DNA of 25,801 nucleotides from a virus (taxonomy: Duplodnaviria; Heunggongvirae; Uroviricota; Caudoviricetes). The position numbers were made by a program, and so were the translations under genes. The notes beneath the pieces are model-generated. The model saw only the letters and a program-made list of their open reading frames with translations. It did no database searches and was not told where the DNA came from. How positions within the stretch are numbered: position 1 is the stretch's first letter; each line of letters opens with the position of its first letter. The stretch is taken from IMG/VR virus record IMGVR_UViG_2693429554_000019. One strand, 5' to 3'. Below are positions 1 through 25,801 of the stretch, one piece after another.

Positions 1-1053
1 TTACGGGGTAATGCCAACCGCTGCCGCCACTTTGTCGCCACTTGGCAGCGTTGCCAGAGGATTGAAACGAAGCGCCGTTTCCAGATGATCCGGTGCCAGA
101 TGTGCGTAACGCATAGTCATTTTTATATCGTGGTGTCCGAGAATTTTTTGTAAGGCCAGAATGTTTCCACCCGACATCATGAAGTGCGCCGCAAACGTAT
201 GGCGCAGAACGTGTGTGAGTTGACCGCGAGGGAGCACGATAGACGTTTTTTCCATCACGGATAAAAATTGAAAATAACAGTCTGTGAAGAAATTGAACCC
301 ATCAAGCGCCATGATCTCTTCGTAAAGCTCTTTACTGATAGGGATGCTTCTGTTTTTCTTCCCCTTCGTTCTTACAAAGGTAATTCGGTATTTGGTCACC
401 TGTGAGCGGGTAAGATTTACGGCTTCACGCCAGCGTGCGCCAGTGCTTAAGCATATCTTAACTACCAGTGCCAGAATTGGGTCCTGACGTTTACAATCAG
501 CCAGCAATTCAACAATCTGCTCATGGGTAAGCCATGCCATCTCTTTTTCTGCGATGGTGAATTTTCGCATGTTCTCCAGTGGGTTCGGATACGACCATTC
601 GCCCAGGCGGGATAGTTCGCTAAAAACACTACTAAGATAGCTTTGCTCCAGGTTAATAGTGACTGGGCTTGCTCCTTTTTTCCATTTCTCGCTGAAGTAG
701 ATCTCACCCGTCAGGCGTTTATCTCGATAGTGGGCAAACATTTTAGATGTGAGATCGGTTGCAAGGGGATTGCCCAGAGCGTCAACCATCAACAGCAATT
801 TGTCATAGACATGCTGCCCAGCGGTTAGAGATTTACCATGTAGTTTGAACCATAGCTCAACTACGTCTTTCAGTGTTCGACGATCCACTGATTCACCCAG
901 CCAGGGCTTTGCTTCGGTTTCTTCCATCGTGTGGCGCTCAAAAGCCAGAGCTTCGCCTTTGGTGGCGAATTGTTTACGCACACGACGCCCACTACGTCCG
1001 GCGGGGTAACATTCGCAAAGCCATTTCCCGGTGGTGAGTTTTCGTACTGCCAT
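1..1053 (-). CDS. int: Tyrosine integrase (P2/186-type), about 350 aa
   Basis: C-terminal tyrosine-recombinase motifs LTHVLRHTFAAH and LGHHDIKMTMRYAHL (catalytic Tyr). Stop codon occupies bases 1-3. ATG at 1051-1053 is preceded by GGAGGG; the protein then begins MAVRKLTTGKW, typical of P2-family integrases. The track ORF extends to 1209 but that extension is unlikely to be translated. Confidence 0.9.
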   Translation of the reverse strand: MAVRKLTTGKWLCECYPAGRSGRRVRKQFATKGEALAFERHTMEETEAKPWLGESVDRRTLKDVVELWFKLHGKSLTAGQHVYDKLLLMVDALGNPLATDLTSKMFAHYRDKRLTGEIYFSEKWKKGASPVTINLEQSYLSSVFSELSRLGEWSYPNPLENMRKFTIAEKEMAWLTHEQIVELLADCKRQDPILALVVKICLSTGARWREAVNLTRSQVTKYRITFVRTKGKKNRSIPISKELYEEIMALDGFNFFTDCYFQFLSVMEKTSIVLPRGQLTHVLRHTFAAHFMMSGGNILALQKILGHHDIKMTMRYAHLAPDHLETALRFNPLATLPSGDKVAAAVGITP

Positions 1054-1241
1054 AAAAAATGCCCTCCAGTAGAGAGCATTTTTACTGTATGTATAACCAG
1101 TGTCAATGTATGAAATCCTACGACCATACATCTCACTGAAGCCATAATGAAGTTGGCTATTCTTTTTGCTATGTGAGCATGTAACTTTTGCGGTTAACCT
1201 GCGGCTCATTTTTATTTTAGACGCAGATATAAAAGCAAAAG

Positions 1242-1433
1242 TTATCGTGAGTTTTTAGTACAGATTTTTTTGGATTTACTAATAGTTCCATCATTGCAAA
1301 CGAATTTGCCATCTGAGGTACAGTGAGAAACACCTCCCTTTTTCCCTGAGCAGGGATAATTTCTAGCATAGGTAGTTAGTGGGTTTAATAACAAAGAACA
1401 TGACAAAACCACAAAAAATACCTTACCAAGCAT
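1242..1433 (-). CDS. Small (63 aa) cysteine-rich protein with N-terminal signal-peptide-like segment; candidate moron
   Basis: ATG at 1431-1433 sits 15 nt after the repressor stop with GGGAGG between them. N-terminus [23 protein letters not shown] is hydrophobic; the remaining 40 aa carry 4 Cys and many Lys. Lower GC than neighbours. Confidence 0.5.
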
Positions 1434-1448
1434 AGTTTCCTCCCGGTA

Positions 1449-2105
1449 CTATTTAACATACTTGACTGTTAAACTTATAATTTTACCAATTATTTCAATG
1501 TCTTCTATCTTGCATTCGAAGGCTCTGTTTCCACCCTCGACGAAGATTCTTCCACCGGGTAAACGAGTAATGTCACGGATCGTTATTTCGCCATCAATAC
1601 TTATTACCCATTTACCATCACGTATATCATCAAATTCTTTATCACAAATAAATTCAGAATTGTTATCTGTGATGACAAAAGGTTTTTTAAACGTAGAGGG
1701 TAGAAATTCCTTATCAAAAATATAAAAACCGTCTTTCTGCAATGCTCCATCAGACAATAAATATTTTTCTACTTCTATAGTATTTGTATTTGCTGATGCT
1801 TGCTTTGAACCATGCCCTGTTGTTAGCCAATTAAGCGAGGTGCCCGTTTCAAGGGCGCACTGGATTACCCAATCTGCTGGAAAAATATCACGCATATAGC
1901 GCGTTGCCATGGTGCTCTTAGAAACACCTAAATGATCACAGAGAGCCTGACGGGTACCGAACCCATATGCTTCAACTAAACGTTCTATGGCTTTCTTACC
2001 GCCGCTATTGAAATCCACAAGTCCTCCAAAGAAATCCAAAATCCGTTGACAGATTCCAAAAGCGATCTTAAAGTTGAACCAGAAGTGTTCTTTTGGAGCC
2101 TTCAC
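1449..2105 (-). CDS. cI: CI-type prophage repressor (186 CI-like: N-terminal HTH, C-terminal oligomerisation domain)
   Basis: Segment LVEAYGFGTRQALCDHLGVSKSTMATRYMRDIFPADWVIQCALETGTSLNWLTTG matches the CI-repressor HTH pattern. Divergent from the Apl/CII operon and directly upstream of int, as in 186. The track start is GTG (2103-2105); the true start may be an internal GTG preceded by GGAGGA, about 28 codons downstream. Confidence 0.75.
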   Translation of the reverse strand: MKAPKEHFWFNFKIAFGICQRILDFFGGLVDFNSGGKKAIERLVEAYGFGTRQALCDHLGVSKSTMATRYMRDIFPADWVIQCALETGTSLNWLTTGHGSKQASANTNTIEVEKYLLSDGALQKDGFYIFDKEFLPSTFKKPFVITDNNSEFICDKEFDDIRDGKWVISIDGEITIRDITRLPGGRIFVEGGNRAFECKIEDIEIIGKIISLTVKYVK

Positions 2106-2163
2106 TACTAATCACGACAAACAACGGCTCGCCACAAGCCATATCTAGAAGGAATGTTGCCTT

Positions 2164-2367
2164 ATGACACCTAACATTTCAATTACTCTGAATACACCAC
2201 ATGTCACAATCGAACGTTATAGCGAACTGACTGGCCTTTCTATTGATACGATTAACGACATGTTGGCTGATGGCCGACTACCTCGTCATCGTCTTCGTAA
2301 AGACAAAAAACGTGAAAAGGTAATGATTAACCTGGCTGCTCTGACTGTTGATGCTTTGTCTGCTTAA
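2164..2367 (+). CDS. apl: Apl/Cox-family excisionase and switch regulator (small HTH protein)
   Basis: 67 aa. First gene of the rightward operon, divergent from cI. Motif [22 protein letters not shown] resembles the Cox/Apl HTH. AAGGAA lies 11 nt upstream of the ATG. Confidence 0.6.
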
Positions 2368-2431
2368 TAGACGTCTATTTTCGCAATAAGACGCTGAGTT
2401 CGATTTTGCGATAAGTTCGGAGTTGAAAACC

Positions 2432-2941
2432 ATGTTTGATTACCAAGTTTCCAAACATCCACATTTTGATGAAGCCTGTCGTGCATTCGCACTGCGCCAC
2501 AATCTGGTGCAACTGGCAGAACGTGCGGGCATGAATGTGCAGATTCTGCGGAACAAGCTGAACCCAGCTCAACCTCATTTATTAACCGCACCAGAAATCT
2601 GGCTGCTTACCGATCTGACTGAAGATTCAACGTTGGTAGATGGTTTTCTGGCACAGATTCACTGCCTGCCATGCGTACCAATTAATGAGGTGGCAAAAGA
2701 GAAACTGCCACATTACGTCATGAGTGCAACCGCAGAGATCGGGCGTGTTGCTGCAGGTGCGGTATCTGGCGATGTAAAAACCAGTGCAGGTCGTCGTGAT
2801 GCTATCAGCAGCATTAACTCTGTAACACGACTGATGGCGTTGGCTGCTGTTTCATTGCAGGCCCGTTTACAGGCTAACCCTGCGATGGCGAGTGCAGTTG
2901 ATACCGTGACTGGCCTCGGTGCTTCATTCGGTTTGCTGTGA
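2432..2941 (+). CDS. cII: 186-type CII-like lysogeny establishment regulator
   Basis: About 170 aa, immediately after apl as in phage 186. ATG at 2432 has GGAG 9 nt upstream (the track start at 2423 is TTG). Family call rests on position and size plus general similarity; not verified by search. Confidence 0.55.
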
Positions 2942-2948
2942 GGTGCTT

Positions 2949-3245
2949 ATGCTGACGAAAGAACCATCATTTGCATCGCTGCTGGTAAAACAAAGCCCGG
3001 CAATGCACTACGGTCACGGCTGGATCACGGGTGAGGATGGAAAACGCTGGCATCCATGTCATTCACAAGATGAATTGCTGTCTGAATTGACCACGAGGAA
3101 ACGGAGAAAGTCCAAATGTATGCGGCAGAAAGTGAAGTGGTTTATCAGTTTCGTTACAGAGGGGAGAGTTATTCAGTACCTGAAGATGATTTGCTCTGTT
3201 GCTATCCGTCATTGTCGGGCGATGGCAGTTACTTTTTCGCGTTAA
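2949..3245 (+). CDS. Hypothetical early protein; 3' portion overlaps the next ORF in another frame
   Basis: ATG at 2949 with GAGGTG 5 nt upstream. First ~55 aa look protein-like; the tail reads like translated non-coding sequence and overlaps 3116-3340. The 3116 frame has a stop at 3083-3085, so the two cannot be fused. Confidence 0.3.
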   Translation: MLTKEPSFASLLVKQSPAMHYGHGWITGEDGKRWHPCHSQDELLSELTTRKRRKSKCMRQKVKWFISFVTEGRVIQYLKMICSVAIRHCRAMAVTFSR

Positions 3246-3340
3246 AGGATGGGACGTTTTTACGGGGAGAGCAGGTTAAAGAGACGATACGAAAAAATGT
3301 ATCTCCTCTTGAGCGTTACCGTAAGAACAAAGAACGATAG
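3116..3340 (+). CDS. Hypothetical early protein (74 aa)
   Basis: ATG at 3116 with GGAGAAAG upstream; protein-like composition (MYAAESEVVYQFRYRGESYSVPEDD...). Confidence 0.45.
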   Translation: MYAAESEVVYQFRYRGESYSVPEDDLLCCYPSLSGDGSYFFALKDGTFLRGEQVKETIRKNVSPLERYRKNKER

Positions 3341-3362
3341 CTGCGTTTGGGGGATATGAAGT

Positions 3363-3704
3363 ATGGCAATTAATGGCGCTGCAGCAACTGTTCCATTAAG
3401 CCCCGGTGAACGCCTGAATGGACTTAATCACATTGCGGAGTTAAGGGCGAAAGTATTTGGCCTGAATATTGAGTCAGAGCTTGAGCGGTTTATTAAAGAT
3501 ATGCGTGATCCACGGGATATCAATAACGAACAGAATAAACGAGCACTGGCTGCCATATTCTTTATGGCAAAAATTCCAGCTGAACGTCATAGCATCAGCA
3601 TTAATGAGCTGACCACTGACGAAAAGCGGGAGTTGATTAAAGCAATGAATCATTTTCGTGCAGTGGTGAGCTTATTTCCCAGACGGCTAACCATGCCGAA
3701 TTAA
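3363..3704 (+). CDS. Hypothetical early protein (113 aa)
   Basis: ORF in the rightward early operon, with a purine-rich stretch upstream of the ATG. Confidence 0.5.
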   Translation: MAINGAAATVPLSPGERLNGLNHIAELRAKVFGLNIESELERFIKDMRDPRDINNEQNKRALAAIFFMAKIPAERHSISINELTTDEKRELIKAMNHFRAVVSLFPRRLTMPN

Positions 3705-3771
3705 CCAACTAATGAAATTAATGGCGTAAACCCGCCGGGTATCCCTTTATCTAAATTCAGGAGAATTGATT

Positions 3772-4005
3772 ATGCGTAATATTGAAACCCTCAAGACTAA
3801 AACCGGACCGGATGATGCAGGGCTTAATATTTTACTGACAGAGGCTCGTCTGGAAGAACGCCGGGCAAGGGCTGAAGCAATGGCAGCTCGCCTTGATAGC
3901 CTGGCGTGTCATATCACATCCCGCCAGCTAAACCACGTCGAAGCAGCAGAACTACTGCGTGTAACTGCTGAAGCAATCCAGAACGAAGCGCAGGAGATCC
4001 ACTAA
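3772..4005 (+). CDS. Hypothetical early protein (77 aa)
   Basis: ATG at 3772 with CAGGAGA 7 nt upstream (track start 3766 is TTG). Its stop overlaps the next start as TAATG. Confidence 0.5.
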   Translation: MRNIETLKTKTGPDDAGLNILLTEARLEERRARAEAMAARLDSLACHITSRQLNHVEAAELLRVTAEAIQNEAQEIH

Positions 4006-4232
4006 TGGCTGATGCAATGGATCTCGTACAGCAGCGCGTTGAAGAAGAACGCCAGCGCCATATCCGTGCTGCCCGTGCCAAAACGCCGGGCGTGTCCCGC
4101 GTGCTTTGCATTGAGTGTGAAGCGCCAATTCCGCCAGCACGCCGCCGCGCCATTCCAGGTGTGCAGCTTTGCATTACCTGTCAGGAAATCGCAGAGCTGA
4201 AAGGCAAACATTACAACGGAGGTGCTGTATGA
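4005..4232 (+). CDS. TraR/DksA-family C4 zinc-finger protein
   Basis: Two Cys pairs, CIECEAPIP and CITCQE, spaced as in TraR/DksA C4 fingers. 75 aa. AGGAG 8 nt upstream. Stop overlaps the Dam start (ATGA). Confidence 0.7.
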   Translation: MADAMDLVQQRVEEERQRHIRAARAKTPGVSRVLCIECEAPIPPARRRAIPGVQLCITCQEIAELKGKHYNGGAV

Positions 4233-5086
4233 GCACCATCCTGAAATGGGCGGGAAATAAAACCGCCGTAATGTCCGAACTGAAAAAACATCTTCCAGCT
4301 GGCCCGCGACTGGTTGAACCTTTCGCGGGTTCCTGTGCTGTGATGATGGAGACGGATTATCCCAGCTATCTGGTTGCGGATATTAATCCTGATTTAATCA
4401 ACCTCTATAAAAAGGTTGCCGCTGATTGTGAATCGTTTATATCTCGCGCCAGAGTTTTATTTAAGGAAGCAAACAGGGAGGTGGCTTATTACAACATAAG
4501 GCAGGAGTTTAATTACTCAACTGAAATTACTGATTTCATGAAAGCGGTATATTTCCTGTATCTCAATCGTCACGGTTACCGTGGGTTATGTCGCTATAAC
4601 AAGAGCGGGCATTTCAACATTCCCTACGGTAATTATAAAAATCCGTATTTCCCTGAAAAAGAAATTCGCGCATTTGCAGAGAAAGCCCAACGAGCAACGT
4701 TTATCTGCGCCAGCTTTGATGAAACGCTGGCGATGTTGAAGGCGGGGGATGTGGTGTATTGCGATCCGCCGTATGACGGTACGTTTTCCAGCTATCACAC
4801 TGATGGTTTCACTGAAGATGACCAGTATCACCTGGCATCCGTTCTTGAACATCGGTCATCAGAAGGACATCCGGTCATTGTTTCTAACAGTGACACATCC
4901 CTGATCCGTTCGCTGTATCGCAATTTTACTCACCACTACATCAAGGCAAAACGCAGCATCGGCGTAGCAGCTGGTGAGAGTAAATCTGCAACAGAAATCA
5001 TCGCTGTTTCTGGGGCGCGCTGCTGGGTGGGATTTGATCCTTCGCGTGGCGTGGATAGTTCTGCCGTGTACGGAGTGCGTGCATGA
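4229..5086 (+). CDS. dam: Orphan DNA adenine methyltransferase (Dam-like)
   Basis: Motif [10 protein letters not shown] and motif IV DPPY ([12 protein letters not shown]); C-terminal AKRSIG resembles the E. coli Dam C-terminus. No restriction-enzyme partner nearby. GGAGG 8 nt upstream of ATG 4229. Stop overlaps the A start (ATGA). Confidence 0.85.
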
Positions 5087-7497
5087 GCCATGCTGATATG
5101 AACAACTGCAGCGGCTTTAACGAGGCCGCCGCAGCATTCTCATGGAACAGCCCGAAAAAGGCGATTAACCCTTATCTGGACCCGGCGGAAGTTGCGCCGG
5201 TTTCTGCGCTTTCAAACCTGATCACTCTGTACGCTGCCGATAACAAGCAGGAACAACTGCGCCGCGAGGCACTGAGTGATCAGGTCTGGGAGCGTTATTT
5301 CTTTAATGAATCCCGTGATCCTGTCCAGCGCGAAATGGAGCAGGATAAGCTCATTAGCCGGGCAAAGCTGGTGCATGAGCAGCAGCGTTTTAATCCGGAC
5401 ATGGTCATACTGGCGGACGTTAACGCCCAGCCTTCCCATATCAGCAAGCCGCTGATGCAACGTATTGAATACTTCAGCAGCCTGGGCAGGCCAAAGGCTT
5501 ATTCCCGCTATTTGCGTGAGACGATTAAACCATGTCTGGAACGACTGGAGCATGTACGCGACAGCCAGCTATCTGCATCTTTTCGTTTTATGGCAAGCCA
5601 TGAAGGGCTGGACGGCCTGCTGATCTTGCCTGAAATGAGTCAGGATCAGGTGAAGCGCCTGTCTACCCTTGTTGCCGCGCATATGAGCATGTGCCTTGAT
5701 GCAGCTTGTGGTGATTTGTATGCCACCGATGACGTTAAGCCAGAAGAAATCCGCAAGACATGGGAAAGGGTGGCGGCGGAAACCCTGCGTCTGGATGTCA
5801 TCCCTCCTGCGTTTGAGCAACTCCGCCGGAAAAGAAACCGCCGTAAACCCGTACCCTATGAACTCATTCCGGGTTCGCTGGCGCGTATGTTGTGCGCCGA
5901 CTGGTGGTATCGGAAATTATGGAAGATGCGTTGCGAATGGCGGGAAGAGCAGTTGCGTGCTGTTTGCCTGGTCAGCAAAAAAGCATCTCCCTATGTCAGC
6001 TATGAAGCCGTGATGCATAAACGTGAGCAGCGCCGTAAGTCGCTGGAGTTTTTCCGTTCTCATGAACTGGTGAACGAAGACGGCGACACGCTGGATATGG
6101 AGGACGTGGTAAACGCCAGTAGTAGCAACCCGGCGCATCGCCGCAATGAGATGATGGCATGTGTTAAAGGTCTGGAGCTTATCGCGGAAATGCGCGGTGA
6201 CTGCGCCGTTTTCTACACCATCACCTGTCCGTCACGTTTCCATTCCACGCTAAATAACGGCAGGCCCAACCCGACTTGGACAAATGCGACGGTAAGACAA
6301 AGCAGTGATTATCTGGTCGGCATGTTTGCTGCATTTCGTAAGGCGATGTACAAAGCCGGATTGCGCTGGTATGGCGTGCGGGTGGCTGAGCCGCATCATG
6401 ACGGTACAGTTCACTGGCACCTGTTGTGTTTTATGCGCAAAAAAGATCGCCGCGCCATTACTGCTTTGTTGCGTAAGTTTGCCATTCGTGAAGACCGCGA
6501 GGAGCTGGGTAATAACACAGGACCACGCTTTAAGTCTGAGCTGATAAACCCGCGCAAAGGTACACCAACAAGCTACATCGCGAAATACATCAGTAAGAAC
6601 ATTGACGGGCGTGGTCTGGCTGGCGAGATCAGCAAGGAAACGGGTAAATCTCTGCGTGATAACGCTGAATACGTTAATGCCTGGGCGTCTCTGCATCGTG
6701 TTCAGCAATTCCGCTTCTTTGGCATTCCGGGGCGTCAGGCTTACCGTGAACTGCGATTGCTGGCTGGTCAGGCGGCAAGGCAACAGGGTGACAAAAAAGC
6801 AGGTGCGCCGGTACTGGATAACCCGCGCCTTGATGCCATTCTGGCTGCAGCTGATGCTGGTTGCTTTGCCACCTACATCATGAAGCAGGGCGGCGTACTG
6901 GTTCCCCGTAAATATCACCTCATCAGAACCGCTTATGAAATCAACGAAGAGCCGACCGCCTATGGCGATCACGGTATTCGTATTTATGGCATCTGGTCAC
7001 CCATTGCAGAGGGCAAGATCTGCACTCATGCAGTGAAGTGGAAAATGGTCCGTAAAGCCGTTGACGTTCAGGAGGCGGCAGCCGACCAGGGCGCTTGCGC
7101 CCCTTGGACTCGTGGCAATAACTGTCCCCTTGCTGAAAATTTGCCCCAACAAGGGAAAGACAAATCAGCTGATGGGGATACCAGAACGGATATCACCCGT
7201 ATGAATGACAAGGAGTTGCACGATTACCTGCACAGTATGAGCAAAAAAGAGCGCCGGGAACTGACAGCAAGATTACGCCTGGTGAAACCGAAACGGCGTA
7301 AAGACTACAAACAGCGAATTACAGACCATCAGCGACAGCAGCTTGTCTATGAACTGAAGTCCAGAGGATTTGACGGCAGCGAGAAAGAGGTCGATTTACT
7401 CCTTCGCGGTGGCAGTATTCCGTCAGGAGCAGGCCTGCGTATCTTCTATCGGAACCAGCGTTTGCAGGAAGATGATAAGTGGCGGGATCTGTATTAA
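5083..7497 (+). CDS. A: Replication initiator A (rolling-circle HUH endonuclease, P2/186 gpA family)
   Basis: 804 aa. HUH motif in [15 protein letters not shown] and paired catalytic tyrosines in [11 protein letters not shown]. Position after the early operon matches P2/186. Confidence 0.9.
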
Positions 7498-7589
7498 TTA
7501 CGCGGGTTAACAATTCGTGCTCTTAATAATACCAGGCATATCAGGCTGATGAACGTAAAAAAACGTTTTACATCAGTAAGATTATTATA

Positions 7590-7609
7590 TACTGTAAATA
7601 TAAACAGTG
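7590..7609. promoter_or_regulatory. LexA (SOS) box, CTGT-N8-ACAG
   Basis: TACTGTAAATATAAACAGTG read directly from the sequence: CTGT at 7592-7595, AT-rich 8-nt spacer, ACAG at 7604-7607. Lies 42-61 nt upstream of the ATG at 7651 in an AT-rich promoter-like stretch. Confidence 0.6.
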
Positions 7610-7650
7610 GTTATACATACAGTATTTCTTGTGGTGTCATAGGAGGAAAG

Positions 7651-7839
7651 ATGCAGGACTATTTTTTGGAGTCTTTGAAGCTCCAGCGCATTGATTTTTT
7701 TCTTAAGCTTGTAGCGGCTAGTGAGTGTAGTGATGAAGAGAAGGGGCTGGCTCTGCAGTGGGTTTCTGAACTAACAGATGAACTCATGGCAAAAATCAGA
7801 ACCCACGAATACAACCGCTCAATGGATGTCATCAGCTGA
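7651..7839 (+). CDS. Small SOS-regulated protein (62 aa), possibly Tum-like antirepressor moiety
   Basis: ATG at 7651 preceded by AGGAGGAAAG; downstream of the LexA box. The track ORF from 7549 is an untranslated N-terminal extension. Function inferred only from context with the DinI-like gene. Confidence 0.45.
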   Translation: MQDYFLESLKLQRIDFFLKLVAASECSDEEKGLALQWVSELTDELMAKIRTHEYNRSMDVIS

Positions 7840-7849
7840 GGTGACTTTT

Positions 7850-8083
7850 ATGCGCATTGAAATAATGATCGATAAAGAGCAGAAGATTAGCCAGTCTATC
7901 CTGGACGCCCTTGAATCCGAGCTTTACCGCAATCTGCGCCCCCTGTATCCCAAAACGGTAATTCGCATCCGCAAAGGTAGCTCTAACGGTGTGGAACTGA
8001 CAGGACTGCAACTGGACGAAGAAAGAAAACAAGTGATGAAAATTATGCAGAAGGTGTGGGAAGACGACAGCTGGCTGCATTAA
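7850..8083 (+). CDS. DinI-family protein (77 aa)
   Basis: MRIEIMIDKE...ILDALESEL...KVWEDDSWLH parallels E. coli DinI (MRIEVTIAK...IDALAGEL...ETWESADDWF). GAGGTG 6 nt upstream of ATG 7850. Co-directional with the preceding ORF, so probably under the same LexA box. Confidence 0.7.
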   Translation: MRIEIMIDKEQKISQSILDALESELYRNLRPLYPKTVIRIRKGSSNGVELTGLQLDEERKQVMKIMQKVWEDDSWLH

Positions 8084-8099
8084 GAAACGTTGCCCCAAG

Positions 8100-8418
8100 A
8101 GAATTTATTCTGATGGAGGTTAGTTTGGACAACGAGTGAAATAAGGTGGGCGGTCATTTTGATAAATGATCGTCCGCTTTGTGCCAGATATAGTCATTCG
8201 AACCCTGAGAGTTACACTTTTAAGTGATTCAGGGTATGCGCTTACTGGTTACGAATATTGTGCCAGAATCATGTGATTTGATGATTGCCGCTTTGCTTTC
8301 GAGCCAGTAAGTGCTCCACGTTCGCTAACGAATACTCAGGGCATGCAGAAAACTGCTGACTATATTTCTTTCGAAGAACGTGGAATGCATACCAATCCCC
8401 GATAAAAAGGAGTTGGTG
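8100..8418 (+). ncRNA. Candidate IS110-type non-coding (bridge-like) RNA in the left end
   Basis: About 320 nt non-coding region directly 5' of the transposase. Imperfect inverted repeat TCCACGTTCG (8315-8324) / CGAAGAACGTGGA (8372-8384). Hypothesis only. Confidence 0.2.
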
Positions 8419-16061: not shown

Positions 16062-16895
16062 ATGACAGTGAAAGCAAAGCGTTTTCGCATCGGGGTGGAA
16101 GGTGCCACCACCGACGGACGCGAAATCCAGCGTGAATGGCTGGAACAGATGGCAGCCAGCTATAACCCGGCGGTGTATACCGCGCTGATTAACCTTGAGC
16201 ACATCAAGTCTTATCTGCCGGACAGCACCTTTAACCGCTACGGCAAGGTGACGGCGCTGTTTGCTGAAGAAATCACGGAAGGTCCGCTGGCAGGCAAGAT
16301 GGCGCTGTATGCCGACGTTGAGCCAACGGAGTCCCTGGTGGAGCTGGTGAAAAAAGGCCAGAAATTATTCACCTCTATGGAAGTCAGCCCGAAGTTCGCT
16401 GATACGGGCAAAGCCTACCTGGTCGGCCTGGCTGCCACTGATGACCCTGCCAGTCTGGGCACTGAAATGCTGACATTCAGCGCCAGTGCAGCCCATAACC
16501 CGCTGGCAAACCGCAAGCAGAATCCCGCCAATCTCTTTACCGCCGCAGAGGAAACGGTGATCGAACTGGAAGAAGTCCAGGACGACAAACCGTCCCTGTT
16601 TGCCCGCGTCACGGCGCTGTTTACCAAAAAAGAGCAGTCCGATGACGCCCGGTTCTCTGATGTGCATAAGGCCGTGGAGCTGGTCGCCACTGAGCAGCAG
16701 AACCTGAGCGCACGCACCGAAAAATCCCTGTCTGAGCAGGAAGAACGTCTGTCTGAGCTGGAGACTGCCCTGCAGGCACAGCAGACCGCCTTTAACGAAC
16801 TGGTGAATAAGCTGAGTCATGAAGACAGCCGCCAGGACTACCGCCAGCGTGCAACAGGCGGTAACGCCCCCGCTGACACTCTGACCAATTGCTGA
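16062..16895 (+). CDS. O: Capsid scaffolding protein (P2 gpO-like)
   Basis: 277 aa, first gene of the rightward late operon; GGAG 8 nt upstream of the ATG. Order O-N-M-L is conserved. Confidence 0.85.
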   Translation: MTVKAKRFRIGVEGATTDGREIQREWLEQMAASYNPAVYTALINLEHIKSYLPDSTFNRYGKVTALFAEEITEGPLAGKMALYADVEPTESLVELVKKGQKLFTSMEVSPKFADTGKAYLVGLAATDDPASLGTEMLTFSASAAHNPLANRKQNPANLFTAAEETVIELEEVQDDKPSLFARVTALFTKKEQSDDARFSDVHKAVELVATEQQNLSARTEKSLSEQEERLSELETALQAQQTAFNELVNKLSHEDSRQDYRQRATGGNAPADTLTNC

Positions 16896-16911
16896 TGGAG
16901 CACAAAACCCG

Positions 16912-17970
16912 ATGAAGAAGAATACCCGCTTTGCTTTTAACGCTTACCTGCAGCAGCTGGCGCGTCTGAACGGTGTGGCAGTTGAAGAACTGTCCAGCAA
17001 ATTCACTGTGGAGCCGTCTGTGCAGCAGACGCTGGAGGACCAGATCCAGCAGTCCGCCGCTTTCCTGACGCTGATTAACGTCACGCCAGTGACTGAGCAG
17101 TCCGGTCAGCTGCTGGGGCTGGGTGTTGGCAGCACCATTGCCGGAACCACTGACACCACCGCGAAAGAGCGTGAACCCGTCGATCCGACCCTGATGGTCG
17201 ATGTGGAATATAAATGCGAGCAGACCAACTTTGACACGGTGCTGACCTACGCGAAGCTGGATCTGTGGGCGAAGTTTCAGGATTTCCAGGTGCGCATCCG
17301 TGACGCCATCGTGAAACGTCAGGCACTGGACCGCATCATGATCGGCTTTAACGGCGTGAAGCGTGCGAAAACCTCCAACCGTAGCGAAAACCCGCTGCTG
17401 CAGGATGTGAACAAAGGCTGGCTGCAGAAAATCCGTGAGGATGCACCGGATCACGTCATGGGCAGCACCACCACGGGCGGTGAAACCACTCCGGGTGCGG
17501 TGAAAGTCGGGAAAGGTGGCGAATATGCCAACCTGGACGCTGTGGTGATGGATGCCGTCAATGAGCTTATCGACGTGGTTTACCAGGACGATGACGATCT
17601 GGTGGTGATTTGCGGTCGTGAACTGTTGTCTGACAAGTATTTCCCGCTGGTCAACAAAGAGCAGGAAAACAGTGAAAAACTGGCTGCCGATATGATCATC
17701 AGCCAGAAACGCATGGGTGGCCTGCAGGCCGTGCGTGCGCCGTTCTTCCCGCCGAATGCGCTGCTGATCACCCGTCTGGATAACCTGTCCATCTACTGGC
17801 AGGAAGACACCCGCCGCCGTTCAGTTATCGACAACCCGAAACGTGACCGGATTGAAAACTTTGAATCCGTTAATGAAGCCTATGTGGTTGAGGACTACCG
17901 CTGCGCCGCACTGGTGGAAAACATCCAGATTGGTGATTTCAGCGCCGCCGCAGCCGAAACCGGAGCGTAA
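16912..17970 (+). CDS. N: Major capsid protein (P2 gpN-like)
   Basis: 352 aa. N-terminus RFAFNAYLQQLARLNG...KFTVEPSVQQTL parallels P2 gpN (RFKFNAYL...KFTVEPSVTQTL). Confidence 0.9.
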   Translation: MKKNTRFAFNAYLQQLARLNGVAVEELSSKFTVEPSVQQTLEDQIQQSAAFLTLINVTPVTEQSGQLLGLGVGSTIAGTTDTTAKEREPVDPTLMVDVEYKCEQTNFDTVLTYAKLDLWAKFQDFQVRIRDAIVKRQALDRIMIGFNGVKRAKTSNRSENPLLQDVNKGWLQKIREDAPDHVMGSTTTGGETTPGAVKVGKGGEYANLDAVVMDAVNELIDVVYQDDDDLVVICGRELLSDKYFPLVNKEQENSEKLAADMIISQKRMGGLQAVRAPFFPPNALLITRLDNLSIYWQEDTRRRSVIDNPKRDRIENFESVNEAYVVEDYRCAALVENIQIGDFSAAAAETGA

Positions 17971-17973
17971 TCC

Positions 17974-18624
17974 ATGAGCCTGAGTCCCGCACGGCAGCAT
18001 CGCCTGCGCGTTCAGGCTGAACAGGCCGCCCGCGAGGGCGGCAGTGTTCGCCACGCATCGGGCTATGACCTGATGCTGCTGCAACTGGCGGAAGACCGCC
18101 GCCGTCTCAAGGGCGTTCAGTCCACGGTCAAAAAAGCGGAAATCAAGGTGGAGCTGCTGCCGAAGTACGCCGCCTGGGCAGAGGGTGTCCTGGCTGCCGG
18201 AGGCGCTCAACAGGATGACGTGCTGATGTACGTGATGCTGTGGCGCATTGATGCCGGAGATTATGCCGGGGCGCTGGAGATCGGGCGTCATGCCCTGCGT
18301 CATGGCTGGGTGATGCCGCTGGGTAACCGCAACGTGCAGACCGTGCTGGCAGAGGAAATGGCAGACGCCGCGCAGAGCGCAATGCTTGCCGCCACCGGCT
18401 TTGATGCCGATCTGTTGTTGCAGACGCTGGAGCTGACAGACGGTCTGGATATGCCGGACCAGTCACGGGCGCGTCTGCATAAAGCGATTGGCGCTGTCCT
18501 GAGTGAAAGCAATCCGGCTTCCGCCCTTAATCATCTCAACCATGCGTTACAGCTTGATCCCCGCTGTGGCGTGAAAAAAGACAAACAGCAGCTGGAGCGC
18601 AGACTGCGCAATGACAGCCGCTGA
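17974..18624 (+). CDS. M: Terminase small/endonuclease subunit (P2 gpM-like)
   Basis: 216 aa immediately after N; GGAG 8 nt upstream of the ATG. Called by position in the conserved order. Confidence 0.8.
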   Translation: MSLSPARQHRLRVQAEQAAREGGSVRHASGYDLMLLQLAEDRRRLKGVQSTVKKAEIKVELLPKYAAWAEGVLAAGGAQQDDVLMYVMLWRIDAGDYAGALEIGRHALRHGWVMPLGNRNVQTVLAEEMADAAQSAMLAATGFDADLLLQTLELTDGLDMPDQSRARLHKAIGAVLSESNPASALNHLNHALQLDPRCGVKKDKQQLERRLRNDSR

Positions 18625-18719
18625 CAGAACGTGCCCCCGCGCACGGGCGGCACGGGGTGGCGAAAGGCACTGCCACATCAAAACCCCGTCCACCGCCCTC
18701 TATTTCAGGAGAAAGCAGC

Positions 18720-19184
18720 ATGAAGTTTGTTGCGCCAGAACAGGCACCGGAACAGGCGGAAATCATCAGAAATACGCCGTTCTGGCCTGATGTGGACCTG
18801 TCGGAGTTTCGCAGTGTCATGCGCACTGACGGCACGGTGACGCAGCCGCGTTTAAAGCAGGTTGCGCTGTCGGCAATTTCGGAGGTCAACGCAGAGCTGT
18901 ATGAGTTTCGCAGACGTCAGCAGATGCTGGGGTATGTGTCGCTGGCTGAGGTTCCGGCGGAACAGCTGGACGGCAAAAGTGAGCGCATTCAGCACTATTT
19001 CAACGCGGTTTACTGCTGGGCACGCGCCATGCTCAACGAACGATACCAGGACTATGACGCCACGGCATCCGGTGTGAAGCGAGGCGAGGAACTGGCGGAA
19101 TCCAGCGGTGATTTGTGGCGTGACGCCCGCTGGGCCATCAGCCGGGTGCAGGATGCGCCGCACTGCACAGTGGAGCTTATCTGA
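18720..19184 (+). CDS. L: Head completion/stabilisation protein (P2 gpL-like)
   Basis: ATG at 18720 with CAGGAGAAAG upstream (the track start at 18657 is an extension). Stop overlaps the X start. Confidence 0.8.
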   Translation: MKFVAPEQAPEQAEIIRNTPFWPDVDLSEFRSVMRTDGTVTQPRLKQVALSAISEVNAELYEFRRRQQMLGYVSLAEVPAEQLDGKSERIQHYFNAVYCWARAMLNERYQDYDATASGVKRGEELAESSGDLWRDARWAISRVQDAPHCTVELI

Positions 19185-19387
19185 TGAAAGTGCGTGCGCA
19201 TCAGTATGACACGGTGGACGCGCTTTGCTGGCGTCATTACGGGCGCACGCAGGGTGTCACGGAGCAGGTACTGAAGGCAAATCCGGGGCTTGCCGAATAT
19301 GGCCCCTTTTTACCTCACGGGCTGCAGGTGGAGCTGCCGGACATTCCGACCACCACCACCGTGCAGACCGTCCAGCTATGGGACTGA
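19184..19387 (+). CDS. X: Tail protein X (P2 gpX-like)
   Basis: 67 aa, the same length as P2 X; sits between L and the lysis genes. Confidence 0.8.
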   Translation: MKVRAHQYDTVDALCWRHYGRTQGVTEQVLKANPGLAEYGPFLPHGLQVELPDIPTTTTVQTVQLWD

Positions 19388-19390
19388 ATT

Positions 19391-19606
19391 ATGACGCTTG
19401 AGCGAATCAGCGCCTTTATCACGTACTGCATCGCCGTTGTGCTGGCCTGGCTGGGCGATTTGTCCATCAAGGATGCCTCAACGCTGGGCGGCCTGATGAT
19501 TGGTGTGCTGATGCTGGCTATCAACTGGTACTACAAACACAAAGCCTACCAGCTTCTGCGCGACGGGCAGATCTCGCGGGAGGACTATGAATCCATCAAT
19601 CGTTAA
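19391..19606 (+). CDS. Holin, small two-TMD type (pinholin-like)
   Basis: 71 aa with two hydrophobic segments (ISAFITYCIAVVLAWLGDL and LGGLMIGVLMLAINWYY) and a charged C-terminus. Directly upstream of, and overlapping, the endolysin gene. Confidence 0.75.
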   Translation: MTLERISAFITYCIAVVLAWLGDLSIKDASTLGGLMIGVLMLAINWYYKHKAYQLLRDGQISREDYESINR

Positions 19607-20099
19607 ACGCTGCCTTGTCGGGGCCGTGCTGGCTATTGCTGCCACGCTGCCGGGGTTTCAGCAGCTTCACACCTCCGTGGAGGGGCTGAAACTGATTGCC
19701 GATTACGAAGGCTGTCGTCTGCAGCCGTATCAGTGCAGCGCGGGCGTCTGGACCGACGGCATTGGTAACACGTCAGGCGTCATTCCCGGCAAAACCATTA
19801 CGGAACGACAGGCAGCAGAAGGACTGATTTCCAACGTGCTGCGTGTGGAGCGAGCGCTGGAAAGGTGTGTGAAACAACAGCCGCCGCAGAAGGTATATGA
19901 CGCTGCGGTGTCGTTTGCCTTCAACGTGGGAACGGGCAATGCCTGCAGTTCCACGCTGGTGAAATTACTCAATCAGCGGCGCTGGGCGGATGCGTGCCGA
20001 CAGTTGCCGCGCTGGGTTTATGTGAAAGGTGTGTTTAATCAGGGGCTGGATAACCGCCGTGCGCGGGAGATGGCCTGGTGTTTACAGGGAGCAAACTGA
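19587..20099 (+). CDS. SAR endolysin (T4-lysozyme fold, P1 Lyz type with regulatory cysteines)
   Basis: N-terminal signal-anchor-release-like segment VKRCLVGAVLAIAATLPG. Catalytic region YEGCRLQPYQCSAGVWTDGIGNT closely parallels P1 Lyz (EGCRRDPYMCPAGVWTDGIGNT), including Cys at E+2 and E+9 plus a Cys in the SAR segment. GGAGG upstream of the ATG. Confidence 0.85.
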   Translation: MNPSIVKRCLVGAVLAIAATLPGFQQLHTSVEGLKLIADYEGCRLQPYQCSAGVWTDGIGNTSGVIPGKTITERQAAEGLISNVLRVERALERCVKQQPPQKVYDAAVSFAFNVGTGNACSSTLVKLLNQRRWADACRQLPRWVYVKGVFNQGLDNRRAREMAWCLQGAN

Positions 20100-20100
20100 A

Positions 20101-20478
20101 ATGAAAAAGAAATTAATCAGCGGGCTGTTTCTGATGTTATGGATGGCGCTGTTAATCGCAGCAATGGTGTATCCGCAGGGGATTTTTCCGGTACTGGCAG
20201 CGTCCGGCGTTTGGGTAGCCTGTTTACTGACATGGGCGGTAATTCCGGTAGCACTGGCTGCGTTAATTAAGAATGGCCCGCTCTGGCAGGAGTTGAGGGC
20301 ATCTTTGCTGAAGACCATTACCCGAAAAGAAAACGTATTTATCAGCTGGGTGATGCGATTGCTGATTGTCGTAAGTCTCGCCTGGACGGGGTGGGCTATT
20401 ACCCTGGTCTTTTATCTACTGACCGTTATTGCCTTCTGGATCACCCGTAATCAGATGGCGCAACAGGTAGCAGCATGA
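20101..20478 (+). CDS. lysA: LysA-like membrane protein (lysis timing)
   Basis: ATG at 20101 after GGGAG. About 125 aa with four hydrophobic segments. Position after the endolysin as in P2. Confidence 0.7.
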   Translation: MKKKLISGLFLMLWMALLIAAMVYPQGIFPVLAASGVWVACLLTWAVIPVALAALIKNGPLWQELRASLLKTITRKENVFISWVMRLLIVVSLAWTGWAITLVFYLLTVIAFWITRNQMAQQVAA

Positions 20479-20903
20479 ACCGGTTGCTGCTGGTTATGCT
20501 GGCGTTATTACTGGCGGCGCTGGGCTGGCAGACGTGGCGGCTGGCTGATGCCAGCCAGACCATCAGCACGCAGGCAGACGAGCTGCAGAGCAAAAGCCAG
20601 GCACTGGCAAAGAGCAACAGCCAGCTTATCAGCCTGTCCATTCTGACTGAAACCAATAACCGGGAGCAGGCGCGGCTCTATGCCGAAGCAGAACAGACCA
20701 GCGCGCTGCTGAGACAACGACAACACCGGATAGAGGAACTGAAACGTGAGAACGAGGATTTACGCCGCTGGGCTGATACTCCTTTGCCTGCTGACATTAT
20801 CCGGCTGCGGGAACGTCCGACGCTCACCGGAGGTGCAGCTTACCGTCAGTGGTTGTCCGCGAGTGACGCCGTGTCGGCTGGATCAGGCAGCGCCGCGCAC
20901 TAA
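20475..20903 (+). CDS. lysB: LysB / Rz-like inner-membrane spanin (i-spanin)
   Basis: N-terminal TMD MNRLLLVMLALLLAALGW followed by a Gln/Glu/Arg-rich coiled-coil-like region. ATGA overlap with LysA. Confidence 0.75.
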   Translation: MNRLLLVMLALLLAALGWQTWRLADASQTISTQADELQSKSQALAKSNSQLISLSILTETNNREQARLYAEAEQTSALLRQRQHRIEELKRENEDLRRWADTPLPADIIRLRERPTLTGGAAYRQWLSASDAVSAGSGSAAH

Positions 20904-21036
20904 CGGTGATCTGAACGCGTTGCTGGATGAAACGGAGGCCGCCTGGGCGGTCTGTGCAGACAAAGTGGACATGATTATTGCGTGTCAGGAGCGAAACAGT
21001 GAACAAACCACAATCCCTGCGCCACGCCCTCAATAA
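20746..21036 (+). CDS. lysC: LysC / Rz1-like outer-membrane lipoprotein spanin (o-spanin), overlapping the 3' end of lysB
   Basis: GTG start at 20746 with GAGG upstream. Lipobox LTLSGC after a hydrophobic signal. Begins inside lysB in a different frame and extends past its stop. Confidence 0.65.
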   Translation: MRTRIYAAGLILLCLLTLSGCGNVRRSPEVQLTVSGCPRVTPCRLDQAAPRTNGDLNALLDETEAAWAVCADKVDMIIACQERNSEQTTIPAPRPQ

Positions 21037-21430
21037 AGCGGTGCCTTATGTCCGCAATAACCCGGACAAACTGCATCTGTTTGTGGATAACGGTTCGCTG
21101 GTTGCCACGGGGGCCGGCTCCATGTCATGGGAGTACCGTTACACCCTGAACGCGGTGATTGAGGATTTCAGCGGGGACCAGAATCTGCTGATGGCCCCGG
21201 TTTTGCTGTGGCTGCGGGATAACCAGCCCGATGCCATCAATAATCCGGCGTTACGGGAAAAACTATTCACCTTTGAGGTGGATATTCTGCGCAACGATGT
21301 CTGTGATATCAGCCTTAACCTGCAACTGACGGAGCGTGTGCTGGTCAGCACTGACGGCAGTGTGTCGAGCGTTGAAGCTGTAGCAGAACCCGATGAACCT
21401 GAAGAAATGTGGACGGTGAAACGTGGCTGA
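20999..21430 (+). CDS. R: Tail completion protein R (P2 gpR-like)
   Basis: GTG at 20999 with AGGAG 7 nt upstream. From VNKPQSLRHALNKAV the sequence parallels the P2 gpR N-terminus (MLKPDSLRRALTDAV). The track start at 20978 is TTG. Confidence 0.75.
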   Translation: MNKPQSLRHALNKAVPYVRNNPDKLHLFVDNGSLVATGAGSMSWEYRYTLNAVIEDFSGDQNLLMAPVLLWLRDNQPDAINNPALREKLFTFEVDILRNDVCDISLNLQLTERVLVSTDGSVSSVEAVAEPDEPEEMWTVKRG

Positions 21431-21869
21431 ACTGCAGAAGGTGGACGACTGGCTGAGTGCTTTGCTGGCGAATCTGGAGCCAGCCGCCAGAAGCCGCATG
21501 ATGCGCCAGCTGGCGCAGGAACTGCGCCGGGCACAGCAGCAGAACATCAGGATGCAACGCAATCCTGATGGCAGCAGCTATGAACCGAGGCGAGTAACAG
21601 CACGCAGTAAAAAAGGCCGCATCAAACGGCAGATGTTTACAAAACTTCGCACCAAAAAATACCTGAAAACCGCCGCCAGCACGGATTCTGCCAGCGTGCA
21701 GTTTGAAGGTAAGGTGCAGCGTATTGCCCGCGTTCACCATTACGGCCTGCGTGATCGCGTCAGTCGCAAAGGACCTGAGGTCCGTTACGCAGAGCGTCGT
21801 CTTCTGGGCGTAAATGATGATGTTGAGGCAATGACCCGCGACATGATTCTGCAATGGCTGGCGGGGTGA
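21423..21869 (+). CDS. S: Tail completion / virion morphogenesis protein S (P2 gpS-like)
   Basis: 148 aa after R, with a GTG start overlapping the R stop. Called by position in the conserved R-S-V-W-J-I-H order. Confidence 0.75.
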   Translation: MAELQKVDDWLSALLANLEPAARSRMMRQLAQELRRAQQQNIRMQRNPDGSSYEPRRVTARSKKGRIKRQMFTKLRTKKYLKTAASTDSASVQFEGKVQRIARVHHYGLRDRVSRKGPEVRYAERRLLGVNDDVEAMTRDMILQWLAG

Positions 21870-21873
21870 TCTT

Positions 21874-21891
21874 TGTATCAGCACTGATACA
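21874..21891. promoter_or_regulatory. Candidate late-activator dyad TGT-N12-ACA upstream of V
   Basis: TGTATCAGCACTGATACA: arms TGTATCAG and CTGATACA are exact reverse complements, spacer CA. In the 68-nt S-V gap, centred about 55 nt upstream of the V ATG. Confidence 0.45.
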
Positions 21892-21937
21892 AGTTGCAGC
21901 ACTGCCGCCTTTCTTCCCCTGATGGCAACCTTTCCCT

Positions 21938-22516
21938 ATGAACGCACAATTAACCGAAATCATGCGCCTTATCACCAACCTGATCCGCACTGGGGTAGTC
22001 ACCGAAGTGGACCGGGAGAACTGGCTTTGCCGGGTGAAAACGGGCGACCTTGAAACCAACTGGATCAGCTGGCTGACGCTGCGTGCCGGGAATGCCCGCA
22101 CATGGTGGCGACCATCGGAAGGTGAACAGGTGGTGCTGCTGAGTCTGGGCGGAAATCTTGAAACCGCCTTTGCGCTGCCCGCCATCTATTCGAATCAGTT
22201 CGCACCACCGTCGACGTCGGCGGACGCCTGCGTGACAGAACATCCTGACGGTGGCTGGTTTGAATACGAACCCGCCACCGGGCGCTGGTATGTCAGAGGC
22301 ATCAAATCAATGGTCATTGAGGCCGCTGACAACATCACCTTGAAAACCAGTGAGTTTGTGCTGGAGGCTGACCGCACGCGTATTAACAGCGAAGTGGCGA
22401 TCAATGGTGGCGTTACCCAGGGCGGCGGTGCGATGAGTTCTAACGGGATCGTGGTTGATGCGCATCAGCATACTGGCGTCCTGAAAGGCGGTGATACTAC
22501 CGGAGGCCCGGTTTGA
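21938..22516 (+). CDS. V: Baseplate spike/assembly protein V (P2 gpV-like)
   Basis: 192 aa. N-terminus MNAQLTEIMRLITNLIRTGVVTEVD parallels P2 gpV (MNTLANIQELARALRNMIRTGIIVETD). Confidence 0.85.
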   Translation: MNAQLTEIMRLITNLIRTGVVTEVDRENWLCRVKTGDLETNWISWLTLRAGNARTWWRPSEGEQVVLLSLGGNLETAFALPAIYSNQFAPPSTSADACVTEHPDGGWFEYEPATGRWYVRGIKSMVIEAADNITLKTSEFVLEADRTRINSEVAINGGVTQGGGAMSSNGIVVDAHQHTGVLKGGDTTGGPV

Positions 22517-22872
22517 CGCTTTATATCGGTATGAATAATACCAGCGGTAAAGCCATTACTGATATTGACCATCTGCGCCAGTCGGTGCGGGACATTCTGC
22601 TGACGCCGCAGGGTAGCCGCATTGCCCGTCGGGAATATGGTTCTCTGCTGTCGGCACTGATAGATCAGCCACAAAATCCGGCGTTACGCCTGCAGGTCAT
22701 GTCGGCTGTGTATGTGGCACTGAGTCGCTGGGAGCCACGGCTGATGCTGGATTCCATCACTATTAACAGCAATTTTGACGGTTCAATGGTGGTGGAGCTG
22801 ACCGGGCGGCGGAATAACGGTGTGCCTGTGTCCCTTTCCGTATCAACAGGAGCAGAGAATGGCAGTGATTGA
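22513..22872 (+). CDS. W: Baseplate protein W (P2 gpW / gp25-like)
   Basis: MTLYIGMNNTSGKAITDIDHLRQSVRDILLTPQGSRIARREYGSLL parallels P2 gpW (MTARYLGMNR...DILRTPVGSRVMRRDYGSLL). The track start at 22513 is TTG overlapping the V stop; an ATG at 22531 is an alternative. Confidence 0.8.
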   Translation: MTLYIGMNNTSGKAITDIDHLRQSVRDILLTPQGSRIARREYGSLLSALIDQPQNPALRLQVMSAVYVALSRWEPRLMLDSITINSNFDGSMVVELTGRRNNGVPVSLSVSTGAENGSD

Positions 22873-23767
22873 CCTTTCGCAGTTGCCTGCACCGCAGATT
22901 GTGGATGTGCCGGACTTTGAGACGCTGCTTGCCGAACGCAAGGCAGAATTTGTGGCGCTTCATCCGAAAGATGAGCAGGAAGCAGTGATCCGCACGCTGG
23001 AACTGGAATCTGAACCAGTCACCAAATTGTTGCAGGAGAACGCTTACCGTGAGTTGCTTCTGCGCCAGCGCATTAACGAAGCCGCGCAGGCGGTGATGGT
23101 GGCTTACGCGATGGGCGGCGATCTTGACCAGCTCGCTGCCAACTACAACGTGAAACGCCTGACGGTGACGCCTGCTGATAATGACGCTGTGCCGCCCGTT
23201 GCGGCTGTGATGGAAAGCGATGAAGCGTTACGCCTGCGTGTGCCTGCAGCCTTTGAAGGGCTTTCGGTTGCGGGGCCAACTGCCGCTTATGAATTTCATG
23301 CCCGAAGCGCCGACGGTCGGGTGGCGGATGCCAGTGCAACCAGCCCGGCACCTGCAGAGGTGGTGCTGACTGTCCTTAGCCGCGAAGGCGACGGAACTGC
23401 AGAAAAAGACTTGCTGGATGTGGTGGAGAACGCCCTGAACAGTGAGAACGTCCGCCCGGTGGCTGACCGTCTGACGGTTCGCAGCGCAGAAATCATCCCG
23501 TACCGAGTGGAAGCCACCATTTTTCTTTATCCGGGACCGGAAGCAGAGCCGGTAATGGCAGCGGCAAAAGCCAGCCTGCAGAAGTACATCGCCAGTCAGA
23601 CGCGTCTTGGTCGGGATATTCGCCGTAGCGCCATCTTTGCCGCCCTGCATGTTGAGGGTGTGCAGCGTGTGGAGCTGGCTTCCCCTCTGGCGGATGTGGT
23701 CCTGAACAAAACACAGGCGGCATCATGTACGCAGTGGAGCGTAACCAACGGAGGAACGGATGAATAG
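22859..23767 (+). CDS. J: Baseplate assembly protein J (P2 gpJ-like)
   Basis: ATG at 22859 with GGAGCAGAG upstream; about 302 aa. Position between W and I. Confidence 0.85.
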   Translation: MAVIDLSQLPAPQIVDVPDFETLLAERKAEFVALHPKDEQEAVIRTLELESEPVTKLLQENAYRELLLRQRINEAAQAVMVAYAMGGDLDQLAANYNVKRLTVTPADNDAVPPVAAVMESDEALRLRVPAAFEGLSVAGPTAAYEFHARSADGRVADASATSPAPAEVVLTVLSREGDGTAEKDLLDVVENALNSENVRPVADRLTVRSAEIIPYRVEATIFLYPGPEAEPVMAAAKASLQKYIASQTRLGRDIRRSAIFAALHVEGVQRVELASPLADVVLNKTQAASCTQWSVTNGGTDE

Positions 23768-24365
23768 TCTGCTGCCACCGGGTTCAACGCCACTGGAGCG
23801 CCGACTGGCGCAAGCGTGCAGCGGGATTTCTGATTTGCAGGTGCCGCTGCGTGACCTGTGGGATCCGGCGACCTGTCCGGTCAGTTTCCTGCCTTATCTC
23901 GCCTGGGCGTTCTCTGTGGATCGCTGGGACGAGGGCTGGACAGAAAGCGTCAAGCGCCAGGTGGTGAAGGATGCTTTTTATATTCATCAGCATAAAGGAA
24001 CCACCAGTGCCGTGCGGCGGGTGGTGGAGCCGTTCGGCTTCCTGATCCGCATTATTGAGTGGTGGCAGACTGGAGAAACACCGGGCACGTTTCGCCTGGA
24101 CATCGGCGTGCAGGACCAGGGCATCACTGAAGATACCTATCTGGAACTTGAGCGGCTGATAAGCGATGCCAAACCATGTAGCCGTCACATGATCGGCATG
24201 TCCATCAATCTGCAAACTAGTGGCCCGCACTGGGTAGGGGCCGCCAGCTATCTTGGTGAAGAAATCACGATCTATCCGTATATCAACGAAACAATTATTT
24301 CTGGCGGCACCGCGCATGAAGGCGGGGCGGTCCATGTTATTGACACAATGAGAGTGAATCCATGA
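23760..24365 (+). CDS. I: Tail protein I (P2 gpI-like)
   Basis: 201 aa. GGAGG 5 nt upstream of the ATG. Overlaps the J stop and the H start. Confidence 0.85.
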   Translation: MNSLLPPGSTPLERRLAQACSGISDLQVPLRDLWDPATCPVSFLPYLAWAFSVDRWDEGWTESVKRQVVKDAFYIHQHKGTTSAVRRVVEPFGFLIRIIEWWQTGETPGTFRLDIGVQDQGITEDTYLELERLISDAKPCSRHMIGMSINLQTSGPHWVGAASYLGEEITIYPYINETIISGGTAHEGGAVHVIDTMRVNP

Positions 24366-25801
24366 GCACAAAATTTTATACCCTGCTGACGGATATTGGC
24401 GCGGCGAAACTTGCCAGCGCCGCCGCGCTCGGTGTGCCGTTAAAAATTACCCATATGGCGGTAGGCGATGGCGGCGGAACATTACCAACGCCGGACGCAA
24501 AGCAGACTGCACTGGTAAATGAGAAACGCCGGGCTGCGCTGAATATGCTCTATATCGACCCGCAAAACAGCAGCCAGATTATTGCTGAACAGGTGATCCC
24601 TGAAAACGAGGGCGGTTGGTGGATACGTGAAGTGGGCCTGTTTGATGAATCCGGGGCATTGATTGCCGTGGGCAACTGCCCGGAAAGCTATAAGCCGCAA
24701 CTGGCTGAAGGCAGCGGGCGCACCCAGACCGTGCGCATGGTGCTGATTACCAGCAGCACGGACAATATCACCCTGAAAATCGACCCTGCCGTCGTGCTGG
24801 CAACCCGCAAGTATGTGGATGATAAGGTACTGGAGCTGAAGGTGTACGTGGATGATCAGATGGCAAAACATCTTGCAGCACCGGACCCGCATTCACAGTA
24901 TGCACCCAAAGAAAGTCCTATGTTTACCGGGACACCCAAAGCGCCAACGCCAGCGGCGGGGAATAACACCACGCAGGTTGCGACCACCGCGTTTGTTCAG
25001 GTGGCACTGACGGCTCTTATTAATGGTGCGCCAGCCACGCTGGACACGCTGAAAGAAATTGCCGCAGCCATAAACAATGACCCGAAATTCAGTACCACCA
25101 TTAACAATGCGCTGGCACTGAAAGCGCCGCTGTTAAGTCCGGCACTCACCGGAACGCCAACAGCCCCCACTGCCGCACAGTCGGTTAACAATACACAGAT
25201 TGCCACCACGGCTTTTGTGAAATCGGCAATTGCGGCAATGGTGGGGTCTGCACCTGCTGCACTGGATACACTGAACGAACTGGCTGCGGCGCTGGGGAAT
25301 GACCCGAACTTTGCCACGACAATGCTTAATGCGCTGGCAGGTAAACAACCGCTGGACAATACGCTGACTAATTTGAGTGGAAAGGATGTAGCTGGTCTTC
25401 TCGCATACCTTGGTTTGGGAGAGGGCTCTGCATTACCGGTTGGGGTGCCTGTTCCGTGGCCTTCAGCCACTCCGCCAACAGGCTGGCTGAAATGCAACGG
25501 TGCCGCTTTTTCTGCTGAAGAATACCCGGAACTGGCAAAGGCTTATCCGACAAATAAATTGCCTGATTTACGCGGTGAGTTTATTAGGGGCTGGGATGAC
25601 GGGCGTGGTATTGATGCTGTACGTGCCTTGCTAAGTCTTCAGAATGGAGGAGTGGAATCACACACCCACCAAGGGCAGCTCTTCAGAGTCAGTGATTATC
25701 GTACAAAAGAAATACCAGCATCAGAAGTTATGGGAAGAGGATATATTGCAAGCCTGACGCCGGGTGCTGATAGCCCACTTGATTTTGATGATTATTCTGT
25801 A
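24362..25801 (+). CDS. H: Tail fibre protein H, 5' partial (runs off the window end)
   Basis: Hand-translated from ATG 24362: open for all 480 codons to base 25801 (missing from the track because no stop is reached). N-terminus MSTKFYTLLTDIGAAKLASAAALGVPLKITHMAVGDGGG parallels P2 gpH. Two tandem ~55-aa repeats and a tail-collar-like segment (WLKCNGAAFSAEEYPELAKAYP...LPDLRGEFIRGWDDGRG). Confidence 0.85.
   Translation, partial: MSTKFYTLLTDIGAAKLASAAALGVPLKITHMAVGDGGGTLPTPDAKQTALVNEKRRAALNMLYIDPQNSSQIIAEQVIPENEGGWWIREVGLFDESGALIAVGNCPESYKPQLAEGSGRTQTVRMVLITSSTDNITLKIDPAVVLATRKYVDDKVLELKVYVDDQMAKHLAAPDPHSQYAPKESPMFTGTPKAPTPAAGNNTTQVATTAFVQVALTALINGAPATLDTLKEIAAAINNDPKFSTTINNALALKAPLLSPALTGTPTAPTAAQSVNNTQIATTAFVKSAIAAMVGSAPAALDTLNELAAALGNDPNFATTMLNALAGKQPLDNTLTNLSGKDVAGLLAYLGLGEGSALPVGVPVPWPSATPPTGWLKCNGAAFSAEEYPELAKAYPTNKLPDLRGEFIRGWDDGRGIDAVRALLSLQNGGVESHTHQGQLFRVSDYRTKEIPASEVMGRGYIASLTPGADSPLDFDDYSV

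Follow-up and report, generated by a model that had tools for sequence, protein, structure and literature searches.

Several described systems resemble, in part, the locus analyzed here. The gene ydcA (b1419) of Escherichia coli K-12, which lies between rydC and hokB, encodes a signal peptide and, after it, a domain of the form PCSG(K/S)KGG(V/I)SHC...GKFVCNDG(T/S)IS.SKK.C with four invariant cysteines. A ydcA deletion strain of E. coli W was sensitive to 3-hydroxypropionate at 300 mM (PMC7642389), and a YdcI-dependent induction at pH 5 has been reported (as cited in PMC7642389). In Vibrio cholerae phage K139, the periplasmic protein Glo is involved in phage exclusion (PMC3952083); the GenBank record of this phage gives the gene order cI-orf2-glo-int in the PL operon and describes Glo as a 'periplasmic protein; involved in phage exclusion'. 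The cI-int interval of K139-like Vibrio phages has already been described as a defence hotspot (PMC9122126), and a minor hotspot is present between integrase and primase in P2-like prophages (PMC13586616). Finally, the Dis2 protein of Legionella is located below the outer membrane, where it touches the lipoproteins DotC, DotD, and DotK (PMC8486379, PMC12716638).

We analyzed a 25,801-nt stretch of DNA (the window) from a virus of the Caudoviricetes (IMG/VR record IMGVR_UViG_2693429554_000019), in which a small gene lies between a 186-type cI repressor gene and an integrase gene (Table 1). The product of this gene presents the signal peptide and the four-cysteine domain of K-12 YdcA, with which it aligns across the entire mature domain (about 70% identity), but the K-12 gene is chromosomal whereas the window gene is prophage-borne and tied to the repressor operon. 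Like glo, the window gene occupies the cI-int slot of a lysogenic operon, and both phages are related to P2 (Peduoviridae). Glo is a soluble periplasmic protein with an N-terminal signal peptide; for the window protein, a signal peptide and a periplasmic location are predicted. In contrast, Glo is a helical-looking protein of 137 aa with two cysteines in its mature part, and orf2 separates its gene from cI. Homology to Glo was rejected (hhalign probability 0.1; E = 0.48). As for lambda rexAB and other morons, the window gene is dispensable cargo of a lysogen-active operon, absent from phage 186 and from the related prophage L009, and its base composition differs from that of the phage backbone. 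However, it does not possess the promoter or terminator of its own that a classic moron has, and it follows cI after only 15 nt. RexA and RexB are unrelated to the window protein, and they are cytoplasmic or inner-membrane proteins whereas the window protein is predicted to be periplasmic.

The gene, its family and its predicted product

Table 1. Features of the repressor-integrase region of the window.
Feature	Position	Strand	Basis or remark
P2/186-type tyrosine integrase (int)	1..1053	-	PF24624 3.2e-32, PF00589 1.4e-21, RefSeq CDS
AT-rich 188-nt spacer, ydcA to int	1054..1241	.	KAP-NTPase gene instead in sister prophages
Promoter-like TTGACA-17-AAAAAT	1078..1106	-	About 25-30 nt upstream of int ATG
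LexA-box-like palindrome ACTGGTTATACATACAGT	1084-1101	-	Enclosed in promoter-like element; none expected by chance
Terminator-like hairpin TTGCGGTTAACCTGCGG + T-run	1188..1214	+	T-run on + strand only
Prophage YdcA-family CDS (ydcA)	1242..1433	-	63 aa; ATG start 1433-1431, TAA stop 1242-1244
Mature 40-aa domain	1245..1364	-	4 invariant Cys, pI 9.7
Predicted signal peptide, aa 1-23	1365..1433	-	Hydropathy, -3/-1 residues, family alignment
Shine-Dalgarno GGGAGG	1439..1444	-	Within 15-nt cI-ydcA gap, 5 nt before ATG
cI TAG stop	1449-1451	-	15 nt from ydcA ATG
186-type CI repressor (cI)	1449..2018	-	PF07022 3.3e-31, PF16452 4e-29, RefSeq coordinates

The coordinates confirm the short ORF behind the repressor, its distance from the cI stop codon, and its ribosome site, as proposed by the initial annotation. 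That annotation did not name the YdcA family, under which the gene is already annotated in RefSeq: WP_000900883.1, a 'YdcA family protein', occupies the same position. The window protein scored 115.8 bits against the NCBIfam model NF007463, above the curated cutoff of 93, and it matched PHROG 6000, a group without assigned function, over 56 of 56 profile positions (E = 1.9e-34). The Pfam domain PF27300 (YdcA) is precomputed for the 98%-identical cluster representative of the protein and for all its close homologues. Our local copy of Pfam contains no YdcA model and returned only a sub-threshold match to GULLO2; the family was therefore recovered through NCBIfam, PHROGs, and the precomputed PF27300. 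By these profile matches, the ORF is a real gene that belongs to a known family, as a prophage-borne paralogue of E. coli YdcA. It scored 68.5 bits against the K-12 YdcA equivalog NF007462, below the cutoff of 118, and by this measure it is a member of a paralogous sub-family and not the orthologue of the K-12 chromosomal gene. Sequence and family being already catalogued, the gene is not a new kind of object.

The family is widespread. A large database search retrieved 64 relatives, nearly all with a precomputed PF27300 domain, and an exhaustive HMM search of 1.84 billion representatives yielded 459 clusters at 50% identity, some of whose members consist of two or three tandem repeats of the domain (up to 226 aa). 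The exact sequence of the window protein is present on more than 1000 contigs. The ORF and the spacer were matched in 696 of 5426 complete E. coli genomes, including 590 genomes matched over at least 80% of the length. The gene is thus present in about 11-13% of the complete genomes of E. coli, or one in eight or nine. BL21(DE3), a workhorse strain, and other B strains carry an allele with 94% identity, and Klebsiella, Yersinia, Hafnia, and Haemophilus have the gene in related prophages. No family of PADLOC-DB 2.0 matched the window ORF, an Rfam scan of the whole window returned no match, and a literature search on the family name and accessions found nothing functional. The UniRef name 'conjugal transfer protein' was set aside as an automatic name, since there is no type IV secretion system (T4SS) context here, although it may echo the link to Dis2 described below. 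The genes named 'ydcA' in plasmid pS88, B. subtilis, and gonococcus are unrelated and share only the name.

The predicted signal peptide begins with a short n-region (MLGK), which is followed by a hydrophobic h-region and a c-region (NPLTTYA) with Thr at position -3 and Ala at position -1; from these features we infer a cut by signal peptidase I after A23. The alignment of 23 family members showed an N-terminal segment that is hydrophobic but unconserved and an Ala that is invariant just before the domain. The invariant positions of the mature part are P, C, S, K, G, G, C, F, C, D, G, S, S, K, and C, and all invariant columns of the family are found in the window protein, including the four Cys. 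The family domain measures about 35 aa and is marked by the motifs PCSGKKGG and F.C.DG..S.SK..C. A variable hydrophobic leader, an invariant Ala, and a frozen domain together read as a cleaved Sec signal peptide. Hydropathy, the -3/-1 residues, and the family alignment thus agree with the signal-peptide-like N-terminus proposed initially. The Lys-rich mature part with four Cys was borne out as well: the 40-aa peptide contains 7 Lys, 2 Arg, 2 Asp, and 4 Cys, with a pI of 9.7 and a charge of +6.8.

A membrane location had been offered as an alternative. The protein contains a fifth Cys (C12), which falls within the signal peptide and is missing in P0019, P0023, P0024, and other members. A lipoprotein processed by signal peptidase II was rejected, as V-L-S-C12 is no canonical lipobox ([LVI][ASTVI][GAS]C; here with Leu at -2) and C12 is unconserved. 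A membrane or lipoprotein location is unlikely on these grounds, and the predicted signal peptide with its A-x-A-type site, as read from the sequence and the family alignment, would be compatible with a soluble periplasmic location. Two ORFs in overlapping frames, at 1217-1369 on the minus strand and 1166-1258 on the plus strand, found no support. The initial annotation also described the gene as lower in GC-content than its neighbors. The GC-content of the ORF (35.4%) is indeed lower than that of int (48.5%) and of the window (51.0%), but this does not hold relative to cI, which is also low (38.5%), and the downstream spacer has a GC-content of 36.7%. The low-GC block consists of cI, the ORF, and the spacer together, and not of the ORF alone.

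We then analyzed selection on the gene using eight codon-aligned alleles (the window, BL21, JA0266, a second E. coli type, Klebsiella, Hafnia, Yersinia, and Haemophilus HP2). In the mature domain, the window allele differs from that of BL21 by nine synonymous changes and one non-synonymous change, and from that of JA0266 by 12 and three, respectively, with dN/dS ratios of 0.02-0.04 for these two comparisons. Between genera, synonymous sites were saturated, while the dN of the mature domain ranged from 0.05 to 0.13, and from 0.24 to 0.31 relative to HP2. For comparison, dN was 0.22-0.77 for the adjacent cI; for the signal peptide it was 0.65-1.26, against 0.03-0.13 for the mature part. These results show that the mature domain is under strong purifying selection and that the signal peptide drifts freely. 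Together with the curated HMM matches, they uphold the initial view of a real gene for a Cys-rich mini-protein whose export is predicted.

Coupling to the repressor and cargo of the cI-int slot

The cI gene is the first cistron of its operon; its open frame reaches position 2105, and the RefSeq form encodes 189 aa. An Apl/Cox-like gene and cII are oriented divergently from cI. In phage 186, cI and int overlap and no gene is found between them, which agrees with the earlier description of ydcA as inserted between repressor and integrase. Wherever it is present in 186/HP-type prophages (Escherichia, Klebsiella, Hafnia, Yersinia, and Haemophilus), ydcA is the first gene after cI, and any further cargo begins 9-13 nt past its stop codon. 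The gap between cI and ydcA measures 15, 15, 15, 23, 17, 17, and 49 nt in seven alleles and -1 nt in HP2. A Shine-Dalgarno-like sequence was found in six of the seven gapped alleles (equivalents of the window's site being AAGGAG, AAGGAA, and TGGAGG), and none was evident in the 49-nt gap of Yersinia. In the Haemophilus phages HP2 and S2, the stop codon of cI and the ATG of a 60-aa YdcA homologue overlap (TAATG); this homologue is unannotated in GenBank, and a gene for a secreted OB-fold protein and then int lie downstream. That ydcA is coupled to the repressor so consistently in several genera, the unannotated copy of HP2 and S2 among them, is new here.

No terminator-like site was found on the minus strand from cI through ydcA to int. 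The hairpin within the spacer is not followed by a T-run when read on the minus strand; judging by its orientation, it would stop antisense transcripts running through int toward ydcA and cI, and not the cI-ydcA transcript. As a second cistron that follows cI too closely to have a separate promoter, ydcA is naturally expected to be expressed in the lysogen from the cI (pL-type) operon, which is probably polycistronic like pL of 186.

The content of the slot varies among related elements. YdcA alone is found in the window and in about 590 genomes, as well as in Yersinia. It is accompanied by a KAP-family NTPase in E. coli JA0266, in four other E. coli prophages (L013-L016), and in two Klebsiella prophages (L017-L018), and by an uncharacterised 347-aa protein in Hafnia. 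Other elements do not encode YdcA in the slot: L009 carries the KAP NTPase alone, phage vB_EcoM-813R9 a PD-Lambda-1-type protein, and Klebsiella phage 4LV2017 an uncharacterised 349-aa protein. Several of these slot variants share the attB site next to rcdA. Where the KAP NTPase gene takes the place of the window's spacer, the gaps are 11-13 nt. The KAP NTPase of the sister prophages matched PADLOC PDC-S20 (1.3e-173), and a 558-aa slot protein matched PADLOC PD-Lambda-1 (3e-120). These results show that the cargo of the cI-int slot varies and that, in other elements, it includes anti-phage genes; the residence of ydcA in such a defence hotspot is also new here. The initial annotation held that absence or disruption of the ORF at the same junction in related prophages would speak against it. 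The gene is absent in L009, but it is intact and under purifying selection where present, and its absence from some relatives thus does not refute a function.

A probable structural relative, genomic contexts and candidate functions

AlphaFold2, run with the 23-sequence alignment, modeled the mature part as a small knot containing a beta-hairpin (pLDDT 84-91). A profile search against all PDB sequences gave a single meaningful match, which was also the top one (E = 4.6e-5): chain AN of 7MUC/7MUD, 124 aa long. This chain is Dis2 (Lpg0823), from the type IVB secretion system Dot/Icm of Legionella. With a profile of the mature part only, Dis2 was still the top match but with E = 0.083, as the signal peptide had supplied part of the score of the full profile. 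Foldseek on the AlphaFold2 model ranked 7mud_AN and 7muc_AN first (probability 0.96-0.97; 38-39% identity over 37-38 columns), and Dis2 is the sole solved structure retrieved by either sequence profile or Foldseek. In addition, a Dis2-like metagenomic protein (P0079) has a precomputed PF27300 domain, and both of its lobes align pairwise to the window mature peptide (4e-5 and 2e-4). Each lobe of Dis2 has the core C..GG(V/I)..C...G..VCN(D/N)G..S, and Dis2 is disulfide-rich, periplasmic, and near the outer membrane. The two proteins differ in that Dis2 has two lobes and five disulfides and is a subunit of the T4SS outer-membrane cap, whereas the window protein has one lobe and four Cys, and its gene neighbors cI and int rather than T4SS genes. 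The probable relationship between YdcA and Dis2, as judged from these alignments, is new here; it provides a structural handle on an orphan family and would revise the notion that the relatives of Dis2 are confined to Legionellales. Other matches were discarded as cysteine and composition noise: those to potato type-II (Pin-II) proteinase inhibitors (E = 0.17-7 with the full profile), which were lost with the mature-only profile, and those to LDL-receptor class A and hepsin.

We searched for a conserved neighbor of the gene across 80 species-level loci and found no universal partner. In only about 10 of these 80 best loci does a 186-type cI or int gene lie no more than 3 kb away. Next to this cI/int group, the same loci include a group of betaproteobacterial P2-like prophages (Ogr, gpD), in which XRE-type HTH genes lie upstream on the same strand but are adjacent in some loci only. 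YdcA-family genes were also found within the tail modules of siphophages of Moraxella and Acinetobacter, on plasmids of Acinetobacter and Rhizobium, and among housekeeping genes on other contigs. These contexts (tail modules, plasmids, and chromosomes) mark the YdcA domain as a periplasmic module that is mobile and self-contained, not specific to phages, and repeatedly acquired by temperate ones.

We consider it rather probable that the window gene encodes a lysogen-expressed, Sec-exported periplasmic mini-protein with two disulfides that acts by binding a component of the envelope. Under this reading, the lysogenic promoter would drive ydcA together with cI, and translation of ydcA would start at a strong ribosome site of its own. 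Sec would export the product, signal peptidase I would remove the leader after Ala23, and a DsbA-type machinery would then fold the 40-residue, strongly basic mini-domain with its two disulfides. By analogy with Dis2, the domain could serve for binding rather than catalysis, as a module docked on an envelope protein on the periplasmic side of the outer membrane. The prophage might in this way alter or occupy an envelope component, such that an incoming phage or other foreign DNA could not pass.

Of the purposes that such a protein could serve, the exclusion of incoming phage or foreign DNA appears the most likely, but we propose it tentatively, as a possibility short of being probable. The location of ydcA in a slot for defence cargo, and of Glo in the same slot of K139, makes the idea of superinfection exclusion reasonable, and YdcA may act in this manner by analogy with Glo. 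Several observations count against it. Most members of the family are found outside repressor operons, and the chromosomal, tail-module, and plasmid copies fit a general envelope function at least equally well. Moreover, no PADLOC model matched the protein, and Glo is non-homologous. Any reading based on Dis2 also has to face the fact that Dis2 itself is dispensable.

It is somewhat less likely, and on the whole doubtful, that ydcA is a conversion gene for host fitness, with the same role in periplasmic stress or the envelope as chromosomal YdcA (e.g., tolerance to acid or organic acids) and no anti-phage role. The identity of the mature domain with K-12 YdcA (about 70%), the 3-hydroxypropionate sensitivity and pH 5 induction of the chromosomal gene (PMC7642389), and the spread of the family in non-phage contexts and on plasmids are all consistent with such a role. 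However, the phenotype of the chromosomal gene comes from one report, which gives no mechanism, and a second, diverged copy would add little to a chromosomal ydcA that is already present unless it were specialised. The two proteins also belong to separate NCBI equivalogs (the K-12 model gives 68.5 bits, where 118 are required). In addition, the gene always lies right behind the repressor, in a slot that is otherwise occupied by defence genes, and this suggests a role centred on the phage.

A broader and clearly unlikely view would make of the YdcA domain a general periplasmic 'plug' on outer-membrane lipoproteins or OmpA-like scaffolds, in the way that the lobes of Dis2 bind DotC, DotD, and DotK. 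The prophage copies would then be one-domain blockers of superinfection or DNA entry, possibly also directed against conjugation or T4SS traffic, and P2/186/HP-type prophages would repeatedly have placed such a copy behind their repressor. If true, this would be the smallest known soluble periplasmic exclusion factor and would provide a first function for both ydcA and Dis2.

A secreted cationic antimicrobial or toxin-like peptide, harming competitors or the host on induction, is very improbable. The small size (4.3 kDa), the charge (+7), and the Cys content do resemble those of defensin-like peptides, and the initial annotation had listed a toxin-like peptide among its suggestions. This suggestion found no support: no immunity gene, dedicated exporter, or lysis partner was found in the eight loci examined, and the family includes single-copy chromosomal genes (such as K-12 ydcA), tandem-repeat proteins, and a structural subunit of a secretion machine. 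A Sec signal alone would deliver the peptide to the periplasm only, and constitutive co-expression with cI would be self-harming for a toxic peptide.

The least credible reading, to which we give almost no weight, is a chance ORF or decaying remnant without a protein product: the ORF is short and lies in a region of 35% GC where such ORFs arise easily, the local Pfam copy gave no match, and rare variant or frameshifted copies exist (e.g., P0008 and P0009, one contig each), but the selection analysis excludes it (dN/dS of 0.02-0.04 with saturated synonymous sites), and the HMM matches above cutoff, the 459 clusters, the intact form on more than 1000 contigs, and the conserved Shine-Dalgarno site all stand against it.

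If the protein were to block phage entry, it would be relevant to phage therapy and to the prediction of host range, and would represent a tiny, easily engineered exclusion factor. If it were a factor of stress tolerance, it would be an ordinary lysogenic-conversion gene. As the natural lysogen BL21(DE3) and the non-lysogen K-12 are both standard laboratory strains, experiments would be simple and cheap.

A LexA-box-like element upstream of int

The spacer between ydcA and int contains a promoter-like element that encloses a LexA-box-like palindrome (Table 1), which suggests that int has an SOS-inducible promoter of its own. With such a separate promoter, int on the one hand and cI-ydcA (with any further cargo) on the other would be separately expressible. 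The int-proximal LexA-box-like element is conserved in the prophages of BL21 and Yersinia, as well as in prophages with other cargo. A near-identical copy of the box is located at 7606-7623, beside a second box, and these paired boxes (7590-7623) lie upstream of a DinI/Tum-like ORF.

Putative regulatory signals upstream of the integrase gene and elsewhere

We identified a promoter-like site, TTGACA-17-AAAAAT, before int, and this site encloses a LexA-box-like palindrome (ACTGGTTATACATACAGT). A near-identical copy (AGTGGTTATACATACAGT) overlaps a second LexA-like box (TACTGTAAATATAAACAGTG) upstream of a DinI/Tum-like ORF; by chance, no LexA-box-like sites are expected in the window. Prophages of BL21 and Yersinia retain the int-proximal box, as do prophages that carry other cargo. 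The conservation of this box across prophages, together with the promoter-like site, suggests that int possesses its own putative SOS-inducible promoter, in contrast to phage 186, whose cI and int genes overlap.

The interval between int and ydcA contains a terminator-like hairpin (TTGCGGTTAACCTGCGG) followed by a T-run. This hairpin is oriented such that it would stop transcripts arriving from the host side (rcdA), which cross int in the antisense direction on their way to ydcA and cI. No T-run follows the hairpin on the minus strand, and the lysogenic transcript (the presumed cI-ydcA transcript) should therefore not be stopped there.

Positions of putative regulatory signals, accessory ORFs and cI-int slot genes
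Feature	Sequence	Position	Strand	Remark
Promoter-like site	Window	1078-1106	-	~25-30 nt 5' of int start codon
Terminator-like hairpin	Window	1188-1214	+	
Second LexA-like box	Window	7590-7609		
Near-identical LexA-box-like copy	Window	7606-7623		
DinI/Tum-like ORF	Window	7778-8083		Downstream of box pair 7590-7623
IS110-family transposase	Window	8380-9657		
ORF	Window	9842-10306	+	
ORF	Window	10485-11210	-	
ORF	Window	11394-12203	-	
ORF	Window	12553-12891	-	
349-aa protein	L004	1851-2900		
PD-Lambda-1-type protein	L005	1291-2967		PADLOC, 3e-120
KAP NTPase	L009	3081-4412		PADLOC candidate PDC-S20, 1.3e-173
347-aa protein	L019	4247-5290		

Cargo genes of the prophage and its relatives

The cI-int slot of 186-like prophages is a defense and cargo hotspot. 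Related loci present a KAP NTPase (sister prophage L009), a PD-Lambda-1-type protein (L005), and slot proteins of 349 aa (L004) and 347 aa (L019), the latter two without a Pfam or PADLOC match. A cI-ydcA-int segment is also present in L027 (JAEWTL010000113.1, 3057 bp), labeled "MAG: Bacillota bacterium". The ydcA product encoded there matches that of the window at 100% identity, and this short contig is almost certainly a piece of an enterobacterial prophage that was binned incorrectly.

The replication-portal interval is the classic accessory hotspot of P2. In the window, this interval spans 7500-13100, with the replication gene (5083-7497) on one side and the portal gene (13128-14156, minus strand) on the other, and contains a DinI-like ORF, an IS110-family transposase and four ORFs that present no Pfam or PADLOC match.

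Repeated and extended forms of the YdcA domain

Dis2 (Lpg0823), the Legionella Dot/Icm T4SS subunit resolved as chain AN in PDB 7MUC/7MUD, has the appearance of a tandemly duplicated YdcA domain; the same observation covers the Dis2-like protein P0079 and P0080. Dis2 has been described as Legionellales-specific and without structural neighbors. Other proteins with two or three repeats were found within the YdcA family (e.g., P0081-P0085). Finally, betaproteobacterial members of ~100-125 aa present a second Cys-rich module at their C-terminus with the motif C(T/A)GPRGG.YC...G.K.Y (P0056, P0058, P0060, P0062 and P0200; loci L068, L075 and L106).

Follow-up and report, generated by a model that had tools for sequence, protein, structure and literature searches.

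The Dam-TraR module examined here is already known: very common enterobacterial prophages of the 186/Fels-2 type carry it as their standard early replication operon. It consists of four chained genes in the order DUF2732, TraR/DksA C4 zinc finger, D12/Dam methyltransferase and gene A, and the identity of these four parts is nearly certain. The module was analysed within a stretch of phage DNA of 25,801 nucleotides, referred to below as the window. The region that carries it very likely forms the distal portion of a pR-type early lytic operon, belonging to a 186/Fels-2-like temperate phage of the P2 family (Peduoviridae, Felsduovirus) that resides in an enterobacterial chromosome as a prophage. 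By analogy with phage 186, it is likely that translation of the methyltransferase gene is functionally coupled to that of the replication initiator.

The module, its promoter and its relatives

All features given with coordinates below lie on the plus strand unless otherwise indicated. The first gene of the chain (3772..4005) encodes a DUF2732 protein of 77 aa, which matched PF10809 (1.5e-29) and phrog_128 and is a homologue of P2 Orf80 (37% identity) and of the product of the 186 DUF2732 gene. It is followed by the genes for a TraR/DksA-family C4 zinc-finger protein of 75 aa (4005..4232) and for an orphan Dam-family (D12 class) N6-adenine DNA methyltransferase of 285 aa (4229..5086). The last gene is gene A (5083..7497), which encodes a rolling-circle replication initiator/nickase of 804 aa (PF05840, 7.8e-127) with 35% identity to the A protein of 186 and 31% to that of P2. 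The families assigned by Pfam, NCBIfam, PHROG and PADLOC were consistent with one another.

Upstream of the chain, a consensus scan revealed a putative early lytic promoter (pR-like) at 2046..2074, between cI and apl. Its sequence, TTGACA-17-TAAAGT, has 10 of 12 matches to the consensus, and its position is that of pR in phage 186. This promoter probably drives the whole early operon, including the Dam-TraR module. A scan for intrinsic terminators from pR to gene A yielded none that was convincing.

At the nucleotide level, the module was 97.3% identical to that of Salmonella phage RE2010, in which the same four genes are annotated, and 99.9% identical to those in prophages of E. coli ML35 and others. 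It was present in 1245 of 5426 complete E. coli genomes, about a quarter, and many Salmonella and Klebsiella carry it as well. In E. coli, the four genes are annotated in order as 'DUF2732', 'TraR/DksA family transcriptional regulator', 'DNA adenine methylase' and 'replication endonuclease'; standard pipelines thus annotate the module correctly. The exact Dam protein was found on 429 contigs and belongs to a 90%-identity cluster (n=4038), one member of which is annotated as the retron Ec67 Dam. The family name of the methyltransferase goes back to this retron-Ec67 Dam, in 1990.

The same gene, in the same slot and with the same overlaps, occurs in Fels-2 (STM2730), SopEΦ (orf8), RE2010 (gp10) and the 186-related prophage φR67 ('retron Ec67 DNA adenine methylase'). 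The slot shared with these phages has a DksA-like zinc finger (or an exonuclease) on one side and gene A on the other. The Dam protein was 97.9% identical to that of RE2010 and 73% identical to those of Fels-2 and SopEΦ, and this copy is set apart from its relatives by Val, Phe and Pro at variable tail positions, which is nothing of substance.

Orphan GATC methyltransferases are also found in other phages of Dam-positive hosts, namely P1 (Dmt), T2/T4 (Dam) and the Stx phages VT2-Sa/933W (Dam), and these are regarded as self-protection or regulatory enzymes. However, they belong to other lineages and contexts. The enzyme studied here was 36% identical to the Dam domain of P1 Dmt, which is fused to a second domain, and 23% identical to T2 Dam. 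None of them is coupled to a rolling-circle initiator, as is likely for the present one.

Junctions of the chain and probable coupling to gene A

The first-pass annotation had described three stop/start overlaps, TAATG at 4003-4007 and ATGA at 4229-4232 and 5083-5086, and all three are present at these positions. At junction 1 (3992..4007), the Shine-Dalgarno (SD) sequence AGGAG (3992-3996) precedes the TAATG, in which one base is common to the DUF2732 stop TAA and the zinc-finger ATG; this 1-nt overlap is also annotated in RE2010, P2, 186 and Fels-2. At junction 2 (4218..4232), GGAGG (4218-4222) precedes the ATGA that forms the zinc-finger stop and the Dam start. At junction 3 (5072..5086), GGAG (5072-5075) precedes the ATGA that forms the Dam stop and the gene A start. 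All three downstream starts have an SD of their own, with a spacing of 6-8 nt. A lone overlap of 1 or 4 nt is ordinary in phage operons; in the ML35 prophage copy, for example, the portal and terminase genes overlap by 1 nt.

The overlaps might reflect genome compaction only, with each gene translated from its own SD and no functional coupling to A. The good SD sequences before all three downstream starts are in line with this explanation, and one source describes such overlaps as common between co-oriented genes, although it also regards unidirectional pairs that overlap as tightly coupled (PMC10666635). In addition, the Dam gene lacks the A overlap in two other Peduoviridae genera and stands apart from A in Kp4867-1 and Kp4873-2. 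Nevertheless, the Dam/A overlap (4 or 10 nt) was kept in 9 of the 9 relatives compared, despite a protein divergence of 28% (Dam identity down to 72%) and a switch of the start codon from ATG to GTG: it measures 4 nt with an ATG here and 10 nt with a GTG in the Fels-2 group. The 4-nt overlap between the upstream gene and Dam was likewise found in all nine phages, which represent four Peduoviridae genera. Because it is conserved across relatives, the overlap chain appears, on sequence comparison, to go beyond commonplace compaction.

P2 and 186 likewise retain the chain although the genes upstream of A are unrelated, which argues against compaction as well. In both phages (orf84-A in 186, Orf83-A in P2), small non-essential overlapping ORFs precede gene A and the last stop overlaps the A start; the 186 genes in the Dam slot are marked 'not essential' in the 186 record. 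The slot holds a PAPS-reductase-like gene in 186 (plus an exonuclease and DUF5405) and DUF5405 in P2, compared with Dam here. The slot before gene A is thus a swap site for Dam, PAPS-reductase-like, DUF5405 and exonuclease genes, and whichever gene occupies it seems to control whether the replication initiator is translated.

The proposal that the chain is translationally coupled to gene A finds its precedent in the same record, which states for orf84-A that 'translation to end of orf84 appears necessary for translation of A protein'. Just inside A, from +85 to +112, the record also places the terminator tM1, which is expected to end transcription in the absence of A translation. Both points weigh against compaction alone. 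At the corresponding place in the window, about 100 nt inside gene A, there is a weak hairpin with a partly T-rich run (5178..5204; -13.8 kcal/mol, z = -0.69, not significant), whose likeness to tM1 is a positional analogy only.

Minimum-energy RNA folds had the SD or the AUG paired at all three junctions and likewise at the DUF2732 start. However, the folds at the junctions did not exceed shuffled controls in stability (z = -0.8 to -1.6), indicating that they are no evidence for coupling, and this result fits compaction. Taken together, we consider compaction alone rather unlikely and favor a functional coupling from Dam to A. Under such coupling, ribosomes that finish the Dam gene would start A either by termination-reinitiation or by unmasking of the A start. 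Considering that the Dam gene ends inside the start of A, the methylase and the initiator would be made together, and A would depend on upstream translation.

Possible functions of the zinc-finger protein and the methyltransferase

The zinc-finger protein had been assigned to the TraR/DksA type, and profile searches agreed, with scores above the cut-offs for PF01258 (43.5 bits, cut-off 24.9) and for TIGR02419, the 'phage/conjugal plasmid TraR family' profile (65.8 bits, cut-off 59.7). The protein stayed below the thresholds of the F TraR, YbiI and DksA equivalog models. Structure matches were obtained with TraR in the PDB (2.6e-9) and with YbiI (5e-11). The zinc-finger cysteines C35, C38, C56 and C59 aligned with C37, C40, C58 and C61 of TraR, and R46-R47 aligned with R48-R49 of TraR, a pair that contacts the rim helices and β'Si3 (PMC9239242). 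The protein was 68% identical to CP81 of phage 186 and 47% identical to P2 Orf82, and its gene occupies the identical operon position in both phages. Size, the C4 finger, D3 and D6, and the R48-R49 equivalent are common to this protein, P2 Orf82, 186 CP81, F TraR and lambda Orf73.

In the TraR family, a DxxDxA motif reaches the active site of RNA polymerase. The N-terminus of the present protein, MADAMDLV, keeps D3 and D6, whereas position 8 is Val (D3-x-x-D6-x-V8), giving DxxDxV instead of DxxDxA. Ala8 is also missing in P2 Orf82, which is active in vitro but weaker (PMC9239242). Orf82, TraR and Orf73 are RNA polymerase-binding proteins that mimic the combination of DksA and ppGpp; P2 Orf82, which is expressed from Pe together with the replication genes, has been shown to bind the polymerase, to inhibit rrnB P1 and to complement ΔdksA (PMC9239242). 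These experiments on a homologue back the earlier suggestion that the small TraR-like factor probably binds RNA polymerase, and from P2 Orf82 we infer such binding for the protein of the window. After derepression, the TraR-like protein would occupy the secondary channel of the host RNA polymerase and dampen rRNA and ribosomal-protein promoters, and the host would be diverted to phage production, as was demonstrated for P2 Orf82 and lambda Orf73.

For the methyltransferase, the first-pass annotation had named both anti-restriction and regulation as plausible roles. The enzyme would methylate GATC. The extra Dam would supplement limiting host Dam, and the fast-replicating phage DNA would leave the cell fully methylated. 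Full methylation would shield the phage DNA from GATC-directed restriction in the next host, as well as from the action of MutH/SeqA on un- or hemimethylated DNA. Whether such self-protection or 'top-up' is the main role of the methylase appears to us evenly balanced. An anti-restriction function is the general view of phage Dam (bioRxiv 10.1101/2020.06.22.160242). The usual hosts are Dam-positive, and that a second Dam would protect the phage is argued rather than demonstrated. In the searchable literature, we found no experiment on the methyltransferase, the zinc-finger protein or their close relatives, and none on any P2-family Dam. In methylomes, prophage Dam homologues were indistinguishable from host Dam (PMC6602927), and one prophage Dam-homologue gene was untranscribed in the lysogen (PMC4659465). 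In Dam-positive hosts, a second, phage-borne Dam would bear on mismatch-repair evasion and restriction escape, and also on whether retron defences responsive to GATC methylation in msDNA are triggered.

Alternatively, the methyltransferase could mainly be a regulator, with GATC methylation at phage or host promoters tuning lysogeny, excision or replication. Regulatory effects have reportedly been seen with the Stx phage 933W Dam, and Dam is likewise said to affect Salmonella prophages. According to a review, excision of SopEΦ, the relative mentioned above with a 73%-identical copy of the Dam gene, is favored by Dam methylation (PMC7380047). The putative pR promoter has a GATC in its spacer (2064-2067), but a single GATC in a 29-bp promoter is near chance at one per about 270 bp. 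The inferred origin (nick-site region) lies inside gene A at 7097..7125, as judged from similarity to the P2 ori. No GATC was found within about 70 bp of it and there was no cluster, which does not suggest replication control via origin methylation and counts against the regulatory explanation. The window as a whole contains 95 GATC sites (observed/expected 0.78), which is unremarkable beside other 4-bp palindromes, and it gave no signal of GATC avoidance or enrichment.

Two further points stand against a mainly regulatory function. Unrelated immunity regions are found beside the same Dam module, a small repressor of the P2 C type in RE2010 and one of the 186 CI type here, so a fixed promoter target is unlikely. 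Moreover, the Dam gene belongs to the lytic operon, and its expression is not expected in a lysogen. A mainly regulatory methyltransferase is therefore unlikely in our judgment.

Predicted specificity and orphan status of the methyltransferase

Dam-class membership of the methyltransferase, as claimed in the first-pass annotation, was borne out by PF02086 (1e-76; 258.4 bits against a cut-off of 22, with the full model covered), by TIGR00571 'dam' (323.8 bits, cut-off 114.85) and by matches to E. coli Dam structures (7e-74). The cut-off of the host-Dam equivalog NF008152 (PRK10904), 441 bits, was missed with 291.4 bits. By these profile scores, the enzyme is a phage paralogue and not the housekeeping chromosomal Dam orthologue.

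The enzyme was 48% identical to E. coli Dam (EcoDam, PDB 2G1P); both are orphan enzymes of the D12-class fold family, and DPPY as well as D54 and W10 of the EcoDam AdoMet site are conserved. Unlike EcoDam, it is phage-borne and encoded in a lytic operon. It further differs in having Asn for R137, FAGSC instead of FVGAG as motif I, a 5-residue deletion after DPPY, and a different and longer C-terminal tail. Of the two motifs named earlier, DPPY was found at aa 179-182 (nt 4763-4774) and FAGS at aa 32-35 (nt 4322-4333); the latter needs correction in that it is part of motif I, FAGSC (aa 32-36). In this motif (F32-A-G34-S-C36), the second Gly of the canonical FxGxG is replaced by Cys, which is invariant in 102 clade members; the same position is Leu in the active T2 Dam. 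D51 aligned with the AdoMet-site residue D54 of EcoDam, the acidic residue of motif II.

Six of the seven GATC contacts of EcoDam are kept in the phage enzyme (K9, Y119, L122, R124, P134 and Y138), as judged from the residue roles in GATC recognition described for EcoDam (PMC4417163). The seventh, N120, is replaced by Arg118, which is invariant in all 102 clade members. On this conservation, we predict with high confidence that the methyltransferase is specific for GATC.

A Dam-family enzyme of changed or relaxed specificity, not simply GATC, is very improbable. Such a change would be in keeping with the invariant Arg118, the FAGSC motif, a tail motif (WxGxDxxxGxD) missing from characterised Dams and the score below the host-Dam equivalog cut-off (291 bits vs 441). 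However, the residues that discriminate G:C and A:T (R124, L122, P134, K9 and Y138) and the intercalating Y119 are all kept, and position 120 is already variable among active GATC enzymes, being Asn in E. coli and P1 and Ser in T2. Furthermore, the family founder is said to have been published as encoding 'Dam methylase functions', words that the title of Hsu et al. (1990) reportedly applies to the retron-Ec67 founder and that would imply GATC methylation for it.

The methyltransferase had also been called an orphan without a cognate nuclease, and its surroundings agree with this description. Its neighbours are the zinc-finger gene and gene A, there is no nuclease gene within the operon, and the best PADLOC match was the 'orphan methyltransferase' model (oMTase PDLC03729, 3.4e-112). 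Among phages with 97-99.9% identical Dam modules, the downstream cargo differs, comprising AIPR, a P-loop NTPase or hypotheticals. It is extremely improbable that the methyltransferase is half of a restriction-modification system with its nuclease among the cargo ORFs at 9842-12891: four of these ORFs have no Pfam, PADLOC or NCBIfam match, but the cargo lies at least 4.7 kb away, past gene A, a LexA-controlled operon and an IS element, with some ORFs on the opposite strand; relatives with the 97-99.9% identical module (RE2010, ML35) have wholly different genes there, and the cargo block is found on its own in other E. coli. A hidden nuclease in the cargo ORFs was sought with Pfam, PADLOC, PHROGs and NCBIfam and rejected, as only PHROGs of unknown function were obtained and linkage to Dam was refuted by the relatives.

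The invariant N120 to Arg change and the conserved WxGxDxxxGxD tail are loose ends, and both set the P2-family Dam clade apart from every characterised Dam. The tail motif of the methyltransferase, W266-x-G-x-D-x-x-x-G-x-D276 (5024..5056), is clade-specific and absent from the E. coli, P1 and T2 Dam proteins. It was more than 90% conserved in 101 homologues, with variable intervening residues and synonymous changes in its Gly codons. The motif, retained by selection on the protein, also occurs in a 40%-identical Dam whose gene does not adjoin gene A. An origin of the tail as a remnant of the C-terminus of P2 Orf83 or 186 orf84 was considered and rejected, as no common motif was seen. An AlphaFold2 model of the methylase, built from a 65-sequence alignment, had a mean pLDDT of 66, with residues 228-285 below 50, indicating that it was too poor for any statement on the C-terminal tail. 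It is conceivable, though improbable, that the tail peptide is a docking motif tethering the methylase to gpA or the host replisome, or that Arg118 and the tail alter the preference for flanking sequence or for hemimethylated versus unmethylated DNA. If the tethering were true, methylation would be linked to rolling-circle replication physically, in addition to the translational coupling.

Identity of the methyltransferase and the zinc-finger protein

The module consists of four plus-strand ORFs, encoding DUF2732 (3772-4005, 77 aa), a TraR/DksA-type zinc finger (4005-4232, 75 aa), a Dam-class methyltransferase (4229-5086, 285 aa) and the replication initiator, gene A (5083-7497, 804 aa). The methyltransferase covered the entire D12 model (PF02086, 1e-76) and scored 323.8 bits against TIGR00571 'dam' (cut-off 114.85), and it missed the host-Dam equivalog cut-off (291 versus 441). 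It matched the structures of Escherichia coli Dam (EcoDam) at 7e-74, with 48% identity over 254 aligned residues. EcoDam reads GATC through R124, L122, P134, K9 and Y138, together with the intercalating Y119 (Horton and colleagues, PMC4417163); all six residues were kept in the alignment to EcoDam, as were DPPY and the AdoMet-site Asp. The FAGS motif noticed in the first-pass annotation was present and reads FAGSC, Cys replacing the second Gly of the canonical FxGxG motif I. This motif was invariant in 102 members of the clade of P2-family Dam homologues, and the DNA-contact residue N120 of EcoDam was Arg in 102 of the 102 examined (Arg118 here, 4580-4582). Since both features are invariant, and the active T2 Dam has Leu at the position of the Cys, the sequence points to a functional rather than a decaying enzyme.

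A C-terminal tail motif, W266-x-G-x-D-x-x-x-G-x-D276 (5024-5056), was more than 90% conserved in the clade, while the intervening residues varied freely. Its Gly codons changed synonymously, which indicates selection at the protein level. The motif recurred in the 40%-identical Dam of Klebsiella phage Kp4873-2, which belongs to another genus and in which gene A is not adjacent, and was absent from the E. coli, P1 and T2 Dam proteins. The AlphaFold model was too poor over the tail for interpretation. The tail and the invariant N120R are the sole features that might conceal novelty, for example tethering to gpA or the replisome, which we regard as improbable.

Profile searching assigned the 77-aa protein to DUF2732 (PF10809, 1.5e-29). 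The 75-aa protein exceeded the curated cut-offs of PF01258 and TIGR02419 ('phage/conjugal plasmid C4 zinc finger, TraR family') and matched the solved structures of TraR (2.6e-9) and YbiI (5e-11). Its cysteines are C35/C38/C56/C59, its N-terminus carries D3-x-x-D6, and R46-R47 align with R48-R49 of TraR. Identity was 68% to the DksA-like protein of phage 186 and 47% to P2 Orf82. P2 Orf82, TraR and lambda Orf73 bind RNA polymerase, complement a dksA null and inhibit rRNA and ribosomal-protein promoters, and lambda Orf73 increases burst size (PMC9239242). By analogy, the mechanism of the window protein can be taken from these experiments. The window protein has DxxDx(non-Ala), as does P2 Orf82, for which it went with lower in vitro activity (PMC9239242).

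Overlapping junctions and distribution of the module

The stop/start overlaps were exactly as first read, TAATG at 4003-4007 and ATGA at 4229-4232 and 5083-5086. Every downstream start is preceded by a separate Shine-Dalgarno sequence, 6-8 nt away (AGGAG 3992-3996, GGAGG 4218-4222, GGAG 5072-5075). Junctions were compared among nine phages of four genera with Dam identity down to 72%, the relatives being RE2010, ML35 (the prophage of an E. coli strain), Fels-2, SopEΦ, SEN8, one Yersinia phage and two Klebsiella phages. The 4-nt overlap at the Dam start was found in all nine, even with an exonuclease or an unrelated ORF upstream, and the A start (ATG or GTG) was overlapped by 4 or 10 nt, again in 9/9. 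Two genera further removed lacked the overlap between Dam and A.

The overlapping chain recurs in P2 and 186, where the interval from the TraR-like gene to A is filled differently, by Orf83/DUF5405 in P2 and by an exonuclease, DUF5405 and the PAPS-reductase-like orf84 in 186. According to the 186 record, translation of the A protein appears to need translation through the end of orf84, and the terminator tM1, just inside A, is expected to act if A is untranslated. This dependence is a direct precedent for the coupling to gene A proposed in the first-pass annotation, and functional coupling of Dam to A is likely. The Shine-Dalgarno sequence or AUG was paired in the minimum-energy fold at each junction, with stability no greater than that of shuffled sequence. 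A hairpin at 5178-5204 (CCGGCG/CGCCGG stem, then TTTCTGCGCTTTC), ~100 nt into gene A and equivalent in position to tM1, was weak and no more stable than shuffled controls. The slot upstream of A is a swap site in Peduoviridae (3891-5748 in the 186 record, 3770-4045 in that of P2 and 120-704 in that of SEN8), holding Dam, DnaQ-like exonuclease, DUF5405 and PAPS-reductase-like genes in varied combinations, the last ORF always overlapping the A start.

The 1.5-kb module was 97.3% identical to phage RE2010 and many Klebsiella P2-like phages and 99.9% identical to prophages of E. coli ML35 and others. Of the 5426 complete E. coli genomes, 1245 carried the module, and its annotation was in every case 'DUF2732 / TraR-DksA family regulator / DNA adenine methylase / replication endonuclease'. 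The exact Dam protein occurred in 429 contigs. Its cluster numbers 4038 sequences and includes one with an older designation, 'retron EC67 DNA adenine methylase'; the Fels-2 and SopEΦ copies are annotated by similarity to that protein. The initial reading was thus correct, for a module already known and routinely annotated. Our literature search found no study in which the biological role of a P2-family Dam had been tested.

Expression and role of the methyltransferase

A putative pR-like promoter (TTGACA-17-TAAAGT, 2046-2074) lies at the position of 186 pR, with no convincing terminator between it and gene A. Expression of the module is therefore expected upon induction or infection, and silence in the lysogen. 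In agreement with this expectation, a prophage Dam homologue was reported to be untranscribed in a lysogen (PMC4659465).

On the most economical reading, host Dam would be limiting while the phage replicates as a rolling circle, and the phage Dam would top it up and bring the 95 GATC sites of the window to full modification. GATC frequency in the window is ordinary (observed/expected 0.78). Control of the promoter by GATC methylation has only anecdotal support: a GATC at 2064-2067 lies in the pR-like spacer directly upstream of the -10 element, which is compatible with chance, and relatives with the same Dam carry different immunity regions, which argues against it. Control of the origin is without support from the sequence, no GATC occurring within ~70 bp of the inferred ori-like site at 7097-7125. 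The phage enzyme may carry a cost, as the retron-Sen2 toxin is triggered when Dam over-methylates msDNA (bioRxiv 10.1101/2020.06.22.160242).

Orphan status, cargo block and genome layout

The methyltransferase was also proposed to be an orphan. It lies between the zinc finger and gene A, no nuclease is linked to it, and its best PADLOC model was 'orphan methyltransferase' (3.4e-112). The sole unassigned ORFs nearby (9842-10306, +; 10485-11210, 11394-12203 and 12553-12891, all -) are separated from the methyltransferase gene by gene A, the SOS operon and an IS element. They lie in a cargo block (9684-12891) within the interval from the SOS operon to the portal gene, where P2 has its old/tin hotspot. 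These ORFs had no match in Pfam, PADLOC or NCBIfam, and the only PHROG matches were phrog_19013 and phrog_31894, both of unknown function. The block was 100% identical to 'hypothetical protein x3' of other E. coli, where it is present as an independent unit. Cargo differs among relatives with 97-99.9% identical Dam modules; because RE2010 has an AIPR protein there and E. coli ML35 a P-loop NTPase, the block may represent a defence or exclusion cassette not described before.

The window starts with minus-strand genes for a tyrosine integrase and a CI repressor of the 186 type, followed rightward by apl/cox-like, CII (CP76), Fil and DUF5347 genes, the module, a DinI/Tum-like gene, the variable region and P2-type portal, terminase and capsid genes. 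This gene order makes the window a P2-family prophage whose immunity and early region are 186-like. A LexA-box-like perfect palindrome, CTGTAAATATAAACAG (7592-7607), lies upstream of a small phrog_698 ORF and the DinI/Tum-like gene (~7651-7839 and 7778-8083); this arrangement (7592-8083) matches p95-tum, the antirepressor operon of 186 that is under SOS control. An IS110-family insertion sequence (~8193-9683; transposase ORF 8380-9657, DEDD_Tnp_IS110 and Transposase_20) marks the end of homology to the ML35 prophage, with the cargo block directly downstream. Between the integrase and cI, a 63-aa ORF (1242-1433, -), hypothetical in the ML35 prophage annotation, has a hydrophobic N-terminus and several cysteines, and its product could be a secreted protein or lipoprotein for lysogenic conversion.

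Follow-up and report, generated by a model that had tools for sequence, protein, structure and literature searches.

The segment from 7590 to 8083 of the 25,801-nucleotide DNA analysed here (the window, taken at its full length) is very probably the SOS-induction operon of an E. coli prophage of the Fels-2/DuoHS type, which is P2/186-like, with a LexA-controlled promoter placed in front of the genes for a predicted 62-residue antirepressor and a separate DinI-family protein. Both the module and its role as an SOS switch are already known. The original prediction had taken the region for the input of an SOS-inducible switch, and this interpretation is correct and already established, since in the near-identical prophage DuoHS, whose protein is the same at 61 of 62 residues and whose operator is 100% identical, mitomycin-C induction needs both the gene for the 62-aa protein and a cleavable LexA.

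By its gene content, the prophage in the window is P2/186-like and has a 186-type immunity region. On the minus strand lie the integrase gene (1-1053) and the gene of a 186-type CI immunity repressor (1449-2018; Pfam Phage_CI_repr and Phage_CI_C), whose product is 33% identical to the CI of phage 186 and is the presumed target of the antirepressor; the immunity region also contains a CP76-type CII, Fil and a Dam methylase. A replication gene A of the P2 type (5083-7497; Pfam Phage_GPA) directly precedes the module. The prophage adjoins rcdA in the E. coli genome that is closest. A search of the whole window against Rfam gave no match.

The first gene of the module is tumA-like and occupies positions 7651-7839 on the plus strand, with a TGA stop at 7837-7839 and a Shine-Dalgarno sequence AGGAGG at 7641-7646 on the same strand, which is kept as AGGAGG(A/G) in relatives. 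The original prediction called this gene Tum-like, and profile comparisons agree. The 62-aa protein matches phrog_698 at 3.6e-38 and also phrog_8554 (2.4e-8) and the PsP3 TumA family phrog_1993 (2.2e-3), while the N-terminal 70 residues of 186 Tum match the same phrog_698 at 5.9e-6, in register. An hhalign comparison of the 29-sequence family with that of the N-terminal part of 186 Tum gave a probability of 96.7% and an E value of 4.2e-10 over residues 4-44 of both, and the two families have in common the motif E-x3-(Q/E)R(I/V)-x5-(R/K)L-x5-C-x4-(K/R)-x-(L/I)A(L/I)-x2-(I/V)(S/A)E(L/I). Pairwise BLASTP of the 62-aa protein against 186 Tum and PsP3 TumA detected no similarity, and the homology to Tum therefore rests on profile methods; as judged by these, the protein and the N-terminal half of 186 Tum are distant homologues. 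An exhaustive search retrieved 66 representatives at E <= 0.001, and most of these are proteins that stand alone, with lengths of about 35-100 aa. Pfam, NCBIfam and PADLOC contain no model that covers the 62-aa protein, and the PDB no sequence match. AlphaFold2 models the protein as a hairpin of two helices (2-23 and 28-61, pLDDT 89), in which the conserved cysteine sits at the turn; a Foldseek search of the PDB with this model returned generic helical hairpins only, none of them at E <= 0.001.

The second gene encodes a 77-aa protein (7850-8083, plus strand), which is the equivalent of PsP3 tumB and of the C-terminal half of 186 Tum. The claim that a DinI-family gene comes next was confirmed by Pfam PF06183 (E 1.3e-22, 80.4 bits against a cut-off of 24.2, covering positions 1-63 of the 63 of the profile). 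The protein aligns end to end with the solved E. coli DinI (1GHH, residues 1-75), an alignment that includes the C-terminal W-E-(D)-D-S-W motif, and it shows 76.6% identity to PsP3 TumB and 41% to the C-terminal half of 186 Tum. With the NCBIfam equivalog of chromosomal DinI, NF007893, it scores 42 bits, below the cut-off of 111, so that we consider it a phage paralogue and not an orthologue of the host dinI.

The original prediction placed a LexA operator, TACTGTAAATATAAACAGTG, 42-61 nt upstream of the 62-aa ORF and on a promoter region, and the fit to the operator, the distance and the position on the promoter were all borne out. This box (box 1, the distal one) extends over 7590-7609 on the plus strand, upstream of the ATG at 7651. 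It has three mismatches to the 20-mer consensus TACTGTATATATATACAGTA and is the sole match in the window when up to three mismatches are allowed, and none was obtained in 100 shuffles. It presents the characters of a gammaproteobacterial LexA box, namely CTGT-N8-ACAG with an AT-rich spacer and a sequence near the consensus, and it is identical in DuoHS, a prophage whose induction is sensitive to lexA(Ind-). The pattern CTGT-N8-ACAG occurs twice in the window for 0.39 expected; its second occurrence, at 10856-10871, scores poorly, lies inside an ORF and is probably due to chance.

The promoter itself was assigned by analogy with p95 of phage 186 and by conservation, and a generic sigma-70 promoter scan called no promoter at the operon. 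The -35 hexamer TTTACA (7567-7572, plus strand), the counterpart of that of 186 p95, lies 17 nt upstream of TACTGT, which fits the p95 annotation, where the left arm of the LexA box serves as the -10. The candidate -10 region (7588-7595, plus strand) is overlapped by box 1, and TATACTGT is invariant in five Fels-2-type sequences. Two -10 candidates can be read in it: TATACT at 7588-7593, with a 15-nt spacer, and TACTGT at 7590-7595, with a 17-nt spacer. TACTGT is the one annotated as the p95 -10 in the 186 GenBank record, and by this analogy the left arm of box 1 would be the -10. A comparison of five diverged Fels-2-type phages shows that all six positions of the -35 are invariant, as are 16 of the 20 positions of each of the two overlapping boxes described below and 27 of the 35 that they cover together; the invariant positions number 5/17 in the spacer between -35 and -10, 22/59 in the upstream intergenic region and 10/26 in the leader. 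At the level of the sequence, gene A is thus followed by what appears to be a LexA-repressed promoter, with a box overlapping the -10 as in 186 p95. LexA control of the operon is supported in this way, binding and induction being carried over from near-identical relatives.

The functional data come from DuoHS. The Phollow study reported that an in-frame deletion of its tum (ECHS_RS04495) abolishes mitomycin-C-induced lysis and the formation of virion foci, and that lexA(Ind-) abolishes them likewise (PMC12055606). ECHS_RS04495 is a 189-nt gene annotated as 'hypothetical protein' and located immediately upstream of the DinI-like gene; reduced translation of this closely following gene could also contribute to the phenotype of the deletion. 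As these genetics were obtained with an orthologue identical at 61 of 62 residues and under an identical operator, the 62-aa gene of the window is probably required for SOS induction as well. The following scenario can be proposed. In the lysogen, LexA bound to the sigma-70 promoter would keep the operon tightly off. After DNA damage, active RecA would provoke the self-cleavage of LexA and the operon would be transcribed. The two-helix 62-aa protein would then bind and inactivate the 186-type CI, derepressing the early lytic promoter and committing the prophage to lytic growth. The DinI-family protein would be translated from a ribosome-binding site of its own, 10 nt past the first stop codon, and would most likely modulate the activity of the RecA filament and so tune the SOS signal.

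Two aspects of this scenario call for discussion: the integrity of the two-gene arrangement and the target of the first protein. In phage 186 both halves belong to a single polypeptide of 146 aa, and one could imagine that the split in the window is a degenerate state, a fused 186-type tum broken by a mutation or a sequencing error, which would make the module a pseudogene. This explanation has practically no chance of being right and is refuted by the conservation of the layout, by the separate Shine-Dalgarno sequences and by the function of the split version in DuoHS. The window contains no fused Tum of the 186 type: the first ORF stops at 7837-7839, and the second lies in another frame, begins at the ATG at 7850 and has its own Shine-Dalgarno sequence, GAGGTGA (7838-7844, plus strand), which overlaps the stop codon of the tumA-like gene. 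This succession of stop, Shine-Dalgarno sequence and ATG is kept across genera, in Fels-2, SopEPhi, a Yersinia phage, Klebsiella phages and PsP3, and the split layout recurs in 56 phage records and in more than 1000 genomes. Furthermore, the stand-alone proteins of about 62 aa form a family of their own, and the N-terminal half of 186 Tum likewise has many close relatives that stand alone, with 63-78 aa. The separate ORFs announced by the original prediction are therefore real. It had flagged this arrangement as worth confirming; a split of this kind had already been published for PSP3 and Fels-2 (PMC3121763).

Concerning the target, 186 Tum binds CI and prevents it from binding its operators (note of the 186 GenBank record; PMC3121763). 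For the family of the 62-aa protein we infer CI binding by analogy: only about 20% of the residues are identical to those of the N-terminal half of 186 Tum, and the DuoHS study says of tum that it acts by 'inhibiting pro-lysogenic regulators', without being more specific (PMC12055606). Furthermore, phages whose 62-aa protein is 98-100% identical to that of the window possess a CI that is only 38-58% identical to the window CI. One could thus suppose that the protein induces the prophage without binding CI, through regulators of the Apl/CII type, through LexA/RecA or through CI synthesis. We consider this improbable: the protein aligns in register with its homologue in 186 Tum, the domain that inhibits DNA binding by CI, the prophage has a 186-type CI, and in the same phages the N-terminal DNA-binding domain of CI is still 58-72% identical, whereas its C-terminal domain falls to 24-41%, which leaves a plausible common target surface. 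An action through CI is thus the reading that we prefer, and since it is the N-terminal domain that stays conserved, these comparisons suggest that the antirepressor recognises this domain. If so, it may act across immunity types.

The original prediction missed a second SOS box that overlaps the first one, as well as a LexA box in the int promoter (1083-1102) treated further on. The second box (box 2, the proximal one, CAGTGGTTATACATACAGTA) covers 7605-7624 on the plus strand, offset by 15 bp from box 1 and overlapping it by 5 nt; it has the form GTG-N10-CAG and departs from the strict motif by GTG in place of CTG in the left arm. About 730 plasmid records contain a match to a 46-nt stretch including both boxes (7585-7630), with identities of 80-90% (about 85% among the matches listed). 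These plasmids are mostly small and mobilizable, and the three that were inspected carry pesticin or colicin N, the match being located about 40 nt upstream of pst (in pPCP1) and of cna (in the colicin N plasmids). When the operators are aligned (window, TATACTGTAAATATAAACAGTGGTTATACATACAGTATTT; colicin N, TATACTGTACATAAAACCAGTGGTTATATGTACAGTATTT), box 2 faces the proximal box in both colicin N and pesticin, and Fels-2 and colicin N have identical proximal boxes. The window thus has the organization of the operators of cna, ce1a and pst: two 20-bp boxes offset by 15 bp, with about 85% identity over the 46 nt and, in common with colicin N and pesticin, the CAGTG junction and the trailing TATTT. 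The 46-nt operator may share ancestry with the colicin and pesticin promoters. Differences are also apparent, as the colicin and pesticin operators control genes unrelated to those of the window, the putative -35/-10 pair of colicin N, read by eye, lies upstream of the boxes whereas box 1 of the window overlaps the -10, and the distance from the -35 to the box is 12 nt shorter in the window than in colicin N.

For colicin operators a dual-box concept has been described, in which two LexA dimers are bound (PMC2994835), and by analogy two dimers would occupy the overlapping boxes 7590-7609 and 7605-7624. The colicin proximal boxes that match box 2 have poor published heterology indices, 11.06-11.61, with 7.55 for the distal and 11.61 for the proximal box of cna (PMC2994835), so that the occupancy of box 2 would depend on cooperativity. 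The weakness of these boxes, the GTG of the left arm and the fact that 186, PsP3 and ESSI-2 manage with one box could also mean that box 1 works alone, 7605-7624 being a non-binding relic or being kept for the sake of the transcription start region or the 5' leader. We regard this as unlikely without being far-fetched. Box 2 is as conserved as box 1 (16/20), whereas the adjacent leader is not (10/26), and the colicin operators, one of which has a proximal box identical to that of Fels-2, are reported to bind two LexA dimers. Moreover, when nine phages are aligned over this upstream region, the only LexA box of 186, PsP3, ESSI-2 and ESSI2_ev015 lines up with box 2, not with box 1, and box 2 is thus found where 186 has its functional single box. 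We infer that LexA binds box 2 too.

The LexA box in the int promoter, CACTGGTTATACATACAGTA (1083-1102, minus strand), is part of a candidate promoter in which a perfect TTGACA flanks it on one side and TAAAAAT on the other, and the int ATG follows about 30 nt downstream. An approximate scan of the whole window gave this box the top score; the scan matrix, a heterology index built from LexA sites, gives recA 6.08 against a published 4.31, and, as published values were not reproduced, it was used only to rank sites within the window. The box is also present in DuoHS, and in diverged relatives CTG-N10-CAG is kept while the spacer varies. It is quite possible, if somewhat short of probable, that prophages of the Fels-2/DuoHS type feed the SOS signal into two places, the double operator of tumA-dinI and an independent LexA-repressed int promoter at 1083-1102. 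If true, the double operator would ensure very tight repression and a late, all-or-none firing, and LexA at the int promoter would make the capacity for excision inducible together with the inactivation of the repressor. In the literature searched, we found a description of neither the double tum operator nor the int-promoter LexA box; they would be small, modest additions to a known module. Together with an almost invariant antirepressor facing divergent CI proteins, they would matter for quantitative models of the induction threshold and for cross-talk between co-resident prophages.

At the other end of the operon, the similarity to Fels-2 and DuoHS stops at the stop codon of the DinI-like gene. 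A strong hairpin with a 19-pair stem follows (8141-8182, plus strand), which is present in strain GPEC1222 and missing from Fels-2 and DuoHS; the segment 8084-8195 folds at -40.9 kcal/mol (z = -5.45). The hairpin is a possible terminator in this variant, although no proper U-tract is found 3' of it. The one 'terminator-like' match of the generic promoter scan, at 7828-7845 and extending over the stop codon and the Shine-Dalgarno sequence, is not conserved in relatives and was dismissed. Relative to GPEC1222, an IS110-family element is inserted at 8189-9683.

The module is widespread. With a 661-bp region as query, it matches 56 phage records from Klebsiella, Salmonella, Escherichia and Yersinia, and the pair of tumA-like and dinI-like genes was found in 1125 of 5426 complete E. 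coli genomes, that is, in about one out of five. Phage P2 itself is not inducible by DNA damage. The module explains why common P2-like prophages of E. coli, Salmonella and Klebsiella, unlike P2, are inducible by DNA damage and antibiotics.

Several known systems can be compared with that of the window. The closest is DuoHS of E. coli HS, with promoter, operator and leader 100% identical to the window over 7557-7660, a CI 88% identical and the same location next to rcdA; it differs by other DNA 3' of the DinI-like stop codon, and the window has in addition the IS110-family insertion. The Fels-2 genes STM2728 and STM2726.1 (STM2727) have about 97% DNA identity to the module of the window over the 661-bp region, with proteins 98.4% and 98.7% identical, the same double SOS box and the same place after gene A. 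The annotation of STM2726.1 mentions similarity to 'TumB of PsP3'. Two base changes in the spacer of box 2 (ATATGT against ATACAT) distinguish Fels-2 from the window, and its integrase and downstream gene are different. In the related Felsduovirus RE2010, CI is about 43% identical to that of the window. In Salmonella, STM2727, which we take to be the dinI homologue, was induced 5.5-14.8-fold by the mutagen MX, in a study where STM2726-2728 were treated as one operon (PMC2225428).

In both Fels-2 and PSP3, tum is split by a stop codon, and in PSP3 the antirepressor activity was found in the upstream gene (Lemire et al., PMC3121763). The GenBank names of the PsP3 genes are tumA ('similar to 5' end 186 tum; UV induction of prophage') and tumB. 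As in the window, the tumA/tumB module of PSP3 consists of a small antirepressor followed by a DinI homologue, has a LexA box and comes after gene A. Its TumA belongs however to PHROG 1993 and not to 698, has no pairwise BLAST similarity to the 62-aa protein, and has just one LexA box in front of it, consensus-like and 20 nt away from the start codon. In phage 186, whose GenBank record annotates p95, a LexA site overlapping the -10, and tum, we find the same use of the left box arm as -10, a homologous Tum N-terminal domain, a DinI-like C-terminal half and a CI repressor of the same type. Unlike in the window, the two halves are fused in the 146-aa protein, which has internal starts, the LexA box is single, and the next gene of the operon is orf97, no homologue of which was seen downstream in the window. 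Finally, the Gifsy dinI-gfoA/gftA operons also associate a LexA-controlled DinI homologue with a small antirepressor (PMC3121763), but they belong to lambdoid phages, dinI comes first, and the antirepressor and repressor are from families unrelated to those of the window.

A second strong LexA box, CACTGGTTATACATACAGTA, is located at 1083-1102 on the minus strand and differs by a single base from tum box 2, the proximal SOS box of the operon which encodes the 62-aa antirepressor and the DinI-like protein. This box is flanked by a perfect TTGACA and by TAAAAAT, and the integrase ATG (1053, minus strand) follows some 30 nt further downstream, an arrangement that makes the promoter at 1075-1105 (minus strand) a candidate LexA-repressed int promoter. 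The E. coli HS prophage DuoHS also carries the box, and the segment containing it is present in 924 of the 5426 E. coli genomes searched. In the diverged phages KP12, 813R9 and 4LV2017, the CTG-N10-CAG of the int promoter is retained and its spacer is variable. A description of this LexA box was not found in the searchable literature. Besides box 1 of the tum operon, the window has a single further exact CTGT-N8-ACAG, CTGTTTGAAATAACAG at 10856-10871; it lies within overlapping ORFs, scored poorly in an approximate heterology scan and is probably there by chance.

Between int and the gene for the CI repressor (1449-2018, minus strand) lies a 63-aa ORF with the annotation 'YdcA family protein' (1242-1433, minus strand), whose product is cysteine-rich and has a signal-peptide-like N-terminus. 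KP12 and 813R9 present another cargo gene in this slot, and such insertions between cI and int may be the reason why int requires its own promoter.

In many database entries the 62-aa antirepressor ORF is lengthened to 84-101 aa through upstream starts, for example the ATG at 7549. These longer versions are an annotation artefact, because the extension (region 7549-7650) would cross the operon's -35 hexamer and its two LexA boxes and is not conserved; the RefSeq start is that of the 62-aa form. This protein is 98-100% identical among phages that share just 38-58% identity in their CI repressors; within CI of these phages, the N-terminal domain is conserved far better, at 58-72% identity against 24-41% for the C-terminal domain. 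A near-invariant antirepressor accompanying divergent repressors could be one of broad specificity, to judge from these sequence comparisons, in which case co-resident prophages could cross-induce.

Directly after the hairpin 3' of the DinI-like gene stands an IS110-family element (8189-9683), an insertion relative to the related strain GPEC1222. Its transposase (8380-9657) matches Pfam DEDD_Tnp_IS110 and Transposase_20 as well as the NCBIfam entry 'RNA-guided transposase', and the 5' leader of about 190 nt (8189-8379) is a possible source of a guide (bridge) RNA; an Rfam scan of the whole window matched no family. The cargo region at 9842-12900, between the SOS operon and the portal gene Q, is variable among relatives: Fels-2, DuoHS and GPEC1222 are each different, and GPEC1222 lacks a stretch of roughly 1 kb (11379-12378). 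Three cargo ORFs of this region (9842-10306; 10485-11210 and 11394-12203, both on the minus strand) had no match in Pfam and PADLOC searches.

In phage 186, the Tum protein fuses an antirepressor half to a DinI-like C-terminal half. Many proteins 75-97% identical to its N-terminal half exist on their own, as ORFs of 63-78 aa, and several of them bear the name 'Tum protein'. Some of these stand-alone relatives may be frameshifted assemblies. Taken as a group, these sequences indicate that the close 186 clade itself varies between fused and split states of tum.

Follow-up and report, generated by a model that had tools for sequence, protein, structure and literature searches.

A predicted class II holin of the HP1 type and a P1 Lyz-type SAR endolysin probably replace Y and K in a P2-like lysis cassette

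Lyz of phage P1 is a signal-anchor-release (SAR) endolysin of family GH24 with a catalytic cysteine in place of aspartate, a cysteine two residues after the catalytic glutamate (E+2), a further cysteine in the SAR segment and seven cysteines in all, and its structures and mechanism were reportedly described by Xu et al. (2004 in PNAS and 2005 in Science). Lyz103 of Erwinia phage Era103, for which Kuty et al. (2010) are said to have described disulfide caging, is also a GH24 SAR endolysin with a cysteine in the SAR segment and another at E+2, but it has cysteines on both sides of the glutamate, at E-1 and E+2 (C-E-G-C), and its catalytic residue at E+9 is an aspartate. Phage 21, represented here by EssD and RrrD of DLP12, encodes a GH24 SAR endolysin (R21) with an aspartate at E+9 and no regulatory cysteines, together with a 71-aa holin (S21) that has two transmembrane domains (TMDs) and a dual start and whose TMD1, rich in Gly, Ala and Ser, exits from the membrane; the founding member of this holin family, P21 S, was tested experimentally and reported as a pinholin. 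In Haemophilus phage HP1, which is P2-like (Peduoviridae), the gene of a holin without a dual start (Hol) precedes and overlaps that of a P1-type endolysin (Lys) with a SAR cysteine and an EGC...C motif, and Hol has been reported as a pinholin on experimental evidence and as the partner of this SAR endolysin (PMC7312051). P2 itself encodes Y, a 93-aa holin of family PF04550, and K, which has neither a match to PF00959 nor an N-terminal TMD.

Near-identical phages have already been annotated and published with the arrangement analyzed here. At 97-98% nucleotide identity, the cassette recurs in Klebsiella phage KP12 (peg.316-320), in Escherichia phage vB_EcoM-813R9, in 500465-1 and Klebsiella phage 4LV2017, and in E. 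coli prophages; for Cartapus, the match is to the holin only, which is 100% identical. KP12 (97% nucleotide identity) and its kin show no essential difference, and KP12.peg.319 has been published as a P1 Lyz-like SAR endolysin; that paper does not discuss the cysteines and favors peg.280, not the adjacent peg.320, as the pinholin (PMC9902359). Little new biology can be claimed: experiments have already addressed how P1 Lyz works, pinholins and the HP1 pair.

The window, i.e. the whole stretch of 25,801 nucleotides that was analyzed, contains both lysis ORFs on the plus strand where the initial annotation had placed them (Table 1). The endolysin matches PF00959 with 137.3 bits (cut-off 22.3, E 4.6e-40) and the holin matches PF16080, the HP1 holin family, with 36.7 bits (cut-off 28.8, E 4.3e-9); because both scores lie above the curated cut-offs, the two ORFs are, judged by these profiles, real genes and not chance occurrences. 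The 3' end of the holin gene and the start of the endolysin gene share a 20-nt overlap, and the gene order gpL, gpX, hol, lys, lysA-like, lysB, lysC identifies the locus as the lysis cassette of a P2-like (Peduoviridae) prophage. No defense genes were detected among the cargo ORFs with PADLOC or Pfam.

Table 1. Positions of the lysis genes and of sequence elements within them
Feature	Position	Strand	Description
Holin, 71 aa	19391..19606	+	Class II, two predicted TMDs, single start codon, candidate pinholin
Shine-Dalgarno-like GGGAGG	19578..19583	+	Read from the sequence; 3 nt before the endolysin ATG, within the holin 3' end
Endolysin, 170 aa	19587..20099	+	Predicted GH24 T4-lysozyme-like muramidase, P1 Lyz type, SAR
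SAR segment C9-F24	19611..19658	+	16 uncharged residues after K7-R8
C9 codon	19611-19613		
Catalytic region E41-G-C43-x6-C50-x5-T56	19707..19754	+	Aligned with P1 Lyz and HP1 Lys
E41 codon	19707-19709		
C43 codon	19713-19715		E+2
C50 codon	19734-19736		E+9
T56 codon	19752-19754		
LysA-position membrane protein, 125 aa	20101..20478	+	3-4 hydrophobic segments
LysB, Rz-like inner-membrane spanin, 142 aa	20475..20903	+	TIGR03495 phage_LysB 2e-51; phrog_89
LysC, Rz1-like outer-membrane lipoprotein spanin, 96 aa	20746..21036	+	GTG start, lipobox LSGC

The genes downstream of the pair tie the locus to P2. LysB and LysC are 33% and 42% identical to their P2 counterparts, lysC overlaps lysB, and LysC matches PF23793 (LysC, 2e-15) and NF038368 (P2_Rz1, 1.5e-36). 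The protein in the LysA position matches phrog_162 (8e-44) and NCBIfam NF038378 (5e-36), shows three hydrophobic segments in a 19-residue hydropathy scan and has only marginal similarity to P2 LysA (E 0.028); it may be a regulator of lysis timing. In P2, Y and K occupy the same slot, between gpX and lysA/lysB/lysC, but neither is significantly similar to the holin/endolysin pair, which points to non-orthologous replacement and bears out the view of the initial annotation that the strategy differs from that of Y and K. The preferred reading is that the Y/K pair of a P2-like cassette has been replaced by an HP1-type class II holin and a P1 Lyz-type SAR endolysin, which, on the basis of sequence comparison, is assigned a probability of about three in four. 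The compact hol-lys-lysA-lysB-lysC cassette differs from the lysis genes of P1, where holin, pinholin and spanin genes are scattered, and from those of HP1, which has the same hol-lys order and overlap but no LysA-like gene and no recognized LysC. The possibility that the muramidase is a virion-associated lysozyme was ruled out by the position of its gene between the holin and the spanins.

The closest solved relative of the endolysin is P1 Lyz (1xjt, E 2e-26), and the two share all the features of P1 Lyz named above. The motif EGCRLQPYQC, with cysteines at E+2 (C43) and E+9 (C50), is present verbatim as initially annotated; it aligns column for column with EGCRRDPYMC of P1 Lyz, so that E41, C43, C50 and T56 fall on E42, C44, C51 and T57, and this agreement argues for homology, not coincidence, of the cysteine arrangement. 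C50 presumably occupies the position of Asp20 of T4 lysozyme. The catalytic triad E-8aa-D/C-5aa-T, a motif defined in PMC4640515, is present as E41, C50 and T56, equivalent to E35, D44 and T50 of RrrD. The endolysin shares 37% identity with both P1 Lyz and RrrD/R21 and 34% with HP1 Lys, and a seven-way alignment, which included P1 Lyz and, as P21 R, RrrD, groups it with the P1/HP1 type and with neither the R21 type nor the Lyz103 type; the Lyz103 pattern is absent, E-1 being a tyrosine (Y40) and E+9 a cysteine instead of aspartate. There are also differences from P1 Lyz: the SAR segment has only 16 uncharged residues instead of about 20, the 11-residue insertion that follows FNVG in P1 Lyz is missing, and C94 and C120 are offset from P1 C91 and C118, while C137 and C165 correspond to P1 C150 and C178.

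An AlphaFold (AF2) model of the endolysin (pLDDT 93.7, pTM 0.88) is in line with this assignment. Its best Foldseek matches, 1XJT, 4ZPU and 3HDE, have the lysozyme fold (TM 0.79-0.86), and it is closer to the active form of P1 Lyz (1XJT, TM 0.86 over 173 alignment columns) than to the inactive form (1XJU, TM 0.58). The assignment of the protein as a P1 Lyz-type SAR endolysin, though predicted, is therefore well supported.

The initial annotation had placed a 71-aa holin with two TMDs upstream of the endolysin, and hydropathy indeed predicts TMDs at about residues 6-22 and 29-48 of this ORF, followed by a basic juxtamembrane C-terminus (K49-H-K51). In addition to PF16080, which HP1 Hol itself matches with 84.6 bits, the holin matches phrog_20 (1.9e-26), whereas its score against PF04971, the P21 S family, remains below the cut-off (23.2 versus 26 bits). 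Two relatives, Ep4 and C171, lie above the cut-offs of both Pfam families and thus bridge the HP1 and the P21 holins. Within the holin family, G34xxxG38 and N45-W-Y-Y-K are conserved, and the TMD2 motif G..L....N.Y[YF]K is common to the holin and the S21-like EssD, which is also 71 aa long. Direct comparisons with characterized pinholins are weak: the holin is 21% identical to HP1 Hol (BLASTP E 3.9), and hhalign with the holin family gave probabilities of 27% for EssD, for TMD2 only, and 9% for HP1 Hol. The homology to these pinholins is thus carried by the Pfam profiles and the bridging sequences, from which the protein is predicted to be a class II holin of the HP1/P21 superfamily.

Whether this holin forms pinholes is the weakest part of the reading, because its TMD1 is not SAR-like. 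Expressed as a simple Hessa-scale sum over 17 residues, which is a proxy for membrane behavior only, TMD1 has a value of -0.6, compared with +6.5 for EssD, +3.9 for the weakly hydrophobic TMD1 of HP1 Hol, +4.4 for Ep4 and +5.6 for C171. Gly, Ala, Ser and Thr make up 35% of TMD1 (65% in EssD), and TMD1 is more hydrophobic than TMD2, the opposite of known pinholins. A dual-start motif was sought in the holin and not found; there is a single Met, and the ATG that precedes it at 19378 lies in another frame and runs into a stop. The holin therefore lacks a PF04971 score above the cut-off, a TMD1 that is SAR-like by hydropathy and a dual start, i.e. the features of an S21-type pinholin.

This combination of a strongly hydrophobic TMD1, a single start and weak resemblance to HP1 Hol and S21, pairwise as well as by profile, is what would be expected if the endolysin were as described above, but the holin were a canonical large-hole class II holin, as LydA is alongside Lyz in P1. 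Both types of holin can serve a SAR endolysin, and P1 LydA is of the canonical type (PMC9025707, PMC6116005); a large-hole holin retains a considerable chance of being correct, albeit clearly short of even. It is opposed by the experimental report that the founder of PF16080 is a pinholin, by the continuity of this family with P21 S, by the size and layout of the protein, since 71 aa and two TMDs are those of known pinholins, and by the genomic context of its relatives. Six holin relatives (28-37% identity), found with tblastn against annotated phages in the Peduoviridae, a lambdoid-like Yersinia phage and the Autographiviridae, all adjoin endolysins whose N-termini are SAR-like, either of P1 or of R21 type, and none of these distant relatives is next to a soluble one. 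A search of IMG/VR with the holin alignment returned 80 loci, all 100% identical to the query, which offered no diversity for a test of co-occurrence; it matched the window itself to IMGVR_UViG_2693429677_000020.

That the holin is a pinholin, or a pinholin-like small-hole class II holin, is judged slightly better than an even bet. The pinholin partner suggested by the initial annotation is reasonable in view of PF16080 and the SAR-endolysin neighbors, TMD1 being the weak point. The activation of the holin probably does not copy that of S21, since TMD1 is a robust hydrophobic helix. In the enterobacterial P2-like branch this TMD1 is very highly conserved (MTLERISAFITYCIA). A hydrophobic and conserved TMD1, the lack of a dual start and the presence of a conserved multi-TMD protein in the LysA position after lys led to the tentative and rather unlikely proposal that the holin of this branch works differently from S21: it would form holes, whether pinholes or larger ones, as a stable protein with two TMDs and would be timed by the LysA-like protein as an antiholin or co-holin. 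If true, three membrane proteins would together control a P1-type SAR endolysin; to our knowledge, such a circuit has not yet been described for any model phage.

The N-terminus of the endolysin agrees with the initial annotation of a SAR-like segment that contains a cysteine, and the peptide quoted there, VKRCLVGAVLAIAATLPG, is found verbatim: K7-R8 is directly followed by the uncharged run C9-F24, of which C9 is the first residue. Gly, Ala, Ser and Thr account for 44% of this segment, compared with 55% in P1 Lyz. A reading of C9 as the cysteine of a lipoprotein was rejected, since neither a hydrophobic region nor a lipobox lies before it.

The mechanism proposed for the pair is modeled on P1 Lyz, HP1 and phage 21, to which the endolysin is 34-37% identical. 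The disulfide connectivity of P1 Lyz is taken as reportedly established, and the titles of the PDB entries (1XJT active, 1XJU inactive) agree with it. By analogy, the endolysin would be exported by Sec without cleavage and would be tethered to the inner membrane via the weakly hydrophobic segment C9-F24; in this state, C9 would lie unavailable where the bilayer borders on the cytoplasm, and the catalytic C50 would be locked in a disulfide with C43, rendering the enzyme inactive, while C94-C120 and C137-C165 are probably structural disulfides formed in the periplasm. At the programmed time, the holin would depolarize the membrane, the SAR segment would exit from the bilayer and refold on the enzyme body, and C9, the proposed isomerizing thiol, would attack the C43-C50 bond, so that C9-C43 is formed, C50 is freed and the active muramidase could degrade the murein. 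LysB and LysC would then disrupt the outer membrane. The holin would need only to collapse the membrane potential.

It should be noted that SAR endolysins can also operate without such a switch. As the alignment with RrrD illustrates, R21-type enzymes run the SAR mechanism without cysteines, and if the present endolysin were likewise controlled by topology and refolding only, its cysteines would be structural or catalytic leftovers and no disulfide isomerization would occur. The E+2/E+9 cysteine pair alone is indeed not diagnostic of redox control, because among the best 150 homologs it is also present in 26 soluble proteins without any TMD, and in the cytoplasm no disulfide switch can operate. 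Moreover, C9 is not aligned with C13 of P1 Lyz, which lies nine residues past K4. Nevertheless, control as in R21 is quite unlikely in view of the association of the cysteines with each other and with export. An N-proximal SAR cysteine is kept in 16 of the 17 distant exported homologs with the E+2/E+9 pair among the best 150, and in neither of the two SAR homologs that lack both pair cysteines; this control is tiny, with three SAR proteins without the pair among the best 150, and the Fisher test gave p = 0.046. None of 23 close relatives lacks C9, and a cysteine is found in the column aligned with it in 12 of 13 distant ones. Finally, subtraction of two co-varying pairs from the seven cysteines leaves a three-cysteine switch, exactly as in P1 Lyz.

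Conservation extends to the other cysteines. Each of the seven is kept in 22-23 of the 23 close homologs, and all seven are kept in the commonest protein variants, which were derived from 79 IMG/VR loci with a conserved lys start. C137 and C165 behave as a unit (both present in 20 homologs, neither in 83, mixed in 5), are invariant in P1, HP1, Era103 and RrrD, and are present in 12 of 13 exported (SAR) homologs and in none of 17 soluble ones. The pair can thus be regarded as a signature of a periplasmic enzyme, which supports a predicted exported location of the endolysin.

The export signal itself could in principle be a Sec signal peptide that is cleaved off, yielding a soluble secreted enzyme that is restrained in another way, like Lys44 of fOg44. 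The hydrophobic run is short (16 residues), follows basic residues and contains an AXA-like motif (A16-I17-A18), and SignalP called the homologous N-terminus of HP1 Lys a signal peptide (PMC7312051). However, the AXA motif sits midway through the run and not after it, A-I-A also occurs in the SAR segment of P1 Lyz (A14-I15-A16), and relatives conserve no pair of small residues at -3/-1 beyond P22, having G, Q, D or N at position 23. Signal peptidase leaves the N-terminal signals of P1 Lyz and R21 in place (PMC6116005), and a conserved cysteine in the segment makes sense only if the segment is kept in the mature protein. In the AF2 model, residues 11-26 are helical and packed on the enzyme body with pLDDT 94-96, as in active P1 Lyz; such confident packing, although a property of a model, counts against a signal peptide, since a cleaved peptide would not be expected in the packed fold. 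Cleavage is therefore regarded as highly improbable. Translation from the GTG of V14 (19626), which would yield a 157-aa enzyme that has neither C9 nor a complete SAR segment and which has been annotated for a homolog in ON470620 and in a 157-aa database entry (P0099), is scarcely credible given the Shine-Dalgarno-like GGGAGG 3 nt before the ATG at 19587, the conservation of the first 13 residues, especially IVKRC, in EtG, YenM_06.16-2, ENT90 and P0133 (56-63% identical), and the long form carried by RefSeq/PGAP entries.

A programmed frameshift that would fuse Lys to LysA was also considered and rejected: the 296-aa fusion forms are due to genomic 1-nt deletions at several different positions, and none occurs among the 79 IMG/VR loci.

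The main use of the analysis lies in annotation. Many records of this cassette say just "lysozyme", some start the protein at V14 and thereby lose the SAR segment, and in several the name "endolysin" is given to the LysA-like membrane protein. Being very common, the prophage offers a convenient E. coli-native system in which to ask whether a holin with a hydrophobic TMD1 forms pinholes and what role the LysA-position protein plays. The cassette is also present in many prophages of Klebsiella, Salmonella and Citrobacter, and the hol/lys pair, annotated as "lysozyme" and "HP1 family phage holin", was found in about one in five complete E. coli genomes (1032 of 5426).

The locus belongs to a P2-like (Peduoviridae) prophage and is its lysis cassette, because hol-lys is flanked by gpL and gpX on one side and by a LysA-position gene, LysB and LysC on the other, and because gpA, the Q/P/O/N/M head genes, an integrase, a Dam methylase and a CI-type repressor are encoded elsewhere in the window. 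The window corresponds to IMG/VR contig UViG_2693429677_000020. Both reading frames were recovered at 19391-20099, and the peptides quoted in the initial annotation occur verbatim in the 170-aa ORF. The 5' end of lys shares 20 nt with the 3' end of hol, and a Shine-Dalgarno-like GGGAGG is located 3 nt 5' of the endolysin ATG.

Features of the lysis cassette and of two further regions
Feature	Position	Strand	Basis or placement
IS110-family transposase	8380-9657		PF01548 + PF02371; between gpA and Q/P genes
Three ORFs (154, 241, 269 aa)	9842-12203		after the transposase
gpL, gpX			5' of hol; profile matches
Holin ORF, 71 aa	19391-19606	+	ORF reading; PF16080; PHROGs agrees
Holin TMD1	19406-19456		hydropathy windows
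Holin TMD2	19475-19525		hydropathy windows
Endolysin ORF, 170 aa	19587-20099	+	PF00959 Phage_lysozyme 4.6e-40; PHROGs agrees
C94, C120 (endolysin)	19866-19868, 19944-19946		co-varying Cys pair
C137, C165 (endolysin)	19995-19997, 20079-20081		co-varying Cys pair
LysA-position membrane protein, 125 aa, several hydrophobic segments	20101-20478		3' of lys
LysB	20475-20903		3' of LysA-position gene
LysC	20746-21036		downstream of lys
Putative ORFs (136, 166 aa)	24482-24892, 24997-25497	-	past baseplate genes

The closest relative of solved structure is P1 Lyz (1xjt, E 2e-26), in which EGCRRDPYMC is the aligned counterpart of EGCRLQPYQC in the endolysin; in pairwise comparison, P1 Lyz and RrrD (the R21 homologue of DLP12) are each 37% identical to it, and HP1 Lys is 34% identical. 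The translation places the key residues at C9, E41, C43 (E+2), C50 (E+9) and T56. In a seven-way alignment, the last four match E42/C44/C51/T57 of P1 Lyz and the same residues of HP1 Lys, whereas RrrD has no Cys at E+2 and an Asp in the C50 column, and Era103 Lyz103 combines C-E-G-C with an Asp at E+9. This pattern places the protein in the P1 subtype of SAR endolysins, and in neither the Lyz103 (caging) nor the R21 subtype, in agreement with the P1 Lyz-type cysteines reported initially. Enzymes of this group are recognised by the triad E-8aa-D/C-5aa-T, their accepted signature (PMC4640515). It should be noted that the mechanistic steps would be carried over to the window endolysin from homologues at 34-37% identity.

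The holin matches PF16080 (HP1 holin family) with 36.7 bits (cut-off 28.8) and PF04971 (P21 holin S) with 23.2 bits, under the cut-off of 26. Two TMDs are predicted (about residues 6-22 and 29-48), with a short loop between them (D23-D28), and the juxtamembrane C-terminus is basic. Pairwise comparison with HP1 Hol revealed no detectable similarity (21% identity, E 3.9), and the match to the S21-like EssD was confined to TMD2 (45% over 20 residues; hhalign probability 27%). Family membership is indicated by the Pfam profile and by two intermediate sequences from Pseudomonas phages, the Ep4 and C171 holins; each exceeds the PF16080 as well as the PF04971 cut-off, which shows that the two families are continuous. 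The first 15 residues (MTLERISAFITYCIA) are almost invariant in 93 homologues. For the related holins of YenM_06.16-2 (Yersinia phage) and EtG (Erwinia phage), both at 1495-1716 of their records, the annotation includes a further Met upstream and in frame (MGLKMEK and MGLTMEK, respectively), possibly a dual-start or antiholin motif; the counterpart ATG of the window (19378; 19378-19393) is out of frame and part of the gpX end, so that hol has a single start codon.

The founders of these families are described as pinholins, S21 in a review (PMC6116005) and HP1 Hol in an experimental study together with its SAR endolysin (PMC7312051). Partners were compared for six holin relatives (28-37% identity), which represent three unrelated phage groups, namely YenM_06.16-2, EtG and ENT90 (Peduoviridae), the lambdoid-like Yersinia phage YenM_210.17, and Ep4 and C171 (Autographiviridae). 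All six adjoin endolysins with SAR-like N-termini, three of P1 type and three of R21 type, and the lack of a soluble partner would be the pattern expected of pinholins. We give the proposal that the window holin is a pinholin slightly better than even odds (about 0.55). Against these family ties, a canonical holin remains a credible, if less probable, reading, as canonical holins also serve SAR endolysins, P1 LydA being one (PMC9025707), and as TMD1 is the more hydrophobic helix in this holin subfamily, which argues against a simple copy of S21. The Hessa-scale sum over 17 residues is -0.6 for TMD1 and +1.9 for TMD2, the reverse of EssD, HP1 Hol, Ep4 and C171, in which TMD1 is by far the weaker helix (+3.9 to +6.5 versus -1.2 to +0.5 for TMD2). 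TMD1 externalisation is the defining step of S21 activation, and with the more hydrophobic TMD1 it appears doubtful here. The pinholin partner suggested initially is moderately supported, by PF16080 and the SAR-paired relatives, but its TMD1 is not the weak helix seen in EssD and HP1 Hol. With its hydrophobic TMD1 and single start, the holin may work differently from S21, and the conserved LysA-position membrane protein is a conceivable regulator of it.

The endolysin N-terminus comprises K7-R8 and 16 uncharged residues (C9-F24) with 44% Gly/Ala/Ser/Thr, compared with 55% over about 20 residues in P1 Lyz. In ON470620 (phage vB_EcoM-813R9; 3443-3916) the start is placed at the GTG of V14, yielding 157 aa, and a 157-aa database entry (the homologue P0099) also exists; such a start would skip 19587-19625, so that C9 and one half of the SAR would be lost, and it is unlikely because the IVKRC motif 5' of V14 is kept in proteins of only 56-63% identity. 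Removal of the segment as a cleaved signal peptide is highly improbable: the only AXA-like motif, A16-I17-A18, sits midway along the hydrophobic run and is found identically in the SAR of P1 Lyz, past the helix-breaking P22 no small -3/-1 pair is conserved (relatives have G, Q, D or N at position 23), and the conserved SAR Cys and the packing in the AlphaFold2 model also speak against cleavage. The P1 Lyz and R21 signals escape removal by signal peptidase (PMC6116005). In the model, built on an alignment of 54 sequences (pLDDT 93.7), residues 11-26 form two helices (pLDDT 94-96), and the top PDB match is active P1 Lyz 1XJT (TM 0.86 over 173 alignment columns), with a TM of only 0.58 for inactive 1XJU; the N-terminal segment is thus predicted to belong to the folded enzyme, as in released Lyz. 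Such confident modelling would not be expected of a disposable signal peptide, and the SAR-like segment with its Cys, as initially proposed, is upheld.

Like P1 Lyz, the endolysin contains seven Cys. All are kept in the commonest protein variants of 79 IMG/VR loci in which the start of lys is conserved, and each is present in 22-23 of 23 close homologues. The best 150 representatives of 50%-identity clusters were sorted by N-terminus type and Cys. With query copies excluded, 16 of 17 homologues with a SAR-like N-terminus and the E+2/E+9 pair have a Cys in the N-proximal hydrophobic segment, which looks well above an informal chance expectation for a TMD of 16-20 residues; the start of the sole exception may be truncated. 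The two SAR homologues that lack the E+2 as well as the E+9 Cys have no SAR Cys (Fisher p = 0.046, with a small comparison group). Its position is always within residues 1-7 of the hydrophobic run, but the alignment columns differ, C9 directly following K-R at the SAR start and P1 C13 lying nine residues past K4. Twenty-six homologues without any TMD (P0163, P0167, P0172, P0175 and others) carry Cys at E+2 and E+9, so the pair by itself does not diagnose redox control, and the third Cys, in the SAR, is the one that counts; the "P1 Lyz cysteine pair" is thus either older than, or independent of, the SAR-based switch. C137 and C165 are both present in 20 homologues, both absent from 83 and mixed in five; they occur in 12 of 13 distant exported homologues versus 0 of 17 soluble ones, are kept in P1, HP1, Era103 and RrrD in the seven-way alignment, and look like a marker of periplasmic GH24 endolysins. 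For C94/C120 the counts are 12 (both), 95 (neither) and four (one only). Two probable structural periplasmic disulfides plus a three-Cys switch give the Cys count expected under the P1 mechanism, and provide independent support for an exported enzyme.

P2 Y is a PF04550 member, P2 K has no match to PF00959, and neither resembles the window hol or lys, which bears out the claim that the strategy is not that of the canonical P2 Y and K. Homology to the P2 counterparts is clear for LysB and LysC (33% and 42% identity), and hol-lys is a non-orthologous replacement of Y/K in a conserved slot. A pair of this type is also found in the HP1 branch of that virus family.

Klebsiella phages KP12 and 4LV2017 as well as the Escherichia phages vB_EcoM-813R9 and 500465-1 match the 1.85-kb cassette at 97-98% identity, a separate protein search found a 100% identical holin in phage Cartapus, and 1032 of 5426 complete E. 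coli genomes carry the pair, annotated as "lysozyme" and "HP1 family phage holin". For KP12, the P1 Lyz SAR domain has been reported to be conserved in KP12.peg.319, and in the search for its pinholin partner, peg.280 of a T1-like cassette was proposed over peg.320, the HP1-family holin adjoining the SAR endolysin (PMC9902359). The announcement of the P2-like phage Midge lists a "class II holin, signal-arrest-release endolysin" (PMC12697156). Since these sources carry the same description, the reading as a P1-type SAR endolysin with a holin is real and correctly interpreted, but already known. The KP12 assembly seems to join T1-like and P2-like lysis cassettes (PMC9902359).

The IS110-family transposase and the three ORFs after it, which have no Pfam or PADLOC match, constitute the variable cargo region of P2-like phages; the two putative ORFs past the baseplate genes likewise lack Pfam or PADLOC matches. 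PHROG 162 and a number of RefSeq phage records, P2 lysA among them, name the LysA-position protein "endolysin", which looks like a propagated misannotation because the protein has no enzymatic domain. Among the 120 database entries listed, 37 are Lys-LysA fusions, mostly of 296 aa and some of 276-290 aa, and none was found among the 79 IMG/VR loci. They stem from the loss of 1 nt in the genome within the final ~12 codons of lys (20029-20099 region), at no fewer than five different junctions, most commonly with a G missing from CGGGAG, giving RRARRWPGVYREQTEMKKK; because the lysA frame is stop-free from 20029 onward, any such deletion fuses lys to the multi-TMD LysA-like protein. As the deletions are genomic and at several junctions, programmed frameshifting is probably not their source, and the fusions probably represent prophage decay or assembly errors.

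Follow-up and report, generated by a model that had tools for sequence, protein, structure and literature searches.

The palindrome between genes S and V in the 25,801-nt stretch of viral DNA analyzed here (hereafter, the window) is, with a probability that we place at roughly 90%, the Ogr-family late-activator site of pV, a P2-type late promoter of a P2-like prophage. This identification draws on the sequence and geometry of the site, on its conservation, and on an activator gene found in a relative whose promoter is identical. In P2, Ogr binds conserved inverted repeats located around -55 of the late promoters, and the α subunit of RNA polymerase is needed (PMC3152322); the consensus TGT-N12-ACA is common to the promoters PP, PO, PV and PF (PMC3931495). 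The site in the window is likewise a TGT-N12-ACA inverted repeat, with perfect 9-nt arms. It precedes the genes V-W-J-I-H, has a sister site in the P/O gap, and is combined with a weak core promoter in which a -10 element is recognizable, the -35-like element matches at only three of six positions and no sigma-70 consensus is present.

The window is a P2-like prophage (Peduoviridae, Elveevirus-like) with the gene order int, CI, ..., A, cargo, Q, P / O, N, M, L, X, lysis genes, R, S / V, W, J, I, H, and its S-V region is 94–95% identical to those of Klebsiella and E. coli P2-like phages, e.g. 4LV2017 and 500465-1. The last gene of the upstream O operon is the tail completion gene S (21423-21869, plus strand; Pfam Phage_tail_S), and the genes that follow the palindrome are all encoded on the same strand: the baseplate spike gene V (21938-22516; Pfam Phage_base_V and GpV Apex), the gp25-like baseplate wedge gene W (22513-22872; GPW_gp25, with coordinates that agree by offset with 4LV2017), J (22859-23767), I (23760-24365, overlapping J) and the tail fibre gene H (from 24362 to the window end at 25801). 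The TTG start codon of W, with a GGAGG before it, overlaps the stop codon of V; J and I were taken from the ORF list with limits from 4LV2017 at an offset of +204, and the start of H was likewise placed by offset from 4LV2017, the ORF list holding no closed plus-strand ORF after 24365. The V operon presumably includes G too, beyond the window. Elsewhere in the prophage, the immunity repressor (1449-2105) is of the 186 CI type (PF07022 and PF16452) and not of the P2 C type, and a D12-class adenine methyltransferase is encoded at 4169-5086, upstream of gene A. The A-Q hotspot (7778-12203) contains a DinI-like gene (7778-8083), an IS110-family transposase (8380-9657), within whose ORF lies a perfect inverted repeat with 9-nt arms and a 2-nt spacer (8747-8766), and three ORFs without a Pfam or PADLOC match (9842-10306 on the plus strand, 10485-11210 and 11394-12203 on the minus strand); since A-Q is the classical P2 defence hotspot, these three are candidate cargo or defence genes. 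Another perfect inverted repeat, AAAGCGCCTGC-AGTA-GCAGGCGCTTT at 13086-13111, is found a short way downstream of the stop codon of Q (13128, minus strand) and, by analogy with the P2 annotation, probably represents tQ, the terminator of the P-Q operon.

A first-pass annotation of the S-V palindrome had described its arms as exact reverse complements around a CA spacer, fitting the TGT-N12-ACA pattern. Both statements hold in the window sequence, each arm being one base longer than had been stated: the putative activator-binding dyad, TTGTATCAG-CA-CTGATACAA, occupies 21873-21892 (no strand is assigned), with arms of 9 nt at 21873-21881 and 21884-21892 that are 100% complementary across the 2-nt spacer, and the TGT-N12-ACA core TGTATCAGCACTGATACA is located at 21874-21891. 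The position of the site in the 68-nt gap between the end of S (21869) and the start of V (21938) was also given correctly, and its distance from the V start codon, originally put at about 55 nt, is exactly 55.5 nt from the dyad center (21882.5) to the A of the ATG; the claim that the P-side site is equally distant from its own ATG proved exact, at 55.5 nt for both. Compared with TTGT-R-Y-S-A-T, the consensus of 20 homologous N12 sites, both half-sites agree at all preferred positions but the last. Within the window, TGT-N12-ACA is not enriched (four occurrences compared with 6.9 expected), and inverted repeats that are perfect over 9-nt arms, separated by no more than 6 nt, show only a mild excess (three loci, compared with approximately 0.9 expected from first-order Markov random sequences). 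Palindromy and the TGT-N12-ACA motif are, by themselves, weak evidence, and statistics confined to the window leave chance open.

The comparison of upstream sequences among relatives is decisive on this point. We collected 80 IMG/VR loci that encode a V protein at least 97% identical to that of the window. The 68-nt gap of the window is present in 60 of these loci and the other 20 form ten further upstream classes; ungapped identity between the eleven classes is 0.27–0.31, i.e. at the random level. Nevertheless, in every one of the eleven classes the last 100 nt before V contain exactly one TGT-N12-ACA, whose first base is at -63 to -66. By a rough estimate, the chance of finding the motif at such an offset is about 0.001 per sequence, so that for ten further unrelated sequences the joint probability is negligible. 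Addition of 160 loci, retrieved with P2 gpV and 186 Orf32 as queries, brought the number of upstream classes beginning at ATG to 58, with V proteins of the window, P2 and 186 types. In all 58 classes, a TTGT starts 64–67 nt before the V ATG, and in all except one (57/58) a -10-like N-A-N-N-N-T is found at -12 to -7 or -13 to -8. The 60 near-identical copies of the gap differ only outside the arms, in the flanks and the central spacer, a pattern that is only weakly significant given some eight substitutions in total (P ~0.09, a rough estimate). The same geometry upstream of V, with N12, was found in Salmonella SE479_1PHIH2, Klebsiella ST512-KPC3phi13.2 and Yersinia YenM_56.17, and with N13 in Aeromonas phage LPM4; phiCTX has an N13 site at about the same distance from V, as read by eye from the sequence. 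The arrangement is not universal among relatives: Klebsiella phage Kp4851-1 (L248, Reipivirus), whose V protein is 40% identical, has no dyad upstream of V. In this phage, V is directly preceded by GC-rich, coding-like DNA and is seemingly internal to an operon.

The ten upstream classes other than that of the window carry cargo genes between S and V, with the largest ORFs on the opposite (minus) strand, and the window represents the empty state of this S-V hotspot. Cargo was seen in L004, L007, L008, L015, L016, L025, L027, L057, L078 and L080 (positions 1-1500), as well as in L245-L247. Of six cargo ORFs analyzed with PADLOC, four were matched, namely to AriA/GajA/PtuA-like ATPases (L015, L025), an AbiU-like protein (L016) and the candidate system PDC-S59 (L078), and the ORFs of L004 and L007 yielded no match. 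Each S-V cassette comes with its own, non-homologous pV, the junction being at the V ATG. In L078, where S is visible and is separated from V by 1420 nt of cargo, the dyad adjoins V, 64 nt before it, and nothing dyad-like follows S.

A six-frame scan of the window for an Ogr-like ORF (C-X2-C-X20-24-C-X4-C) returned only one spurious match. The contig ends within H, which explains the lack of an activator gene in the window. We therefore turn to 4LV2017, a near-identical complete phage (Peduoviridae, Elveevirus), in which the S-V gap is the same 68 nt, identical to that of the window. Here, a 78-amino-acid protein with the pattern C-X2-C-X22-C-X4-C is encoded after gene D; its match to Pfam Ogr_Delta (PF04606) has E = 5.8e-22, and it shares 51% identity with P2 Ogr. 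Further TGT-N12-ACA sites are present in the P/O and G-FI gaps of 4LV2017 (the window ends before FI). Taken together, the sites and the Ogr_Delta gene indicate that the layout of the regulon is that of P2. The first-pass assignment of the palindrome as a late-activator site, made from its pattern, gains support from the pV annotation of P2, the conserved offset, the association of the site with V and the activator gene of 4LV2017.

Recognition of the palindrome by some other DNA-binding protein, either a global regulator of the host, for example CRP, or a system of recombination or insertion for which the site would mark the S-V cargo hotspot, appears very unlikely. Dyads of the form TGT...ACA do resemble CRP sites, and the S-V junction is indeed a cargo hotspot in relatives. 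The CRP consensus, however, is TGTGA-N6-TCACA, i.e. TGT-N10-ACA, whereas the site in the window and all its window-type homologues are consistently N12, and a CRP-type site is rejected on this spacing. A recombination target is hard to reconcile with inner site positions that vary between cargo variants, and any such alternative protein is disfavored by the presence of an Ogr-family gene and by the return of the motif in the P/O and G-FI gaps, exactly where further late promoters lie in P2. A role in RNA, as a hairpin causing termination or attenuation of the O-operon transcript past S or stabilizing the 3' end of that transcript, has even less to recommend it. The palindrome, located 4 nt beyond the stop codon of S, could fold as RNA into a 9-bp stem, and P2 does carry a terminator close behind S, but in the window the AT-rich stem precedes GTTGCAGC, with no T-run; it was not called by the terminator scan, and the region folds no better than shuffled sequence does (z = -0.75). 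Moreover, in the cargo-carrying relatives the dyad travels with V, remaining 64 nt before it, and is absent after S, and most of the homologous V sites are imperfect palindromes in which the TGT/ACA triplets and the distance to the V ATG are conserved, not stem complementarity. A terminator or RNA hairpin is accordingly rejected. As for a chance palindrome without function, the least credible possibility even though about 0.9 such repeats are expected by chance in a stretch of this size and TGT-N12-ACA is not enriched within the window, it is refuted by the comparative data, because the motif is kept at a fixed offset, inside a 4-nt positional window, in ten further unrelated upstream sequences.

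The preferred reading, an activator site of pV, fits the core promoter. A -10-like CAACCT (21926-21931, plus strand), whose second base is A and sixth base T, lies at -12 to -7 from the V ATG, and a putative, probably minor -35-like CTGCCG (21902-21907, plus strand; 3/6 to TTGACA) precedes it by an 18-nt spacer. A scan of 21400-22300 for consensus promoters found no sigma-70 promoter, as expected for an activator-dependent promoter, and a constitutive sigma-70 promoter at S-V is rejected on this basis. The sequence before the V ATG, GGCAACCTTTCCCT, contains no purine-rich Shine-Dalgarno core; across the 58 upstream classes such a core is found at -18 to -5 in only two, compared with seven of ten other genes in the window. 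An upstream start codon for V is excluded by an in-frame TGA at 21920-21922 and by the N-terminus, which is colinear with that of P2 gpV: the window protein is 40–44% identical to P2-type V proteins and colinear with them from residue 3. The V mRNA is therefore predicted to be leaderless, with transcription starting at the A of the V start codon (21938, plus strand), a placement that rests on the P2 annotation, the -10-like element in 57 of the 58 classes and the lack of a Shine-Dalgarno sequence. P2 has been counted with the small number of leaderless genes that are known from E. coli (PMC4633059). The distance of about 55 nt from dyad to ATG evidently applies only by way of the leaderless V mRNA, and the true rule would be a site at -55 from the transcription start.

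The palindrome had also been proposed to define the start of a V-W-J-I-H operon. This stands in the sense that pV would begin a transcription unit, and needs refining if an insulated operon is meant: a terminator scan of the S-V gap found no terminator, so that read-through from pO probably crosses V also, and pV would be the start of a nested transcription unit. Read-through RNA would give V no ribosome-binding site, which may be a reason for keeping a dedicated promoter.

The sister site, TTGTGTGGTTGTCGGTACAA, lies in the P/O divergent promoter region at 15965-15984 (core 15966-15983; no strand is assigned) and is also present in 4LV2017. From its center, 15974.5, it is 55.5 nt to the first base of the P ATG (15919, minus strand) and approximately 55 nt to the predicted pO start near 16030; in the P2 record, one site serves both pP and pO (NC_001895). 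In the region 15917-15984, read on the minus strand, a -10-like TAGGTT is found at -12 to -7 of P and no Shine-Dalgarno sequence was seen upstream of P in the window, and the N-terminus of P is colinear with that of P2 gpP. Judging from these sequence features, the mRNA of P, the large terminase gene, is probably leaderless in the window as well, unlike the P mRNAs of P2 and 186, which have a leader of about 23 nt with a GAGG Shine-Dalgarno sequence. A leaderless P may be indicated in several other Peduoviridae too: Yersinia YenM_06.16-2 has an N12 site at -65 and TAGCCT at -12 to -7 of P, Burkholderia SBP27 has an N13 site at -66, and in phiCTX the same geometry emerges if P starts at an ATG 21 nt downstream of the annotated GTG. 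A second TGT-N12-ACA, TGTGGTGTTCATTGCACA at 15908-15925, overlaps the P start codon and is kept in 4LV2017 despite two substitutions within the N12; it may be due to chance, to coding constraint on P, or to a second activator site. A joint reading, for and against which we would wager equally, is that pV and pP both start at the start codon and that the pV copies of the cassettes would have been repeatedly rebuilt, or selected along with the cargo, and not simply inherited. If both promoters do start there, the distance of about 55 nt between dyad and ATG would be the conserved quantity across much of the Peduoviridae.

By analogy with P2 and from the conservation described above, we infer the following course of events, in which activator binding, contact with the RNA polymerase α subunit's C-terminal domain (α-CTD) and the start site are the conjectural elements. 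Expression, late in the lytic cycle, of a gene beyond the right contig end would supply a small Ogr/Delta/B-family activator with a C4 zinc finger. This activator would bind the symmetric TTGTATCAG half-sites, centered at -55.5, and contact through the α-CTD would recruit the sigma-70 holoenzyme to a promoter too weak to act alone (CAACCT; -35 element 3/6). Transcription would begin at the A of the V ATG, give or take one base, yielding a V mRNA without a leader or Shine-Dalgarno sequence, which would imply direct ribosome binding to the 5'-terminal AUG, and W, J, I and H would be translated from conventional start sites that are coupled and in part overlap.

The finding holds up but is unremarkable: the switch is well understood in P2, and the picture of P2 late control is unchanged. 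The site would mark the start of the baseplate and tail-fibre transcription unit in a common group of Klebsiella and E. coli P2-like prophages, and provides a clean, fully symmetric example of an Ogr-family operator that would be useful for binding and structural work and for automatic annotation of late promoters. It goes somewhat beyond the textbook in the rigid spacing of dyad, -10 element and ATG across unrelated, cargo-linked promoters, and in the indication of a leaderless P. The spacing between the activator site, the -10 element and the V start codon survives the replacement of everything else upstream by defence cargo, and this rigidity supports a leaderless V mRNA as a family-wide trait and not a peculiarity of P2.

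Several known promoters bear comparison with pV of the window. The late promoters of the satellite phage P4, Psid and PLL, have a TGT-N12-ACA dyad at about -55 and are served by the same activator family (Delta/Ogr). These are satellite promoters, however, and contain an additional Delta site nearer the start. The TGT-N12-ACA consensus itself was derived from P2 and P4 promoters (PMC3931495). Class I promoters, such as lac with CRP at -61.5, likewise combine an upstream dimer-type site with a weak core and recruitment through the α-CTD (for Ogr, see PMC3152322), but CRP and Ogr are unrelated proteins, with a CRP fold and a C4 zinc finger, respectively, and both the spacing and the position of the dyads differ. 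The classical example of a leaderless mRNA in E. coli, alongside P2, is that of lambda cI from PRM, which similarly starts at the A of AUG without a Shine-Dalgarno sequence (PMC4633059); PRM is nonetheless another promoter with another activator, and the leaderless start in the window is a prediction.

Closer to the window is the B-dependent promoter p32 of phage 186, which precedes orf32, the V homologue, and shares the gene position and the TTGT offset, with a -10 element CATCCT at -12 to -7; in the 186 record, the pV/p12 pair is assigned a B-protein site. In sites of the 186 type, it is mainly the left half-site that is kept, and the right half, if recognizable, is ACAAAAC and two bases closer (N10). 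Most P2/186-type loci, including L087 and L165, have a TTGCCG at -35 to -30 of pV, separated by a 17-nt spacer from CATCCT, and the CTGCCG of the window is its counterpart. In P2/186-type pV, a GC-rich inverted repeat, GCCGCCGG...CCGGCGGC, fills the spacer from -41 to -11; in the window it is degenerate (CTGCCGCC...GGCAAC).

P2 itself, with four late promoters, provides the most direct precedent. In its record (NC_001895), positions 10239-10266 are labelled 'activator binding site; activation of pV promoter' and the V-operon start is given as 10308, the first base of V, and pV is Ogr-dependent (Christie & Calendar 1985, as annotated in NC_001895). In the same record, the other late promoters start 23–40 nt upstream of their genes, so that the coincidence of the start with the first base of V is deliberate. 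The differences are in detail: the S-V region of P2 contains orf30 and a terminator, whereas that of the window is an 'empty' 68 nt without a terminator; the V proteins are about 42% identical; and the P2 pV site is asymmetric (TGT-N11-ACA or TGT-N12-CAA), in contrast to the perfect 9+9 palindrome of the window. The P2 pO and pF sites read TGT-N12-CCA, and the asymmetry of the P2 sites implies that perfect symmetry is not required in the family. Common to both phages are the V-W-J-I-H(-G) operon, a promoter directly before V with the TTGT left half-site 65–66 nt before the ATG, a weak CAAYCT -10 element (CAATCT in P2, CAACCT in the window) and a distance of 55.5 nt between the center of the activator site and the annotated or predicted start.
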